A stretch of DNA of 64,000 bases from Arcobacteraceae bacterium (GTDB lineage: Bacteria > Campylobacterota > Campylobacteria > Campylobacterales > Arcobacteraceae), in assembly GCA_963662945.1 (NCBI GenBank), contig OY759974.1, positions 32,001 through 96,000 on the forward strand. Direction: 5' to 3'. This document shows positions 1 to 64,000 of the stretch, one piece after another; the stretch's first letter is position 1, and each line of letters starts with the position of its first letter. The translations under genes and the position numbers were made by a program. Below the pieces are notes generated by a model. The model worked only from the letters and a program-made list of their open reading frames with translations. It was not told the origin of the DNA and ran no database searches.

Positions 1-1
1 A

Positions 2-1240
2 AACTCAATACTTTTTACAATCACAATTACATTTGTAATATCAATATTTTTTATGTTGATAAGCTTTGTAATTCTCTATGAAAACTCACAAAAAAGCACA
101 CAAGAATTTATGTTTAAAAGATCAATTGATGTATCAAAAACAATTTTACGGGAATGTAAAGGTGGCGTTGTTACAGAAGACTTAATCGTACATCTTAAAC
201 GGATGGATTTCTCCATGTTTATTGATAAAAAGGAACAAGCTGAGATACTTAATAATCCACACATAGTTATATTGATGGAAAAACAAAAAAGATACTCTAT
301 GATAGCATTATTAAAACTTGAAGGTAAATATTATGCTCATGTTCAAACACCTCATTTAGATGTTTTAGTCAAAGATAATATTGATATACCAGACAATAAA
401 ACTACTCTTATTATAGTTGCTTTTTCTGTTGTATCATTATTTATACTTTTGTATCTTTTGACCTTAAAAAAGCTATTAAAAATCAATATTTTAAAAGACA
501 AAGTAAAACACTTAGCAAATGAAAATTTTGATATAGATTGTGCTACAAATCATCAAGATGAAATATCTCAGCTTTCAAATGAGTTCCATAAAACAGCAAA
601 AAAACTAAAACTTCTCAAAGAATCAAGGGATGTATTTATTCGAAATATTATGCATGAATTAAAAACACCTATTATTAAAGGGAAATTTCTTACACAACTA
701 GAAGTTACAGAAGAAAACCAAAATAAAATGGAAAAAGTGTTTTATAGGCTGGAATCTTTGATAAATGAGTTTGCAACTATTGAAGAGCTTATTTCATCTC
801 GTAAAAAAATAGAAAAAAAGTCTTACTTTTTAGAGGATTTAGTTGATGATGCTATAGATATTTTGATGTGTGAAGAAGATGAAGTTGAAAAACATATAGA
901 AAACTTTAAGATAGAGGTTGATTTTAAATTATTTTGTATTGCTTTAAAAAACCTTATTGATAATGGTATAAAATACTCTAAAAATAAGAAAGTAATCATA
1001 AAAACAGATGAAGATAAGATTATCTTACAAAATAGTGGCGAAAAATTATTATATCCTCTTGAAAACTATTTTGAACCTTTTTTTAAAGGAGATAATATAA
1101 AATCAAATCAAAGTTTTGGTTTGGGACTTTATATTGTAAAAAATATATTAGATGCAAATGGTTTTACACTAGAATATGAATATAATGATGGATTTAATAA
1201 CTTTATTATTAAAAAAACATCAAATGATCTTTTATGCTAA
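2..1240 (+). CDS. Two-component sensor histidine kinase (ArsS/RacS-like; TM-HAMP-HisKA-HATPase), 5' end outside the window
   Basis: H-box FIRNIMHELKTP, N-box LKNLIDNGIKY, G2 SFGLGLYIV, HAMP-like DEISQLSNEF. The frame stays open upstream of ATG 53 to the window edge (NSILFTITITFVISIFF). Confidence 0.9.
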   Translation, partial: NSILFTITITFVISIFFMLISFVILYENSQKSTQEFMFKRSIDVSKTILRECKGGVVTEDLIVHLKRMDFSMFIDKKEQAEILNNPHIVILMEKQKRYSMIALLKLEGKYYAHVQTPHLDVLVKDNIDIPDNKTTLIIVAFSVVSLFILLYLLTLKKLLKINILKDKVKHLANENFDIDCATNHQDEISQLSNEFHKTAKKLKLLKESRDVFIRNIMHELKTPIIKGKFLTQLEVTEENQNKMEKVFYRLESLINEFATIEELISSRKKIEKKSYFLEDLVDDAIDILMCEEDEVEKHIENFKIEVDFKLFCIALKNLIDNGIKYSKNKKVIIKTDEDKIILQNSGEKLLYPLENYFEPFFKGDNIKSNQSFGLGLYIVKNILDANGFTLEYEYNDGFNNFIIKKTSNDLLC

Positions 1241-2106
1241 AAATTTCGTTTAAAAATATCATTCAATCTTATCAAGAACTTAAATCTTCTGTTAGTGCAT
1301 TAAAAGGTGGAGATATAATTGAAGTTGAAATTATAGACAAACAACTTGATTTTAAAGCATTAGTAGATTTAGCTCAAAGTTTATACTGTAAAGTTCTCTT
1401 TCCTAAAGTGTTACAAGAAGGTTTTATTATAGTCTTACAAAAACTTCATCTTGAAAACTCTTTTCATAAGGAGATAAATGACGTGGAAACAAAATATGGT
1501 GTAAACTCATCGTTTGCAACCATAGATAAAACTTCCCAACCTGCATTTATCCTTCACTATTTAAAAGCTTTAGAAAGTGTTCAATTAGAAAAAAGAAAAA
1601 GAGTTTTAAATCTTGGAGTAAATAGTGGAGAAGAGTTTGAAATTATCAAAGAGTATTCAAAAGATTTTGCAAACTTAGAGCTTGTAGGAGTTGATTATTG
1701 TTCAAGTGCCATACAAAAAGCACAAGAAAAATTTAAAGAGGATTCAAATACCTTATTTTTAGAAGGGGATATTAACAATCTTGAAGAGTTAAATCTTGGT
1801 AAATTTGATGTTATTATCACTATTGGGACTTTACAAAGTAGCAATATAGACTTCAATAAAACTTTTATGAATATAGTACAAAATTATCTTGAAAAAGATG
1901 GCGCTATGATTTTAGGATTTCCAAATTGTCGTTGGATCGATGGAGAGATGATATATGGAGCGATGGTAAAAAACTACAATTATTCAGAACTTTCAAATCT
2001 TTATAAAGATGTAAATTTTTGCAAAAAATATCTTCAACAAAAGAAGTTCAGAGTTACAATCACAGGGAAAGATTATATCTTTTTAACAGCTACTTCTATT
2101 AAGTAA
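1234..2106 (+). CDS. Class I SAM-dependent methyltransferase, substrate unknown
   Basis: Motif I-like VLNLGVNSGE, motif II VGVDY, GDI, FDVIITIG; overlaps the kinase stop codon. Confidence 0.75.
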   Translation: MLKISFKNIIQSYQELKSSVSALKGGDIIEVEIIDKQLDFKALVDLAQSLYCKVLFPKVLQEGFIIVLQKLHLENSFHKEINDVETKYGVNSSFATIDKTSQPAFILHYLKALESVQLEKRKRVLNLGVNSGEEFEIIKEYSKDFANLELVGVDYCSSAIQKAQEKFKEDSNTLFLEGDINNLEELNLGKFDVIITIGTLQSSNIDFNKTFMNIVQNYLEKDGAMILGFPNCRWIDGEMIYGAMVKNYNYSELSNLYKDVNFCKKYLQQKKFRVTITGKDYIFLTATSIK

Positions 2107-2137
2107 CAATTTATTTGATTGGGTATAGACTATTGTT

Positions 2138-3484
2138 ATGAATACTCAAAACACAAATATCAAGCCCCTTTGGGGAGAAGAAACGCAAAAAAGTCTCAAC
2201 AATTTTAACATAGGTATTGAAACTATGCCAGATGAGTTTATAAAAGCCTATGCTTATTTAAAAAAGTGTTGTGCTATTGTAAATAATAAGAGTAAAAAGC
2301 TAGAAAAACAAAAATCACAACTAATTGTACAAGTTTGCGATGAAATTATCCAAAACAAACATACAGAACAGTTTCCTCTACGTATCTGGCAAACAGGAAG
2401 CGGTACTCATACCAATATGAATCTCAATGAAGTGATAGCCAATAGAGCTTCACAACTCAATACAACTGTTGTATTACATCCAAATGATGATGTAAATATG
2501 TCACAAAGTAGCAATGATACTTTTCCAACAGCTATGAAGATAGCTACTACACTTCAAATCCCTAACCTTTTAGAAGCAATAGAGAGACTCAAACACAGTT
2601 TTCAAACAAAACAAAAAGAGTTTGAAGGGATTGTAAAAGTAGGGCGAACACATCTTCAAGATGCTGTCCCATTATTTTTAAGTGATGAGTTAAGTGGCTA
2701 TATCGCTATGCTAGAACACTCAAAATCACAAATCAAAGATACACTCAAATATATCAATGAACTTCCAATAGGAGCAACAGCCGTTGGAAATGGGATAAAT
2801 ACTCCACCAAATTTCTCACAACAAGTGTGTGATGAGCTTAATAACGTGCTTCAAACACAGTTTATCTCCCATCCAAATAAGTTTCAATCGTTAACTTCCC
2901 ACGATAGTGAAACTTTTTTAAGCGGTGCTTTAAATGCACTTGCTTCAAATATGATGAAAATAGCAAATGATATAAGATGGCTAAGTAGTGGTCCAAAATG
3001 TGGACTAGGGGAGTTAACTATTCCTGCAAATGAAAAAGGCAGCTCCATAATGCCAGGGAAAGTAAATCCAACACAAGCAGAAGCTATCACAATGATAGCT
3101 GTACAAGTGATGGGAAATCATACAACCATAAGTGTAGCTGCTAGTCAAGGGAATTTTGAGCTGAATGTTTTTAAACCTGTAATTATCTATAATCTTTTAC
3201 AATCAATAAGACTTTTAAGTGATGGGATAAACTCTTTTAGTAAGAATTGCATAGATGGTTTAGGTGCAAACAAAGCAAAGATAGAAGAAAATCTAAACAA
3301 TGCTTTCATGTGTGCAACAGCTTTAAATCCACATATAGGATATAAAAATTCAGAAAAAATAGTACAATTTGCCTATGAAAATAATCTTACACTAAAGCAG
3401 TCAGCTCTGCAATTAGCTCTTTTAAGTGAGGAGGAGTTTGATAAATATATGGTGGTTCAAAATATAGCTAAATGTAATATCTAG
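2138..3484 (+). CDS. fumC: Class II fumarate hydratase
   Basis: WQTGSGT, HPNDDVNMSQSSNDTFPTAM, GRTHLQDA and the signature GSSIMPGKVNPTQ. Confidence 0.93.
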   Translation: MNTQNTNIKPLWGEETQKSLNNFNIGIETMPDEFIKAYAYLKKCCAIVNNKSKKLEKQKSQLIVQVCDEIIQNKHTEQFPLRIWQTGSGTHTNMNLNEVIANRASQLNTTVVLHPNDDVNMSQSSNDTFPTAMKIATTLQIPNLLEAIERLKHSFQTKQKEFEGIVKVGRTHLQDAVPLFLSDELSGYIAMLEHSKSQIKDTLKYINELPIGATAVGNGINTPPNFSQQVCDELNNVLQTQFISHPNKFQSLTSHDSETFLSGALNALASNMMKIANDIRWLSSGPKCGLGELTIPANEKGSSIMPGKVNPTQAEAITMIAVQVMGNHTTISVAASQGNFELNVFKPVIIYNLLQSIRLLSDGINSFSKNCIDGLGANKAKIEENLNNAFMCATALNPHIGYKNSEKIVQFAYENNLTLKQSALQLALLSEEEFDKYMVVQNIAKCNI

Positions 3485-3486
3485 GG

Positions 3487-3738
3487 CTATTCATCCCCAT
3501 TCTTATAAAAATTCTCTAAAATCAAACTATCAGTAATCTGGTTTTTAAACAACGCATCTTCATGTTGTTGTTTTAAAAACTTATTTTCCTCTTTAAGTGA
3601 GATAAATTGCGTATTGAGTTTGTTTATATCTTTACTTACATAATAGATGTTATTTTGTAAATATATCTTTGGCATAAAAAATACTAAAGTGATAAAAAGT
3701 GCAGAAAAAACTATTAAAAGTGCTTTTTTAGGAGTCAA
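3487..3738 (-). CDS. Small bitopic protein, FtsL-like cell division protein
   Basis: One N-terminal TM helix followed by a coiled coil; directly downstream of rsmH, matching the conserved rsmH-ftsL order. Confidence 0.6.
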   Translation of the reverse strand: MTPKKALLIVFSALFITLVFFMPKIYLQNNIYYVSKDINKLNTQFISLKEENKFLKQQHEDALFKNQITDSLILENFYKNGDE

Positions 3739-4642
3739 ATTTAAATATCCTCATTTTAGAGCTTCTACTTCTTGGATTTTGTTTTATCTCAAGTGCTGTT
3801 GGTATGATAGGTTTCTTTGTGATAACTTTCCCTTTTTGATGGTTGTTTCCACAAGTACATCGCATCACTTGAGGGGGACAAATACATTTTTGAGTCCATT
3901 TTTTAAAATAGTTTTTTACTATTCTGTCCTCTAAAGAGTGAAAAGAGATGATAGCTACTAAAGTATCTTTGAAGTTTGCAGATTCTATTTTATCAAATAA
4001 CTCTTCTAAAACACCAAGTTCATTGTTCACTTCTATTCTTATACCTTGAAATGGAAGTGTTGCTGGATGAAGCTTCCCTTTGTACATATGTTTACTTAAA
4101 AATTGTGCTAACTCTTTACTACTGTTAAAGGGTCTATTTTGTACTATAAGAGAGGCTACTTTTTTATACTCTTTTACCTCTCCATAGTTTTTAAAGATAT
4201 CTTCTAATTGATTTTGTGAGTAGTGATTGACCACTTCGTTAGCACTTAGGTGTTGATTTTGATCCATTCTCATATCAAGAGTATCACCTTCAAATCCAAA
4301 GCCTCTATCATTTTTATCAAGTTGCAAAGAAGAAACACCAATATCTGCTAAAATCCCAACGATTTTTTTATCTTTAAAAGTATCAATCACATTTTTGAAA
4401 TTGCCTTTATTGAAAATAATTCTATTCTCAAATTTTTCTAATCTTTTTTTAGAAAAAGCCAAAGCTTCATCATCTTGATCATTACAAATAAGTTTGATAT
4501 TTGGATTGGATTCTAAAATCCCTTCTGAGTGTCCACCATAACCTAAAGTACAGTCAATAATATAACCATCTTTTAAATCTTTAAAAGTTTCGATAACTTC
4601 ATTGAAAAGTACAGGTATATGTGGTATTTGATTGTCATCCAA
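3728..4642 (-). CDS. rsmH: 16S rRNA m4C1402 methyltransferase
   Basis: HIPVL, DCTLGYGGHS, DIGVSSLQLD, LDMRMD, ISFHSLEDRIVK, NPRSRSSKMR. Confidence 0.97.
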   Translation of the reverse strand: MDDNQIPHIPVLFNEVIETFKDLKDGYIIDCTLGYGGHSEGILESNPNIKLICNDQDDEALAFSKKRLEKFENRIIFNKGNFKNVIDTFKDKKIVGILADIGVSSLQLDKNDRGFGFEGDTLDMRMDQNQHLSANEVVNHYSQNQLEDIFKNYGEVKEYKKVASLIVQNRPFNSSKELAQFLSKHMYKGKLHPATLPFQGIRIEVNNELGVLEELFDKIESANFKDTLVAIISFHSLEDRIVKNYFKKWTQKCICPPQVMRCTCGNNHQKGKVITKKPIIPTALEIKQNPRSRSSKMRIFKFDS

Positions 4643-4718
4643 GGGTTAATCCTATTTAATGTTTTGATTTGGTATCATATCAAAATATTAATTAAAGGGC
4701 AATCCTTAAAGGTAAAGT

Positions 4719-5321
4719 ATGATTGATAAAAAAATAGTTAACCATTTGGCCAAGATTTCACTTGCATTATTTAGAAAAAACTTTTTCGGTATTTATCATG
4801 GTTCTATATCAAAAAAAATAGACCATAATAGGTTTATTATCAATAAAAAAGATGCAATATTTGATGAGATAGAAGAATCTACACTTTGTCAGCTCTCTAT
4901 GAATATTCATGATTATAGTTGGGATTTAGCAAGTGTTGATGCTGTTATTCATAGTGCCATTTATACACAAATTCATGAGGCTAAATATATCTCTTGTGGT
5001 ATGCCACCTTATACTACAGCATACGCTTTAGAACATGATACTATAGAGTGTGAAGATTATTTTGGGAAAATGACTTTTGGGACATTAACAGTATATGACC
5101 CTGGTGATTTTGAAACTTGGTATGATAGAAACTTTGTCGAAGTTCCAAAATTACTCAAAGCATCACCAAACAATCTTATAGTTATAAAAGGTGTTGGTGT
5201 ATATGTTTATGATAGAGATATGAATAACCTTGTAAAAAAAGTGGCAATTCTTGAAAGTAGTTGTAGAATTTTAGCTCTCAAATCACTTTGTAAAGATAGT
5301 TCAATAGAAGCTTTGGCATAA
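4719..5321 (+). CDS. Class II aldolase/adducin-family protein
   Basis: HGSIS, ASVDAVIHSAIY and LIVIKGVGV patterns of the aldolase II fold; metal-binding His residues appear incomplete. Confidence 0.7.
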   Translation: MIDKKIVNHLAKISLALFRKNFFGIYHGSISKKIDHNRFIINKKDAIFDEIEESTLCQLSMNIHDYSWDLASVDAVIHSAIYTQIHEAKYISCGMPPYTTAYALEHDTIECEDYFGKMTFGTLTVYDPGDFETWYDRNFVEVPKLLKASPNNLIVIKGVGVYVYDRDMNNLVKKVAILESSCRILALKSLCKDSSIEALA

Positions 5322-5486
5322 AATGTGTTACTTTTTTACATATATTAGTTTTGTGTAACTAATAATATGTAACAAAAATACACACGATCTACTATCTAAA
5401 GTAAAAAAATATTTAATAAAAATATAAAATAAGTGTTTTTAGCTAGAATTGTAATTGAAATAAAATTTACCAAAAGGACTTAATTT

Positions 5487-8051
5487 ATGAGTTTAGTTGC
5501 AAATTATAAAGCACATACAGAAGAAAGAGCAAAGCTAGGTGTTCCACCATTAGCTTTAACAGCAGAACAAGTTGCACAACTTGTTGAATTATTAAAAGCA
5601 TCTCCAATAGTTGATGAAGATTATTGCTTAGATATGTTTGAAAATAAAATTCCTGCAGGTGTTGATGATGCAGCATATGTAAAAGCGGCATTTTTAAATG
5701 ATATTGTTCAAGGAAATGTTTCTTGTGATGCTATCACACCAGTAAAAGCTTGTGAAATTTTAGGAAAAATGCTAGGTGGTTTTAATGTAACACCACTTGT
5801 TGAAGCACTTAAAATTGATTCTGTAGCAGAAGTTGCAGCAGAACAATTAAAAAATACACTTTTAGTATATGATGCATTTAATGATGTAAAAGCATTAATG
5901 GATCAAGGAAATGCAAAAGCAAAAGAGGTTGTTGAATCTTGGGCAAATGCAGAATGGTTTACAAATAGCCCAGCATTAGCAGAAGAGATGACACTTACAG
6001 TATATAAAATTCCTGGTGAAACAAATACAGATGATTTATCACCTGCAAGTGAAGCATTTACAAGAGCAGATATTCCATTACATGCAAACTCTATGTTAGT
6101 ATCAAGAATGGAAAATCCACTTGAAACTATGGCAGAACTTAAAACAAAAGGACATCCATTAGCTTACGTTGGAGATGTTGTAGGAACAGGAAGTTCTAGA
6201 AAATCAGGTATCAACTCTGTTCAATGGCATATGGGAGAAGATATTCCAGGTATTCCAAATAAAAGAACAGGTGGTGTTGTTATTGGTTCTATTATTGCTC
6301 CAATTTTCTTCAACACTGCAGAAGATTCAGGTTGTTTACCATTAGAAGCAAATGTTGATAACTTAGAAACTGGTGATGTAATTACTGTAAAACCTTATGA
6401 AGGTGTTATAGAAAAAGAGGGTGTTGTTGTATCTACATTTAAATTAAACCCAAATACAATCACAGATGAGATGAGAGCAGGGGGAAGAATTCCTCTTATT
6501 ATTGGAAAAGGATTAACAGCAAAAGCTAGAGAAGCTTTAGGTATGAGTCCATCTGATATGTTCTTAACTCCAGATCAACCAGAAGATGATGGAAAAGGAT
6601 TTACATTAGCTCAAAAAATGGTTGGAAAAGCTTGCGGTATGACTGGTGTTAAACCAGGTGTTTACTGTGAGCCAATAGCTACAACTGTAGGAAGTCAAGA
6701 TACAACTGGACCTATGACAAGAGATGAGATTAAAGAGCTTGCTGCACTTTCTTTTGGTGCTGATTTTGTTCTTCAATCATTTTGTCATACAGCTGCTTAC
6801 CCAAAACCAGCAGATATTGAGTTACAACACACATTACCAGATTTTTGGACAAGTAGAAAAGGGTTTATTTTAAGACCAGGTGATGGTGTTATCCACTCTT
6901 GGTTAAATAGAATGTGTTTACCAGATACAGTTGGTACTGGTGGAGATTCACATACAAGATTCCCTATTGGTATCTCATTCCCAGCTGGTTCTGGACTTGT
7001 TGCATTCGCAGGTGTTACAGGTATGATGCCTTTAACTATGCCAGAATCTGTTCTTGTAAGATTTAAAGGTGAAATGCAACCAGGTATTACTTTAAGAGAC
7101 CTTGTAAATGCAATCCCTTACCAAGCTATTAAAGATGGTTTACTTACTGTTGAGAAAAAAGGTAAGAAAAATATCTTCGCTGGACGTGTATTAGAGATTG
7201 AAGGTTTAGAAGATTTAAAATGTGAACAAGCGTTTGAGTTATCTGATGCGTCAGCTGAGAGAAGTGCTGCTGCTTGTACAGTTAAATTAAACAAAGAACC
7301 AATTATTGAATATTTAGAATCTAATATTGTTTTAATTGATGAGTTAATTGCACAAGGTTATGAAGATAAAGCAACACTGATGAGAAGAAGAGACAAGATG
7401 AAAGCTTGGCTTGCTAATCCAGAATTATTAGAAGCTGATGCTGATGCACAATATGCTGCAATTATTGAGATTGATTTAAATGAGATTAAAGAGCCAATTT
7501 TAGCATGTCCAAATGATCCAGATGATGTAAAAACACTTACAGAGATTCATGCAAGTGGATTACAAACAAAAATTGATGAAGTTTTTGTTGGTTCATGTAT
7601 GACAAATATTGGATTATTTAGAGCATTAGGTGAAGTTTTAAGGGGTGAGGGTGCTGTTCCTACAAAACTATGGGTTTGTCCTCCAACAAAAATGGATGAG
7701 AAACAATTAACAGAAGAGGGATACTATTCAGTATTTGGTATGGCAGGTGCAAGAACAGAGATTCCAGGATGTTCTTTATGTATGGGTAACCAAGCATCAG
7801 TTGCACAAAATGCTTATGTATTTAGTACATCTACAAGAAACTTTGACAATAGACTAGGACGTGGTTCGCAAGTATACTTAGGAAGTGCAGAGTTAGCTGC
7901 TGTTACAGCACTTAAAGGAAAATTACCAACTGCTGCTGAGTATATGGAGATAGTACCAAATAAAATTAAGCCAGAGATGACTGATAATGTTTATAAATAC
8001 CTAAACTTTAATAAAGTTAGTCAAAATGAACTAACAGCTATGGTTCAATAA
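5487..8051 (+). CDS. acnB: Aconitate hydratase B
   Basis: [35 protein letters not shown], and Fe-S cysteines GSCMTN and GCSLCMGNQ. Confidence 0.98.
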
Positions 8052-8077
8052 TAAAATTAAAATTAGTTATAAAAATT

Positions 8078-8110
8078 AAAAGCCCTACTATTACTAGTGG
8101 GGCTTTTTTT
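8078..8110 (+). terminator. Rho-independent terminator after acnB
   Basis: Stem AAAAGCCCTACTA / TAGTGGGGCTTTT (one G-U pair), 4-nt loop, followed by a T tract. Confidence 0.85.
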
Positions 8111-8174
8111 ATTAATATAAATTTGTTACAATGATGAGAAATATTAAATAATCCTCATAAAAAAGGTATCTTAT

Positions 8175-10874
8175 ATGCAACATCTTGTAGAGCAAAACTG
8201 GCATAGTATTCCCTCTAATGAAATTGTAGAGATATTACAAAGTGATATTCATGATGGACTAGGGCCTTTAAGTATAAAACACAAAACAGAGTTATTTGGT
8301 AAAAATATTCTTGAAAATAAAAAAGGTTCTTCTCTTTTAGAAAAGTTTTTTATACAATTTCACAATGCACTCATATATATTTTACTTGCAGCTTCACTTG
8401 TCACAGCTTATCTTGGAGAATGGATAGATAGTATTGTTATTTTTAGTGTTGTCATTATCAATGTTATTATTGGTTTTGTTCAAGAAGTAAAAGCACAAGA
8501 AGCTATCGATTCTTTAAAAAATATGATGACTACGGAAGCTGTTGTTATACGAGATGGTAAAAAAATATCTATTTCCTCTGTTGATTTAGTGCCAGGAGAT
8601 ATAGTTCTTCTTGAATCAGGTTCAAAAATACCTGCAGATATAAGAATTTTAACTCAAAAAGATATTAAAGTTGATGAATCAATGCTTACAGGAGAATCTG
8701 TAAGTGTTTCTAAAAACACAGAACTTTGTAGCCAAGATGTTACTCTTAATGATAGAAAAAATATGCTGTATTCTGGCACTTTTGTGACCTATGGAAGAGC
8801 AAAGGGAATCGTTGTAGCTATCTCTAAATATACACAAATAGGAAAGATTGCTGATCTTATTGATAATACAGTCTCTTTAGAAACTCCTCTTACAAAAAAA
8901 ATATCTTATTTTTCAAAAGTATTGTTAATACTTATACTTATTTTGGCTGGTTTAACATTTTTAGTCGGTATTGTAAGAGAAAACAGTATTATAGACACTT
9001 TTATGGCTTCTGTTGCTTTGGCTGTTGGTGCTATTCCAGAAGGATTACCTGCTGCTGTTACTATTACTCTTGCTATTGGTGTAAGTCGAATGGCAAAGAA
9101 AAATTCTATTATAAGAAAACTTCCAGCGGTAGAGACATTGGGAAGTGTAACAACAATATGTTCTGATAAAACCGGAACATTAACACAAAATAAAATGACA
9201 GTTATAAATATTTTTTGTGGAAAAAAATCTTATGAAATTACTGGAAATGGCTATGAACCAAAAGGAAATTTTCTTCTGGATGGAGAAATTATTACAGATT
9301 ATCCACTTAATATAAAAGAAGTATTACAAGCTGGTTATTTATGTAATGAGTCTTATTTAGTTTTAAAAGATGAAATATACAGTATTAAAGGTGATCCTAC
9401 AGAAGGTGCTTTAATTGTAAGTTGTCTTAAAGCTGGATATGATGAACATAGTTTAGAAAATACTTTTCCAAGAATTGATATTTTACCTTTTGAATCTGAT
9501 AAACAATATATGGCTACTTTGCATCAAGATCAACAAACAAATCAAAATACCGTATTTATAAAAGGTTCAGTAGAAAAAATTTTGGAAATTTGTGACTTTG
9601 AAATGCTTGATAGTAGTAATATTCCTATCAATATTGATTCTATATATGAACAAGTCAATCAATATGCAACAGAAGGATTAAGAGTTTTAGCCCTTGCAAA
9701 AAAAACTACACGACTAGATACTATAGATACAGAAGAACTTATGAATGGTTTTACATTTTTAGGACTTCAAGCGATGATGGATCCTCCTAGAGATGAAGCT
9801 ATTGATGCTGTAAAAAAATGTCATAATGCAGGTATAAATATTATTATGATTACAGGAGATCACGCCTTAACAGCTTTTTCTATAGCAAAAATGATAACAA
9901 TTGTTCCCCAAAATGATAGCTTTGAAAAAAGTGTTTTAACTGGAAAAGAACTTTTTACTCTTAACGATGAAGAACTTATAGAAAAAGTAGCAAAAGTCAA
10001 AGTATTTGCAAGGGTAGAACCTGAACAAAAATTGCGAATAGTAGATGCATTACAAGCTCGTGGAGAAATAGTTGCCATGACAGGCGATGGGGTAAATGAT
10101 GCTCCAGCACTGAAACAGGCAAATATCGGTATAGCAATGGGTCAAGGGGGAACTGAAGTAGCAAAAGAAGCAGCTGATATGATATTAAGTGATGACAATT
10201 TTAGTTCAATTGAAAGAGCTGTAAAAGAGGGGAGAAATGTTTTTGATAATCTTGTTAAATTTATTACTTGGACATTACCTACAAATCTAGGAGAAGGTTT
10301 AGTAATATTATTTTCAATTATGTTAGGTGTGACTTTACCTATTTTACCTTTACAAATACTATGGATTAATATGTCTACAGCCATCTTCCTAGGACTTATG
10401 CTTGTTTTTGAACCAAGTGAAAAAAATATTATGAATAGAGCTCCAAGAGACCCAAAAGAACCCCTTATGACAAAAGTAATGGTTACACAAATGTTAGTAG
10501 TTGGATTGTATATGTTAGTAGCCTCATATACAATGTTTAATTATATGATAACACTTGGTTATACGGTAGAATATGCACGAACTGTTGCTGTTAATATCTT
10601 TGTATTTATTGAACTCTTTTATCTTTTTAGTTGTAAACAATTAGAACTCTCAATTTTTAAAACAAATATATTGGATAATAAACTTTTATTAGTTGGTGTT
10701 AGTTTTATGGTATTTTTACAGTTAGTATTTACACATACTTCATTTATGAATAATATCTTCAAAAGTGAACCTCTAAACTTAGAAACATGGGTAGCTATCA
10801 TAGTGATATCTTTTTGTGTTGTTTTTGTTGTAGAAATAAAAAAAATAATCGAACTAAAAATAAATCGATTTTAA
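8175..10874 (+). CDS. P-type cation-transporting ATPase (type IIA, Ca2+-like)
   Basis: TGES, PEGL, phosphorylation site DKTGT, TGDGVNDAPALK, QILWIN; about 10 TM segments. Confidence 0.92.
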   Translation: MQHLVEQNWHSIPSNEIVEILQSDIHDGLGPLSIKHKTELFGKNILENKKGSSLLEKFFIQFHNALIYILLAASLVTAYLGEWIDSIVIFSVVIINVIIGFVQEVKAQEAIDSLKNMMTTEAVVIRDGKKISISSVDLVPGDIVLLESGSKIPADIRILTQKDIKVDESMLTGESVSVSKNTELCSQDVTLNDRKNMLYSGTFVTYGRAKGIVVAISKYTQIGKIADLIDNTVSLETPLTKKISYFSKVLLILILILAGLTFLVGIVRENSIIDTFMASVALAVGAIPEGLPAAVTITLAIGVSRMAKKNSIIRKLPAVETLGSVTTICSDKTGTLTQNKMTVINIFCGKKSYEITGNGYEPKGNFLLDGEIITDYPLNIKEVLQAGYLCNESYLVLKDEIYSIKGDPTEGALIVSCLKAGYDEHSLENTFPRIDILPFESDKQYMATLHQDQQTNQNTVFIKGSVEKILEICDFEMLDSSNIPINIDSIYEQVNQYATEGLRVLALAKKTTRLDTIDTEELMNGFTFLGLQAMMDPPRDEAIDAVKKCHNAGINIIMITGDHALTAFSIAKMITIVPQNDSFEKSVLTGKELFTLNDEELIEKVAKVKVFARVEPEQKLRIVDALQARGEIVAMTGDGVNDAPALKQANIGIAMGQGGTEVAKEAADMILSDDNFSSIERAVKEGRNVFDNLVKFITWTLPTNLGEGLVILFSIMLGVTLPILPLQILWINMSTAIFLGLMLVFEPSEKNIMNRAPRDPKEPLMTKVMVTQMLVVGLYMLVASYTMFNYMITLGYTVEYARTVAVNIFVFIELFYLFSCKQLELSIFKTNILDNKLLLVGVSFMVFLQLVFTHTSFMNNIFKSEPLNLETWVAIIVISFCVVFVVEIKKIIELKINRF

Positions 10875-10920
10875 ATCCATATTAGATATAATACATTTTT
10901 TAATATATGAGGATGAAATA

Positions 10921-12726
10921 TTGAACAGATATGGTATAGATATATGGGGTGATGATAACTTCATAATAGATAAAAATGTAGTAAGATTAAACTATGAATC
11001 AAAACCTGCTTTGATTGAAATAGTAAAATCTATAAGAGATGAAGGTAATACTGGACCACTTATATTAAGATTTCCACATATTACAAAAAAACAAATTGAA
11101 AAATTATATAAAATCTTTAACGATACAATAGCTGAGAATCAATATGATTCAAAATTTTTTGCTGTATTTCCATTGAAAGTAAATCAATTACCTAATTATA
11201 TATTACCAATGTTAGAAAATAGTGCACATTTAAACTATGGACTAGAAGCTGGTAGTAAAGCAGAGTTAATTCTTGCAATGGCTTATAATAATAAAAATGC
11301 CCCAATTACTGTAAATGGTTTCAAAGATAAAGAGATGATAACTTTGGGATTTATTGCTAAAAATCAAGGGCATAATATCACTATTACTATTGAAGGTTTA
11401 AATGAATTAGAAACCATCATAGAAGTTCATCAAGAGTTGCAACTTCCTTGTCCAAATGTAGGGCTTAGAGTAAGACTACATAGTTCAGGAAGTGGTACAT
11501 GGGCAAAAAGTGGTGGAATTGATGCAAAATTTGGATTGAGTTCAACAGAGATACTTGAAGCTTTTGATATGCTGTCAAAACATAATCTTGTAGATAAACT
11601 TCGAATGATACATTTTCATATTGGTTCTGCTATGAGTGCTATTGCACCATTAAAAAAAGCTTTAAAAGAATCAGGTCATATCTATGCTGAACTTATCAAA
11701 ATGGGTGCTACTTCACTTGATGCAATTAATATTGGTGGTGGATTATCTATTGAGTATTCGGCTTATGAAAGAGTTACACAATATAGTTTAAAAGAGTTTG
11801 CAAGTGATGTACTATTTACTTTAAATGAAATTTCTTCAAAAAATGGGGTAAAAGTTCCAAATATTTTTACAGAATCAGGAAGATTTATCTCTGCACCTAG
11901 CTCTGTATTGATTGCTCCAACTCTTGAACTTTTTACAAGTGAATATACAGAAAAAAACTTACGATTAAAAGCTAAAAATCCTCCAATCATTGAGGAATTA
12001 AATTTACTTTTTAGAGATATAAACAAAGAAAATTCAAAAGAATATATGCACGATAGTTTAGAACACCTTGAGTCTATTTTGACACTATTTGATTTAGGAT
12101 ATGTTGATCTTAATGATAGAAGCAATGCAGAAGTTTTAACACATCTTATTATTAAAAAAGCAATTAGTTTGCAAGATAATCTACACGATAGAGAGCTGAA
12201 AAATCTTGATGATAAAATACAAGAAAAGTATCTTTTAAATTTCTCTATATTCCAATCTTTACCTGACTTTTGGGGTATTGGTCAAGAGTTTCCTATGATG
12301 CCAATTTCACATTTGAACAAAAAAGGAACAAGAAGTGCAAATATATGGGATATAACTTGTGATAGTGATGGGGAGATTCCATTTAAGTCAAGTAAACCAT
12401 TTTATTTACATGATGTAGATTTAACGAAAGAGGATTATTTTATAGCATTCTTTTTAGTTGGAGCATACCAAGATATATTAGGAATGAAACATAACTTATT
12501 TAGTTCTCCATCTGAAGTAAATATTATCTTTGAAGATGGTGTTATGAAACAAGATAAATTTCTAAAATCTCAAAGTATTATAGAAATATTTGATGATTTA
12601 GATTACAATTCACAAGATATTTTGGATAGATTATTATCTACAACAAAAAATGAGCAACTTAAAGATATTCTTATGGAATATATAAATGATAACAGCTATT
12701 TAAAAACAATAGCATCGAAAGGATAA
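10921..12726 (+). CDS. speA: Biosynthetic arginine decarboxylase
   Basis: VFPLKVNQ (PLP lysine), GLEAGSKAEL, HFHIGS, DITCDSDG, GAYQDILG; TTG start with a GAGGA SD. Confidence 0.95.
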   Translation: MNRYGIDIWGDDNFIIDKNVVRLNYESKPALIEIVKSIRDEGNTGPLILRFPHITKKQIEKLYKIFNDTIAENQYDSKFFAVFPLKVNQLPNYILPMLENSAHLNYGLEAGSKAELILAMAYNNKNAPITVNGFKDKEMITLGFIAKNQGHNITITIEGLNELETIIEVHQELQLPCPNVGLRVRLHSSGSGTWAKSGGIDAKFGLSSTEILEAFDMLSKHNLVDKLRMIHFHIGSAMSAIAPLKKALKESGHIYAELIKMGATSLDAINIGGGLSIEYSAYERVTQYSLKEFASDVLFTLNEISSKNGVKVPNIFTESGRFISAPSSVLIAPTLELFTSEYTEKNLRLKAKNPPIIEELNLLFRDINKENSKEYMHDSLEHLESILTLFDLGYVDLNDRSNAEVLTHLIIKKAISLQDNLHDRELKNLDDKIQEKYLLNFSIFQSLPDFWGIGQEFPMMPISHLNKKGTRSANIWDITCDSDGEIPFKSSKPFYLHDVDLTKEDYFIAFFLVGAYQDILGMKHNLFSSPSEVNIIFEDGVMKQDKFLKSQSIIEIFDDLDYNSQDILDRLLSTTKNEQLKDILMEYINDNSYLKTIASKG

Positions 12727-12732
12727 TACTAA

Positions 12733-13455
12733 ATGAGTTTATGGAGTTTAATAAAAGAGGATTTTTCAGTTCCTAGAAAAAATGACCCTGCATTACACTC
12801 CAAAGTTGAACTTATTTTTAACTATCCTGGTATTTGGGCAATAGTTAACTACAGGATTGCAAATCGACTTTATATGAAAGGTTTTAAAAGAACTGCTAGA
12901 ATTCTAAGTGGAATTTCCCAACTTTTTACAAATGTTGATATACATCCAGCAGCTAAAATAGGTCGAAGAGTATTTATAGATCATGGTTTTGGTGTAGTTA
13001 TTGGACAAACTACAATTATAGAAGACGATGTTCTAATCTATCAAGGTGTAACTTTAGGAGGGGTGAGTTTAAGTCATGGGAAACGACATCCAACTATCGG
13101 TAAAAATAGCGTCATAGGAAGTGGTGCCAAGGTTTTAGGAAATATTTCAGTTGGAGAAAACTGTAAAATAGGGGCTAACTCTGTTGTAGTTAAAGATGTT
13201 CCTTGTAGTTCAACTGCTGTTGGAGTTCCCGCTAGAATTGTAAGACGAAAAGACGATGATTGCACTGAAAAATCACAACTTGACCACAATGATTTACCTG
13301 ACGTTTCAAAAGAGATGTTCTCATATTTACTTAAAAGGGTTGCTGTACTTGAACATGCAGTAAAAGAGCATGATGGTATTGACGTATCACGAGAAGATAA
13401 AGAGTTGGAAGATATTTACGAAAACTTTATTACAGCTATGAAAAAAGAAGAATAG
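12733..13455 (+). CDS. cysE: Serine O-acetyltransferase
   Basis: DIHPAAKIG, FIDHG, GVTLGG, KRHPT, hexapeptide repeats, AVGVPARI. Confidence 0.96.
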   Translation: MSLWSLIKEDFSVPRKNDPALHSKVELIFNYPGIWAIVNYRIANRLYMKGFKRTARILSGISQLFTNVDIHPAAKIGRRVFIDHGFGVVIGQTTIIEDDVLIYQGVTLGGVSLSHGKRHPTIGKNSVIGSGAKVLGNISVGENCKIGANSVVVKDVPCSSTAVGVPARIVRRKDDDCTEKSQLDHNDLPDVSKEMFSYLLKRVAVLEHAVKEHDGIDVSREDKELEDIYENFITAMKKEE

Positions 13456-13464
13456 TACTTTTTT

Positions 13465-14190
13465 ATGACACTTATACTACTTGGAATCCTTACAGGACTT
13501 ATGTCAGGTTTTTTTGGTGTAGGTGGAGGAACAGTTCTGGTCCCATTGTTATTACTATATGGCTTTGAGATGAAAAGTGCAGTTGCCATCTCTATTATGC
13601 AGATGATTTTTAGCTCTATCTATGGAAGTTTTTTAAATAGTAGACAAAATAAAGATATCTTAAAAGACGGTATCACTATAGGTATCGGTGGTTTTTTAGG
13701 TGGAAGTTTAAGTGGAGTTATTGTTCCAAACGTACCTGGAATATATTTAAAATATATTTTCATAGCTGTTATTCTTTTTTCCATCTATAGAGTTGCTGCC
13801 ACATCATTAGAAAATCCAAAAGGTACTGCTTCAAGAAATAAATTTGTTTTAATTTTTATAGGTTTTATCATCGGTATGATTGCTATGAGTATCGGTATTG
13901 GTGGTTCTGTTATACTTGCTCCAATACTTGTAGGCTATATGCTTTATAATCTTAAAGATGCAGCATCTTTGGGGCTATTTTTTGTTATATTTAGTTCTAT
14001 TGCAGGTTTTATTAGTTTAAGTCTTAGTGGACATATGCACTATAGTGAAGGTGCTATTGTAGGAGTTGCTTCATTGATAGGTGTATATTTTGGAATTAAA
14101 TTAAAAAATAGTATCAATATAAAATATTATAAACAATTAACATTATTTATGTATAGTATGATATTAATATCAGTGATTTACAAACTCTAA
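13465..14190 (+). CDS. TSUP (TauE/SafE) family membrane transporter
   Basis: Duplicated GxxGxGGG motifs (SGFFGVGGG, MSIGIGGS); about 8 TM helices. Confidence 0.88.
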   Translation: MTLILLGILTGLMSGFFGVGGGTVLVPLLLLYGFEMKSAVAISIMQMIFSSIYGSFLNSRQNKDILKDGITIGIGGFLGGSLSGVIVPNVPGIYLKYIFIAVILFSIYRVAATSLENPKGTASRNKFVLIFIGFIIGMIAMSIGIGGSVILAPILVGYMLYNLKDAASLGLFFVIFSSIAGFISLSLSGHMHYSEGAIVGVASLIGVYFGIKLKNSINIKYYKQLTLFMYSMILISVIYKL

Positions 14191-14200
14191 AGGATACAAA

Positions 14201-14476
14201 ATGAAACAAACATTCGTAGTACAAAATGTAAAATGTGGTGGTTGTGCAAACACTTTAAAAAAAGCGCTAAAAGATGATTTTGGTGATATTGAAGTAAATT
14301 TGGAAAAAGAACCACGAGAGATAACTCTTGATATAGAAGATGATAAAAAAGAGCATTTGAAACTCAAACTTAGAAGTTTAGGGTATCCTTTATCTACAGA
14401 TGAACTCTCAACGCTTCAAAGTGTTGGTGCAAAAGCAAAAAGTTTTGTATCTTGTGCTATAGGAAAAATAGACTAA
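14201..14476 (+). CDS. Heavy-metal-associated (HMA) domain protein
   Basis: N-terminal VKCGGCANT (CxxC), LRSLGYP, C-terminal SFVSCAIGK. Confidence 0.85.
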   Translation: MKQTFVVQNVKCGGCANTLKKALKDDFGDIEVNLEKEPREITLDIEDDKKEHLKLKLRSLGYPLSTDELSTLQSVGAKAKSFVSCAIGKID

Positions 14477-15335
14477 AACTTACTAAAAAAAGTAAACTAA
14501 TAACAAAGGTATCTAATCTTTTTTGAAATGAGAGAGCTTTTCTTATGTCACTTGTTTCAATTGTTGTTTTACCATCTCCAAAGTGAGGTTTATGTTTTAT
14601 TACACCAAAATAAGAAGTATCTCCTCCAAGTTTAACATCTAAACTTAATGCCATAGCAGAGATAGGATATCCAGCATTTGGACTTTCGTGAAGTTTTCCA
14701 TATTTTGCAAAGTTTTTTAATGCTTTAGAACTAGTAAATAGTAGTGCAATTAAAACGGCTGTAATTCTCGATGGAATATAGTTTACTATATCATCAAGTT
14801 TTGCTGCTACTTTGCCAAAGTTTTCATATCTAGTGTTTCTATAACCAACCATAGAATCAAGAGTATTAATAGCTTTATAGATAAATAATCCAACAATACC
14901 AAACAATAAAAGATAAAATAGTGGTGCAATAACACCATCACTTAAATTTTCACTATAGGTTTCTATAGCAGCTTTATTTATCTCGCTTGATGAGAGGTTT
15001 TGCGTATCTCTACTTACAAGATATTGTATATTTTGTGGATTGGTAATCACATCTTTGACACTATCATATAACATTTTAGATGCTATACCAAACGAGGCGA
15101 AAAAGGCTAAAATAAAAATATTATCAACAAAATACTCAAGTGTAAAAGTGATACAAAATACGATAAATAATAGTGAAATAGTCAGTAATCCACCTCTTAT
15201 AATACTATCTTTATAAAAGTATTTCTCAAATAAAGAGATAAAATCTCCCATGAAAACGATAGGATGTCTTAAAAATTTAAACTCCCCAAAGATTCTATCT
15301 ATTATATATGCTATTAGGGTTATTTCAATAAACAA
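14457..15335 (-). CDS. cbiB: Adenosylcobinamide-phosphate synthase
   Basis: HPIVFMG, LVSRDT, ENLSDGVIAPLF, YKAINTLDSMVGY, SPNAGYP. Confidence 0.95.
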   Translation of the reverse strand: MFIEITLIAYIIDRIFGEFKFLRHPIVFMGDFISLFEKYFYKDSIIRGGLLTISLLFIVFCITFTLEYFVDNIFILAFFASFGIASKMLYDSVKDVITNPQNIQYLVSRDTQNLSSSEINKAAIETYSENLSDGVIAPLFYLLLFGIVGLFIYKAINTLDSMVGYRNTRYENFGKVAAKLDDIVNYIPSRITAVLIALLFTSSKALKNFAKYGKLHESPNAGYPISAMALSLDVKLGGDTSYFGVIKHKPHFGDGKTTIETSDIRKALSFQKRLDTFVISLLFLVSFSLFFL

Positions 15336-16336
15336 TTTTTTAAACCTATGGCTAGAATATCTAAGTCTTTTTTACTTTTCACTGCAATTCGTACAAAACT
15401 ACTATCCAAAAAGTCAAAATTAGAACAATCTCGTATCATAATTTTATAAGGTTTTAAAAGTTCTTGAAAAGTAGTTGCATCTATCTCTTTTAGCTGAACT
15501 AAAATAAAATTTGCACAAGAATCAATAATATGATGTGTATATTGAAAATCTTTCATAATATGAACTAAATATTCTTTGTTAGTGATGTTTACAGCTTTTG
15601 ATATTTTAGAAAAGTTTTCATCCTTTAAAGCTTGTTGTATATAGTGGCTGTCAAATTGTGATATTTTCCAAAGTGGCTCACAATTTTTAAGACTTTGAAT
15701 ATTAGAACTATTTGAAACTATAAGTCCAAGACGAATACCAGCACTACTATAAAATTTTGTCATGGATTTAAGAATATAAAGCTTATCATATTTTTCTAAA
15801 TACTCTATACAAGATTTATGAGTTGTAAAATCTAAAAATGATTCATCAATGAGTATAGTACAGTTTTTTTGTATCCAAGAGTCCATAAGCTTCTCTATAT
15901 CATAAAAACTCCCCTCCGGAGTACTTGGATTCACAAAGACAACTATCGAGCCCTCTTGAACCTCTTTATGTAGTTCTGTAAAACGATTGATTAATTCAAT
16001 ATGATATCCTTGCATAGAAGCCGTTTTTTTATATTCTAAATAGGCTGGACTGTAAATAGTAATAGTTGTTGCATCAAAAAAACGAAATAAACTCACAATA
16101 GCACTACTACCGCCATTAAACAATTCTATTTGTGAACTATATATATTATAAAGCTTTGCAAGGGCAGAGTACAACGTATCATAGTTTGGATAAGAAGAGA
16201 TATCTAAGTTATTAAAATCAAACTCAAGCTCAGGTTTTAAAAAGTTAATATTGGAAGAAAGATCAATAATCTCTTTAACATCGCAACCAATTTGTGATGC
16301 AAATGCTGTTATATCTCCACCATGTTTAAAGTTCAT
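15320..16336 (-). CDS. cobD: L-threonine-O-3-phosphate decarboxylase (PLP class I/II)
   Basis: HGG, DLSSNIN, NPSTPEG, DESFLDF, SMTKFYSSAGIRLG, IRDCSNF; adjacent to cbiB. Confidence 0.85.
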   Translation of the reverse strand: MNFKHGGDITAFASQIGCDVKEIIDLSSNINFLKPELEFDFNNLDISSYPNYDTLYSALAKLYNIYSSQIELFNGGSSAIVSLFRFFDATTITIYSPAYLEYKKTASMQGYHIELINRFTELHKEVQEGSIVVFVNPSTPEGSFYDIEKLMDSWIQKNCTILIDESFLDFTTHKSCIEYLEKYDKLYILKSMTKFYSSAGIRLGLIVSNSSNIQSLKNCEPLWKISQFDSHYIQQALKDENFSKISKAVNITNKEYLVHIMKDFQYTHHIIDSCANFILVQLKEIDATTFQELLKPYKIMIRDCSNFDFLDSSFVRIAVKSKKDLDILAIGLKNCLLK

Positions 16337-17112
16337 ATATTTTCCAATCTATTTATTAACTCTTGATAATTTCTATTATTTATATATCTTGTAGTAGCAT
16401 AATATACCAAAGCATATTTTATATACTCTTTAAATTTATCTAAAGAGATTACTAATCCATAAGAAGAGAGTAGGGCTTCTATCTTCTCATAGTTTGGCAT
16501 ATCATCATCAAAACACCAAGAAAAGGCAACAACAGCTAAATCAAAAACAAAGTCTCCATTACAAGCTTCACTAAAATCATACACTCCACTTAACTGATCA
16601 TCTTTCCATTTCACATTATCTGGAAAAATATCTCCATGTATTATTCCATCATTTTTTAACTCTATATTTATAGTTTCAAGATGATTTTGTAATATACTTA
16701 TACCCCTTTTATTGATTATATCTTTTAATCTATTTTTATTAAATAATTGAGTGTTATTTGATCTTAAATTGGTTGTTTTAGTATGAAATTGCTTAAGAAG
16801 TAGGGCAAGTTGATTTATGTGTTTTATCTCAGGTTTGTATATACTATGACCTATAATTTGTATATAAAATACACATAAGTAGCCTTTGATATAAATATGT
16901 TCTACATATTGTATAACACTTAATTCTCTAATAGTATTTAACAGACTTATTTCATCTTCAATATTATAGTTAGGTTCATCATAAATCTTTAGTGTATACT
17001 TATCCCCCAATAAGTATACACTACTTTGAACACCATCGATAGTTTCTTTTAGTAGAAATTTTTGATACTTTTTGGGTAAATCTTTTTGAGTTATTTTTAT
17101 CTTTACACCCAA
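16333..17112 (-). CDS. APH/choline-kinase-fold phosphotransferase (type II homoserine kinase-like); candidate L-threonine kinase
   Basis: Brenner motif IHGDIFPDNV, YDFSEAC, DLAV; overlaps bluB and cobD. Confidence 0.8.
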   Translation of the reverse strand: MGVKIKITQKDLPKKYQKFLLKETIDGVQSSVYLLGDKYTLKIYDEPNYNIEDEISLLNTIRELSVIQYVEHIYIKGYLCVFYIQIIGHSIYKPEIKHINQLALLLKQFHTKTTNLRSNNTQLFNKNRLKDIINKRGISILQNHLETINIELKNDGIIHGDIFPDNVKWKDDQLSGVYDFSEACNGDFVFDLAVVAFSWCFDDDMPNYEKIEALLSSYGLVISLDKFKEYIKYALVYYATTRYINNRNYQELINRLENI

Positions 17113-17726
17113 ATTACAACCTCTTCAAACTCTTTTTTCTTTTCCCATTGTAAGGTTTCTAACTCCGGTGTATCTAAAAATTGTTTAGTATATCCAACAC
17201 AAAGATAGCCTATAAGTTTGTATTCATCATTTATATCAAGTATTTGCTGTACTTTTTTATGATTGATGATACTTACCCAACCTATCCCTATATTTAGACT
17301 TCTAGCGTATAACCACATATTTTGGATAGCACACACAACACTGTATTCACCCATTTTTTTAGAACTCGTTTGCCCTAAGACTTTTTTGGTAGGCTTTTTA
17401 TAGAATACTGCAATGTTTAGAGGGGTTTCTTTGATACCTTCAAGTTTTAAAGAGTTATAAAGTTCTCTTTCTTTGAAGTGTTTTTTACTTTTCTCATAGG
17501 ATTTTTTGAAGTTATTATAGATTCTGTTTTTAATCTTTTTATCTTCTATAACTACAAACTTCCAAGGCTGAGAAAAGCCTACAGAGGGTGCATGGATACC
17601 AGCGTTGAGTATCTCTTTGAGGATACTCTTTTTTAGCTTTTTCTTTAAAAAGTTATTACCGCGTACATCTCTTCTATAAAGAATTATATCACTTAGTATT
17701 TTTGATTGTTGTTTTGTAAATATCAT
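17103..17726 (-). CDS. bluB: 5,6-dimethylbenzimidazole synthase
   Basis: RRDVRG, APSVGFSQPW, SLKLEGI, YSVVCAIQNMWL, GIGWVSI. Confidence 0.93.
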   Translation of the reverse strand: MIFTKQQSKILSDIILYRRDVRGNNFLKKKLKKSILKEILNAGIHAPSVGFSQPWKFVVIEDKKIKNRIYNNFKKSYEKSKKHFKERELYNSLKLEGIKETPLNIAVFYKKPTKKVLGQTSSKKMGEYSVVCAIQNMWLYARSLNIGIGWVSIINHKKVQQILDINDEYKLIGYLCVGYTKQFLDTPELETLQWEKKKEFEEVVIWV

Positions 17727-17872
17727 TATTTTTTGATTGTTGTATTACTATCTTGAGAAAAAACTTGGTTTATCTTCTTCCATTTTTCTGTGTGCATATC
17801 ATTCCCTTTATAGAGATAAAAGAGTGCAACGCCTATTAAAAATATCCAAAATAATATATCTGTTAGTTTCAT
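17726..17872 (-). CDS. Unannotated 48-aa single-TM protein MKLTDILFWIFLIGVALFYLYKGNDMHTEKWKKINQVFSQDSNTTIKK
   Basis: Translated by hand. AGGA SD upstream of the ATG, N-terminal hydrophobic helix, stop overlaps the bluB start (TAATG). Confidence 0.7.
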   Translation of the reverse strand: MKLTDILFWIFLIGVALFYLYKGNDMHTEKWKKINQVFSQDSNTTIKK

Positions 17873-17917
17873 TTTAATTCCTATTGTTTTTTATAGCTGA
17901 TTGTTGTTTTATAAACT

Positions 17918-19180
17918 TCATAGAAATTTATCTTTTAAAAGTGCTATATTACCTCTAAACATCGTATGAAGATAAGTACCAAATACATTCTTTTCTTTAT
18001 TTGTCCAACTTCCAACTTTTCCCTCCCCCTTTGGTTGTTTAGATAATATATCAAAGCCTTTACTATCATCAATTGCTTTGGTATAATGAAAGCTGTGCCC
18101 TTTTATTAAAGCTTGATTGTAGTAGTATCCAAGTCTTGTAAATCTTTTTTCTAAAGTAAAATCCACATCTAAAATAGCGCTCATGACTTTTTCATCCACT
18201 TTGTTTCCAAGATACAAAAGCCCTGCACACTCTGCATATATCTTTTTTGTAAGACTATGCTGTATAAGTGAGTTTTTAAACTTAGTGGAGTTTTTTATCT
18301 TTTCATAGGCTTTATCACTCTCTACATAACCACCGCAAATATACACTATATCTGCATCTTTTGGTATCTCTTCATCTCTAACGGCCCTTACGATTGTGAC
18401 TTTTTCAAATACTGTTTTAAAAAACTCTAAATTATCATAGTAAAGAAATGAAAAGTTTTCATCATTGACTATGGCTAGGTGTTTATTTTGTTTTTCTATA
18501 GTTTTAAAAGGGTAAATAGTATTTTTAATTTTTTTTCGTTTTCCTATTTGTTCTAAAGCATTTAAATCTATATGTTCCAAAACCTCTTTACTGATTTGTT
18601 CTATCTTAGATAAATCTTCTAAATCAAGCCCTAAATGAGTATCTTGTAAAGAGACAATACCATTTTGAATCCAGCCAGCAACTACTATATCATCAAAATC
18701 TTTGAGTATTTGTTGTTTAATAAGCTCATAATGCCCCATTGAAGATATTTTATTGAGAACGACAGCTTTTATAGTGTTATCTCTTTTATAGCTTTTAAGC
18801 CCTTTTAAAACAGCACTAACAGTAATATAACTTCCGCTTCCATCTAAAAGTAAAACAGTAGGAATATCTAAAAGTTTTGAAATATCATAGGCACTACTTT
18901 TTTTATCACTACCATCATAAAATCCCATAACACCCTCACAAATAGAGACTTTTTTATCGCTATAGTGGTTAAAAAGCCATTGGATTTGTTTTTTGTTCAT
19001 CATAAATCTATCAAGATTTATACTTGGTGTGCCAGATACTTGTTTGTGAAATTGTGGGTCGATATAATCTGGTCCTATCTTAAAAGGTCGAACAGAATCT
19101 TTATAGTGATAAAGTAGGGCTGTAGTAAGGATTGTTTTGCCTTGATTTGATGCGATTGCACTGATACAAAAAGCTTTCAT
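17918..19180 (-). CDS. cbiA: Cobyrinate a,c-diamide synthase
   Basis: SNQGKT, FKIGPDYID, EGVMGFYDG, FSFLY; glutaminase motifs AECAG and GTYLH. Confidence 0.9.
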   Translation of the reverse strand: MKAFCISAIASNQGKTILTTALLYHYKDSVRPFKIGPDYIDPQFHKQVSGTPSINLDRFMMNKKQIQWLFNHYSDKKVSICEGVMGFYDGSDKKSSAYDISKLLDIPTVLLLDGSGSYITVSAVLKGLKSYKRDNTIKAVVLNKISSMGHYELIKQQILKDFDDIVVAGWIQNGIVSLQDTHLGLDLEDLSKIEQISKEVLEHIDLNALEQIGKRKKIKNTIYPFKTIEKQNKHLAIVNDENFSFLYYDNLEFFKTVFEKVTIVRAVRDEEIPKDADIVYICGGYVESDKAYEKIKNSTKFKNSLIQHSLTKKIYAECAGLLYLGNKVDEKVMSAILDVDFTLEKRFTRLGYYYNQALIKGHSFHYTKAIDDSKGFDILSKQPKGEGKVGSWTNKEKNVFGTYLHTMFRGNIALLKDKFL

Positions 19181-20124
19181 GAATTTTTCCTTTTAGTTAA
19201 TAGCAGATATATAAAGAAAGGTGCTCCTACAAATGATGTTACCACACCAATTGGTATATCAGAAGTTGCACCTGTATTTCTTGCAATTACATCACATAAA
19301 ACTAAAAATACTCCTCCATAAAAGAAAATAGGTAGTATGAGCTTATCTGCACTTGTTTTAGCGATAATTTTAATGATATGTGGAATAATAAGTCCAACAA
19401 AACCTATGGGTCCAGTTATACTTACACAAATACCAACAACAATAGAAACACTCAATAACAATATATAGTTTGTTTTTTTAACATTAATCCCTTTTAATGT
19501 GGCAAAATCATAAGAGGTTAAAAGAAGTTTTATATGATATTGGTATCTTTTGACAATACTCAAGATAAAAAGAGCAGCAAGTATAACTAGATATATAGAG
19601 TTAAAACCAACAATATCCAAACTTCCCATAGTAAAACGTACTATCTCATAACTCTCTTGTAAATCACTAATAAAAAACAATACCATTAAACTAGCACTAT
19701 AAAAAAATGACAATGCAATACCAACTAAAAGAAGTGATGATGTTTGTGCCCCATGAAATCTAGCTGCAATTAAAAAAAGCAAGATGATAGTTAAAACAGC
19801 TCCCATAAATGCAAATAAAGAGATAAAAGCTACAAAACCAAATACTATTCCTATAGCTGTAAAAAGTGTTGCTCCACTTGCAACTCCCAATGTAAATGGT
19901 GTACTCATAGGATTTCTAAAGATTGTTTGAAAAACCAAACCACTTAAAGCAAGTATTGCACCAACACAAAAAGCTAAAACAACTCTTGGAAGTCGAATAT
20001 CCCAAAAAATTTGATAATCCATTTTAGAGGGTTCAAAAATATTTGTTAATGTAAGATCAATTTGACCATTAAAAGGTGCTATGGCTATGATAATAAGAGA
20101 GAGTAATATAAATAAAAACTTCAT
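19177..20124 (-). CDS. btuC: FecCD-family ABC permease (BtuC-like)
   Basis: IRLPRV, FRNPM, GPIGFVGLIIPH, IPIGVVTSFVGAPFF; in a corrinoid operon. Confidence 0.85.
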   Translation of the reverse strand: MKFLFILLSLIIIAIAPFNGQIDLTLTNIFEPSKMDYQIFWDIRLPRVVLAFCVGAILALSGLVFQTIFRNPMSTPFTLGVASGATLFTAIGIVFGFVAFISLFAFMGAVLTIILLFLIAARFHGAQTSSLLLVGIALSFFYSASLMVLFFISDLQESYEIVRFTMGSLDIVGFNSIYLVILAALFILSIVKRYQYHIKLLLTSYDFATLKGINVKKTNYILLLSVSIVVGICVSITGPIGFVGLIIPHIIKIIAKTSADKLILPIFFYGGVFLVLCDVIARNTGATSDIPIGVVTSFVGAPFFIYLLLTKRKNS

Positions 20125-20810
20125 AGATTTACCAATATATTGTTATCAACTTTTTTGACACTCTCATCAAAAAAGTTTTGTAAATTAGAGTCAGAAAAAA
20201 ACTCTTCATTTGAACCATAATATTTTATCTGACCATTTTCAATAAAAAGTATCTCAAATCCAAGTTGAAATGCTAAATTTAAATTATGAGTGATGATAAT
20301 TTTATTTTGAAGATAATCCTCATTTTGAAGAAGATTAAATATAGTTTTTACCCTTTTAGGATCAAGATTTGAAGTTGGTTCATCCAAAATAGTATATTTT
20401 GCATTGTGTAAAATTGCACTTGCCATTGAAACAAGTTGGGACTCCCCACTACTTAAATATTTACAAGGTTTTTCTTTCAAATACGCGATATTAAGATTTT
20501 CCAAAATAGAATCAATGGTAAAACTTGTATGAAATAGACTTAATTGGAGAAACTCCGCAACTGTTAAATACTCATCAAAAATCTCTAAGTGTGATGGAAT
20601 ATAGTTGATAAGTTTAACTTTTTCTTCACCATAGGTTTTAGAAGGTTCTAAATTATTGATTTGAACACAATTACTTGGAATAATACCTGATAATACTTTT
20701 GCAATGGTTGTTTTACCAGCACCATTATTTCCAAGTATTATGAGATTACTTTTAAGTGAAAATGAAATATCTTGTAATATAAAATTACTGTAGTTTTTTA
20801 TCTCTAGCAT
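20121..20810 (-). CDS. btuD: ABC transporter ATPase (BtuD-like)
   Basis: Walker A GNNGAGKT, signature LSSGE, Walker B ILDEPTSNLD, H-loop ITH. Confidence 0.85.
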   Translation of the reverse strand: MLEIKNYSNFILQDISFSLKSNLIILGNNGAGKTTIAKVLSGIIPSNCVQINNLEPSKTYGEEKVKLINYIPSHLEIFDEYLTVAEFLQLSLFHTSFTIDSILENLNIAYLKEKPCKYLSSGESQLVSMASAILHNAKYTILDEPTSNLDPKRVKTIFNLLQNEDYLQNKIIITHNLNLAFQLGFEILFIENGQIKYYGSNEEFFSDSNLQNFFDESVKKVDNNILVNL

Positions 20811-21621
20811 TTGCTAAAAATCCTTTAAAATCTTCTAAAAAATATATCAGTCTATGGCTTGCAATTCCAGCATAATGTTTATCAATCATATAAATGTTAT
20901 TTGTTTTAGTAGCATTTATAGGTAATTTTAGCCAAGGGTTGATAAGTTGTTCACAAGTGAGATGTTTATCTTCTCTAAAAGGGGCAAGAAGTATCACTAT
21001 ATCTGGATTGGTTGCTATGATATTTTCCATATTTAAAATAGGTTGACCAACTCTATTACTTTTAAAAGCATTTGTATTTCCACTTTGATTGATAATATCA
21101 TCAAAATAGAGATTTTGACCAGCTACAAAAATCCGTTTTTCTAACGATACATTATGACCAATCACCATAAGTATTTTCTGATTTTTTATAATGTTTTGTA
21201 TCTCTTGTAGTTTTGTGTTTAAAGTATTTAAAATCTCTTGTGCTTTTTGTTGCTTATTGAGAATTTCACCAATGGTTTGTATACTTTTTTTAATATCTTC
21301 TAAGGTCTTCAAACTTAAAACTTGTGTAGAGATTCCTAGTTGTTGTAGTTTGTGTGATAGTTCAAGACTACTTTGTTGCATTATCACCATATCAGGTTTC
21401 AAACTTAAAATTTTTTCTAAAGAGGGAGAAAAATATCCCCCAACTTTTGGTTTTGATTGTGCATTTTGAGGAAAAGTACAATGAGTAGTATTCCCCACAA
21501 TTTTATCTCCACTTTCTAATGCATAAATAATCTCATTGATAGATGGACTTAAAGCTATGATTCTCTCATAAGAGAATAGATTAGTAACTAATACAAAGAG
21601 AATAAGAAACTTTAATTGCAT
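20785..21621 (-). CDS. btuF: Periplasmic corrinoid-binding protein (BtuF-like)
   Basis: Signal peptide, RIIALSPSINEII, SLEKILSLKPD, NPDIVIL; probable start ATG 21621 overlapping the end of the upstream gene. Confidence 0.85.
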   Translation of the reverse strand: MQLKFLILFVLVTNLFSYERIIALSPSINEIIYALESGDKIVGNTTHCTFPQNAQSKPKVGGYFSPSLEKILSLKPDMVIMQQSSLELSHKLQQLGISTQVLSLKTLEDIKKSIQTIGEILNKQQKAQEILNTLNTKLQEIQNIIKNQKILMVIGHNVSLEKRIFVAGQNLYFDDIINQSGNTNAFKSNRVGQPILNMENIIATNPDIVILLAPFREDKHLTCEQLINPWLKLPINATKTNNIYMIDKHYAGIASHRLIYFLEDFKGFLANARDKKLQ

Positions 21622-21974
21622 GATGCAGCTTTGTAGCAATCTTCAACTTTATAAATCCAAGTCATCGTTTTATTGTCATGAAGTTTATAGTTTGATGCCA
21701 TTTTATGAACACTTTGAGCATCAATAAGATAAAACCATCCATATTTCCCTTTTTGTGATAATTTCCCATTAATTGAACGAACAAAGTTGTATTTACCTGT
21801 TTTTGAAGTTTCTATTGTAGCAACTCTATCAAGAATACTTAAAGCAGTTTCACCATTTTCATAGGTTGTTTTCACAACTGTATCTGCTCTATTATCATCA
21901 TAAACGATAGTCACTGTTAACTCATTTGCAAATATATTAAGTACTAAAAAAGCGATAAGAAGAAACTGTTTCAT
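21612..21974 (-). CDS. Secreted DUF4430 / transcobalamin C-terminal-like beta-domain protein
   Basis: Signal peptide; GETALSIL ... FVRSING ... GWFYLID ... ASNYKL..N.TMTWIY pattern; lies between btuB and btuF. Confidence 0.75.
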   Translation of the reverse strand: MKQFLLIAFLVLNIFANELTVTIVYDDNRADTVVKTTYENGETALSILDRVATIETSKTGKYNFVRSINGKLSQKGKYGWFYLIDAQSVHKMASNYKLHDNKTMTWIYKVEDCYKAASCN

Positions 21975-23782
21975 TAGAAGCTAACCTTTATACCTGCATA
22001 ATATGCTCTTGGACTTGTAGCATATCCATTGACTGTTTGATAATATTTATTGGTAATATTATCACATTTCCCATAAAGTTTTAAATTCTTAGTTAAATCA
22101 TAGTTTATAACAAAGTTCATAACTGTATATCTACCAGTTTGAGCACTTACTGTATGTGTACCATAAGTATATTCAACTCTTTCCCCTACATACTCTCCAT
22201 TTAATCCAAAATGTAGTTTAGTAACTCCATAATAATCAACACCAAATTTTAAATTTTCTTTTGGAACTCTTTGCAGTTGATATCCATCATTATCTATTGC
22301 TTTATTTCTTGTATAATTAAGATTTAGTAGTGTATTTGCTAAGATATTTTTTTGATATGCTATTTCATATCCTTTTAGTCGTGTTGTCCCATCTAGATTA
22401 CCATATTTTGAAATACCGCTATCATAATCAATCATATCTTTTACTTTATTATAAAAGTAAGTAATCTGTAAATCTTTATATTCTACTGAGATATCATACG
22501 ATTGTGTTGTTTCTGGTTTTAAATTTTCATTTCCATAAGTAGAATAAAGATTGTAAAGTGTCGGTACATTATAAGCTGTCCCAGCGTTTGTACTCAAAGA
22601 TAAATCTTCATTAAAATTATGTTTTAATCCAATTTTTCCAGTTGTTTTATTATCAAATTTATTGTAATGATCAACTCTTACAGATTCAGTAAGGATTGTG
22701 TTATTTATTTTATTGTTGTTTGTTACAAATACAGCTTTGTTATTGTACTTTTGATTTATAGTATTTGTGTGTTCAAAATCTTTATAATCAGTTCCAACTA
22801 TCACAAATGAACTTTCATTTAAATAGGAGAAATTTGTTCTAACACCATATTCATTTACTTTCCCATCAAACTCTGAAATAGTACCGTTTGCATTGTTTTC
22901 TCTATCAAAAACTGATTTATTGTATTGTACAATTGTTGTAGATATTGCATTTTTGTTTTCATAAGTGATGTTACTAAAGCTATCATCTGTAAGCATTTCA
23001 TAACCATTTTGCAGTGTTACAGATTTATCATATTCACTTCTTGCATCTATTTTTGTATGAGAGATATCAAATTTATTATTATCATCTATATTTACACCAG
23101 CTTTGATACTTGATGTTGTATTTTCATATTTGTCATCTTCATAACTATTTATATCATTACCTTTAGTAGCTCGTGATGTAAAGCCATCTGTTTTTAGCTT
23201 TTGTGAATTGAGTTTCAGATAGTAGTTATTCGTTTTATAGGAAGCAGTTGCTCCATATTTTCTCGTATTGAAGCTTCCAAACTCTGCATCAATTTCTCCA
23301 GAAAGACCTTTTGGTGGTGTTTTTGTTATGATATTAATCACCCCAGCACTAGCATCTGCACCCCAAATACCACTTTGAGCACCTTTGATAATCTCTATTT
23401 TTGATATATCTGTTACCATTAAATGTTCAAATGGTGCACCATTAAGACCTGTAATATCATTGTATCTTATACCATCAATAAGTACTAAAACTCGCTTACT
23501 ATCAAAACCTCTAAGTCTCACTGAAGTTGTGCTTCCAGGTCCTCCATTTGCTGTAAAACTTATACCACTAATAAGGTTTAAAGCATCACTTACATTTGTA
23601 ATATGTTTTTCTTCTAGTTCTGTTGCTGTAATCACATCAATATTTGATGTTACATCTTTGATTGATTGTTCCGATTTAGTAGCACTTGAAACTGTTATTG
23701 TTCCTAAGTCTTCATTTGCATTTATTATTGTAGCCGTACAAAATAAACTAGCCACTAGGCTTAGTTTTATTGTTTTTGTCAT
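21974..23782 (-). CDS. btuB: TonB-dependent outer-membrane receptor (BtuB-like)
   Basis: TonB box TITVSS, plug motifs LRGFDSKRVLVLIDG and IEIIKGAQSGIWGADASAGVINIITK, C-terminal Phe; first gene of the B12 operon. Confidence 0.85.
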   Translation of the reverse strand: MTKTIKLSLVASLFCTATIINANEDLGTITVSSATKSEQSIKDVTSNIDVITATELEEKHITNVSDALNLISGISFTANGGPGSTTSVRLRGFDSKRVLVLIDGIRYNDITGLNGAPFEHLMVTDISKIEIIKGAQSGIWGADASAGVINIITKTPPKGLSGEIDAEFGSFNTRKYGATASYKTNNYYLKLNSQKLKTDGFTSRATKGNDINSYEDDKYENTTSSIKAGVNIDDNNKFDISHTKIDARSEYDKSVTLQNGYEMLTDDSFSNITYENKNAISTTIVQYNKSVFDRENNANGTISEFDGKVNEYGVRTNFSYLNESSFVIVGTDYKDFEHTNTINQKYNNKAVFVTNNNKINNTILTESVRVDHYNKFDNKTTGKIGLKHNFNEDLSLSTNAGTAYNVPTLYNLYSTYGNENLKPETTQSYDISVEYKDLQITYFYNKVKDMIDYDSGISKYGNLDGTTRLKGYEIAYQKNILANTLLNLNYTRNKAIDNDGYQLQRVPKENLKFGVDYYGVTKLHFGLNGEYVGERVEYTYGTHTVSAQTGRYTVMNFVINYDLTKNLKLYGKCDNITNKYYQTVNGYATSPRAYYAGIKVSF

Positions 23783-23816
23783 TATTTTCCCTTAAAATTT
23801 TAATTGTGAATATTTG

Positions 23817-23987
23817 TTAATAATTAAAAGTTAAAAAGGGAGGAGAGGTTTTATATTCCTGATATTCAAAGGCTTTAAGATGGTATTGTTGATTTGCATC
23901 GATTGTACATAGTTTGTACATTGTAGAATACATAGCAATAATTGCTAAACTAAAGTATCGTTTACCATAACCTCTTAAGTGTTTCAT
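23817..23987 (-). CDS. Putative leader peptide (uORF), 56 aa, ending ...EYKTSPPFLTFNY
   Basis: ATG 7 nt after ggTAAAAT (23995-24000, minus strand) with no SD; fills the btuB 5' region; Pro-Pro codons are complementary to the btuB SD. Confidence 0.6.
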   Translation of the reverse strand: MKHLRGYGKRYFSLAIIAMYSTMYKLCTIDANQQYHLKAFEYQEYKTSPPFLTFNY

Positions 23988-23994
23988 AACGCGG

Positions 23995-24029
23995 ATTTTA
24001 CCCAATAGTTACTTATTTTTAGGTATAAT
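23995..24029. promoter_or_regulatory. Back-to-back sigma70 -10 boxes (TAAAAT on minus for uORF/btuB; TATAAT on plus for cvfB)
   Basis: Both fit gnTAnAAT and lie 6-7 nt upstream of an ATG. Confidence 0.65.
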
Positions 24030-24035
24030 CTCATT

Positions 24036-24881
24036 ATGATAAACGAACACATACAATTAGGTGAGATGAACACCCTAAAAATCAACAGAATAACAGAACC
24101 AGGTATTTACTTAGAAGCCTTAGATGAAGAGGTGGTACTTTTACCAAATGCTTATATTACTCCTTCTATGCAAGTAGATGATGAGCTAGAAGTTTTTATA
24201 TATACAGATAGTGAAGATAGATTAGTTGCAACAACACAAATGCCTTATGGTATGAAAAATCAATTTATGTTTACAAAAGTTGTAGATACAACTAATTTTG
24301 GGGCTTTTGTAGACTGGGGATTACAAAAAGATTTATTTGTACCTAAAAATAGACAAAAAACACCTTTTAGAGTAGGGGAATCACGAATTGTTAGAATTGT
24401 AGAAGATGAAGAAACTTCAAGACTTATTGGTGTAGAAAAAATCACTTCTTATTTAAGCAATGAAACACAAAATCTAGCAAAAAATCAAGAAGTAGAAATA
24501 CTCCTTTTTGCTAAAACACCGATGGGATATAAAGTAATCATCAATGATACTTATGAAGGTATGATATATAAGAATGAAATCTTTAGTGATGTAAATGTGG
24601 GTGAAAAACTTAAAGCGTATATCAAAAATATAAGAGATGATAAAAAAGTAGATGTATCACTGCAACCAATTGGGAAAAACAATGCAGATGATATTAATAC
24701 AAAAAAAGTATTAGATGTATTAGAGCAAAATTTCAATGACTTACCATATAATTACAAAACAGATGCAGATACTATCAAAGAGCTTTTTGGTATCAGTAAA
24801 AAAGCTTATAAAAGAGCTTTAACAAAACTTGTAGAAGACAATATTATAAAGCTAGATGATGAGGGTATGAGTAAGATTTAA
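24036..24881 (+). CDS. cvfB: S1-domain RNA-binding protein, CvfB family
   Basis: VFIYTDSEDRLVAT, GAFVDWGLQKDLFVP, FGISKKAYKRAL. Confidence 0.88.
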   Translation: MINEHIQLGEMNTLKINRITEPGIYLEALDEEVVLLPNAYITPSMQVDDELEVFIYTDSEDRLVATTQMPYGMKNQFMFTKVVDTTNFGAFVDWGLQKDLFVPKNRQKTPFRVGESRIVRIVEDEETSRLIGVEKITSYLSNETQNLAKNQEVEILLFAKTPMGYKVIINDTYEGMIYKNEIFSDVNVGEKLKAYIKNIRDDKKVDVSLQPIGKNNADDINTKKVLDVLEQNFNDLPYNYKTDADTIKELFGISKKAYKRALTKLVEDNIIKLDDEGMSKI

Positions 24882-24911
24882 TTAAGTAGAGAAAAATACG
24901 AGGAAAAATAA

Positions 24912-26468
24912 ATGAATAATAAACTAAATTTAGAAACACTAGAAAAATGGCTTTGGGATAGTGCCAACATATTAAGAGGGCATATAGACTCAAGCGATTT
25001 TAAAAACTATATTTTTGGTTTAATGTTTTTAAAAAGAGCTAGCGACCAATTTTTTGAAGAAGCAAAAATAGCTGTTGAAAAAGAGGGAATTGATTTAGAA
25101 GAAGCCATTGAGGACGAAGATTATCATAGATTTTTTATTCCTAAAACTGCATGGTGGAGTGAAATTGCCAAAAAAACTGAAAATATTGGTCAAGCCATAG
25201 ACCAAGCTTTTTCTTCAATAGAAGAATATAACTCTTCTTTAGAGGGAGTTATGACAGCTGTTCATTTTGGAGATAGTGAGAAACTTCCTGATAGTTTATT
25301 ATCAAGACTTTTACAACACTTCAATAAATATTCTTTAGCAAATAGCGACCTTGAAAATCCTGATATTTTAGGAAACTCTTATGAGTATTTGATAAGACAA
25401 TTTGCCGACGATAGTGGAAAAAAAGGTGGAGAGTTCTATACTCCAAAAGAGGTTGTTCAACTACTTGTGCAACTTATTAAGCCAGAAGCTGGAAATAGTA
25501 TCTACGACCCAACTTGTGGTTCAGGTGGAATGTTAATCGAATCAGCTCACTATATCGCAAAAAATGGTGGAATGTTGGGTGAATATGTAAACTGTACACT
25601 AAAAGGTCAAGAAAAAAATCTAGGAACTTGGGCTGTTTGTAAAATCAATATGATAGTTCATAACTTCAAAGATAGCGATATAAGAAAGGGCGATACTTTA
25701 GGAAGCCCAAAACATATCATAAATGGAGAACTTGAAACTTTTGATAGGGTTATTGCTAATCCTCCATTTTCACTTTCAAACTGGTGGGAATCAGCAGAAG
25801 TTGATATAAAAAATGACGCAAAAGGTAAACCTATAACTCCTAAATACAACGATTTAGTATCAGACGAATATGGAAGATTTAAGTATGGTATTCCTCCAAG
25901 AAGTTATGGGGATTTAGCATTTTTACAACACATGTTAAGTGTACTAAAACAAAATGGAAAAATGGGAATAGTTTTACCCCATGGAGTTTTATTTAGGGGC
26001 TCAAGTGAGGGGAAAATCAGAGAGGCACTTTTAAAAGAAGATTTAATAGAAGCTATTATTGGACTTCCTGAAAAACTATTTTACAATACAGGAATCCCTG
26101 CAAGTATCATAATCATAAATAAATCTAAACCACAAAATCTAAAAAACAAAGTTATCATAATAGACGCTTCAAAAGAGTATAAAGAGGGTAAAAATCAAAA
26201 TACTCTAAACCCTGAAAGTATTGAAAAAACAGTAATTGCTTATGAATCTATGCAAGATATAGAAAAGTTTATGAGAATCGTTGATTTAGAAGAAATCAAA
26301 GAAAACGAATACAATCTAAATATAGCAAGATATATAGATACAAGTAGCGAAGAAGTGATAATAAATATCGAAAATGTAATAAATAAAATAGCCCATATTG
26401 AAGAGAAAGAAAAAGAGATTGATTCTAAGTTAAATGAATATTTAAGAACTTTAGGGTTTGTGTTATGA
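24912..26468 (+). CDS. hsdM: Type I restriction-modification methyltransferase subunit
   Basis: GEFYTP, YDPTCGSGGML, catalytic ANPPF, VLPHGVLFRG, YNLNIARYI. Confidence 0.97.
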   Translation: MNNKLNLETLEKWLWDSANILRGHIDSSDFKNYIFGLMFLKRASDQFFEEAKIAVEKEGIDLEEAIEDEDYHRFFIPKTAWWSEIAKKTENIGQAIDQAFSSIEEYNSSLEGVMTAVHFGDSEKLPDSLLSRLLQHFNKYSLANSDLENPDILGNSYEYLIRQFADDSGKKGGEFYTPKEVVQLLVQLIKPEAGNSIYDPTCGSGGMLIESAHYIAKNGGMLGEYVNCTLKGQEKNLGTWAVCKINMIVHNFKDSDIRKGDTLGSPKHIINGELETFDRVIANPPFSLSNWWESAEVDIKNDAKGKPITPKYNDLVSDEYGRFKYGIPPRSYGDLAFLQHMLSVLKQNGKMGIVLPHGVLFRGSSEGKIREALLKEDLIEAIIGLPEKLFYNTGIPASIIIINKSKPQNLKNKVIIIDASKEYKEGKNQNTLNPESIEKTVIAYESMQDIEKFMRIVDLEEIKENEYNLNIARYIDTSSEEVIINIENVINKIAHIEEKEKEIDSKLNEYLRTLGFVL

Positions 26469-27721
26469 GTAATTTGCCTAAAGGTTGGGAATTAGTTACT
26501 TTAGAATCAGTAACTAATAAAATGCAATCGGGTGGTACCCCTAAATCTACGAATGAAGATTTTTATAATGGTAAAATCCCTTTTGTTAAAATAGAAGATA
26601 TAACTTCTTGTAAAAAATTTTTAACAAAAACAAAAATAACAATTAATGAAGAAGGATTAAAAAATAGTAGTGCATGGCTAGTACCAAAAGATTCTATTTT
26701 ATACTCAATGTATGCTTCTTTAGGATTTTTAGCAATCAATAAAATACCTGTTTCTACAAATCAAGCTATTATGAATATTATTCCAAATTCTGAAAAAATT
26801 GATTTAGAATACTTATATCAATTTTTATTAGATTTAAAAAATAAAATTGACAAATTTATCGACCAAACAACTCAAAAAAATTTAAATGCTCAAAAAGTTA
26901 AGAATTTTCTTATTCCTCTTCCACCCCTTGAAGAACAAAAGAAAATCGCTGATATTTTAAGTACAGTTGATAAAAAAATAGCTTTTGTAGAAGAAAATAT
27001 AAATGCAACAGAAGAGCTAAAAAAAGGTTTAATGCAAAAACTTCTCACAGAGGGAATCTGTCATACAGAGTTTAAAGATAGCGAACTTGGTAGAATTCCT
27101 GAAAGTTGGGAGGTTGTACCATTTATTGAATTAGCAGATAAAAATATTAAGCATTCTTTTACAGGAGGACCTTTTGGCTCTGATTTAAAAAGTGAACATT
27201 ATACAGATATTGGAGTTAGAGTTATTCAACTTCAAAATATTGGTGACGGTTATTTTATAAATAATGATTTTGTATATGTTTCTGAAGAAAAAGCTGAATC
27301 ATTAAAATCTTGCCAAATTTACCCAAACGATATAATACTTGCAAAAATGGCTGAACCTGTTGCCAGAGCTTGTTTAATTCCTGATATTGAAAGCAAATAT
27401 ATTATGTGTTCAGACGGTATTCGTTTAAAAGTAGATAATTCAAAATTTAATACAGAATTTATTTTTTATTCAATTAATTATGATAATTTTAGAAAAATTG
27501 CAGTGGCAAGAAGTACGGGAACAACGAGATTAAGAATTGGTTTAAGTGCTTTAAAATCTATACCAATAGTTATTCCTCCACTTGAAGAACAAAAACAAAT
27601 AGCAGAAATTCTTTCAACAGTTGATAATAAATTAGAAAATTTAAAAGAAAAAAAACAATCTTTTGAAAATCTAAAAAAAGGTTTAATGCAAAAACTACTT
27701 ACTGGAGAGGTTAGGGTTTAA
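26465..27721 (+). CDS. hsdS: Type I R-M specificity subunit with two TRDs
   Basis: LPKGW / IPESW, and PPLEEQK.IA.ILSTVD ... LKKGLMQKLLT present twice. Confidence 0.96.
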   Translation: MSNLPKGWELVTLESVTNKMQSGGTPKSTNEDFYNGKIPFVKIEDITSCKKFLTKTKITINEEGLKNSSAWLVPKDSILYSMYASLGFLAINKIPVSTNQAIMNIIPNSEKIDLEYLYQFLLDLKNKIDKFIDQTTQKNLNAQKVKNFLIPLPPLEEQKKIADILSTVDKKIAFVEENINATEELKKGLMQKLLTEGICHTEFKDSELGRIPESWEVVPFIELADKNIKHSFTGGPFGSDLKSEHYTDIGVRVIQLQNIGDGYFINNDFVYVSEEKAESLKSCQIYPNDIILAKMAEPVARACLIPDIESKYIMCSDGIRLKVDNSKFNTEFIFYSINYDNFRKIAVARSTGTTRLRIGLSALKSIPIVIPPLEEQKQIAEILSTVDNKLENLKEKKQSFENLKKGLMQKLLTGEVRV

Positions 27722-27722
27722 T

Positions 27723-28790
27723 ATGGAGTTTATACCAAACAACTTACCCCTTGATATAGATATTGAAACAAAAGCTATACTAAAAAAATCAATTTTGGCA
27801 AATAAAGCACTTGCAAAACTTAATGGTGTAGCTAAAATCATACCTAATCAGGCTATTTTGATAAACTCTTTGATTTTACAAGAAGCAAAAGATAGTTCTG
27901 AAATTGAGAATATCATAACTACCCATGACGAACTATATCAATCAAGTTTGGATATTTCAAATATTTCTCACGCCACAAAAGAAGTACAAAGTTATAGCAG
28001 AGCCTTATTAAAAGGTTTTGATTTGGTTAAAGAGACTTCTTTACTTCTAACTCGGCATATTGTAGATATTCAACAAGAACTAGAGGGAAATGTTGCAGGT
28101 ATTAGAAAACAAGCTGGAACAGTTCTAAAAAATCTCGCATCTGGTGAAGTGATTCATACTCCACCACAAGAAGAATCAACTATAAGAAAACTTCTTGATA
28201 ATCTTGAACAGTATATAAATACAAATGACGGAATAGACCCACTTATTAAAATGGCAATTATTCATTATCAATTTGAAACTATTCACCCATTTTATGACGG
28301 TAATGGAAGAACTGGAAGAATTATAAATATTTTGTATTTGGTTTTAAATGAGCTTTTAGATTTACCAATTTTGTATTTAAGTAGTTATATTATCAAACAT
28401 AAAGCTGATTATTACAGACTCTTACAAGAGGTGAGAACCAAAGGAAGTTGGGAAGAGTGGATTATTTATATGCTTGAGGGAATTGAACAAACAGCGACTA
28501 AACAAGTTCAATTAATCAATGATATAAAAGAGTTAATGGATAACACAAAAGAAAAACTAAAATCTGAACTTCCAAAGATTTACTCAAAAGACCTTTTAGA
28601 AGTATTGTTCATTCACCCTTATACAAAAATTGATATGTTGGTGGATAATTTGGAACTTCATAGAGATACCGCAAGTAAGCATTTAAAATCTATGGAAAAA
28701 ATTGGTATTTTAAATAGTGTACAAATTAAAAACAGTAAATTTTATGTAAATGTAAAACTTTTTGAACTTCTTCAAAAAGGTTTTTTATAA
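27723..28790 (+). CDS. Fic-family AMP transferase (class II) with C-terminal wHTH-like region
   Basis: Canonical HPFYDGNGRTGR; N-terminal inhibitory motif SSEIEN; C-terminal RDTASKHLKSMEKIGIL. Confidence 0.93.
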   Translation: MEFIPNNLPLDIDIETKAILKKSILANKALAKLNGVAKIIPNQAILINSLILQEAKDSSEIENIITTHDELYQSSLDISNISHATKEVQSYSRALLKGFDLVKETSLLLTRHIVDIQQELEGNVAGIRKQAGTVLKNLASGEVIHTPPQEESTIRKLLDNLEQYINTNDGIDPLIKMAIIHYQFETIHPFYDGNGRTGRIINILYLVLNELLDLPILYLSSYIIKHKADYYRLLQEVRTKGSWEEWIIYMLEGIEQTATKQVQLINDIKELMDNTKEKLKSELPKIYSKDLLEVLFIHPYTKIDMLVDNLELHRDTASKHLKSMEKIGILNSVQIKNSKFYVNVKLFELLQKGFL

Positions 28791-28889
28791 AAGCTATGCT
28801 GAAAAAATGCAAAAATTTCGACATAGATTAAAAGCTATGCTGAAAAAATGCAAAAAAACCGACATAGGTTGAAAGCTATGTTGAAAAAT
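28790..28889. repeat. About 2.4 tandem copies of a 41-bp unit with an internal imperfect palindrome
   Basis: AAAGCTATGCTGAAAAAATGCAAAAATTTCGACATAGATTA (28790-28830), AAAGCTATGCTGAAAAAATGCAAAAAAACCGACATAGGTTG (28831-28871), partial AAAGCTATGTTGAAAAAT (28872-28889). Confidence 0.93.
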
Positions 28890-28913
28890 AAAATAATTTA
28901 CGAAGGATAAAAT

Positions 28914-31901
28914 TTGAGCCAAACACCTGAATATTTATATAGTGAACTTCCAGCCATTGAGCTTTTCCAAAAACTTGGATTTAGTTACTTTGACGCTAGT
29001 GTTGCTGATACAAGAGAATCAATCAGTGAGATTATTTTAGAAGATAGATTAAAACAAAGTTTATTAAAAATAAATCCATGGCTTCAAAATAACACTTTAG
29101 AAAAAGTAGTTAGAAAACTAAAAAATATTCAAGCAACAACGCTTATGGAAGCAAATCAAATTGTATTTGACCTTATCACAAAAAAAGATTCTATAACAGA
29201 AAAACCAACTCCTGAAGCTAAACCACAACCTGTTTTTATAATTGATTATGAAAATATTGAAAATAATGATTTTTTAATAGTGAATCAAATGAAATATCAA
29301 GGAAGTGTAAAAAACTCTATTCCTGATATAGTAGTTTATATAAATGGTTTACCTTTGGCAATTATTGAAGCAAAATCTCCAAAAGTATCTATTACTGACG
29401 CTATAAGCGATTTGAGTTATTATCAAGAAAATTCTCAAAAGCTTTTTTATTATAATCAAATTTGTATAGGTATGAATAAAGGAAAAGCACTTTATGGAAC
29501 TATCGGTTCACAGTTTGAGCACTACTCAAAATATAAACTAGAAGATACAAAAGAGCTTGAAGAGTTAGTTGAGAGAACCCCTACAGCTCAAGATATTTTG
29601 ATATATGCACTATTTAAGAAAGAAGTTTTACTAGATATTATTAGAAACTTCACAATTTTTGAAATAGACCAAGGAAGAACTATAAAAAAACTTCCAAGAT
29701 ACCAACAGCTAAGAGCAGTTAATAAAATCTTAGATAGATTAAAAACTGAAAATAAAGGTGGTGTTGTTTGGCATACACAAGGTTCAGGAAAATCTATTAC
29801 AATGGTTTATTTAGCTACGAAACTGCGAAGAGAAGAAGCAGGATTTGATAATCCAACTATTTTAGTAGTAACTGATAGAATAGATTTAGATAATCAAATA
29901 AGCTCAACATTTAGAAGAACTGGATTTGCTAATCCAATTCAAGCAGTTAGTATTTCAAACCTGAAAGAGCTTTTAAAAGACTCTTATGGAAAAACTTTAA
30001 TGACAACTATTCATAAGTTCTCTGAACGAGCAGAGGAGAAAAAAGAAGAGATAGAAATATTAAGTGATAAAGTAAATATTTTTGTACTGATTGACGAAGC
30101 ACATAGAAGCCAATACGGAATGACAGCTTCATATATGAGAAACTCTTTACCAAATGCAAAATTTATTGCATTTACAGGAACACCAATTGATAAAGAAGAA
30201 AAATCAACACTTAGAACCTTTTATGGTGGAAGTGATTATATTGATAAATATACAATCAAACAATCAGTTGAGGACGGAAATACTTTAGCTATTAGATACC
30301 AAACTGGAATGCCTGAATATTTTATAGAAAAAGAGCATATCAACAAAGAGTTTGATATAGTTTTTGAAGGTGTTAGTGAAAAAAAACTTGAATACCTTAC
30401 AAGAAAAGGCTCAAGTTTAGATATTTTTATGAGTGCAAGAAGAAGAGTAGAAGAGATAGCAAAACATATAATTAAACACTTTAGAGAGAAAATCTATCCA
30501 AATAACTATAAAGCAATGCTAGTGTGTCATAATAGATACCAAGCAATAGCGTATCAAAAAGCATTTTTACGCCTTAAAGAGCAAGGTTTAAATTCTTTTG
30601 AAACGAAAGTTATCATGAGTTTTGATAATAAAAAAGACCCAATTGAATTTAGAGAATTAGCAGTTGATCAAGAAAATATAAAAACTGCAATTGAAGATTT
30701 TAAACTTCCTTTTGGAAATGAACATGAAAAAGCAAAAAGTGGTGATAAAAAATTTGATAATACAGCAATTTTAATTGTTTCAGATATGCTACTAACTGGA
30801 TATGACGCTCCAATAGTTCAATGTATGTATATTGATAAACTATTAAAAGAACATACACTTTTACAAGCAATAGCAAGGGTAAATCGTACAAAATCAGGAA
30901 AAGAGTACGGTTTAGTAGTTGATTATGCAGGTATTACAAACTATTTAACAGAAGCTTTAAAAATATTTAGTGGTGATTTAGAAGCCCATGAAGTTATGAC
31001 AGATATTGAAAATGAAAAAACTATTTTAGAAAATAGACACTCTAAAATGGTTGCATTTTTTAATGATATAAAAATTGATAGATTTAAAGATAGAGTTAAA
31101 TTTGTGGACGAATCTGTTTTATACTTAGAGCCTGAAGATTTAAGAGATAAATATATTGATTTAGTTAAACAGTTTAATAAATCAATGGATATTGTTTTAC
31201 CTGATTCTTTTGCTTTAAAATTTGAATATGATTTAAAACTCTTTAACGACATTAAACTAGAAGCTGTAAATACTCATACACCTGATAAAATGTTTCTTAC
31301 AAGAGATGAAACTAAAAAAATCCAAATGATAATAGATGAGCATTTAAGAGCTACTGGTGTTCATTATTTATTACATGAAGCAATGGATATAACAGACCCT
31401 GAAGCTTTTAGAAAAGAATTGGAAAATAAAAGTGGTAAAACAAAAGAACTTACAATTGCAAATAGAATAAAACATACTATTCAAGCAAATAAAAAAGAGA
31501 ATCCTGATTTTTATAAAGATATTGCAAAAAGACTTGAAGAGTTAATCAAAGCAAAAGAAGAGGATAGAATCTCTCAAGCACAACTTCTTATAGAGTTTGA
31601 TAAGCTTCAAGACGAAATTAGAAACTCTAAAGAAGAGTGGAAAAGATTAGGACTTAGCTCACGTGAGCAATTTCCAATATTTAAAACTTTAGAAAAAGTT
31701 GTTTCAGACCCAAAAGAATTTACAATTGCAGTTTTTGATAAAGTGGGTATGTATCTTGAAAAATCAGATTGGAAAGACCATGACGATATAAAAAAAGAGA
31801 TTAGAAAAAATATAAAATCACTTTTAAGAAATAATGGAGTTGATAAAGAGTTAGTTAATTCACTCCCAATTAAAATATTGGATATTTTAGAAAATCAATG
31901 A
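28914..31901 (+). CDS. hsdR: Type I R-M restriction subunit
   Basis: Nuclease motif PDIVVYINGLPLAIIEAK, WHTQGSGKS, DEAHRS, FTGTP, LLTGYDAP, QAIARVNR; TTG start with an AAGGA SD. Confidence 0.97.
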   Translation: MSQTPEYLYSELPAIELFQKLGFSYFDASVADTRESISEIILEDRLKQSLLKINPWLQNNTLEKVVRKLKNIQATTLMEANQIVFDLITKKDSITEKPTPEAKPQPVFIIDYENIENNDFLIVNQMKYQGSVKNSIPDIVVYINGLPLAIIEAKSPKVSITDAISDLSYYQENSQKLFYYNQICIGMNKGKALYGTIGSQFEHYSKYKLEDTKELEELVERTPTAQDILIYALFKKEVLLDIIRNFTIFEIDQGRTIKKLPRYQQLRAVNKILDRLKTENKGGVVWHTQGSGKSITMVYLATKLRREEAGFDNPTILVVTDRIDLDNQISSTFRRTGFANPIQAVSISNLKELLKDSYGKTLMTTIHKFSERAEEKKEEIEILSDKVNIFVLIDEAHRSQYGMTASYMRNSLPNAKFIAFTGTPIDKEEKSTLRTFYGGSDYIDKYTIKQSVEDGNTLAIRYQTGMPEYFIEKEHINKEFDIVFEGVSEKKLEYLTRKGSSLDIFMSARRRVEEIAKHIIKHFREKIYPNNYKAMLVCHNRYQAIAYQKAFLRLKEQGLNSFETKVIMSFDNKKDPIEFRELAVDQENIKTAIEDFKLPFGNEHEKAKSGDKKFDNTAILIVSDMLLTGYDAPIVQCMYIDKLLKEHTLLQAIARVNRTKSGKEYGLVVDYAGITNYLTEALKIFSGDLEAHEVMTDIENEKTILENRHSKMVAFFNDIKIDRFKDRVKFVDESVLYLEPEDLRDKYIDLVKQFNKSMDIVLPDSFALKFEYDLKLFNDIKLEAVNTHTPDKMFLTRDETKKIQMIIDEHLRATGVHYLLHEAMDITDPEAFRKELENKSGKTKELTIANRIKHTIQANKKENPDFYKDIAKRLEELIKAKEEDRISQAQLLIEFDKLQDEIRNSKEEWKRLGLSSREQFPIFKTLEKVVSDPKEFTIAVFDKVGMYLEKSDWKDHDDIKKEIRKNIKSLLRNNGVDKELVNSLPIKILDILENQ

Positions 31902-32599
31902 TTGAATCTATAAACTATGGAACTCAAACAATAGAGTTTGAGATTCAAAGAAAAAAATCTTGTAAAAATACATATATTACAGTTGAACGAGATATTGGTG
32001 TGGTTGTTAAGACTAATATAGATATTTCAATAGAAGAGCTTAAAACACTTGTAAATTCAAAAGCTAAATGGATTTTACAAAAGTTTGAAGAAATAGGGCA
32101 GTCAATAGATTATGGAAAAATTGTAACTGGTTCAAGACTTTTTTATATGGGTAAAAGCTACTATATAGAGCTTTTAAAAGAAGATAGAATAGATTATAAA
32201 ATAGATTTTATTCACTCAAAATTCATAATAACAACTCCTTTAAATGTTGAACAAACAAAAATAAATGAAACTATTGAAAACTTCTATAAACAAAAAGCCC
32301 AAGAAAAAATCACTAAATTAGTAAATAAATATAGTGATATTATGAAGCTATATCCTGTAAAACTATATTTTAAAAACTTTAAAACAAAATGGGCTAGTTG
32401 TTCAGCTTCAAATAAAATATCTTTTAATCCTGAAGTTATGAAATTATCCTCTTCACTAATCAAATATGTAGTTATTCATGAATTAGCACATATCCAATAT
32501 AAAAATCACTCTAAAGATTTTTGGAATTTAATTAAAAAAACAATGAGTGATTATCAAAAGAAAGAAGAGATTTTAAGAGGTTTTGAAAAAAAACTTTAA
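31898..32599 (+). CDS. YgjP/DUF45 (M48-like) metal-dependent hydrolase
   Basis: KWASCS, YVVIHELAH, NHSKDFW; overlaps the hsdR stop, a common arrangement. Confidence 0.88.
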   Translation: MIESINYGTQTIEFEIQRKKSCKNTYITVERDIGVVVKTNIDISIEELKTLVNSKAKWILQKFEEIGQSIDYGKIVTGSRLFYMGKSYYIELLKEDRIDYKIDFIHSKFIITTPLNVEQTKINETIENFYKQKAQEKITKLVNKYSDIMKLYPVKLYFKNFKTKWASCSASNKISFNPEVMKLSSSLIKYVVIHELAHIQYKNHSKDFWNLIKKTMSDYQKKEEILRGFEKKL

Positions 32600-32603
32600 A
32601 TCT

Positions 32604-34028
32604 TTACGCACTTAATGTTTGATGCTCAAACAAAGCATAATCATCAGTCATACCACTTATATAATCACAAATTAATCTTGCTCTATAATACCACTCTAAA
32701 AGTTTATAATTATCTATATCAGTTATACCACTTACACTTTTTTTATAAGCTACAAGATGTTTTTTGGAAAGTCGAGAGAGTAAATTTTGACAAATAGCAC
32801 AATCCACCCTTTTATCAGCTAACAATAATTCAAACTCTTCATTACTAAGCTTTAAAAGTGGCTCATAAATATCAAATAAACCTTGGATGATAGCATATCC
32901 CTTTATCTCCAAAGCTTGTACTTGTTTGTGAGTATAAATATATCTATAAGAGATATTTTTGAGTACCTCTACAGCTTGTGAACATTCATGGGCTTTGTCG
33001 TGTTCTAATAATGCGTTATTAAAAGAACCATCAAAGATTTGCTTATGATGTTTGATATATAAATCAGACACATAGTTTACAAGTTTAAAGATAAGTTGCG
33101 CACGAGTAAGTGTTAGAAACATATTGAACTGATATGGTTCATCCTCTTTCTCTTTTGCTTTTTTATAGTTTTTTTCCACCACATCTAAAAGCATAGTTGT
33201 ATCTGTACCATATTTTTTATTGACTCGTTTTGTTTCATCAACTATAAGTTCATAAATTTTCTCTAAAGTTAAAATACCTTTATCAACAGCATCTTCCATA
33301 TCAGCACTCAAATAAGAGATATCATCAGCAGCTTCCATGATATAAGTAAGTGGAAATCTATGCCCATGTTCTATTTTTAAAGCATCTAAAACAGTATCTA
33401 CAAATTCTTTCTCACTATAGTAATACCCAGCTTTCTTTTTAAGATAAGAAAGTGATTCATCACTAGACTTGTCCTCAAAAGCACCCCTTGTGTATTTTAA
33501 CACGGAAGCTGTTTGTGTATATGAGAGATTAAGTCTTTGTAGTTTGTGGATGATTCTTATAGCTTGGGCATTGCCATCATAAGAGGAGAGATCTTTTTTC
33601 AATAGATTTTTAAGTGTGATATCTCCTCCTATATTCATAAAGTATTTATCACACACTTTCGCCATCCATTCATTGATAGCTGTTTCTCCAAAATGACCAA
33701 AAGGTGGGTTTCCTATATCATGAAGTAAACTAGCCATCTCTGCTGTTGATACAAAAGCATTTTCCATCTCAGCAAGGTTTTTATCATCAAGTTTTTTTAA
33801 TATAGTTTTAGCGATAAATCGCGATGTTTGAGATACTTCAAGAGAATGGGTAAGTCTACTTCGTATAGCTGCATTGAGTTCCAGTGCAAATACTTGTGTT
33901 CGTTTTTGAAGTCGTCTAAAAGATGGTGAAGAGATGATACGACCTCTATCACTTTCAACTGACCAATCAAGGTCAAGTATTGGATAAAATTCTCTGTGTG
34001 TTGTTAGTTTTGTTGTGTAATCTTGCAT
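32604..34028 (-). CDS. dgt: dGTP triphosphohydrolase (HD family)
   Basis: FRRLQKRTQVF, RLTHSLEV, LLHDIGNPPFGHFGE, EAADDISY, DYISGMTD. Confidence 0.93.
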   Translation of the reverse strand: MQDYTTKLTTHREFYPILDLDWSVESDRGRIISSPSFRRLQKRTQVFALELNAAIRSRLTHSLEVSQTSRFIAKTILKKLDDKNLAEMENAFVSTAEMASLLHDIGNPPFGHFGETAINEWMAKVCDKYFMNIGGDITLKNLLKKDLSSYDGNAQAIRIIHKLQRLNLSYTQTASVLKYTRGAFEDKSSDESLSYLKKKAGYYYSEKEFVDTVLDALKIEHGHRFPLTYIMEAADDISYLSADMEDAVDKGILTLEKIYELIVDETKRVNKKYGTDTTMLLDVVEKNYKKAKEKEDEPYQFNMFLTLTRAQLIFKLVNYVSDLYIKHHKQIFDGSFNNALLEHDKAHECSQAVEVLKNISYRYIYTHKQVQALEIKGYAIIQGLFDIYEPLLKLSNEEFELLLADKRVDCAICQNLLSRLSKKHLVAYKKSVSGITDIDNYKLLEWYYRARLICDYISGMTDDYALFEHQTLSA

Positions 34029-34032
34029 ATTT

Positions 34033-35517
34033 TTACTCTTCCATATTTTCTATTTGATCAACCATCGCACTATCAACAATATCTTGACTGATTTGTTTAG
34101 ATGGACTTATGCTTGATTTTTCTTTGAAAACCTCGATTTGTCGTACTATATTATCTTTTCCTGATGAAAGTTTTTTATAAGCATCATCGTATGATTTTTG
34201 TGCTTGAGTTAAATTTTTTCCAACCTTTTCAAAATCCTCTACAAAAGTTCTTACCTTACTATAAAGCTTCTCTGCTAGTCGAATAACTTCTGTTGTACTT
34301 TGTGCTTGTTTTTCATATCTCCAACTATTTTCAACTGCTTTAAGTGCAACTAAAAGTGTAGTAGGAGAAACCAAGACAATCTTCTTTTTAAAGGCTTTGT
34401 CAAATAGACCTTTATCACTTTCCATAGCTAGCATTAAAGCACTCTCTATAGGGATAAACATAAAAATAAAGTCTAAAGTATTAACCCCCTTTAACTCTTC
34501 ATATCTTTTGTTTGAAAGTGAGTCTATGTGGGTATTTATTGATTTGATATGAAGTGTTAAATAGTTCATCTTTTCTATTTCATCTACAGATGAAACATAT
34601 TGTTCATAGTTGGTCAATGATGTTTTTGCATCGATGATAACTTGTCTATCATTTGGTAAATTCACTATCACATCTGGACGGTATTTTTCCCCATCATCAT
34701 TTTTAAGTGTTGTTTCTCTTATATACTCTTCACCTAGCCGTAAACCAGAGCTTTCTAATACTTTTTCCAGTACCATTTCTCCCCAACTTCCCTGGGTTTT
34801 GTTTTCCCCTTTTAGGGCAGTTGTGAGGTTTTGTGCATCTTGACTCATCTTTTGATTGAGTTCTTTTAATGTTTTAAGTTCATGAGACAATAAACTTCTA
34901 TCTTTTGCCTCTTTATCATATACATCTTCCACTTTTTTCTTAAAATCTTGAAGCTGTTGTTTCATAGGATTAAGTATCAAGCTTAGGTTTTGAGTATTTT
35001 GTTCACTAAATTTTTTACTATTATTATCTAATATCTCATTTGCTAGGTTTTTAAACTGTTCTTTTAGCTTTTCTTCGTTTTCTTTTAGGTCTTTTACTCT
35101 TTCATCCATAGCATTTTTTTGTTCACTAAGTTGTGTTTGAAGTTGAGAGATAAGCTCTTTATCTTTTGTTGAGTTTGATTGCAAAGTTTCAAAAGCAACT
35201 TTAAACTCTGTTACCTCTTTAAGAATCTCTGCCATTCTATTTTCTTTTGCATCTAGAGAGGTTTTATATTTTGAATTTTCTTCTTTCAAAGTTGAGATAT
35301 AGCTAGTTTGCTTTTTATATTCATCTTCTAATTGTGAGTATTTATCATGGAGTTCTTTTAGAGTTGCTGTTCTTTCAACAAGAGTAGCAATATGAAGTTC
35401 ACTTTGTTGTAAATTTTCTTGTGATATTTTATATTCTTTTTGTAGTTTATTATTTTTATATACTAAAAACCCTACAATAATTACACTAATGCTAGCTAAA
35501 CTTATCAATTCTATCAA
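34033..35517 (-). CDS. rmuC: DNA recombination protein RmuC
   Basis: N-terminal TM and coiled coil, QGSWGEMVLE, RPDVIV, IIDAK, VSPTTLL. Confidence 0.93.
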   Translation of the reverse strand: MIELISLASISVIIVGFLVYKNNKLQKEYKISQENLQQSELHIATLVERTATLKELHDKYSQLEDEYKKQTSYISTLKEENSKYKTSLDAKENRMAEILKEVTEFKVAFETLQSNSTKDKELISQLQTQLSEQKNAMDERVKDLKENEEKLKEQFKNLANEILDNNSKKFSEQNTQNLSLILNPMKQQLQDFKKKVEDVYDKEAKDRSLLSHELKTLKELNQKMSQDAQNLTTALKGENKTQGSWGEMVLEKVLESSGLRLGEEYIRETTLKNDDGEKYRPDVIVNLPNDRQVIIDAKTSLTNYEQYVSSVDEIEKMNYLTLHIKSINTHIDSLSNKRYEELKGVNTLDFIFMFIPIESALMLAMESDKGLFDKAFKKKIVLVSPTTLLVALKAVENSWRYEKQAQSTTEVIRLAEKLYSKVRTFVEDFEKVGKNLTQAQKSYDDAYKKLSSGKDNIVRQIEVFKEKSSISPSKQISQDIVDSAMVDQIENMEE

Positions 35518-35589
35518 AATAAACTCCTAAATTAAATTCTTTATATTTTATCCAAGATAGTTTAAAATTAATAAGATATAATTAACACT

Positions 35590-35835
35590 ATGAGAATAGA
35601 TAAATTTTTAAATGCAGTAAATATTACAAAAAGAAGAGCAATTGCTGAAGATATGTTGGCACATCAAGTTGTTTTTATAAATGGTTCACCAGTAAAAAAG
35701 GCAAAAGAGGTAAAAATAGGCGATATTATAGAGGTAAAATACCTTGAATATACAGATAAGTTTCAAGTATTGCAAATACCAAAAACAAAATCAACACCAA
35801 AAGCTAGTCAAAGCGAATATGTAACAAAACTATAA
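35590..35835 (+). CDS. S4-domain RNA-binding protein (Hsp15/RqcP-like)
   Basis: MRIDKFL ... KRRAIA ... VFING ... KEVKIGDII. Confidence 0.9.
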   Translation: MRIDKFLNAVNITKRRAIAEDMLAHQVVFINGSPVKKAKEVKIGDIIEVKYLEYTDKFQVLQIPKTKSTPKASQSEYVTKL

Positions 35836-35841
35836 AGGGAT

Positions 35842-36825
35842 ATGATGTTTAATAAGGCACGATTAAAATTTGATGATATATTTGAAAATAGAATTCAACC
35901 AGAAGAGGTAAGAAAATATTTAATTGAACTTTATGAAAAAGGAGAAACAGCTGGAGAAATTGCAGCTGCTGCAACTGCTATGAGAGATCATATGATACCT
36001 TTAGTTGTTGAACAGTCTCTTCAAGAACAACTTATTGATAATTGTGGAACAGGAGGTGATAAAAGCAATAGTTTTAATATATCTTCAACCGTTTCTATTG
36101 TATTAGCATCATGTGGATGTAAAGTTGCAAAACATGGAAACAGAAGTATTACTAGTAATAGTGGTAGTGCTGATATGCTAGAAGCTTTAGGGGTAAACTT
36201 AGCATTAACAACATCGAAACAAATCGAAATGTTAGATAAAGTTGGATTTATTTTTATGTTTGCAGTGAATCATCATCCAGCAATGAAACATATAATGCCT
36301 ATACGACATTCAATAGAACATAGAACAATCTTTAATATTTTAGGACCTTTATCAAATCCAGCAAGTGTTCATAAGCAACTGATTGGTGTTTTCAGTCAAG
36401 AATATGTACCTAAAATTGCAGAAGCCTTGACAATGCTTAATACAAAAAGAGCTATGGTAGTTAGTTCTGAAGATGGAATGGATGAGATTAGTATTAGTGA
36501 TGTTACACATTGTGCTTTTGTTGAAAGAGGGCAATTTAATGAATTTGTACTAGACCCAAGAGAATATGGTTTTGATTTGTATCCAAAGTCTGACCTTCTA
36601 GGTGGGGATGCTATAGAAAATGCAAAAATTACAAAAGGGATACTTGATGGTTCAATTACCGGTGCAAAAAAAGATATTGTTGTTTTAAATGCAGCAGCAG
36701 CACTCCTTGTAGATCAAAAAGTAAACTCAACAGAAGAGGGTATTGAGATGGCAAGAGATGCTATAAACAGTGGTAAAGCCCTAGCAAAACTTAATGAAAT
36801 CATAAAAGTAAGTAACGAAATTTAA
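35842..36825 (+). CDS. trpD: Anthranilate phosphoribosyltransferase
   Basis: DNCGTGGD, FNISS, AKHGNRS, RTIFNILGPLSNP, DGMDEIS. Confidence 0.96.
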   Translation: MMFNKARLKFDDIFENRIQPEEVRKYLIELYEKGETAGEIAAAATAMRDHMIPLVVEQSLQEQLIDNCGTGGDKSNSFNISSTVSIVLASCGCKVAKHGNRSITSNSGSADMLEALGVNLALTTSKQIEMLDKVGFIFMFAVNHHPAMKHIMPIRHSIEHRTIFNILGPLSNPASVHKQLIGVFSQEYVPKIAEALTMLNTKRAMVVSSEDGMDEISISDVTHCAFVERGQFNEFVLDPREYGFDLYPKSDLLGGDAIENAKITKGILDGSITGAKKDIVVLNAAAALLVDQKVNSTEEGIEMARDAINSGKALAKLNEIIKVSNEI

Positions 36826-36828
36826 TAA

Positions 36829-37233
36829 ATGATTGCTACTTTAGATAATATTAGTGATATTGTACAATATTTAGATAAACAAATTGGTGGAAAAAATATT
36901 GTCGTTTTACTTCAAGGTGATTTAGCAAGTGGAAAAACAACTTTAGTAAAAAACTATGTGAAGGCACTTGGTCTTACTGATGTTGTAAATAGTCCAACAT
37001 TTTCAATACAATCTATTTATGGAAATAATATCTATCATTATGATGTGTATAACAAAACTTTAGAAGAATTTGTCTCTTTGGGATTATTAGAAGAGTTTGA
37101 AAAAGATGGTATTCACTTCGTAGAATGGGGTGATGAAAATTTAAAAAAAATTTTAGATGATTATGGTTTTGAGGTATTAGTTATCAAAATAAATAAATTA
37201 AATGAAAAAAGAGAGTATATAATTGGATCATAA
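36829..37233 (+). CDS. tsaE: tRNA t6A biosynthesis ATPase
   Basis: GDLASGKTT, SPTFS, HYDVY, VEWG. Confidence 0.93.
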   Translation: MIATLDNISDIVQYLDKQIGGKNIVVLLQGDLASGKTTLVKNYVKALGLTDVVNSPTFSIQSIYGNNIYHYDVYNKTLEEFVSLGLLEEFEKDGIHFVEWGDENLKKILDDYGFEVLVIKINKLNEKREYIIGS

Positions 37234-37948
37234 AATAGAAGTAAAAAACATTGCAAAAATGATAAAAAAAACACAAATTTTGCATGATATTAGTTTAGAG
37301 ATTAGAAGCGGAGAAACTGTTGGACTACTAGGACCAAATGGTGCTGGTAAAACTACAAGTTTTTATATAATATGTGGACTTATTCAACCAACAAGTGGGA
37401 CTATCTCTTTTGATGGTTCAGATATCACACATCTTCCTCTTCACAAAAGAGCATTAAGAGGTATTGGGTATCTACCACAAGAGTCTTCAATCTTTAAAGA
37501 ACTAACAGTAGAAGAAAATCTTATGTTAGCAGCAGAAGTTTCAATTGACGATAAAAAGCAAAGATGGGAACGTGTTGAAGAGCTACTAGAGATATTTAAT
37601 ATTGAGCCAATACGACAAAGAAAAGGTATCAGTTTAAGTGGAGGAGAGCGAAGAAGAACAGAGATTGCACGAGCATTAGTTTCAAATCCAAAGTTTTTAC
37701 TTCTAGACGAACCATTTGCAGGGGTTGATCCAATTGCTGTTAAAGATATTCAAAGTATTATTAAACAACTAACAAGCAGAGGAATAGGGGTGCTTATAAC
37801 AGACCACAACGTAAGAGAAACACTTCAAATCTGTGACAAAGCCTATGTAATGAAAGCAGGGGCAGTACTAGCAAGCGGAACAGCACAAGAGATAAAAGAG
37901 AACACTGTGGTACGAGAACATTACTTAGGGAAAGATTTTACTTTTTAA
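37223..37948 (+). CDS. lptB: LPS export ABC transporter ATPase
   Basis: GPNGAGKTT, YLPQESSIF, LSGGERRR, DEPFAGVDP, ITDHNVRETL. Confidence 0.96.
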   Translation: MDHKIEVKNIAKMIKKTQILHDISLEIRSGETVGLLGPNGAGKTTSFYIICGLIQPTSGTISFDGSDITHLPLHKRALRGIGYLPQESSIFKELTVEENLMLAAEVSIDDKKQRWERVEELLEIFNIEPIRQRKGISLSGGERRRTEIARALVSNPKFLLLDEPFAGVDPIAVKDIQSIIKQLTSRGIGVLITDHNVRETLQICDKAYVMKAGAVLASGTAQEIKENTVVREHYLGKDFTF

Positions 37949-39096
37949 TTATTGTTAATTGCTTCTTGCATTTTAATAGCTTGATAGTGTTCTTTTACAT
38001 CGTGACACCTTACGATTGACGCACCTTTTCTCACACTGTCAAGATGAATAACTAATGTTGCAGGAAGTCTTTCTTCTGTTGGAGTATTTGGAAGAACTTT
38101 TTCTATAAGAGACTTTCTACTAGCTCCTATTAAAACTTCATAACCAAAATGTAAAAAGTGTTCCATATGTTTTAGAAGCGTAGTATTATGTTCTAAAGTT
38201 TTTCCAAAACCAATACCCACATCAAGAATAATTTTTTTAATCCCAAACTCTTTTGCTTTTTGGATTTTTTGTTTAAAAAAATTATCCACATCAATCATCA
38301 CATCTTCATAAGTTGGATTATTTTGCATATCTTTTGGATTGCCTTGCATATGCATAATAACTATAGTTGCATCATATTTAGCAGTTATTTTTGCAACTTC
38401 ATCATTTGCTAACCCTGTAATATCATTTACAATGGTAAAACCACTTTGAAGTGCATACTCAATAACACTTGGAGTATAACTATCTATACTAAAAATAGTT
38501 TTTTCATAAAGTTTTTTCTCTTTGATAAGGTCACAAATTGGTCTGAGTCTAGAAAGTTCTTCTGCTTCATCGACAGCATCACTTCCTGGACGTGTTGAAA
38601 CACCACCGACATCTATAATATCAGCACCATCTTGAATCATAGCTTCTATTTTAGCTATCGCATCATTTCCTTTGAAACGACTTTTGTCAAAAAAGCTATC
38701 ATCATTTGCATTGATTATACCCATAATTTTAGTTGAGAAATGAGGAGTATTTACAAAAGATTTTAACTCTTGTGCTAAATTTTTGAGTCCAAATGGTTGC
38801 GCTAACTCTTTTCGTGAAAGTATCTCAAAATGTTTTGTAGTTCCTACAAGTATAACATCTACAAATTTTTCACGAGCTACAATAACACCCATAGGTACAA
38901 GTAAGTCTGCCCCTACAGATAAAGCATCTTGTTTTAAAATATTTGCTGCACCAACGTGAAGATTTTTTATATATAGTAAATGTGATTTTGATTTTTTTGA
39001 GATAATTTTACAGCCAGTTTCATCACTACCTATGCTTTGAAAGAGTTTTAAAGTATTTTGAATATCACTTGGATTATCTAACTTATAAAATTCCAT
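37945..39096 (-). CDS. folP: Dihydropteroate synthase with the Campylobacterota N-terminal extension
   Basis: ANILKQDALS, DSFF, STRPG, DVGIGFGK, GASRKS, VRCHDV. Confidence 0.94.
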   Translation of the reverse strand: MEFYKLDNPSDIQNTLKLFQSIGSDETGCKIISKKSKSHLLYIKNLHVGAANILKQDALSVGADLLVPMGVIVAREKFVDVILVGTTKHFEILSRKELAQPFGLKNLAQELKSFVNTPHFSTKIMGIINANDDSFFDKSRFKGNDAIAKIEAMIQDGADIIDVGGVSTRPGSDAVDEAEELSRLRPICDLIKEKKLYEKTIFSIDSYTPSVIEYALQSGFTIVNDITGLANDEVAKITAKYDATIVIMHMQGNPKDMQNNPTYEDVMIDVDNFFKQKIQKAKEFGIKKIILDVGIGFGKTLEHNTTLLKHMEHFLHFGYEVLIGASRKSLIEKVLPNTPTEERLPATLVIHLDSVRKGASIVRCHDVKEHYQAIKMQEAINNN

Positions 39097-39097
39097 T

Positions 39098-39715
39098 TTA
39101 TCGTTTCGTCATAATATTTAATAGTAAAGAAGTCAATACATTTATAGGTCGAGAGTTTAACTCAAGTAATTTCATAGAACTACTAAAACTATGAAGTTGT
39201 TTTTCATTCAATTTAATACCATTTTTATTTACAGAAAAAATTATTGATTCAATTATCTCTTTTGCTTCATTTTTATTGATTCTCTGGTGATCTTTAAGAT
39301 ATTTATACAAATCTTTTAATTCTAACTTTTTTAAATCTAAGGAAAACTCTTGAATAGTTTTTTTTGTTTTTTGATATTTCACCTCTACTCTTGAAAGAAT
39401 TGTTGGTAAAATTGAACTTTTTGAGATAGTAATGATAATAAAAATAATATTCTTAGGTGGTTCTTCAAGTACTTTTAAAAGTGAATTTTGTGCCGGTATT
39501 CCAAAGGAATTACCACAAAGTAATATGTACTTTGTTTCACTTGTCGCTATATACGCTTCTTTAATAGCCTTTTTAGCTTCATCTATAAGAAATTCATTTT
39601 TCCCTTCTGTTTCATTTCTTATAATTCTCACAGAATGTTTCGGTAAAGTTGCACTAATATCTTCAAGTGATGTATCAATATCATTTACAATAAAAAGTGT
39701 CGATTTATTTATCAT
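39098..39715 (-). CDS. holB: DNA polymerase III delta-prime subunit
   Basis: AQNSLLKVLEEPP, ILPTILSR. Confidence 0.88.
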   Translation of the reverse strand: MINKSTLFIVNDIDTSLEDISATLPKHSVRIIRNETEGKNEFLIDEAKKAIKEAYIATSETKYILLCGNSFGIPAQNSLLKVLEEPPKNIIFIIITISKSSILPTILSRVEVKYQKTKKTIQEFSLDLKKLELKDLYKYLKDHQRINKNEAKEIIESIIFSVNKNGIKLNEKQLHSFSSSMKLLELNSRPINVLTSLLLNIMTKR

Positions 39716-40266
39716 TATTTATTTACATCAATTTGTGCACAAAGAACGGCATCAAGAGTTTTATTAAAAAGTCTGTACATATTTAGAAGTCTTATATCTA
39801 AAGCCTCATCATTACTATCAAGATAAAAACTATTTGATAATTCCTCATCCATAAGCCATAAAAATGGTTGTTTTGATATTTTTGCAAGAGTTGCTCTTTT
39901 ACTTCTACTTTTACCTATATACCAAAAAAAGTATCCATTTGGAAAAGAAGTATCAAGCATATCGTGTATAAGTTGTATATCATTTTCAGTTTTAATATTA
40001 TCAATATTAGAATGAAAAGAGTCAAAAGCATAAAATGGAAAGTAAGGACGAGCAAGTTTCTTTTTATTTATATTTGTAAGAATATATTTCATAAACCACT
40101 CATGCTCATCATCAGTAATAATAAGTACTGATTTACCTTTATCTATAATATTTGTTATAGTTTGAGATACTAGAGGAAGCCAATCAAATTTTCGCTCCTC
40201 TAGCCAAGCACCCAAAAGTTTATCACTTCGTATAGTATCCACAGTCCAATTTGTAAACTCTTGCAA
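39715..40266 (-). CDS. hobA: DnaA-binding replication regulator HobA
   Basis: WLEERKFDW, WYIGK, DIRLLNMYRLF; conserved position between lysC and holB. Confidence 0.85.
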   Translation of the reverse strand: MQEFTNWTVDTIRSDKLLGAWLEERKFDWLPLVSQTITNIIDKGKSVLIITDDEHEWFMKYILTNINKKKLARPYFPFYAFDSFHSNIDNIKTENDIQLIHDMLDTSFPNGYFFWYIGKSRSKRATLAKISKQPFLWLMDEELSNSFYLDSNDEALDIRLLNMYRLFNKTLDAVLCAQIDVNK

Positions 40267-40275
40267 AAAAAATCC

Positions 40276-41487
40276 TTATTTATCTAGCTCATAAGCATCG
40301 TGTAAAGATCTTACAGCTAATTCTGCATATTTTTCTTCAATAATCATTGAGATTTTTATCTCACTTGTACTGATTATTCTTATATTGATATTTTCATTTG
40401 CAAGTGCAGTAAATGCTTTTGAAGCAACTCCTGTATGTGATTTCATACCAACACCAACAATAGAAACTTTACAAATAGAATCATTGTAATCTATTTTTTC
40501 ACTATCTTTTTTAAAGTTTTCCATAACTTTTTTAGCTTTTTCAACATCAGTTGTAGGTATTGTAAAATCTAGATTTGTTTTATTATCAAGTCCAACTGTT
40601 TGTACTATCATATCTACATTTATATTTGCATCTGCAAGTGCTGTAAAAATTGATGAAGCAATTCCTGGCTTATCAATAACTCCATACATACCAACTCTTA
40701 CTTGATTTCTATCAAGTGCAATACCACTAACTACTGGTGCTTCCATTATATTTTCTTCCTTTGTTATTAATGTTCCCTCGATTTCTGGGGTAAAACTACT
40801 TCGTGAAACTAAATTTACATTTAATTTTTTTGCCATTTCTACTGATCTATTTTGTAAAACCTTAGCCCCTAAAGAAGCTAATTCTAGCATCTCTTCATAT
40901 GATATTTTATCAAGTTTTTTTGCTTTTGGCTCTATTCTAGGGTCTGTAGTATAAATACCATCTACATCTGTATAAATCTCACATAAATCAGCTTCTAAAG
41001 CTCCTGCAAGTGCAACTGCAGTAAGGTCACTTCCACCTCGTCCAAGGGTTGTTACTCTAGCATTTTCTACACTTACACCTTGAAAACCTGCTACGATGAT
41101 GATTTTACCTTCTTTAATAGCATTTTGCATATTTGTAGTATCAATAGTTTCAATTCTAGCATAAGTGTGCTCAGAAGTAGTAAAAATACCAGCTTCTCTT
41201 CCACTCATTGAAGTAGTTTTGTATCCTTGCTCATTTAAAGCTATTGAAAGTAGTGCACTTGTCACTCTTTCACCAGAGCTTAGAAGCATATCTACTTCAG
41301 CTTCATTTGGAGTTTTACTATAATATTCAGCAAATTCTATAAGTTTGTTTGTTTCACCACTCATAGCACTTACTACTGCAACTATATCATCACCAGCATC
41401 TCGAAATTTTTTAATAATTTCTGCAACATTTTGGATTCTTTCAAGGGTACCTACACTTGTACCACCAAATTTTAATACTCGTAACAT
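40276..41487 (-). CDS. lysC: Aspartate kinase
   Basis: KFGGTSVG, VVSAM, TLGRGGSD, YTDVDG, two ACT domains (STSEIKIS). Confidence 0.96.
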   Translation of the reverse strand: MLRVLKFGGTSVGTLERIQNVAEIIKKFRDAGDDIVAVVSAMSGETNKLIEFAEYYSKTPNEAEVDMLLSSGERVTSALLSIALNEQGYKTTSMSGREAGIFTTSEHTYARIETIDTTNMQNAIKEGKIIIVAGFQGVSVENARVTTLGRGGSDLTAVALAGALEADLCEIYTDVDGIYTTDPRIEPKAKKLDKISYEEMLELASLGAKVLQNRSVEMAKKLNVNLVSRSSFTPEIEGTLITKEENIMEAPVVSGIALDRNQVRVGMYGVIDKPGIASSIFTALADANINVDMIVQTVGLDNKTNLDFTIPTTDVEKAKKVMENFKKDSEKIDYNDSICKVSIVGVGMKSHTGVASKAFTALANENINIRIISTSEIKISMIIEEKYAELAVRSLHDAYELDK

Positions 41488-41489
41488 TT

Positions 41490-42008
41490 TTAAATATAAC
41501 CTTCTTTTTTAAAATATTTTAATACTTTTTTATACACTGTTCTTTTGAAAAAAGTAATATAATCATGTAACTTTTCAGTTTTAACAAACTTATATTGACT
41601 AAATTCAGGAATTTTTGTTTTTATATTTATCTTGGCACCTTTTTTGAGTTTCACTAAAAAGTATTTTTGTGTTTGCCCATCATAAGGTGCCATTCTTGAA
41701 GCCACAGCAGGGGGAAAGTCATAACTTACCCACTGTGGAAATTCAGCAACAATCTCTACATCATTTGTACCTATCTCTTCTTTTAATTCTCGATATAAAG
41801 CTTCAACGGGTGTTTCACCTTTATCTATTCCACCTTGTGGAAACTGCCATGCATCTTCCACATCAATTCGTGAAGCAATAAATATTTCACAACTCGATGG
41901 ATAAGAAGAAGATAAAACTATTGCTGCTACATTAGGTCTATAATTCTTTTTTTTATTTACTCTTTTTAAAGGAACTATATCGTCGCTTTTTCTGGTTTTA
42001 TCTTCCAT
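41490..42008 (-). CDS. rppH: RNA pyrophosphohydrolase (Nudix)
   Basis: YRPNV, WQFPQGGID.GE ... RELKEEIG, GQTQKYFL; start moved to ATG 42008 because the longer ORF overlaps hemW. Confidence 0.92.
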   Translation of the reverse strand: MEDKTRKSDDIVPLKRVNKKKNYRPNVAAIVLSSSYPSSCEIFIASRIDVEDAWQFPQGGIDKGETPVEALYRELKEEIGTNDVEIVAEFPQWVSYDFPPAVASRMAPYDGQTQKYFLVKLKKGAKINIKTKIPEFSQYKFVKTEKLHDYITFFKRTVYKKVLKYFKKEGYI

Positions 42009-42094
42009 TAAATAATTTACCTTATAATTTCTAAGAAATATCAACTGTGAAGTGATATTGTATATCGCGATGATATCATAAGGATGCTTTAAAT

Positions 42095-43153
42095 ATGCTT
42101 TTATACATACATATTCCATTTTGCGATAGTAAGTGTTTTTACTGTGCTTTCAACTCTTATACTCACTTACATAATTTAAAAAATGATTATATGCTAGCTT
42201 TAAAAGAACAACTTACTTATCAACTAAAATTACAAAATAAACCAATAGAAACAGTTTTTATAGGTGGAGGGACACCTAGTACCATCGAAGCTGTAGAATA
42301 TCAAGAAATTTTTCAAATTATTACTCCTTATATAATACAAAATTGTGAAATAACAATTGAAGCCAATCCCAATTCTGCAACTTTAGATTGGTTGCAAAAG
42401 ATATATAATATAGGTATCAATCGTATTAGTTTTGGTGTCCAAAGCTTTGATGATGAAAAACTACAGTTTTTAGGAAGAAACCACAATAAAACTCAAGCAA
42501 TTGAAGCTATTAAAAATGCAAAAAGAGTTGGATTTGAACATATTAATTGTGACATAATATATGATACAAAATTAGATTCACAACAATTATTACAAAATGA
42601 TTTGGAGATAATAAAAAATCTACCAATTGACCATATAAGTGCATATAGTCTTACTATAGAAGAGGGGACAAAGTTTTTCAATAAAAGTAATGTACAAGTA
42701 GAGAATATAGATTTAGCACACTATTTATTTGAAGAACTCTACAATCTAGGTTTTACACAGTATGAAATCTCAAACTTTGCTTTAAATGAAAAAGCTAGAA
42801 GTAAACATAATCTTGGCTATTGGCAATATAAAGAATATCTAGGAATAGGAAGTGGTGCTGTAGGTTGTATTGATAATAAACGATTTTATAACTTTAAAGA
42901 TGTTATGAAATATATCGTAAATCCTCTTGAATATGAAGATATTGAAAACTTATCTAATGAAGATGTTATTGTAGAAAAAACTTTACTAGGGTTTAGAAGT
43001 GTTGTTGGAGTTAACAAAGAGTTATTCACAGAAATTCAAAAAAATAAACTCAATGATTTAATAAATGGAGAAAAGCTAATTCAAAAAGGGGACAAAGTCT
43101 ATTCAAATAATTTTATGTTAGCAGATGAACTGGCACTTTATTTAGATATTTAG
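42095..43153 (+). CDS. hemW: Radical SAM heme chaperone HemW
   Basis: LYIHIPFCDSKCFYCAF, GGGTPS, EANP, YEISNF, HNLGYW. Confidence 0.9.
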   Translation: MLLYIHIPFCDSKCFYCAFNSYTHLHNLKNDYMLALKEQLTYQLKLQNKPIETVFIGGGTPSTIEAVEYQEIFQIITPYIIQNCEITIEANPNSATLDWLQKIYNIGINRISFGVQSFDDEKLQFLGRNHNKTQAIEAIKNAKRVGFEHINCDIIYDTKLDSQQLLQNDLEIIKNLPIDHISAYSLTIEEGTKFFNKSNVQVENIDLAHYLFEELYNLGFTQYEISNFALNEKARSKHNLGYWQYKEYLGIGSGAVGCIDNKRFYNFKDVMKYIVNPLEYEDIENLSNEDVIVEKTLLGFRSVVGVNKELFTEIQKNKLNDLINGEKLIQKGDKVYSNNFMLADELALYLDI

Positions 43154-43220
43154 AAGTTTTATTAATGATTATTTAGCTATAATTATAGTAATTTAATCAT
43201 AATTATATATGGAGATCGAT

Positions 43221-44456
43221 TTGAGAAAAAAAGAAGTAAAAAAAGTAGTTTTAGCATATAGTGGTGGACTTGATACAAGTATTATATTAAAATGGCTTCA
43301 AGATGAGTACAATGCAGAAGTTATTACATTCACAGCTGACTTAGGTCAAGGTGAAGAGGTAGAACCAGCAAGACAAAAAGCTTTATCTTGTGGAATTAAA
43401 CCTGAAAATATATTTATTCTTGATATTCGTGAAGAATTTGTAAAAGATTATGTATTTCCTATGTTTAGAGCAAATGCAATTTATGAAGGTGAGTATCTGT
43501 TAGGTACTTCAATCGCTAGACCACTAATAGCAAAAAAACAAATTGAAATAGCAAATAAAATGGGTGCAGATGCAGTTTCTCATGGTGCTACAGGAAAAGG
43601 AAATGACCAAGTGAGATTTGAACTTGGATATTTAGGACTAAATCCAGATATTACAGTTATTGCACCTTGGAGAGAGTGGGATTTAAATTCAAGAGAAAAA
43701 CTTTTAGCTTATGCTAGAGAAAATGGGATTGAAATAGCACAAAAACATCTTGATGCAGATGGTAATCCAGCTGTTAGTCCATATTCAATGGATGCAAACT
43801 TACTTCATATTTCTTACGAAGGTCTTCATTTAGAAAATCCAAACAATGAACCAGAAGATTCTATGTGGTTATGGACAACTGATCCAGTAAATGCACCTGA
43901 TACTCCTGAATATATCACTATTGGATACAAAAATGGTGACCCTGTCTCTATAAATGGAGAGGAATTATCTCCAGCAACACTTCTTAAAAAACTAAATGAT
44001 TATGGAAATAAACATGGTATTGGAAGAGTTGATATTGTTGAAAACAGATATGTAGGGATGAAAGCTAGAGGATGTTATGAAACTCCAGGTGGAACTATCA
44101 TGTTAAAAGCACATAGAGCAATTGAGTCTATTTGTTTAGATAGAGAAGAAGCTCATATGAAAGATGGATTAATGCCTAAATATGCAGAACTTATTTATAA
44201 TGGATACTGGTTTTCTCCTGAAAGAAGAATGCTTCAAGCTGCAATCGATGAAACACAAAAATTTGTAGAGGGTGAAGTAAGATTAAAACTTTATAAAGGA
44301 AATGTTTTTGTAGTTGGAAGAAATTCTGCAAATTCACTTTATAGTGAAGCACACTCGACATTTGAAGAAGATGAAGTGTATAACCAAAAAGATGCGGAAG
44401 GCTTTATTAGGCTAAATGCACTGCGACATATTATCGCAGGTAAAAAAAGAAAATAA
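43221..44456 (+). CDS. argG: Argininosuccinate synthase
   Basis: [37 protein letters not shown]; probable TTG start at 43221 after GGAG. Confidence 0.97.
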
Positions 44457-44460
44457 TTTT

Positions 44461-44489
44461 AAGCTAAGGTTTGAGCCTTAGCTTTTTTT
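44461..44489 (+). terminator. Rho-independent terminator after argG
   Basis: Stem AAGCTAAGG / CCTTAGCTT followed by a T run. Confidence 0.85.
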
Positions 44490-44525
44490 ATTATTTCTAA
44501 AAAAAATAATTTTAAAGGTTTTTTT

Positions 44526-45629
44526 ATGAACTATCTTAAGGACTTAGAGCAGATTTGTAAAATAAACTCTTTTACAAAAAATAAACAAGGTGTAGATGAA
44601 GTTGCTTTAGTGATGAAACAATGGCTTAAAACGATTGGATTTGAACTAACAACTTATTTAAGAGACGACATAGGAAACCATCAACTCTTCTCAACTCCTA
44701 AAACAAAAGGCAAAAAGATACTTCTTTTAGGTCACAATGATACAGTATTTCCTGAAGGTACTTTTGATAGTTATCATGAAGATGACAGTTGGGTTTACGG
44801 ACCAGGTGTTTGTGATATGAAGGGTGGAAATATAGTTGCACTTGAAGCATTAAAAGAACTTTATAAAAAAAATGGAAAAATTGAAAATATCGACTTTTTA
44901 CTTGTAAGTGATGAAGAAACGGGAAGTGATGACAGTAAATTTATCACTTTAGAGTTAGCAAAAAACTATGATTATTGTTTTGTTTTTGAAGCAGCTGGTG
45001 AAAACCTTGAAGTTGTAACTGGTAGAAAAGGTGTTGGAACTTATACTATAACAATACATGGTAAAGCTTCTCATGCTGGTACAAGTTATAACAAAGGAAT
45101 CAATGCAAATTTAGAAGCTAGTTATAAACTTCAAGAACTGACAAAATTAACAAATCTTGAAGTTGGAACAACTGTAAATGTAGGAAAAATCACAGGTGGA
45201 ATTGGGGCAAATACAATCAGTCCAAAATGTGAATTGCTTTTAGAGATACGATATAAGCTTAATAGTGAAAGAGATAGACTACTTCATGCTTTAAATAGAA
45301 TCACAAATAAAAGTTATGTAGAGGGTACAACTTCTACCTTAGAAGGTTTGATACAAAGAGATGTAATGGAACCAAATGAAAAGCAATTAGAATTTATCAA
45401 AAAACTTGAAAGTATCACAAATCAAACAATACCAACTGAACAAAGAGGTGGAGTAAGTGATGCAAATCATGTGGCATCTTGTGGTGTAATTACTATTGAT
45501 GGTTTTGGACCATTTGGAGATGGGGATCATACGGTGAATGAAAGAGCTCTAAAAAGTAGTTTTGTTCAAAGAATAGAGATGATGACAAAAATTTTACAAC
45601 ACCATCAATCTAATAATTTTATATTTTAA
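44526..45629 (+). CDS. M20 metallopeptidase (glutamate carboxypeptidase CPG2-like)
   Basis: GHNDTV, GPGVCDMKGG, DEETGS, VFEAA, HAG, GGVSDAN, IDGFGP, HTVNE. Confidence 0.9.
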   Translation: MNYLKDLEQICKINSFTKNKQGVDEVALVMKQWLKTIGFELTTYLRDDIGNHQLFSTPKTKGKKILLLGHNDTVFPEGTFDSYHEDDSWVYGPGVCDMKGGNIVALEALKELYKKNGKIENIDFLLVSDEETGSDDSKFITLELAKNYDYCFVFEAAGENLEVVTGRKGVGTYTITIHGKASHAGTSYNKGINANLEASYKLQELTKLTNLEVGTTVNVGKITGGIGANTISPKCELLLEIRYKLNSERDRLLHALNRITNKSYVEGTTSTLEGLIQRDVMEPNEKQLEFIKKLESITNQTIPTEQRGGVSDANHVASCGVITIDGFGPFGDGDHTVNERALKSSFVQRIEMMTKILQHHQSNNFIF

Positions 45630-45640
45630 AAGGGTAAAGT

Positions 45641-46591
45641 ATGGCAAAAAATAATCGTACAATAGGTACTTGGATTTATCAAAATAGTGGTGGTCCTGAA
45701 ATTGAGCAAAAAATAATAAAAAAACTTAAAGAGAGAGATATAGATACTATTCCATATCTCAACTTACGGTATGCATATTCTAAAAATGGAAAATTATATT
45801 GTCCTCAGGATAAAAAATGGTGTAAGGGTAAATCTAAAAATGTAAAACTAAATGAACTTGATCTATTTTTTTCATACAACGCAGGAGAACAAACACAATA
45901 CCAAGTTTTTTTATACCAAGCATTAAACAGACTCATACCTATGATAAACTCCTATGATGCATTTGCCCTCACTGAAGATAAATTTCAAACATCTTTTGTA
46001 CTTAGAAATAATGGTATTGCAACTGCTGATTATAATCTATGTCATAGGGATGACTCGTATCGACTTAAAAAGATAATTAAAAAATGGGATAAGATGATAT
46101 ACAAACCAACTGATGGTTGGGGTGGTGTTGGTCTTACAAAAATTGAAGATGAGTCCTCTCTTGATATGCTTATGCCATTTTTAAATCAAATGGATTTAAG
46201 ATTTTTCTATGTTGAAAAGTTTATTGATTATGATAATACTGACTTTAGAATTGATATCGTTGATGGTCAGTTTGTAGGATGTTATGGACGAAAAGCTGGT
46301 GGAACTGACTGGCGAACAAATGTAACTAGTGGTGGAAGTGTATTTTTAAGAGAACCAAATGACCAAGTTGTTGACTTGGCAATAAGAGCTGCAAAAGCTT
46401 GTGGTACTGATATTGCTGGTGTTGATATAATTTATGACAGAAAAAAAGAGGAATATATTGTTCTTGAAGTTAATGGAATACCTGCATTTGCAACACCAGA
46501 TCAAGAAAAAATGGGATTAAACTTTAATGACAAAAAAATAGATTTAATAGTAGACTTAATAGATAGAAAAACACAAAAAGGAAAAAAGTAA
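45641..46591 (+). CDS. RimK/LysX-family ATP-grasp ligase
   Basis: KPTDGWGGVG, EKFI, DFRI, DWRTNVTSGG, GVDII, LEVNGIPAF. Confidence 0.88.
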   Translation: MAKNNRTIGTWIYQNSGGPEIEQKIIKKLKERDIDTIPYLNLRYAYSKNGKLYCPQDKKWCKGKSKNVKLNELDLFFSYNAGEQTQYQVFLYQALNRLIPMINSYDAFALTEDKFQTSFVLRNNGIATADYNLCHRDDSYRLKKIIKKWDKMIYKPTDGWGGVGLTKIEDESSLDMLMPFLNQMDLRFFYVEKFIDYDNTDFRIDIVDGQFVGCYGRKAGGTDWRTNVTSGGSVFLREPNDQVVDLAIRAAKACGTDIAGVDIIYDRKKEEYIVLEVNGIPAFATPDQEKMGLNFNDKKIDLIVDLIDRKTQKGKK

Positions 46592-46592
46592 A

Positions 46593-48026
46593 ATGGGATT
46601 AGAGAATAAAAAGCTACCAAAATTAGGATTTTTATATTTAGATTATGTATTGAGATTTTTTGACCACTCAAATTTTAAAGGGTGGCCAAATAAGATAGAA
46701 ACTGTAACATATCACTGGGGAAATGATAAAGAAAGATTTATCAAAGAGGTAAAAAGAAAAAAGATAGAAGTACTTATAGGAAATATTCCTGCTACTGCTT
46801 ATGAAACATTTAGAGAAATCGCACGAGCTTTACCAGAAGTGAGATTTATTCCATCATTAGATACTCAGTTTTCAAATAAATCAAAAGAAAATGTTACACG
46901 ATTTGCATGGAAATATGATTTACCAATACCTAAAACATATATTTATTATAACAGACCAAATGCTGATAAGTTTTTACAAAAAACTCAATATCCAAAAATA
47001 GTAAAAAAATCTTACGGACCTTCAAATTATGGGGGATATTTTGTACATAAAGTTGATAGTTATGAAGAAGCTAGAGCATTATTTGATGAGAAAAAATACC
47101 ATCCAATGTATTTTCAAGATTTTGTACCTATGGAAGCTGATATAAGAGTTATGCTTATAGGACACAAGCCTGTATGTGCATTTTGGAGAAAAGCACCTGA
47201 GGGAGAATGGCTTACAAATACAAGTCAAGGTGGAAGTATGGATTATAATGATGTTCCAAAATCTGTTCTTGATTTAGCTGTTAAGGTTTCTAAAGCTGCA
47301 CGTGCTGAATACTGGGCTTGTGATGTTGCTTATGGGAAAGATGGAAAGGTGAGAATTTTAGAATGTGCTACTGCATTTGCTGCATTTCCATATATTCGAG
47401 ATTGGATTGGTCAATACCTTATGTGGTTATTGAGTGAAGGTAGATTTAGAAAACCACATTGTCCTATGTTTAACTGGGAAGAGTTAGGGAAAATTGATAG
47501 CAGTCTTTTACGAACAATGAGACATATCACTTTTGGTCAATACAATTCAAGTTTCGATGGTGCATATTTTGGTAAAAAGAAAAAAATGTATGGAGAGAGT
47601 GAAGTATATTTACATGAACTTGATGAAACATATAAAATGTACAGTGTAGCAAGAAGATGGAGTGAAGAGTGGCCAAGTGAAAAATGGAACTATCAAGACA
47701 AATTCGCATTGAATAATCTTAAATCAATGAAAGTTCCAAATCTAAAAAATGAAAATGCTCCAAGTCCAACAGGTGAAGATCAACAAAGTGACAGTACTAC
47801 ACCAAAACTAACACAAGAAGAATTAAAAGATGTTTTAACTTCAATAAAAGGTATTGGTGATAAAAAATTCAATAAAATTATCAATAAAATTGGTCAAACT
47901 CAAGAGGTTGTTGGTGTTCTTGAACAAAGTCCATCAATTTTATTGAATATCAAAGGATTTACAAAAAAACTTATTAAAAAAGTTGAGACAAAATGGGAAA
48001 ACTTTAAAAAATCTTTAGAGAAATAG
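46593..48026 (+). CDS. Second RimK-like ATP-grasp protein with a C-terminal tandem helix-hairpin-helix domain
   Basis: KKSYGPSNYGG, QDFV, DIRV, WLTNTSQGG, ACDV, LECAT; P/S/T-rich linker; HhH motifs SIKGIGDKK and NIKGFTKK. Confidence 0.8.
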   Translation: MGLENKKLPKLGFLYLDYVLRFFDHSNFKGWPNKIETVTYHWGNDKERFIKEVKRKKIEVLIGNIPATAYETFREIARALPEVRFIPSLDTQFSNKSKENVTRFAWKYDLPIPKTYIYYNRPNADKFLQKTQYPKIVKKSYGPSNYGGYFVHKVDSYEEARALFDEKKYHPMYFQDFVPMEADIRVMLIGHKPVCAFWRKAPEGEWLTNTSQGGSMDYNDVPKSVLDLAVKVSKAARAEYWACDVAYGKDGKVRILECATAFAAFPYIRDWIGQYLMWLLSEGRFRKPHCPMFNWEELGKIDSSLLRTMRHITFGQYNSSFDGAYFGKKKKMYGESEVYLHELDETYKMYSVARRWSEEWPSEKWNYQDKFALNNLKSMKVPNLKNENAPSPTGEDQQSDSTTPKLTQEELKDVLTSIKGIGDKKFNKIINKIGQTQEVVGVLEQSPSILLNIKGFTKKLIKKVETKWENFKKSLEK

Positions 48027-48031
48027 GTGTT

Positions 48032-49198
48032 ATGCAAAAAAAGATATTAATATTTTCTACGTTTTTATTTACAGGCTGTAGTACAGGTGATATTCAATCT
48101 ATTACTACAGCAGCTCTAAGCAAAAATCCAACAGCAGCCTTTCAAAGTTTAGCTAGAAACAAAACAACCCAATATGCAGTAAATCCAAATCAACTTTTGA
48201 GTGACATTAAAGCTATGGATGCTTTTTTAAAAGATTTTAAAAACAATATTTCAAAATTTTGGGGTGCAGATAATGTGAAAATACCTCAAAAAAAAGAGTA
48301 TGTTAAATATATGCAAAACTATAAAAGTAGGGCACTTATAGATTTTGATAAAGGGATTGTAACTGTTGAAACACTTGATGATACAAATGCTAAAAAAAGT
48401 CTCAAAGATGCTATTGTAACTACCTTATTACTTCCTGATGATCCTAGATCTGCTGATTTATTTGGTTCAAAACCAGTCAAACTTGGAGCAACTCCATATT
48501 TACTTGGGGAAGTAAAAGATGATCAAAATCAAGATATACGATATAGTTGGAGAGCAAATAGATATGCTGATATATTAACAACTACAAAATTTCAACAAAA
48601 AGAGATAACAAAAGATGGGAAAAAAGTTACAGTATCTTATGTAAATATACCTATGGTAAAAGATCATGCAGATATAAGAGTTGCTAAATTTAAACCCATA
48701 GTAAAAAAATACGCAAAAAAATTCCAACTTAGTGAAAACTTGGTATATGCTATTATCCAAACAGAGAGTAACTTCAACCAATTTGCAGTGAGTGGTGCAG
48801 GTGCAATTGGGTTGATGCAAATAGTTCCAACAAGTGCTGGAAAAGATGCCTATCAACACGCTAAAGGGAAAAGTTGGACACCTAGTAAATCTTATTTATT
48901 TAATGCTGAAAATAATATTGAGTTAGGAAGTGCTTATATACAAATTCTAGATGATAAATATCTCAATGGTATCACAAATCCAATCTCTAGAGAATATTGT
49001 GTTATAAGTGCATACAATACAGGAAGTGGAAATGTTTTAAAAACTTTTAATAGCAATAGAAACAGAGCAACTACACTTATAAATAAAAAAACACCGGCAG
49101 AAGTGTATTCAACTTTAAGAACAAAACTTCCTTATGAAGAAACAAGAAATTATCTTAAAAAAGTAGTTACCTATAAAAAACAGTTTGTAAATATCTAA
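48032..49198 (+). CDS. mltC: Membrane-bound lytic murein transglycosylase C-like lipoprotein
   Basis: Lipobox FTGC; SLT motifs AIIQTESNFN, GLMQI, AYNTG, ETRNYL. Confidence 0.88.
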   Translation: MQKKILIFSTFLFTGCSTGDIQSITTAALSKNPTAAFQSLARNKTTQYAVNPNQLLSDIKAMDAFLKDFKNNISKFWGADNVKIPQKKEYVKYMQNYKSRALIDFDKGIVTVETLDDTNAKKSLKDAIVTTLLLPDDPRSADLFGSKPVKLGATPYLLGEVKDDQNQDIRYSWRANRYADILTTTKFQQKEITKDGKKVTVSYVNIPMVKDHADIRVAKFKPIVKKYAKKFQLSENLVYAIIQTESNFNQFAVSGAGAIGLMQIVPTSAGKDAYQHAKGKSWTPSKSYLFNAENNIELGSAYIQILDDKYLNGITNPISREYCVISAYNTGSGNVLKTFNSNRNRATTLINKKTPAEVYSTLRTKLPYEETRNYLKKVVTYKKQFVNI

Positions 49199-49202
49199 AT
49201 AT

Positions 49203-49365
49203 ATAATTCTAGTATGCTATTTTTTTAAGATTAATAAAAAAATTACGCGTGATATGAAGATACATAGCCTAGAATTTAATATCTTTACAACTGAATTTAA
49301 ATACCAAGTAATTAACGTCTAAAGCTATTTTCTTTAATCTTAAAGAAATAGCATACTAGAATTAT
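49203..49365. mobile_element. 163-bp element with 32-bp terminal inverted repeats (MITE-like)
   Basis: ATAATTCTAGTATGCTATTTTTTTAAGATTAA (49203-49234) matches the reverse complement of 49334-49365 at 31/32 positions; no ORF; lies between convergent mltC and queA. Confidence 0.6.
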
Positions 49366-50388
49366 TTAGATTATTAACATTGCATCGCCATAAGAGAAAA
49401 ATCTGTATTTTTCTTTTATAGCCTCCTCGTATATCTTCATAGTCTTTTCTAGTCCTATAAAAGAAGCTACAAGCATAATAAGTGTTGATTTTGGCAAATG
49501 AAAGTTTGTAAGAAGATAGTTCACTCTTTTTGGTTGGTTTAAAGGATTTAAAAAAAGATTAGCTTCTCCGGATGGTTGTTTTGTGTCATTATAAAACTCT
49601 ATTGTTCTTGTAACTGTTGTTCCTACCGCTAGTATTTTATTTTCTCCATCTAAAACATTTTGTGATGATTTTGGAATCTCATAAAACTCACTATGCATAG
49701 GATGTTCAAGTATGTCATCACATTCAACTGGCTTAAATGTACCAGCACCCACATGAAGAGTGAGATAGTTTGTGTTGTAATTATTTTTGAGATTTTCCAA
49801 TAATTCTGGTGTAAAATGCAACGATGCAGTTGGTGCTGCAACTGCTCCATAGTTTTTTGCAAAAAGTGTTTGATAGTTTGTATTATCTGACTCTTCATCT
49901 TCTCTTTTTATATAAGGAGGTAATGGTAGATGTCCTATATTGTTTAAAACTTCTACTAAAGATAAAAAGTCTAACTCTTTCCCATCTTGGTAAAACTTCA
50001 CTATTCTTGTACCATCTTCTTGTAAAGCCAACACTTCTACACTCAAATCCTTATCAAATGTGATGATTGTACCAACAAGAACTTTTCCTCTCATATAGAC
50101 TAAATACTCATTGTTTGGTAAAGGTTTATTAAAAAGAAGTTCTATCTTTCCACCTGTAGATTTATGTCCAAATATTCGGGCTTTTATAACTTTTGTATCG
50201 TTAAAAAATATTTCTGTATTTTTAGGGATAAAATCTAATAGATATTTAAAAGTAGTATGGGTAATAGTGTCTTTGATAGTGTCATAAACTAAGAGCTTCG
50301 CTTCATCAGCAGGAACTGCTGGATAGGTAGCTATTAGTTCATTTGGTAAGTTATAATCATAACTTGATGTTTTGAGAGGATCTAACAT
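49366..50388 (-). CDS. queA: S-adenosylmethionine:tRNA ribosyltransferase-isomerase
   Basis: YDYNLP, NDTKVIKAR, PLPPYI, AAPTASLHF, LHVGAGTF, TNFHLPKSTL, FFSYGDAM; start moved to ATG 50388. Confidence 0.96.
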   Translation of the reverse strand: MLDPLKTSSYDYNLPNELIATYPAVPADEAKLLVYDTIKDTITHTTFKYLLDFIPKNTEIFFNDTKVIKARIFGHKSTGGKIELLFNKPLPNNEYLVYMRGKVLVGTIITFDKDLSVEVLALQEDGTRIVKFYQDGKELDFLSLVEVLNNIGHLPLPPYIKREDEESDNTNYQTLFAKNYGAVAAPTASLHFTPELLENLKNNYNTNYLTLHVGAGTFKPVECDDILEHPMHSEFYEIPKSSQNVLDGENKILAVGTTVTRTIEFYNDTKQPSGEANLFLNPLNQPKRVNYLLTNFHLPKSTLIMLVASFIGLEKTMKIYEEAIKEKYRFFSYGDAMLII

Positions 50389-50389
50389 A

Positions 50390-51154
50390 TTATTTTGTAG
50401 AATTTTCTTCCTCTTCCTCATCAAGTTCTTCTTCCTCTTCTTCATCACCAGCTGGATTAAATATCTTCGCAATATAGATAGATACACCATATAATACGAT
50501 AAGTGGTCCAGCCATTAAAAACTGCGTTAATACATCTGGTGGTGTTAATAGTGCAGAAACTATAAAGATAAGTACAACTGCATATTTAAAAAAGTCTTTT
50601 AATGTTCTATCAGTTACAAGTCCGATAATCGCTAAGAAAAATGTAAATACTGGTAACTCAAAAGCTAAACCAAAACCAAATAATAGTTTCGTAAAAAAGC
50701 TTACATATTTTCCAATACTTGGCATAACAGATACAACTGTACTACCAAAGTTGATTAAAAATTCAAACCCAAATGGTACAACAACATAGTATGCAAATGA
50801 AGCACCAATTAAAAACATAATTGTAGCCCCTAAAACAAAAGGGATAACAAGTTTTTTCTCATTGTCATATAAACCTGGTGCCAAAAACAACCACATTTGC
50901 CATAAGATAACAGGTAGTGATACTAAAAATGCACTAAAAAATGCTACTTTAAGTGCTGTGAAGAATGTCTCTTGTACTTCAATAGCAACCATTTTTGAAC
51001 CCTCAGGCAATACAGCCTCAACAGGAACCATCATCCAGTTTAATATAGGTTCATATACAGCAAAACATGCAAAAAATGCTACGAAAAGTGTAGCACACGA
51101 TATGATAAGTCTTTTTCTTAAATCAGCTATATGTGGTTTTAAATCTTCAAACAT
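50390..51154 (-). CDS. tatC: Twin-arginine translocase subunit TatC
   Basis: HIADLRKRL, FLAPGLY, FELPV, LTPPD. Confidence 0.96.
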   Translation of the reverse strand: MFEDLKPHIADLRKRLIISCATLFVAFFACFAVYEPILNWMMVPVEAVLPEGSKMVAIEVQETFFTALKVAFFSAFLVSLPVILWQMWLFLAPGLYDNEKKLVIPFVLGATIMFLIGASFAYYVVVPFGFEFLINFGSTVVSVMPSIGKYVSFFTKLLFGFGLAFELPVFTFFLAIIGLVTDRTLKDFFKYAVVLIFIVSALLTPPDVLTQFLMAGPLIVLYGVSIYIAKIFNPAGDEEEEEELDEEEEENSTK

Positions 51155-51513
51155 TAAGCTTCCTTATCTTGAGTTAACGATATTTTTTCTTTTTTTGATT
51201 TTTTTGTATCTTCTGAAGTAGTTTCTTTTTGTTCTATTTTCTTTGGCTCTGCTGCTTTAGAGATATCATCTAAATCGATATTTGCCATACTTTGTATATT
51301 TGAAACACTCTCTTTTAATTTTGCAGCATCTTCTTTTAACTCAGAGAGATTAAGTTCTTTGTCTAAAGATGATTTTGCATCACTAAGTTCACCTTTTATT
51401 TTTTTGAAAAACTTAGCACCCTCAACCAATGCTCCCGGTAGCTTTTCAGGACCTAAAGCTATGATTGCAACAATAAGGACTAAAAAAATCTCCATAAAAC
51501 CCATACCAAACAT
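51154..51513 (-). CDS. tatB: Twin-arginine translocase subunit TatB
   Basis: MFGMGFMEI ... LGPEKLP; directly upstream of tatC. Confidence 0.92.
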   Translation of the reverse strand: MFGMGFMEIFLVLIVAIIALGPEKLPGALVEGAKFFKKIKGELSDAKSSLDKELNLSELKEDAAKLKESVSNIQSMANIDLDDISKAAEPKKIEQKETTSEDTKKSKKEKISLTQDKEA

Positions 51514-51607
51514 ATAAATACCTTTTATTAATTAATAGTTTGGGATTTTACCTAATTTTTGATAAAATTCCACATAATTTAAGAGAATAAAAATTTGGAG
51601 AATAAGA

Positions 51608-52363
51608 ATGATAAAATTGTTGATATTGGCACTAGTAGGATTTGTTTTTTATATGCTAACAAGGGGATATAAAAGTAGTGACTTTCAACATATAAAAGTA
51701 GATGGAAAACAAACATTAAAAGGGAACTTAGAAGATCACGAAGCAGGACTTTTAGTAGCTATGATGGCAAAAGTTGCTAAAGCAGATGGAAAAGTGAGTG
51801 AACTTGAAGCTGAGATATTAAGCCATACTTTTACAGATATTTCAAATCATTTTGAAAATAGCGAAGAGATAAGAGAACAACTTAAAGCTATCTATAAAAA
51901 AGAGATGAATAGTTTTGATAATACTATTGATGTGGCACAAAGATATTTAAAGCTTACAAAAAGAGAATATCACAAAAGATTAAAAGTGCTTGAGTATCTT
52001 CTAAATCTAGCATTTATAGACAATGACTTCTCAAAAACAGAGTTTATGATAACAGAAGATATTGCAAATGCAATGGAGATAAAAAAAGCTGATTTTGAAG
52101 CTATGATAGCGCAGTTTGAGCAATATTATGCACAAAAACAAAATACAAAGCAATTCTCACTAGAAAAAGCGTATGAAGTGCTAGGTGCGACACCAGCAGA
52201 TGATATGGGAACTATCAAGAAAAAATACAGACAACTTGTAAAAGAAAATCATCCAGATATTATCACAGGGCAGGGTGCTAGTCAATCTATCATAGATGAA
52301 GCAACCAAAAAACTTCAAGAGATAAATGAAGCATACGAACTAATCAAAAATGAGAAAGCCTAA
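51608..52363 (+). CDS. djlA: DjlA-like co-chaperone (TM + TerB-like + J domain)
   Basis: AKVAKADGKVS; J domain AYEVLG ... KENHPD ... EINEAYE. Confidence 0.85.
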   Translation: MIKLLILALVGFVFYMLTRGYKSSDFQHIKVDGKQTLKGNLEDHEAGLLVAMMAKVAKADGKVSELEAEILSHTFTDISNHFENSEEIREQLKAIYKKEMNSFDNTIDVAQRYLKLTKREYHKRLKVLEYLLNLAFIDNDFSKTEFMITEDIANAMEIKKADFEAMIAQFEQYYAQKQNTKQFSLEKAYEVLGATPADDMGTIKKKYRQLVKENHPDIITGQGASQSIIDEATKKLQEINEAYELIKNEKA

Positions 52364-52366
52364 TTT

Positions 52367-52600
52367 ATGGCTGACTTTCACTATAGTTATGAAGTGTGTA
52401 CTTGTAGAAAAGTCACACTTGGAGAGATAATTCACGCTATAAAAGAGCAGGGTGCTACAACTATTGAAGAGATTGGAGAGCTTACAGATGCTGGAACTGC
52501 TTGTGGTTGTTGTAAATGTGAAGCAGATGATTTTGGGCAACCTAAGATGAAACTGTATTTAGAACAGATATTAAAGAAGTTTGTAAACAATGGAAAATAA
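52367..52600 (+). CDS. BFD-like [2Fe-2S]-binding protein
   Basis: VCTCRKV ... AGTACGCCKC. Confidence 0.85.
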   Translation: MADFHYSYEVCTCRKVTLGEIIHAIKEQGATTIEEIGELTDAGTACGCCKCEADDFGQPKMKLYLEQILKKFVNNGK

Positions 52601-52799
52601 TAAATTAGAACTCATAGAAGAGATAAAACAGCTTATAAGTGTAGATGGTACAACAATAGATATAAATCCTAACTATTTAGAGTATTTTGAACTAGAAGAG
52701 TTAGAAGATATAAAACAACAACTTTTGAACAATAAATCAAATGTAAACTCTTTTACAAAAGGGTATGTAGAGGAACTCTACGAGAAATTTTCACAATAA
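52590..52799 (+). CDS. Small acidic hypothetical protein
   Basis: 69-aa ORF overlapping the previous stop; no motif recognised. Confidence 0.65.
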   Translation: MENNKLELIEEIKQLISVDGTTIDINPNYLEYFELEELEDIKQQLLNNKSNVNSFTKGYVEELYEKFSQ

Positions 52800-52856
52800 C
52801 CAGAAATTTAAGGTATAGTTAATAGTTTATTGACTATAATTCTCGTCCAAAAACAT

Positions 52857-52931
52857 TCCGGCATAGCTCAGCGGTAGAGTAGATGACTGTTAATCATTTG
52901 GTCCCTGGTTCGATCCCAGGTGCCGGAGCCA
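52857..52931 (+). tRNA. tRNA-Asn (GTT)
   Basis: Acceptor stem TCCGGCA/TGCCGGA, anticodon loop CTGTTAA, T-arm CCTGG-TTCGATC-CCAGG, encoded CCA; TATAAT at 52835-52840. Confidence 0.98.
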
Positions 52932-52987
52932 CTTTTCTTTAAATATTACACTTATAAAATCAAAATAATTTTTAAATGTAATCAATT

Positions 52988-53079
52988 CCTACATTCAACT
53001 TATAAGTGCAACACACGATTCGCAATTATGCCACCAATTTCCTTGAAACTTCACTCATAAAAACTTCATAAGGTGTTTC
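52988..53079 (-). mobile_element. IS30-family right-end remnant (terminal IR plus last codons of the transposase)
   Basis: CCTACATTCAACTTATAAGTGCAACA (52988-53013) resembles IS30-type IRs; minus frame 53026-53079 reads ETPYEVFMSEVSRKLVA*, like the IS30 transposase C-terminal TPxEVF motif. Confidence 0.7.
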
Positions 53080-53357
53080 ATTCCTTTGAAATTAATGGTA
53101 AAAAATACCCTTAAAACCGCTTATTGTAGGATTGGATGATATTGATTGAATAATAGTGTTACTTATATCACTGAGCGTGGTCGAAGAATGTTTGATGACA
53201 TTCCTATTGGTAGATTGATGAAAGTATATACTTAATTAAAACTTAAATCATGTGACAGATTTTGTGACATTAGTATGATAAACTAGCAGTAAAGCTTTAA
53301 AGGTATTTATACTTTAACATTGCAGTTTGCAATATTTTTAAGTGAAATCAAAATATG

Positions 53358-53381
53358 TGTTATGATTTTTAAAAATCATAA
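53358..53381 (+). promoter_or_regulatory. Extended -10 (TGnTATGAT) overlapped by a perfect 22-bp palindrome
   Basis: TTATGATTTTTAAAAATCATAA (53360-53381), immediately before the AAGGA SD of the 53393 ORF. Confidence 0.6.
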
Positions 53382-53392
53382 AAGGAAATAAA

Positions 53393-54160
53393 ATGAATGA
53401 AGAAAACCCTATAAATAATTTACTAAAGAATCTTTCGGAAAGCTATAGTAGATTATATCAGTTTATTAAGAGTCCAAAAATTGAAATTAATAAAAATATT
53501 TTCAGTAATACTATGGCAGATTTTGTAATTTCATTTTCTATTGTATTTTTTATAATACAATTATTAAAAGAATTGCTACCTGATTATTTATCTATTAAAC
53601 CATTAGAGCTATTAAATGTTATTCAATTTGGATTCATGTTAGCCACAAATGTATTTTTACTTGCATTTATTTTTTGTATTTTATTTTGGTTATTAAATAA
53701 AATTAGAAGAATTGATAATATAAGTTTAATATTTTATCAAGTCATAAAAACATACTCTATTATGAATATCTTTATTGTAGTAATATTTACAATTTTACTT
53801 GATAAAATATTAACGAATAATACAACAAATTGGACTTTACTAGAGAGTTTTATTGCAATAGGATTAACTATTGCAGTATTGTATATGTTTTATAGATTAT
53901 TGTTAAAGCCTATTGCTGTGTTCTTGACAACTTATTTTTCAAAAAAAACTTCTTATATAATAAGTATAGCTAGTATTTTTATTGCATTAAATATAAATCA
54001 ACCTATATTTACTAAGTATTTTATAAATGTGATAGATAAAGAAGAAATATGTAAGCAATATGTAGAATTGAATTTTCAACAAGATATTACTGATATGAAA
54101 AAGAATAAAGATTGTATGATTGGAAAATGCTTAAAAGAGTTTAATAACTATTTTAAATAA
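53393..54160 (+). CDS. Hypothetical multi-pass membrane protein
   Basis: About 5 hydrophobic segments, Cys-containing C-terminal tail, AAGGA SD; very AT-rich. Confidence 0.75.
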   Translation: MNEENPINNLLKNLSESYSRLYQFIKSPKIEINKNIFSNTMADFVISFSIVFFIIQLLKELLPDYLSIKPLELLNVIQFGFMLATNVFLLAFIFCILFWLLNKIRRIDNISLIFYQVIKTYSIMNIFIVVIFTILLDKILTNNTTNWTLLESFIAIGLTIAVLYMFYRLLLKPIAVFLTTYFSKKTSYIISIASIFIALNINQPIFTKYFINVIDKEEICKQYVELNFQQDITDMKKNKDCMIGKCLKEFNNYFK

Positions 54161-54173
54161 TAGGAGAAAGAAT

Positions 54174-55247
54174 ATGAAGTTTGTACAAAAAATAAAAGAT
54201 GTTTTCAAGATGTTTTTAAAAGATCAAATACAAGAGAAATCGCAAGATCAATTAAATTATAAAAATAAAAAAGCTAATCCTATTCTAATAATTAGAAGTG
54301 ATGGGTATTCTTATGAACAATTTGATCCAATGTTACATGATATAAATAAATATTTTGATGAGATTTTAGAACTACTAAAAGTAAAAAATAAACATGGTAA
54401 AGATGTTAAAATTAAATTGTCTTTAGAAGCAACTAATCCTGATACTATAAAAGCATTTGCAATTAGAACTAATAAGGAGTTAGGAGAATATGAAATTAGA
54501 ATGTCAGCAGGGCTTTCTTATCATATATGGTTAACTTCAAGATTTGTAATGGCAGATTACGAATATTTTACTTGGGCTAATAATTGTCAAGTTATAGATG
54601 AAGAACTTAAATCAAAAAATATTAAAGAGATTTTAGCAGATTCTACATACCACTTATTAACTTATTATATATTGTTACACGAATTATCTCATATTCTTTT
54701 AGGACATTGTGATTTTATTCAAGATAGGATGGAAATTAACTCTCTTGATGAATTTAAAGATGAAAGAGAGTTATTGAAAGAAGAGGTCTTAATTAGAAAA
54801 GCTTTTGAAGCTGATGCTGATAGACAAGCTGGAGAGTATTTAATAGCAATATTCAATGCTTCACTTGGAAATGATGGTTTAGGTGTTAAATTTAAATTTC
54901 CTAATAGAGAAGCAGTATTTGAATTTTATACATATAGTGTAACATCTATTTTTACATTACTTCAACAGTTTTCTTTACGACAAGAAACTATTCATCCTTT
55001 ACCTAATGAAAGACAAAGTATAGTTATAACTGCTATGAGAAGATACTTTGAAAAGTATAATATTAAAGATTCAGAAGCAATTGTACTTCTTTCAATGATT
55101 TATATGATGGATGCAGCTCAAAAGTTTGGACTAATAGGTTCAATGGATTCTTTAGATATTGTAAATAACATAGAAAATATGGGTTGGGTAGCAGAAATTT
55201 TAAATCAAACTAAGATAAAAGAATACCAACATAAAATTATTATATAG
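54174..55247 (+). CDS. HExxH zinc metallopeptidase, Lit/peptidase U49-like
   Basis: ILLHELSHILLGH, downstream EADADRQA, late HP (IHPLPNER); AGGAG SD. Confidence 0.65.
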   Translation: MKFVQKIKDVFKMFLKDQIQEKSQDQLNYKNKKANPILIIRSDGYSYEQFDPMLHDINKYFDEILELLKVKNKHGKDVKIKLSLEATNPDTIKAFAIRTNKELGEYEIRMSAGLSYHIWLTSRFVMADYEYFTWANNCQVIDEELKSKNIKEILADSTYHLLTYYILLHELSHILLGHCDFIQDRMEINSLDEFKDERELLKEEVLIRKAFEADADRQAGEYLIAIFNASLGNDGLGVKFKFPNREAVFEFYTYSVTSIFTLLQQFSLRQETIHPLPNERQSIVITAMRRYFEKYNIKDSEAIVLLSMIYMMDAAQKFGLIGSMDSLDIVNNIENMGWVAEILNQTKIKEYQHKIII

Positions 55248-55258
55248 GGATATAAAGT

Positions 55259-57601
55259 ATGATTTTAAAACCAAAAAAAACAAATGATCCTTTAAAAAAA
55301 GAAATTGAAAAAGCTAAAAGGAAATTAAAAAATGTTTCTGCTCCAAGTAAGCTTGAGCAACAAGAAAAAACAAAATATTTAGAAAAAGAAGTTTTACCAA
55401 AAATTAGAGAAGATATAGAAAATCTAATTAAAGAAATTCAAAATGATTTATTAAGTTGTAATCCAATTCAAACATTAGAAACACTTTCTTTTTTATATAG
55501 CATAACAACACCTGATAATTTACTTGAAGATATAGATAGTATGAAAAGTGCATATTTGGATTATGTACATAGCTTAATAAGTTCATTAAAAGGTTATGAT
55601 TTAAAAGGGGAGTTAAATGATGCAATATTAACAAATATTCAAAAAAATATAGTAGAACTACATAATCAAATAGTGTTTTATTTTATGATTATTGGAACAG
55701 ATAAGGATGGAACACCTGATAAAACAAGATTTCTTCAAATGTTAAACCATTTAGTAATAAGAGGTTTATCTTATTCAAATCATCAATATTCGTTATGTAA
55801 AGAATTATTTTCAAATTATGATCAAATATTACAAAAAAAATATTTTATTAATGCAGAAGAATTAGTAGATGAATTAAAAAAGATTATTGAATCTCCTGAA
55901 CACAATATAAATATTCAAGGGCGGTATATGGTTGAGATGAAAAAGTCTCATGAGCAATTTATAGTTGATAGCAAACAAGCCGAACTAGATAATAGAATTG
56001 AAGAATTTATGTTAAATTATAAAGATTCAGAAGCTATTCAAGATACAAATAAAAGATTACAAAAAATATATGATGAAACAGCTATTTCATGTAATGACTC
56101 AATTTTTAAAATACATAATATATCACTTACTAATGAGTTACTAGATAATATTAGTCTTCAATTTGGAGATAATACTTCATTTAAAGAAGGCACTATAGAT
56201 TATTTTCCTACTAATGAATCATTAATTTATGAAAAGCCTTTGATTAAAAATGATGATGAATATTTTTGTTTTAATCCAGCAACATTAACACATAGTTTGC
56301 ATATGGTACTAGAAAATCTAATTCTCAATGAAATACCTGAAAATAAAAGGGCAAAACAATACTATAAGAAAAAAGGAGATTATTTAGAGGGAAAATCACT
56401 TAAATTATTTCAGGAAATTTTACCTAACTCTGAAATATATCAAAATTTAAAATATGATATTGATGATGAAGTTGATGGGATAGTGATATATGATAATAAT
56501 ATATTAATAGTTGAGGCAAAAAGTAATAAGTTTACTTTAGAAGCTAAAAAAGGTAGTCTTGATAGAATTAAAAGAAATACTAAAGATATTGTAGATAAGG
56601 CATATCAACAAGCTATTAGAGCAAAAGAATACATATTATCAAATGAGATAATTGAATTTAGAGATAAAAATAAAAATGTTGTTTTAAAATTAGATACTAC
56701 AAAAATAAATAATATATATTTAATTAATACAACTCTTGAACCATTAATGCATATTACATCTAATTTAAACTCTTTAAAAGAGTTCGGACTTATAAAAGGC
56801 AAAGATTGGATTTGGTCAGTGTATCTTAATGATTTAAAAATCATATCTGAAATAATTGATTCTCCTACAGAATTTATATTATATTTAGAAAGACGAATTA
56901 AATTTAATGATTATCCGCAAATACATTCTGCTGAAGAAATTGATATTTTTGGTCATTTTTTAAGTAATGGATTATATTATGATGATATAGATTTTCCAAA
57001 AGAAAACTATTCAATGGTTACAACTGGATTTTGTGAAGAAATAGATCAATATTATTTTGCAAAAGAAGGAATTTTAGATAAAAAGGTTTCAAAACCTAGT
57101 TTTATTAATAAATCTCCACTAAAACCCTTAATATTAAAATTAGAAGAATCTAAAATTGACAATTTTTCTATTGTTTCAAAACTTTTACTGAATTATTCAG
57201 GTGATGATCAAAATATGATTTTTGAACAAGTAAATTATATTTTAAATGGTAGAAGAAAAAACTTTTCAATGAGTATTAATCATAATAATATTGGATTTAC
57301 ATTTTGTCATGAAAACTACCCAAATATAGAAGATATGGAGTTTTATTGTAAAATAATGTCCTATGACAAAAAAGTAAATAATTGGGTATTAATTTTAATA
57401 GATGGAAACCATATTAGTAATATTGATGTGAGTTTTAAATATTTTACATTCACTAATGACTTTGATGAACAATTAGAACAAGAAGTAAAAGAATTGAAAG
57501 AAAGAAGGATGAAGCAAACTTTAAATGTTCAAAAGAAAATTGGAAGAAATGATCCTTGTCCTTGTGGTAGTGGTAAAAAATATAAAAAATGTTGTATTTA
57601 G
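55259..57601 (+). CDS. Large protein with a NERD-like PD-(D/E)xK nuclease domain and a C-terminal SEC-C zinc motif
   Basis: KGDYLE ... EVDGIVIYDNNILIVEAKS; C-terminal KIGRNDPCPCGSGKKYKKCC. Confidence 0.8.
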   Translation: MILKPKKTNDPLKKEIEKAKRKLKNVSAPSKLEQQEKTKYLEKEVLPKIREDIENLIKEIQNDLLSCNPIQTLETLSFLYSITTPDNLLEDIDSMKSAYLDYVHSLISSLKGYDLKGELNDAILTNIQKNIVELHNQIVFYFMIIGTDKDGTPDKTRFLQMLNHLVIRGLSYSNHQYSLCKELFSNYDQILQKKYFINAEELVDELKKIIESPEHNINIQGRYMVEMKKSHEQFIVDSKQAELDNRIEEFMLNYKDSEAIQDTNKRLQKIYDETAISCNDSIFKIHNISLTNELLDNISLQFGDNTSFKEGTIDYFPTNESLIYEKPLIKNDDEYFCFNPATLTHSLHMVLENLILNEIPENKRAKQYYKKKGDYLEGKSLKLFQEILPNSEIYQNLKYDIDDEVDGIVIYDNNILIVEAKSNKFTLEAKKGSLDRIKRNTKDIVDKAYQQAIRAKEYILSNEIIEFRDKNKNVVLKLDTTKINNIYLINTTLEPLMHITSNLNSLKEFGLIKGKDWIWSVYLNDLKIISEIIDSPTEFILYLERRIKFNDYPQIHSAEEIDIFGHFLSNGLYYDDIDFPKENYSMVTTGFCEEIDQYYFAKEGILDKKVSKPSFINKSPLKPLILKLEESKIDNFSIVSKLLLNYSGDDQNMIFEQVNYILNGRRKNFSMSINHNNIGFTFCHENYPNIEDMEFYCKIMSYDKKVNNWVLILIDGNHISNIDVSFKYFTFTNDFDEQLEQEVKELKERRMKQTLNVQKKIGRNDPCPCGSGKKYKKCCI

Positions 57602-57917
57602 GCATATAAGTAATAATTTAAAATCAAAGTAATGTTTAGAGTTACTGAAAACCATCCTATAAAGAATAGCTTAAACCAATAGCTATTTTTTTAGGTATTA
57701 CTTTATTGTTTGCTTTTTTGAGTATTTTTAACAGAGTATTCAAAAAAGGGGACAGTCCCCATCCAATATCCTTCAGCATTCTAGAAATCTTTTTAAACCA
57801 ACTTTGTTTAGCAATATTACAAGCATCACAACCACAATTTTTAGGTATATATAAAATATTTAATCACTTCTTTTAAAATATTTGTTATAATTATCACAAT
57901 TAAAAGAGGTTATTAAA

Positions 57918-58235
57918 ATGTCAGTATTAGCAAAGAGTGAAATTTTATCAAAATTAAAAGAACTAAAACCACAGTTTGACAAAGAAGGTTTTATTATAAA
58001 AGCATTATTTGGTTCTTACTCTAGAGATGAAGCAACTGAAAATAGTGATATTGATATACTCGTAGAAGCTACACCTGAATTTGCAAATAAATATGGTTTT
58101 CAAGCTATTAATAGAATCAAAGAGATACAGTCTGAAATAAGTAAATCTGTTGGAGTCCCTGTTGATTTAGCTGATAGTTCAGGTATGGGAAAAACTGCAA
58201 AAAAATTTATCTTAGATAGAGCAATATATATCTAA
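57918..58235 (+). CDS. Minimal nucleotidyltransferase (MNT/MntA-type antitoxin)
   Basis: LFGSYSR ... SDIDILV ... VDLA; 105 aa; TGTTATAAT promoter at 57883-57891. Confidence 0.9.
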   Translation: MSVLAKSEILSKLKELKPQFDKEGFIIKALFGSYSRDEATENSDIDILVEATPEFANKYGFQAINRIKEIQSEISKSVGVPVDLADSSGMGKTAKKFILDRAIYI

Positions 58236-58290
58236 AGAATCTATAAGTAAAATATATTTAATAATTAAAACGTTAAATTCACCATTCTAG
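58228..58290 (+). pseudogene. Probable 5' remnant of a HEPN (DUF86/HepT) toxin gene
   Basis: Frame overlapping the MNT stop reads (ATA)SKESISKIYLII..., with ATA where an ATG-coupled start is expected; ends after 20 codons at the repeat. Confidence 0.45.
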
Positions 58291-58435
58291 AAATCTTTTT
58301 AAATCTTTTTAAACCAACTTGTTCTATTAAATCTTGTTTTGCTATATTACAAGCATCACAACCACAATTTTTAGGTATATATAAAATTATTTTCTCATTT
58401 TCTTCTAATTGCATTTCACTTTTTCTTTTTAACAT
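58265..58435 (-). CDS. Unannotated 56-aa CxCxxC protein MLKRKSEMQLEENEKIILYIPKNCGCDACNIAKQDLIEQVGLKRFKKISRMVNLTF
   Basis: Translated by hand. AAAGGAA SD 5 nt before the ATG, TATACT -10 upstream, synonymous differences relative to the partial duplicate copy. Confidence 0.65.
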   Translation of the reverse strand: MLKRKSEMQLEENEKIILYIPKNCGCDACNIAKQDLIEQVGLKRFKKISRMVNLTF

Positions 58436-58466
58436 AAGTATTCCTTTTTCACTTTTAATGAGCGAA

Positions 58467-58499
58467 AGTATATAGATGAAAAGTTACAAAATCGTTACA
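58467..58499 (-). promoter_or_regulatory. OmpR/PhoB-type tandem repeat (TGTAAC-N5-TGTAAC) 10 bp upstream of a TATACT -10
   Basis: GTTACA at 58483-58488 and 58494-58499 (11-bp period); AGTATA at 58467-58472. Confidence 0.6.
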
Positions 58500-58703
58500 G
58501 AAAATTAAGGATAAGAAAAAGTTATTTTATTGTATTAGTTGTTATTTAACTTTTACTTATCATTTTAAAATCAAATTATTTTTCTAAAAATAGTAACAAT
58601 ATCTTTTTCAATAAATTGACAAAAATGTACATTTAAACTATCTCAAAGCTTGAAAGTTGTAAAAATCAACTTTTAAAACTAACTTTACACTTTTGGGGCA
58701 AAA

Positions 58704-59597
58704 ATGAAAATAGAAAAACTATATGACAAAGAGATAGAAGATATTTTAGAATACGATGATTTTCTAGAAGCTCTTAAAAACAATTCTTCAGAAGACTTTT
58801 TAAAAGATTTACATAGAAAGTATCAATACAGATCACAAGAAGAGTCACTTCGAGTTCTACAAGTAGAACTACTCAAACTGCAAGAACACCTTGAAAAACA
58901 CAATGAAAAGATGATAATACTAGTTGAGGGTAGGGATGCTTCTGGAAAAGGTGGAGCGATACGAAGAATCACACGATATATGAATGAAAAACACTATAGA
59001 GTAGTAGCACTTGGTAAACCTTCAGATGTGGAAAGAACTCAATGGTATTTTCAAAGATATATCCAACAGTTTCCAAAAGCTGGAGAAGTAGTTATCTTTG
59101 ATAGAAGTTGGTACAACAGATCGATGGTTGAGCCTGTATTTGGATTTTGTACACAAGAAGAGTACGAAACATTTATGAAAACTGTTACAAGATTTGAAGA
59201 AGATTTGATTACTCATGGTATTCACTTCTTAAAAATATATTTTTCTGTTTCAAAAGATGAACAAGCAAAAAGATTTGAAGAAAGAGAAGAAAACCCTCTA
59301 AAACAATGGAAACTAAGTGAAATAGATATCCAAATGCAAGAAAGATGGGATGAATTTACAGCAAAAAAATACAGAATGTTAAAAGAGACAAATACAAAAA
59401 AATCTCCTTGGACAATCATAAGAAGTGATGATAAATTTATAGCTAGATACAATGCTATAAAAACTATTTTAAATAAAGTTGACTACGAAGGGAGAGATGA
59501 AAGAATAGATTTCTCTGTAGATCCAGATATCGTTATCTCTGCTGAAAAAGAACTGGAAAATATGGATCAAACAGCAAATAAGACTTCACAAGGGTAA
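58704..59597 (+). CDS. ppk2: Polyphosphate kinase 2
   Basis: EGRDASGKGG, WYFQRY, FDRSWYNR, PLKQWKLS. Confidence 0.96.
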   Translation: MKIEKLYDKEIEDILEYDDFLEALKNNSSEDFLKDLHRKYQYRSQEESLRVLQVELLKLQEHLEKHNEKMIILVEGRDASGKGGAIRRITRYMNEKHYRVVALGKPSDVERTQWYFQRYIQQFPKAGEVVIFDRSWYNRSMVEPVFGFCTQEEYETFMKTVTRFEEDLITHGIHFLKIYFSVSKDEQAKRFEEREENPLKQWKLSEIDIQMQERWDEFTAKKYRMLKETNTKKSPWTIIRSDDKFIARYNAIKTILNKVDYEGRDERIDFSVDPDIVISAEKELENMDQTANKTSQG

Positions 59598-59618
59598 TGA
59601 AGTCTTAGCTTTTAAACT

Positions 59619-60221
59619 CTAAAGAAGTTTAAAAGTTCGTAAAACAGTTCTTGTTCCACCTGCAGCTATAGTTTGTTCTGCTCGGAAAGTAAGATCTGAC
59701 ATCTCTTTTAAAAGTGAATCAAAAAGCTCATCATAACTATATGTTGGATAATCACTTTGAAGTGCAAGTTTATTGTAGTCTGTATCTGTTAAGCCTTTTT
59801 TAGTCCATTTTTTCAAGGAATTATGAGAGATAGAGTAAGCAAAATTTATAAGTCGATTATCACTCTCTTGTGCATTTAAAATAACACCTCGAATTCCTTT
59901 GTCATTTAAAATATCGATAAAGGTATCATTGATATTTTCTGAGTGTATCACTACTGGCATATTATTTACCAAAACCAATTCGCTAGATTCTGTGATTCGA
60001 AGAGCCATACAGTTTTTATCTTTTTTATCTTTAAATTCAATAGGCAGAGTATATTTAAATCGTTCATATTCATTACAAATATTTTGAGTTTTTTCTAATT
60101 CTTCTTTTGTAGTAGGATTGATTATAAAATATTCTACTCTCGTATCTTCAATCAACTCTTCAAGTTCTTCCAAAAAATCCTCATCTATACCCTCTAATGC
60201 TATATTCATATCTAAAACCAT
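59619..60221 (-). CDS. Hypothetical protein, possibly a degenerate TatD-like fold
   Basis: PVVIHS and LALQSDYP resemble TatD PvviH and llETDaP; no N-terminal HxH. Confidence 0.5.
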   Translation of the reverse strand: MVLDMNIALEGIDEDFLEELEELIEDTRVEYFIINPTTKEELEKTQNICNEYERFKYTLPIEFKDKKDKNCMALRITESSELVLVNNMPVVIHSENINDTFIDILNDKGIRGVILNAQESDNRLINFAYSISHNSLKKWTKKGLTDTDYNKLALQSDYPTYSYDELFDSLLKEMSDLTFRAEQTIAAGGTRTVLRTFKLL

Positions 60222-60374
60222 ACGACCCCTTTAATATAATTGATTTTTATATGCATTTATTATACCTACAAATAATATGATATTTTTAAATTCCTGTAAC
60301 TGTTATGACTATATTTCTACCACTTGCATAACCTTGCCAAGTACCAAGATTTAGTTTTTCTTTTTGTATTATCT

Positions 60375-60887
60375 TCATTCTATACCGTTATACCATACTT
60401 TTGATTTATCAAATCGATTAACTTCTTTTAAAAAGTTGTCTTTGTATCCAAGAGCTACTAAACAAAGTGGTTTTATAGTTTGTGGGAGTTTAAAATAGTT
60501 TGTAATGAAATTTATCTTTTGTTCTCGTGGATGAATAGCAACCCAAACAGAACCTATCCCTAAATCTGTAGCGCTTAAAAGTATATTTTGTGTTGAAGCA
60601 CTTGCATCTTGTACCCAATATAATTCACTTAATTCATCATTCACTTCATAACATACTATGATGGCATGACTTGCATCTTTACACATCTTTCCATGTTCTA
60701 TATTTGAAGCTATATCACTAAGTATATTTACATCATCAACTACTATAAACCGAAAGCCCTGTTGATTTCTAGCTGTTGGTGCACACATTGCACACTCTAA
60801 AATAGTTTGAATATCTTGATTATCAATTTGTTTATCATTAAAAATACGGGTACTTCTTCTTTGTTTTATAGCTTCAATTGTATTCAT
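60375..60887 (-). CDS. Nitroreductase family protein
   Basis: RRSTRIF, APTARNQQ, QNILLSATDLGIGSVWV. Confidence 0.92.
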   Translation of the reverse strand: MNTIEAIKQRRSTRIFNDKQIDNQDIQTILECAMCAPTARNQQGFRFIVVDDVNILSDIASNIEHGKMCKDASHAIIVCYEVNDELSELYWVQDASASTQNILLSATDLGIGSVWVAIHPREQKINFITNYFKLPQTIKPLCLVALGYKDNFLKEVNRFDKSKVWYNGIE

Positions 60888-61079
60888 ATATTCCCTTTGA
60901 ATATTTTGATAAAAAGTATATCATCTTTTCATAATATTGAAATAAAAATCACTATTAACTTAAATAAAACTTAAAATATGTGACAATATTTATCTCTTGC
61001 TTTGTTATAATGGTAGTATATATAATAATTTTATCTCTTGGTAATATCTAATTATAATCAATTTTTGGAGGTTAGAATA

Positions 61080-63803
61080 GTGATATTAAAAATTTTTTTA
61101 TTAATCCTAATTACTATTAGTAGTTATTCTCAAGTTATTCTAAGCAAAGAGGAGCTTGATTATATAAAAAACAAGAAAGTCATTAAAGTATCAAATGAAT
61201 ATGACTATGAACCTTATGATTTTTCAAAAAATGGGAAAGAGAGAGGATATTCAATTGATTTACTTAATCTACTTCTAAAAAATACTGGTTTAAAAATTGA
61301 ATATGTAACAAAACCTTGGGATGAATTACTCAAAGATTTAAATGATAAAAAAATAGATCTATTACACACAATTTATAAAACACCTCAAAGAGAAAAAATA
61401 TACAATTATTCTGTAGGTTATTCCAAAACTATTCAAAGTTATATTATTAGACAGAATGACAACGATATAGAAGATATCAAACAACTTTTTGGAAAAACAA
61501 TTGGATTAAGTAAAGAATGGGTAGAAGAAAAAATCTTCAACAAATACCCAAAAATAAAAAAAATTTATTATACAAATTTGCAAGATAAATTAAACGCTTT
61601 ATCTAAGGGTGAAATAGATGCTATTATTAACAGTGCCAACGTTGCAAATTACTATATCAATAAATATGGCTATTCAAATTTAAAAGTTTCAACACCATTT
61701 AAAGAGGAACAAAGTATACAATTAGATGATCATCACTTTGTAACATTAAAAGACAACCCTTATTTAATCTCAATTCTCAATAAGGAATATGACAATTTAT
61801 CGATAGAAGAGATAGAAAAACTCAATAAAAAATGGTTTGGAAACCTCTCTCCATACAATGGTAAAATAAAAATACATCTAAGCTCAAAAGAAAAAGAATA
61901 TCTAAGAGACAAGCAAACTATTAAAATATGTATTGATCCTCAATGGATGCCTTTTGAATCCTTCGATCAAAATGGAAATTATATAGGTATTATTGCTGAC
62001 CATTATAAAGTTTTTGAAGAGTTGTTATCAGTCAAATTTCAAGCTCTCAAAACAAATTCTTGGACAGAAACATTAGAATATGCCAAACAAAAAAAATGTG
62101 ATATAGTATCTGTACTTATGGAAACTAATGAAAGAAAAGAGTATTTAAATTTTACAGCACCATATTTAACCATGCCACTAGTAATTGCTACTAAATTAAA
62201 TGTAACTTTTATTAATAATATAAACGAGCTAGCTGGTAAAAAGGTAGGTATTCCAAAAGGGTATTCTTTTGTTAAAATTTTTAAGGAAAAATATCCCTTT
62301 TTAAATATTATAGAAGTAGAAAATATTGATGATGGATTAAAGAAGCTTAAAAAAGGTGAGCTTTTTGCTTATTTCGGTACTTTACCAAGTATTATTTATA
62401 AACTTCAAAATAAATATGGTGGAGATTTAAAAATATCTGGAAAAATCGATGAACAATGGTCTCTTCGCATTGGTATAAGAAATGATGATATAGAACTTCT
62501 CAATATATTTCAAAAAGTTGTAGAAAATATGTCAGAACAATATAAAAGAGAAATTATCAATAAATGGGTATCTATTAAATACGAAAAAGGGATTAATTAT
62601 GAACTTCTTTGGAGTATTGTTGCTGTTTTTATTTTAATACTCGTTATTGTATTGTATTTTTTCAATAAACAAAGAAAATTTAACATTCAACTTAAAGAAC
62701 AAAAAGAGGAGTTTGAATCAATTTTTAAATACAGTAAAGATGGTATTGCTATACTTAATTTAGAATTTCAAATTTTAGATTGTAATGATGCTTATTTAGC
62801 TATTATAGGTTATGAAAAAGAAGAACTTCTTACCAAAAATTATTTAGACTTTTTTGATTCTAATATTAAAAATGAAATAGATAAACTCATAAAAGAAGTT
62901 TATTCCAAAGGTTTTGTAGATAACTTTAGTACTATATATATTAGTAAAAATGGGAAAAAAATTTATACAAATATCACTATTACTATGATGCCAGATAAAC
63001 AAAGATATTTATTAACTAGTAAAGATATTACCTCTACAAAATTATTAGAATCCCAATCTAAACTTGCTTTAATGGGTGAAATGATAGGAAATATTGCACA
63101 TCAATGGAGACAACCTCTTAGCGTTATTACTACAAGTGCTAGTGCTTTAAAAATTAGATTTAAATTTGATGAAAAAATGAACTTAGAAACGGTATCTGAT
63201 TTTTCAAATAAAATTGTAGAACAAGCAGAATATTTATCTCATACAATTGATGATTTTAAAAACTTCATAAAAGGAGATAAGGAGTATCGTAAAATCAGTA
63301 TCAAAAATATAATCAAAAGTACAATTAGTCTTACAAGTGCAACAATTAAAAATAATTTCATTAATTTAGTAACTTCGCTTCCTGATGATATCATCATATA
63401 TGGAAATAAAAATGAATTAGAACAAGCATTTATCAATATTATCAATAATGCAAAAGATCAATTAAAAGAAAAAGATATACCAGATGATCATAAATTTATT
63501 TTCATTTATACAAAACAGCATGATGACGGTTCGCTAGAAGTTTCTATAAGTGATAGTGGAGGGGGAATTCCTCTTGATATTATAGATAGAGTTTTTGAAC
63601 CATATTTTACAACAAAAGATAACTCTATTGGTACAGGTATTGGTTTATCAATGGTACATAAAATTATCACTGAAAGACATCAAGCGCAAATAAGTGTAAC
63701 AAATTTAGAATCTAAATATAATGAACACACCTATAAAGGCGCGTGTTTTTCTATAATATTTTCAAAAGCAGCAGATGAAGAAAATATAAAAAATGATAAA
63801 TAA
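61080..63803 (+). CDS. Sensor histidine kinase with two periplasmic solute-binding domains and a PAS domain (BvgS/EvgS-like input)
   Basis: Two SBP3-like domains (DYEPY, QWMPFE), TM, PAS, H-box [29 protein letters not shown]; probable GTG start at 61080 after GGAGG. Confidence 0.92.
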
Positions 63804-63806
63804 AAT

Positions 63807-64000
63807 CTATAGTTTTTTTACAACTATAGATTGTTTCATCATTTTATATAACTCATCAGTTCCATTTAAAAACTCATCATATTCCACAATTTCAAAACTA
63901 TCATCAAAAAAACTTTTTAATTCTCCTTCTTTGAGTAAAAAATCGGGATTTGAACTGTCTTTTTCATTGATTTTATGATCCATATAGGTTTCAATCAAGA
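63807..64000 (-). CDS. 3' part of a probable TehB-like SAM methyltransferase, 5' end outside the window
   Basis: IETY ... NPDFLLKEGEL ... FEIVEYDE resembles TehB-family C-termini; the frame runs off the window. Confidence 0.55.
   Translation of the reverse strand, partial: LIETYMDHKINEKDSSNPDFLLKEGELKSFFDDSFEIVEYDEFLNGTDELYKMMKQSIVVKKL

Follow-up and report, generated by a model that had tools for sequence, protein, structure and literature searches.

Cobalamin riboswitches are regarded as a near-universal bacterial means of controlling B12 uptake, B12 synthesis and metE. In leaders of the SecM, MifM, VemP, TnaC and ErmCL type, a nascent chain controls the downstream gene through ribosome occupancy, either because a helix masking the Shine-Dalgarno sequence (SD) is remodelled or because Rho is blocked. 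The sequences of these leaders differ from those described here, and their signals, i.e., secretion force, tryptophan and macrolides, have no link to B12.

The closest known system to the leader family described in this study is CruR (DUF2946) of Bordetella pertussis. Passages of PMC9426467 present it as a copper-responsive uORF that heads a TonB-dependent transporter operon and comprises an export signal and a sensor motif, with a constant spacer of 45 residues leading to a PP motif at the C-terminus; termination by Rho follows once copper has relieved the arrest. Upstream ORFs with RAPP or RGPP motifs have been reported as a class upstream of TonB-dependent receptors, nearly all with signal sequences, and such arrest peptides also occur 5' of sec/yidC genes (passages of PMC12992588). 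The same passages deal with copper and metal homeostasis and contain no cobalamin, B12 or methionine synthase; the supplementary lists of that paper may hold cases from Campylobacterota. For metE of Mycobacterium tuberculosis, a B12 riboswitch has been described together with a uORF whose translation takes part in the B12 control (passages of PMC11260477). In the literature searched, apart from supplementary files, no account of B12 genes with a peptide leader was found.

The locus studied here lies in a window of 64 kb (the whole stretch of DNA analysed) from a genome of 2.5 Mb and 28.9% GC. A divergent intergenic region (23783-24035) separates a CvfB-like S1-domain gene on the plus strand from a minus-strand operon, in which the order from 5' to 3' is receptor, DUF4430, BtuF-like periplasmic binding protein, ABC ATPase, FecCD permease and CobB, followed after a short gap by BluB, a kinase, a CobD-like decarboxylase and CbiB. 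The features of the locus are given below by their positions in the window.

24036-24881, plus strand: CvfB-like S1-domain gene
23995..24000, minus strand: -10-like hexamer TAAAAT, 7 nt before the uORF ATG; the transcript is presumably leaderless
23817..23987, minus strand: leader ORF, 56 codons plus stop (ATG 23987-23985, TAA 23819-23817)
23931..23972, minus strand: conserved N-terminal motif G-Y-G-K-R-Y-F-S-L-A-I-I-A-M, codons 6-19 (leader alignment A1)
23838..23843, minus strand: codons of Pro49-Pro50 (CCU CCC), candidate pause site
23836..23841, minus strand: UCCCUU, 5' arm of the putative outer helix (anti-SD)
23822..23829, minus strand: UUUUAAUU, 5' arm of the putative inner helix, codons for T-F-N-Y
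23798..23805, minus strand: AAUUAAAA, 3' arm of the putative inner helix, within the 34-nt spacer
23788..23793, minus strand: AAGGGA, receptor SD and 3' arm of the putative outer helix, 5 nt before the receptor ATG (23782)
21974..23782, minus strand: TonB-dependent receptor, BtuB-like, 602 aa, with its own signal-like N-terminus (Pfam Plug and beta-barrel domains)
14457..21974, minus strand: rest of the operon (DUF4430, BtuF-like binding protein, ABC ATPase, FecCD permease, CobB, BluB, kinase, CobD-like decarboxylase, CbiB)

CobB, BluB and CbiB scored above the curated NCBIfam cut-offs, while the CobD-like and BtuF-like proteins scored below theirs. The receptor had no equivalog-level match, its top NCBIfam model being TonB-B12 TIGR01779 with 286.6 bits against a cut-off of 599.7, and its assignment to B12 therefore rests mainly on the operon partners, i.e., DUF4430, the BtuF-like protein, CobB, BluB, the CobD-like protein and CbiB.

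As far as CruR is described in the passages of PMC9426467, the leader of this operon resembles it in being a small ORF with a putative N-terminal export-type segment at the head of a TonB-dependent-transporter operon, in having a conserved motif at a constant distance from a Pro-Pro near the C-terminus, and in its C-rich leader RNA. The operon of CruR is switched off by the ligand of the pathway and, by analogy, the same may be proposed for the B12 leader. On the other hand, neither the 56-aa leader of the window nor a 113-aa leader upstream of metE in the same genome matched DUF2946. The motif is KTSPP (xAPP and VHPP in relatives) instead of RAPP, the spacer is 37-39 residues long instead of 45, and the CXXC sensor is absent from the short leader, which has a single, non-conserved Cys. 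Moreover, the present leader has 34 intergenic nt and a putative SD-sequestering helix, in contrast to 162 nt and Rho termination without coupling in CruR. The pathway is apparently that of B12 rather than copper. With the RAPP uORFs, as those are presented in the passages of PMC12992588, the family has in common small uORF-encoded proteins, putative localisation signals and a C-proximal Pro-Pro, but the defining Arg-Ala/Gly-Pro-Pro (or RAGP/RAPG) is absent, the relatives having T-S-P-P, Q-A-P-P, L-A-P-P or V-H-P-P. The preliminary description had compared KTSPP with RAPP-like arrest motifs. This comparison did not hold, as KTSPP lacks the Arg needed by such motifs; most of the product made from the AAPP variant of ApdP was full-length (passages of PMC12992588). 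Leaderless initiation, discussed below, is a further difference from both CruR and the RAPP uORFs. The present family shares the architecture of the two, so far as it is given in these passages, and fails both sequence definitions. It also differs from attenuation of the trpL/hisL type, since the window leader has no run of codons for a regulating amino acid, no terminator-like site was found between the uORF and btuB, and the spacer is only 34 nt.

A cobalamin riboswitch (RF00174, RF01482 or RF01689) would be expected in the same position and would probably serve the same regulon (btuB, metE, cob/cbi and cobalt transport), the difference being an RNA aptamer there and a translated ORF here. 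The btuB leader had been described as free of any recognisable riboswitch of this kind, and this was borne out by the searches. No cobalamin Rfam model matched in 23600-24200 even at E<=10, and the only Rfam match at gathering score in the 64 kb window was one tRNA. The three cobalamin models gave nothing at E<=1 across the whole 2.5 Mb genome, and none of 29 orthologous receptor loci had a cobalamin riboswitch match at gathering score. RF00174 was found in 0 of 151 genomes of the order and in 0 of 151 genomes of a phylum-level sample, which was drawn largely from the same families; scans of more than 40 genomes used stricter filters, with which weak matches can be lost, and among 14 well-known genomes used as positive controls RF00174 matched in eight. 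These results support the view that the uORF stands in the place of a riboswitch, none being detectable in the order. This differs from metE of M. tuberculosis, where, according to passages of PMC11260477, B12 is sensed by a riboswitch.

The coordinates of the 56-aa uORF (23987-23817, minus strand) and its N-terminal string proved correct; the ORF list shows it in a 62-aa TTG-extended form (23817..24005). KTSPP had been placed at the C-terminus of the peptide. The motif itself is present (K46-T-S-P-P50), but it is followed by six further residues and is thus close to the C-terminus rather than terminal. No Pfam or NCBIfam family matched the 56-aa leader. In a large protein collection, the leader peptide was represented by 161 protein clusters, all of which were unnamed or 'hypothetical', and the names given were all from Campylobacterota. 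The conservation of the uORF was assessed in the window locus and the 29 orthologous receptor loci of relatives, whose receptors were 36-65% identical. An upstream ORF with the same N-terminal motif was recognised by a script pattern in 27 of these 30 loci; one more locus (L011) has an upstream leader ORF that escaped the pattern, and no leader ORF was recognised in L027 and L030, where the gene starts are uncertain. The uORF and an xPP motif, which the preliminary description had proposed to look for in homologous btuB leaders, are both conserved, the xPP at a set distance from the N-terminal motif. Y11 and F12 were invariant in the leader family (alignment A1, 20 leaders).

The substitution pattern was analysed in 17 PP-type orthologues over 50 ungapped codons, omitting L020 (identical in sequence to L019) as well as L022, L025 and L026, which are divergent. 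Entropy at codon positions 1, 2 and 3 was 0.36, 0.32 and 0.97, and 24, 22 and 47 of the 50 columns were variable. The Nei-Gojobori pS and pN were 0.673 and 0.134 (pN/pS 0.20), with pN smaller than pS in all 136 pairs, and Ser codons alternated between AGY and UCN. Judged from these values, the leader is under purifying selection that acts on the peptide and not on the RNA. An ORF kept open and under purifying selection in the relatives of a genome of 28.9% GC is beyond what chance would give, and the uORF is almost certainly real, conserved and translated.

The same data bear on the idea that the conserved element is an unrecognised B12-binding RNA which overlaps the ORF, the open frame being incidental. 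Rfam is limited to described families and the leader region is conserved, as this idea would require. However, third codon positions vary and Ser codons switch between codon boxes, the frame is open both in this 29% GC genome and in relatives whose receptors are only 36-65% identical, and Rfam gave no match at E<=10. The whole 223-nt leader folded with a z-score of -1.52, and 18 of 200 shuffled sequences folded as well. A hidden RNA of this kind is considered highly improbable.

The link between the leader and B12 was provided mainly by its genomic contexts. When the ORFs of 30-150 aa in the genome were searched with the leader HMM, exactly two matched, namely the window uORF and an ORF of 113 aa (C1 2429233-2429574, minus strand) that precedes metE by 61 nt. 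The MetE encoded there scored 1079 bits against NF003556 (cut-off 541), and its 113-aa leader matched zero Pfam families. In the order, 197 of 301 genomes had a match to leader alignment A1 (E<=0.01), many of them with two or three matches. Sixty contexts were picked by hand from 150 listed of the 287 leader matches, the related genomes among them not being independent, and certain loci carry two leaders. The downstream genes in these contexts were MetE in 23, transport operons with receptor/BtuF in 26 and CbiM-CbiK-methylase(-CbiC) operons in six, of which five were recognised by Pfam matches and L057 by ORF sizes only. In nine of the 60 (L048, L061-L067 and L070), the receptor itself began with the leader motif. 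Genes of other classes were not found downstream of the leader in any of the 60 picked contexts.

The two samples that made up these contexts differed in their proportions. In the first (40 loci), long leaders of 106-120 aa lay 5' of MetE in 20 loci and short or long leaders lay 5' of operons with the receptor (plus BtuF, ABC, FecCD and CobB) in 13, whereas short PP-type leaders preceded CbiM-CbiK-tetrapyrrole methylase-kinase in L056 and, judged by ORF sizes, in L057; L070 combined a receptor-fused motif with a long leader at the contig end. In the second (20 loci), there were three MetE, 13 receptor operons and four CbiM-CbiK-methylase(-CbiC) operons. When the search started from metE instead, a leader was present upstream in 22 of 30 loci and absent in eight. 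Judged by these contexts, the leader family marks the B12 regulon of the order, i.e., btuB/btuFCD uptake and salvage, metE, and cbiM-cbiK biosynthesis. Peptide-based control of a B12 operon, the central idea of the preliminary description, is strengthened by the occurrence of the same leader family 5' of metE and cbi operons.

The contexts also bear on whether the peptide, instead of being a regulator, could itself act in the uptake or handling of corrinoids as a small exported or membrane protein. The N-terminus of the window leader is basic and then hydrophobic, and the same motif begins the full-length receptors of L048, L061-L067 and L070, being homologous to their signal-like segment. In addition, conservation covers the full length and not just a C-terminal arrest segment, and public records annotate the peptide as a hypothetical protein, all of which would fit such a role. 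However, this role would not be expected 5' of metE, which encodes a cytoplasmic enzyme, or 5' of cbi biosynthesis genes. Each regulated operon has its own copy of the leader, with C-terminal modules that differ, and the leader came first on the operon strand in 59 of the 60 picked contexts, usually at 15-60 nt from the next start; the exception was L056, where a second leader lies inside the gene row, 3' of the cbi genes and 5' of the receptor. The hydrophobic stretch is short, with polar residues in many members, and the long form has no confident fold. A small-protein function without regulation is thus thought quite unlikely.

The leaders could be divided into types by what follows the N-terminal motif, which across the whole family is K/R-x-Y-F-S/T-L-A-x-I. 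The short PP type, to which the window leader belongs, has M-K-H-L-R/K-G-Y/F-G-K-R-Y-F-S-L-A-I-I-A, a variable stretch, then K-T-S-P-P, Q-A-P-P or L-A-P-P, and 2-11 residues after it. The Tyr of YF was 37-39 residues from the first Pro in 30 of 30 short PP-type leaders (38 in the window). The short type without PP (type 2) keeps K-K-Y-F-T-x-F-G-I-L-A; its members have a conserved L-K-P-x-K 43-44 residues after the N-terminal motif in seven loci, and a stop codon at -4 to 22 nt from the receptor start. Long leaders consist of three peptide modules: the N-terminal motif; an acidic run which ends with D/S/E-P-P, 39-43 residues beyond the motif; and a Cys-rich C-terminal module, K-P-C-H-C-N-C ... 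I-P-R-C-P-Y-Y ... F-R-R-T-G-V-H-P-P. In 22 of 22 long leaders the distance from the first Cys of CxC to the last PP was 36-39 residues. Entropy by codon position was 1.08/0.95/1.48 in the long leaders, the third position being the highest in all three segments. Some metE leaders consist of the Cys-rich third module alone, without the N-terminal motif. An AF2 model of a long leader was of low confidence (pLDDT 63, pTM 0.33), a search of the ESM Atlas gave no usable match for the metE leader, and a profile search of the PDB with the long leaders gave nothing at E<=1.

The lack of PP in type-2 leaders and in several receptor-fused forms means that PP cannot be the universal mechanism, and this suggests that the N-terminal motif rather than SPP is the common functional element. 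A nascent chain of about 38 residues is approximately the length sheltered by the ribosome. The upstream motif, with its spacing of about 38 residues, would thus have reached the end of the tunnel by the time PP is decoded. EF-P, which is encoded in this genome, normally relieves ordinary xPP pauses, and this was counted against pausing at KTSPP.

The Cys/His-rich module of the long metE leaders (CxCxC ... C-P-Y-Y ... H-P-P), which is able to occur alone, may read a signal other than B12, and CbiM and CbiK handle cobalt. Both would fit a related cue (cobalt, methionine/homocysteine or secretion stress) as the signal of the family. Proline or EF-P status could also be read by the PP codons, as it is in mgtL-type leaders. 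However, btuB/btuFCD, metE and cbi together form the classical B12-riboswitch regulon, only part of which would be explained by cobalt or methionine, and the element common to the three operon types is the N-terminal motif. A signal other than B12 is accordingly judged improbable.

The initiation signals differed between the leader types. The uORF had been guessed to be leaderless, and this guess gained support from TAAAAT at 24000-23995, which ends 7 nt 5' of the ATG, and from the lack of an SD; a sigma-70 scan which requires a -35 element did not list this promoter. Of 30 short PP-type leaders, 27 had TANNNT 5-8 nt 5' of the start codon and three had SD-like sequences. None of ten short leaders without PP had the hexamer and nine had strong SD-like sequences, and among 22 long leaders the numbers were one and 16 (strong). 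The background frequency of the hexamer in the same loci was 11% (708 of 6447 ATGs). Start codons of the long leaders were ATG in six, GTG in eight and TTG in eight. The hexamer arrangement of the short PP type is characteristic of leaderless mRNAs, and by this measure 27 of the 30 look leaderless.

The preliminary description had further proposed that the end of the uORF pairs with the SD of btuB in a hairpin, and UCCCUU, AAGGGA and the strings of the inner stem were all found at the positions it gave. When 23865-23770 was folded, the MFE structure was this two-helix hairpin (-8.7 kcal/mol). However, 42 of 200 dinucleotide-shuffled sequences folded as well (z -0.66), and no covariation was found. 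Across 14 orthologues, the proposed anti-SD covariation failed to appear, with 69.9% of cells paired in both helices against 70.7% in shuffles. The inner helix had 79.5% of its cells paired and zero compensatory changes, and RNAalifold gave no consensus structure across 14 close orthologous tails. Because the 5' arm is itself coding, its conservation cannot be ascribed to RNA structure alone.

When each locus was folded by itself, the uORF tail paired with the SD region in most PP-type loci, often via different sequences (judged partly by eye). The pairing was measured with RNAduplex between the 3'-terminal 33 nt of the uORF (extended by 8 nt where space allowed) and the 18 nt before the start, in 54 loci with a gap of at least 18 nt; eight no-PP loci with shorter gaps, in which the stop-to-start distance is -4 to 17 nt, were omitted. 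The mean duplex energy was -7.28 kcal/mol, compared with -5.59 for dinucleotide-shuffled tails and -4.30 for an internal uORF window. Individually, 17 of the 54 loci reached p<0.05, and the Wilcoxon values are overstated, as related loci are not independent. In the window itself, the duplex (-8.4) was close to its shuffles (-8.1, p=0.41). Complementarity between the uORF tail and the downstream SD is thus above chance across the 54 loci, while the tail-SD hairpin as a structure is only partly supported by these comparisons. The leader RNA contained more C than G in 57 of 62 loci, compared with 10 of 62 for the following gene. A C-rich, G-poor composition is typical of Rho loading sites.

The tail-SD complementarity and the short or overlapping stop-start distances would also fit a leader that serves for translational coupling only. 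Its constitutive translation would open the SD hairpin, and B12 would be sensed by a trans-acting protein or small RNA acting on transcription or on leader initiation, with the peptide motif reflecting export or turnover. The short leader has no evident ligand-binding feature and the long-leader model is of low confidence, both of which are compatible with coupling, and the export signal of CruR is dispensable for regulation according to passages of PMC9426467. On the other hand, coupling leaves unexplained why purifying selection acts on one N-terminal motif that is found 5' of three operon types and nowhere else in this genome, and why the distance from motif to PP is constant within 1 residue of 38. 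Moreover, the leaderless short form would offer no 5' UTR for the binding of a trans-acting factor. Coupling alone is therefore held to be rather unlikely.

The reading preferred in this study is that the leader is a translated, CruR-like, nascent-peptide cis-regulator of the B12 regulon, acting through a pause at PP and the SD helix; the probability of this reading, mechanism included, is put at about 0.6. The genomic contexts and the selection on the peptide strongly suggest that the leader regulates the downstream genes, and action via a PP pause and the SD helix is suggested with moderate strength. The cis-regulation, the pausing at PP, the direction in which the switch works and the part of B12 as its signal are all inferred. 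The genome encodes MetH besides MetE, as well as EF-P, in keeping with this reading. The mRNA would start at or beside the leader AUG, and the nascent peptide would present the motif K-R-Y-F-S-L-A-I-I-A, whose homologue in other lineages is the signal-peptide segment of the receptor. With Pro-Pro exactly 38 residues later, the motif would be at the exit tunnel, or leaving it, when the ribosome reaches PP. A ribosome on the segment from PP to the stop would unwind the helix between the uORF tail and the SD and would cover the C-rich, G-poor leader RNA, and this unwinding would permit initiation at btuB and perhaps block Rho. B12 status could be read through the nascent N-terminal motif, either directly or via a factor that binds the motif, and such reading would alter the duration or the frequency of ribosome occupancy on the PP-to-stop segment.

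A more far-reaching form of this regulator may also be considered, in which the nascent leader is itself the corrinoid sensor. The motif K/R-x-Y-F-S/T-L-A-x-I would bind the cofactor, or a partner loaded with the cofactor, on its way out of the exit tunnel, while the ribosome is on Pro-Pro 38 residues further on. A leader of this kind would have taken over the entire B12 regulon of the order from the cobalamin riboswitch and, in some lineages, the sensor would have been built into the signal peptide of the receptor. This form is possible, and it is offered tentatively.

In the 151 sampled genomes of the order no riboswitch was found, yet the same set of operons shares a translated leader ORF. 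If confirmed, this would be the first vitamin regulon under the control of a peptide, and B12 would be the second ligand class, after the copper of CruR, for uORFs that combine a sensor with PP. It would explain how Campylobacterota regulate their B12 economy, and the leader would serve as a simple sequence marker for the prediction of B12-related genes in these genomes. Being small, modular and partly leaderless, the system lends itself to direct testing.

Two other ideas were considered in the course of the analysis and dropped. A stand-alone ORF of 135 aa with a B12-binding domain (C1 761008-761415) was a candidate for a trans-acting sensor, but it is situated in a mutase-like gene row, as judged from ORF sizes and order. 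A role of queuosine, through B12-dependent QueG and the Tyr/His/Asn/Asp codons, was abandoned as, judged by eye, the choice between NAU and NAC was not conserved in the alignment of the 17 orthologues and type-2 leaders were not enriched.

The N-terminal motif of the leader ORF in the window (K/R-x-Y-F-S/T-L-A-x-I) is also carried by a 113-aa leader ORF before metE in the same genome, where metE starts 61 nt downstream of the ORF. This longer leader contains, besides the motif, an acidic run with PP at its end and a Cys/His-rich C-terminal module that closes with H-P-P. In some metE leaders, the C-terminal module (CxC ... F-R-R-T/S-G-x-H-P-P) occurs alone, without the N-terminal motif. The leader modules are combinatorial, and a different signal may be read by the third, C-terminal one.

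Own genome, contig C1 2429233-2429574 (3234-3575 of the fetched locus L031), minus strand: 113-aa leader ORF before metE
Fetched loci L076-L080, L083, L086-L088, L090 and L093, upstream of metE: leaders with the C-terminal module alone

In other families of the order, the full-length receptor carries the same motif as its own N-terminus (L048, L061-L067 and L070), and in two of these receptors (L065 and L066) the motif is followed by an acidic stretch with T-P-P at its end. This sharing of the motif suggests that the uORFs were derived from the signal-peptide region of the receptor, or that both have a common origin. Many of these receptors are also followed on their 3' side by a conserved ORF, about 183-189 aa long (L032, L052, L058, L061-L065 and L067-L069), for which no Pfam family was found in the three copies scanned (L061, L065 and L067). 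In L067, a gene for an SbmA/BacA-like transporter lies near this ORF; in mycobacteria, a BacA-family protein imports B12.

In L068 and L069 the receptor leader and the metE leader are divergent and adjoining, with one short promoter region common to both. Long spacers of 58-129 nt contain a GC-rich hairpin in L017, L019, L028, L043, L052 and L053. Since the hairpin is followed by a U-run in L017, L019 and L028 and thus resembles an intrinsic terminator, some members of the leader family may act by transcription attenuation instead of SD masking.

Within the window, a sigma-70 scan returned TTCACA-18-AATAAT at 23781-23810 (minus strand), ending at the ATG of the receptor gene; the match probably arose by chance in AT-rich sequence, because a transcript starting there would be without the SD. 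A probable type I restriction-modification system adjoins the leader region:

Window 24912-28790, plus strand: HsdM-type N6-DNA methylase (Pfam N6_Mtase and HsdM_N), then two further ORFs

Across the whole 64-kb window, Rfam gave a single match at gathering score, a tRNA (52857-52928, plus strand). Elsewhere in the genome, a stand-alone 135-aa ORF gave a weak match, below the cut-off, to the part of the MetH model that covers B12 binding (E 1.8e-4, 19 bits), and with the ORFs of 454, 391 and 525 aa that follow, it looks like a putative B12-dependent mutase gene row:

Own genome, contig C1 756887-761415, minus strand: stand-alone 135-aa ORF and further ORFs
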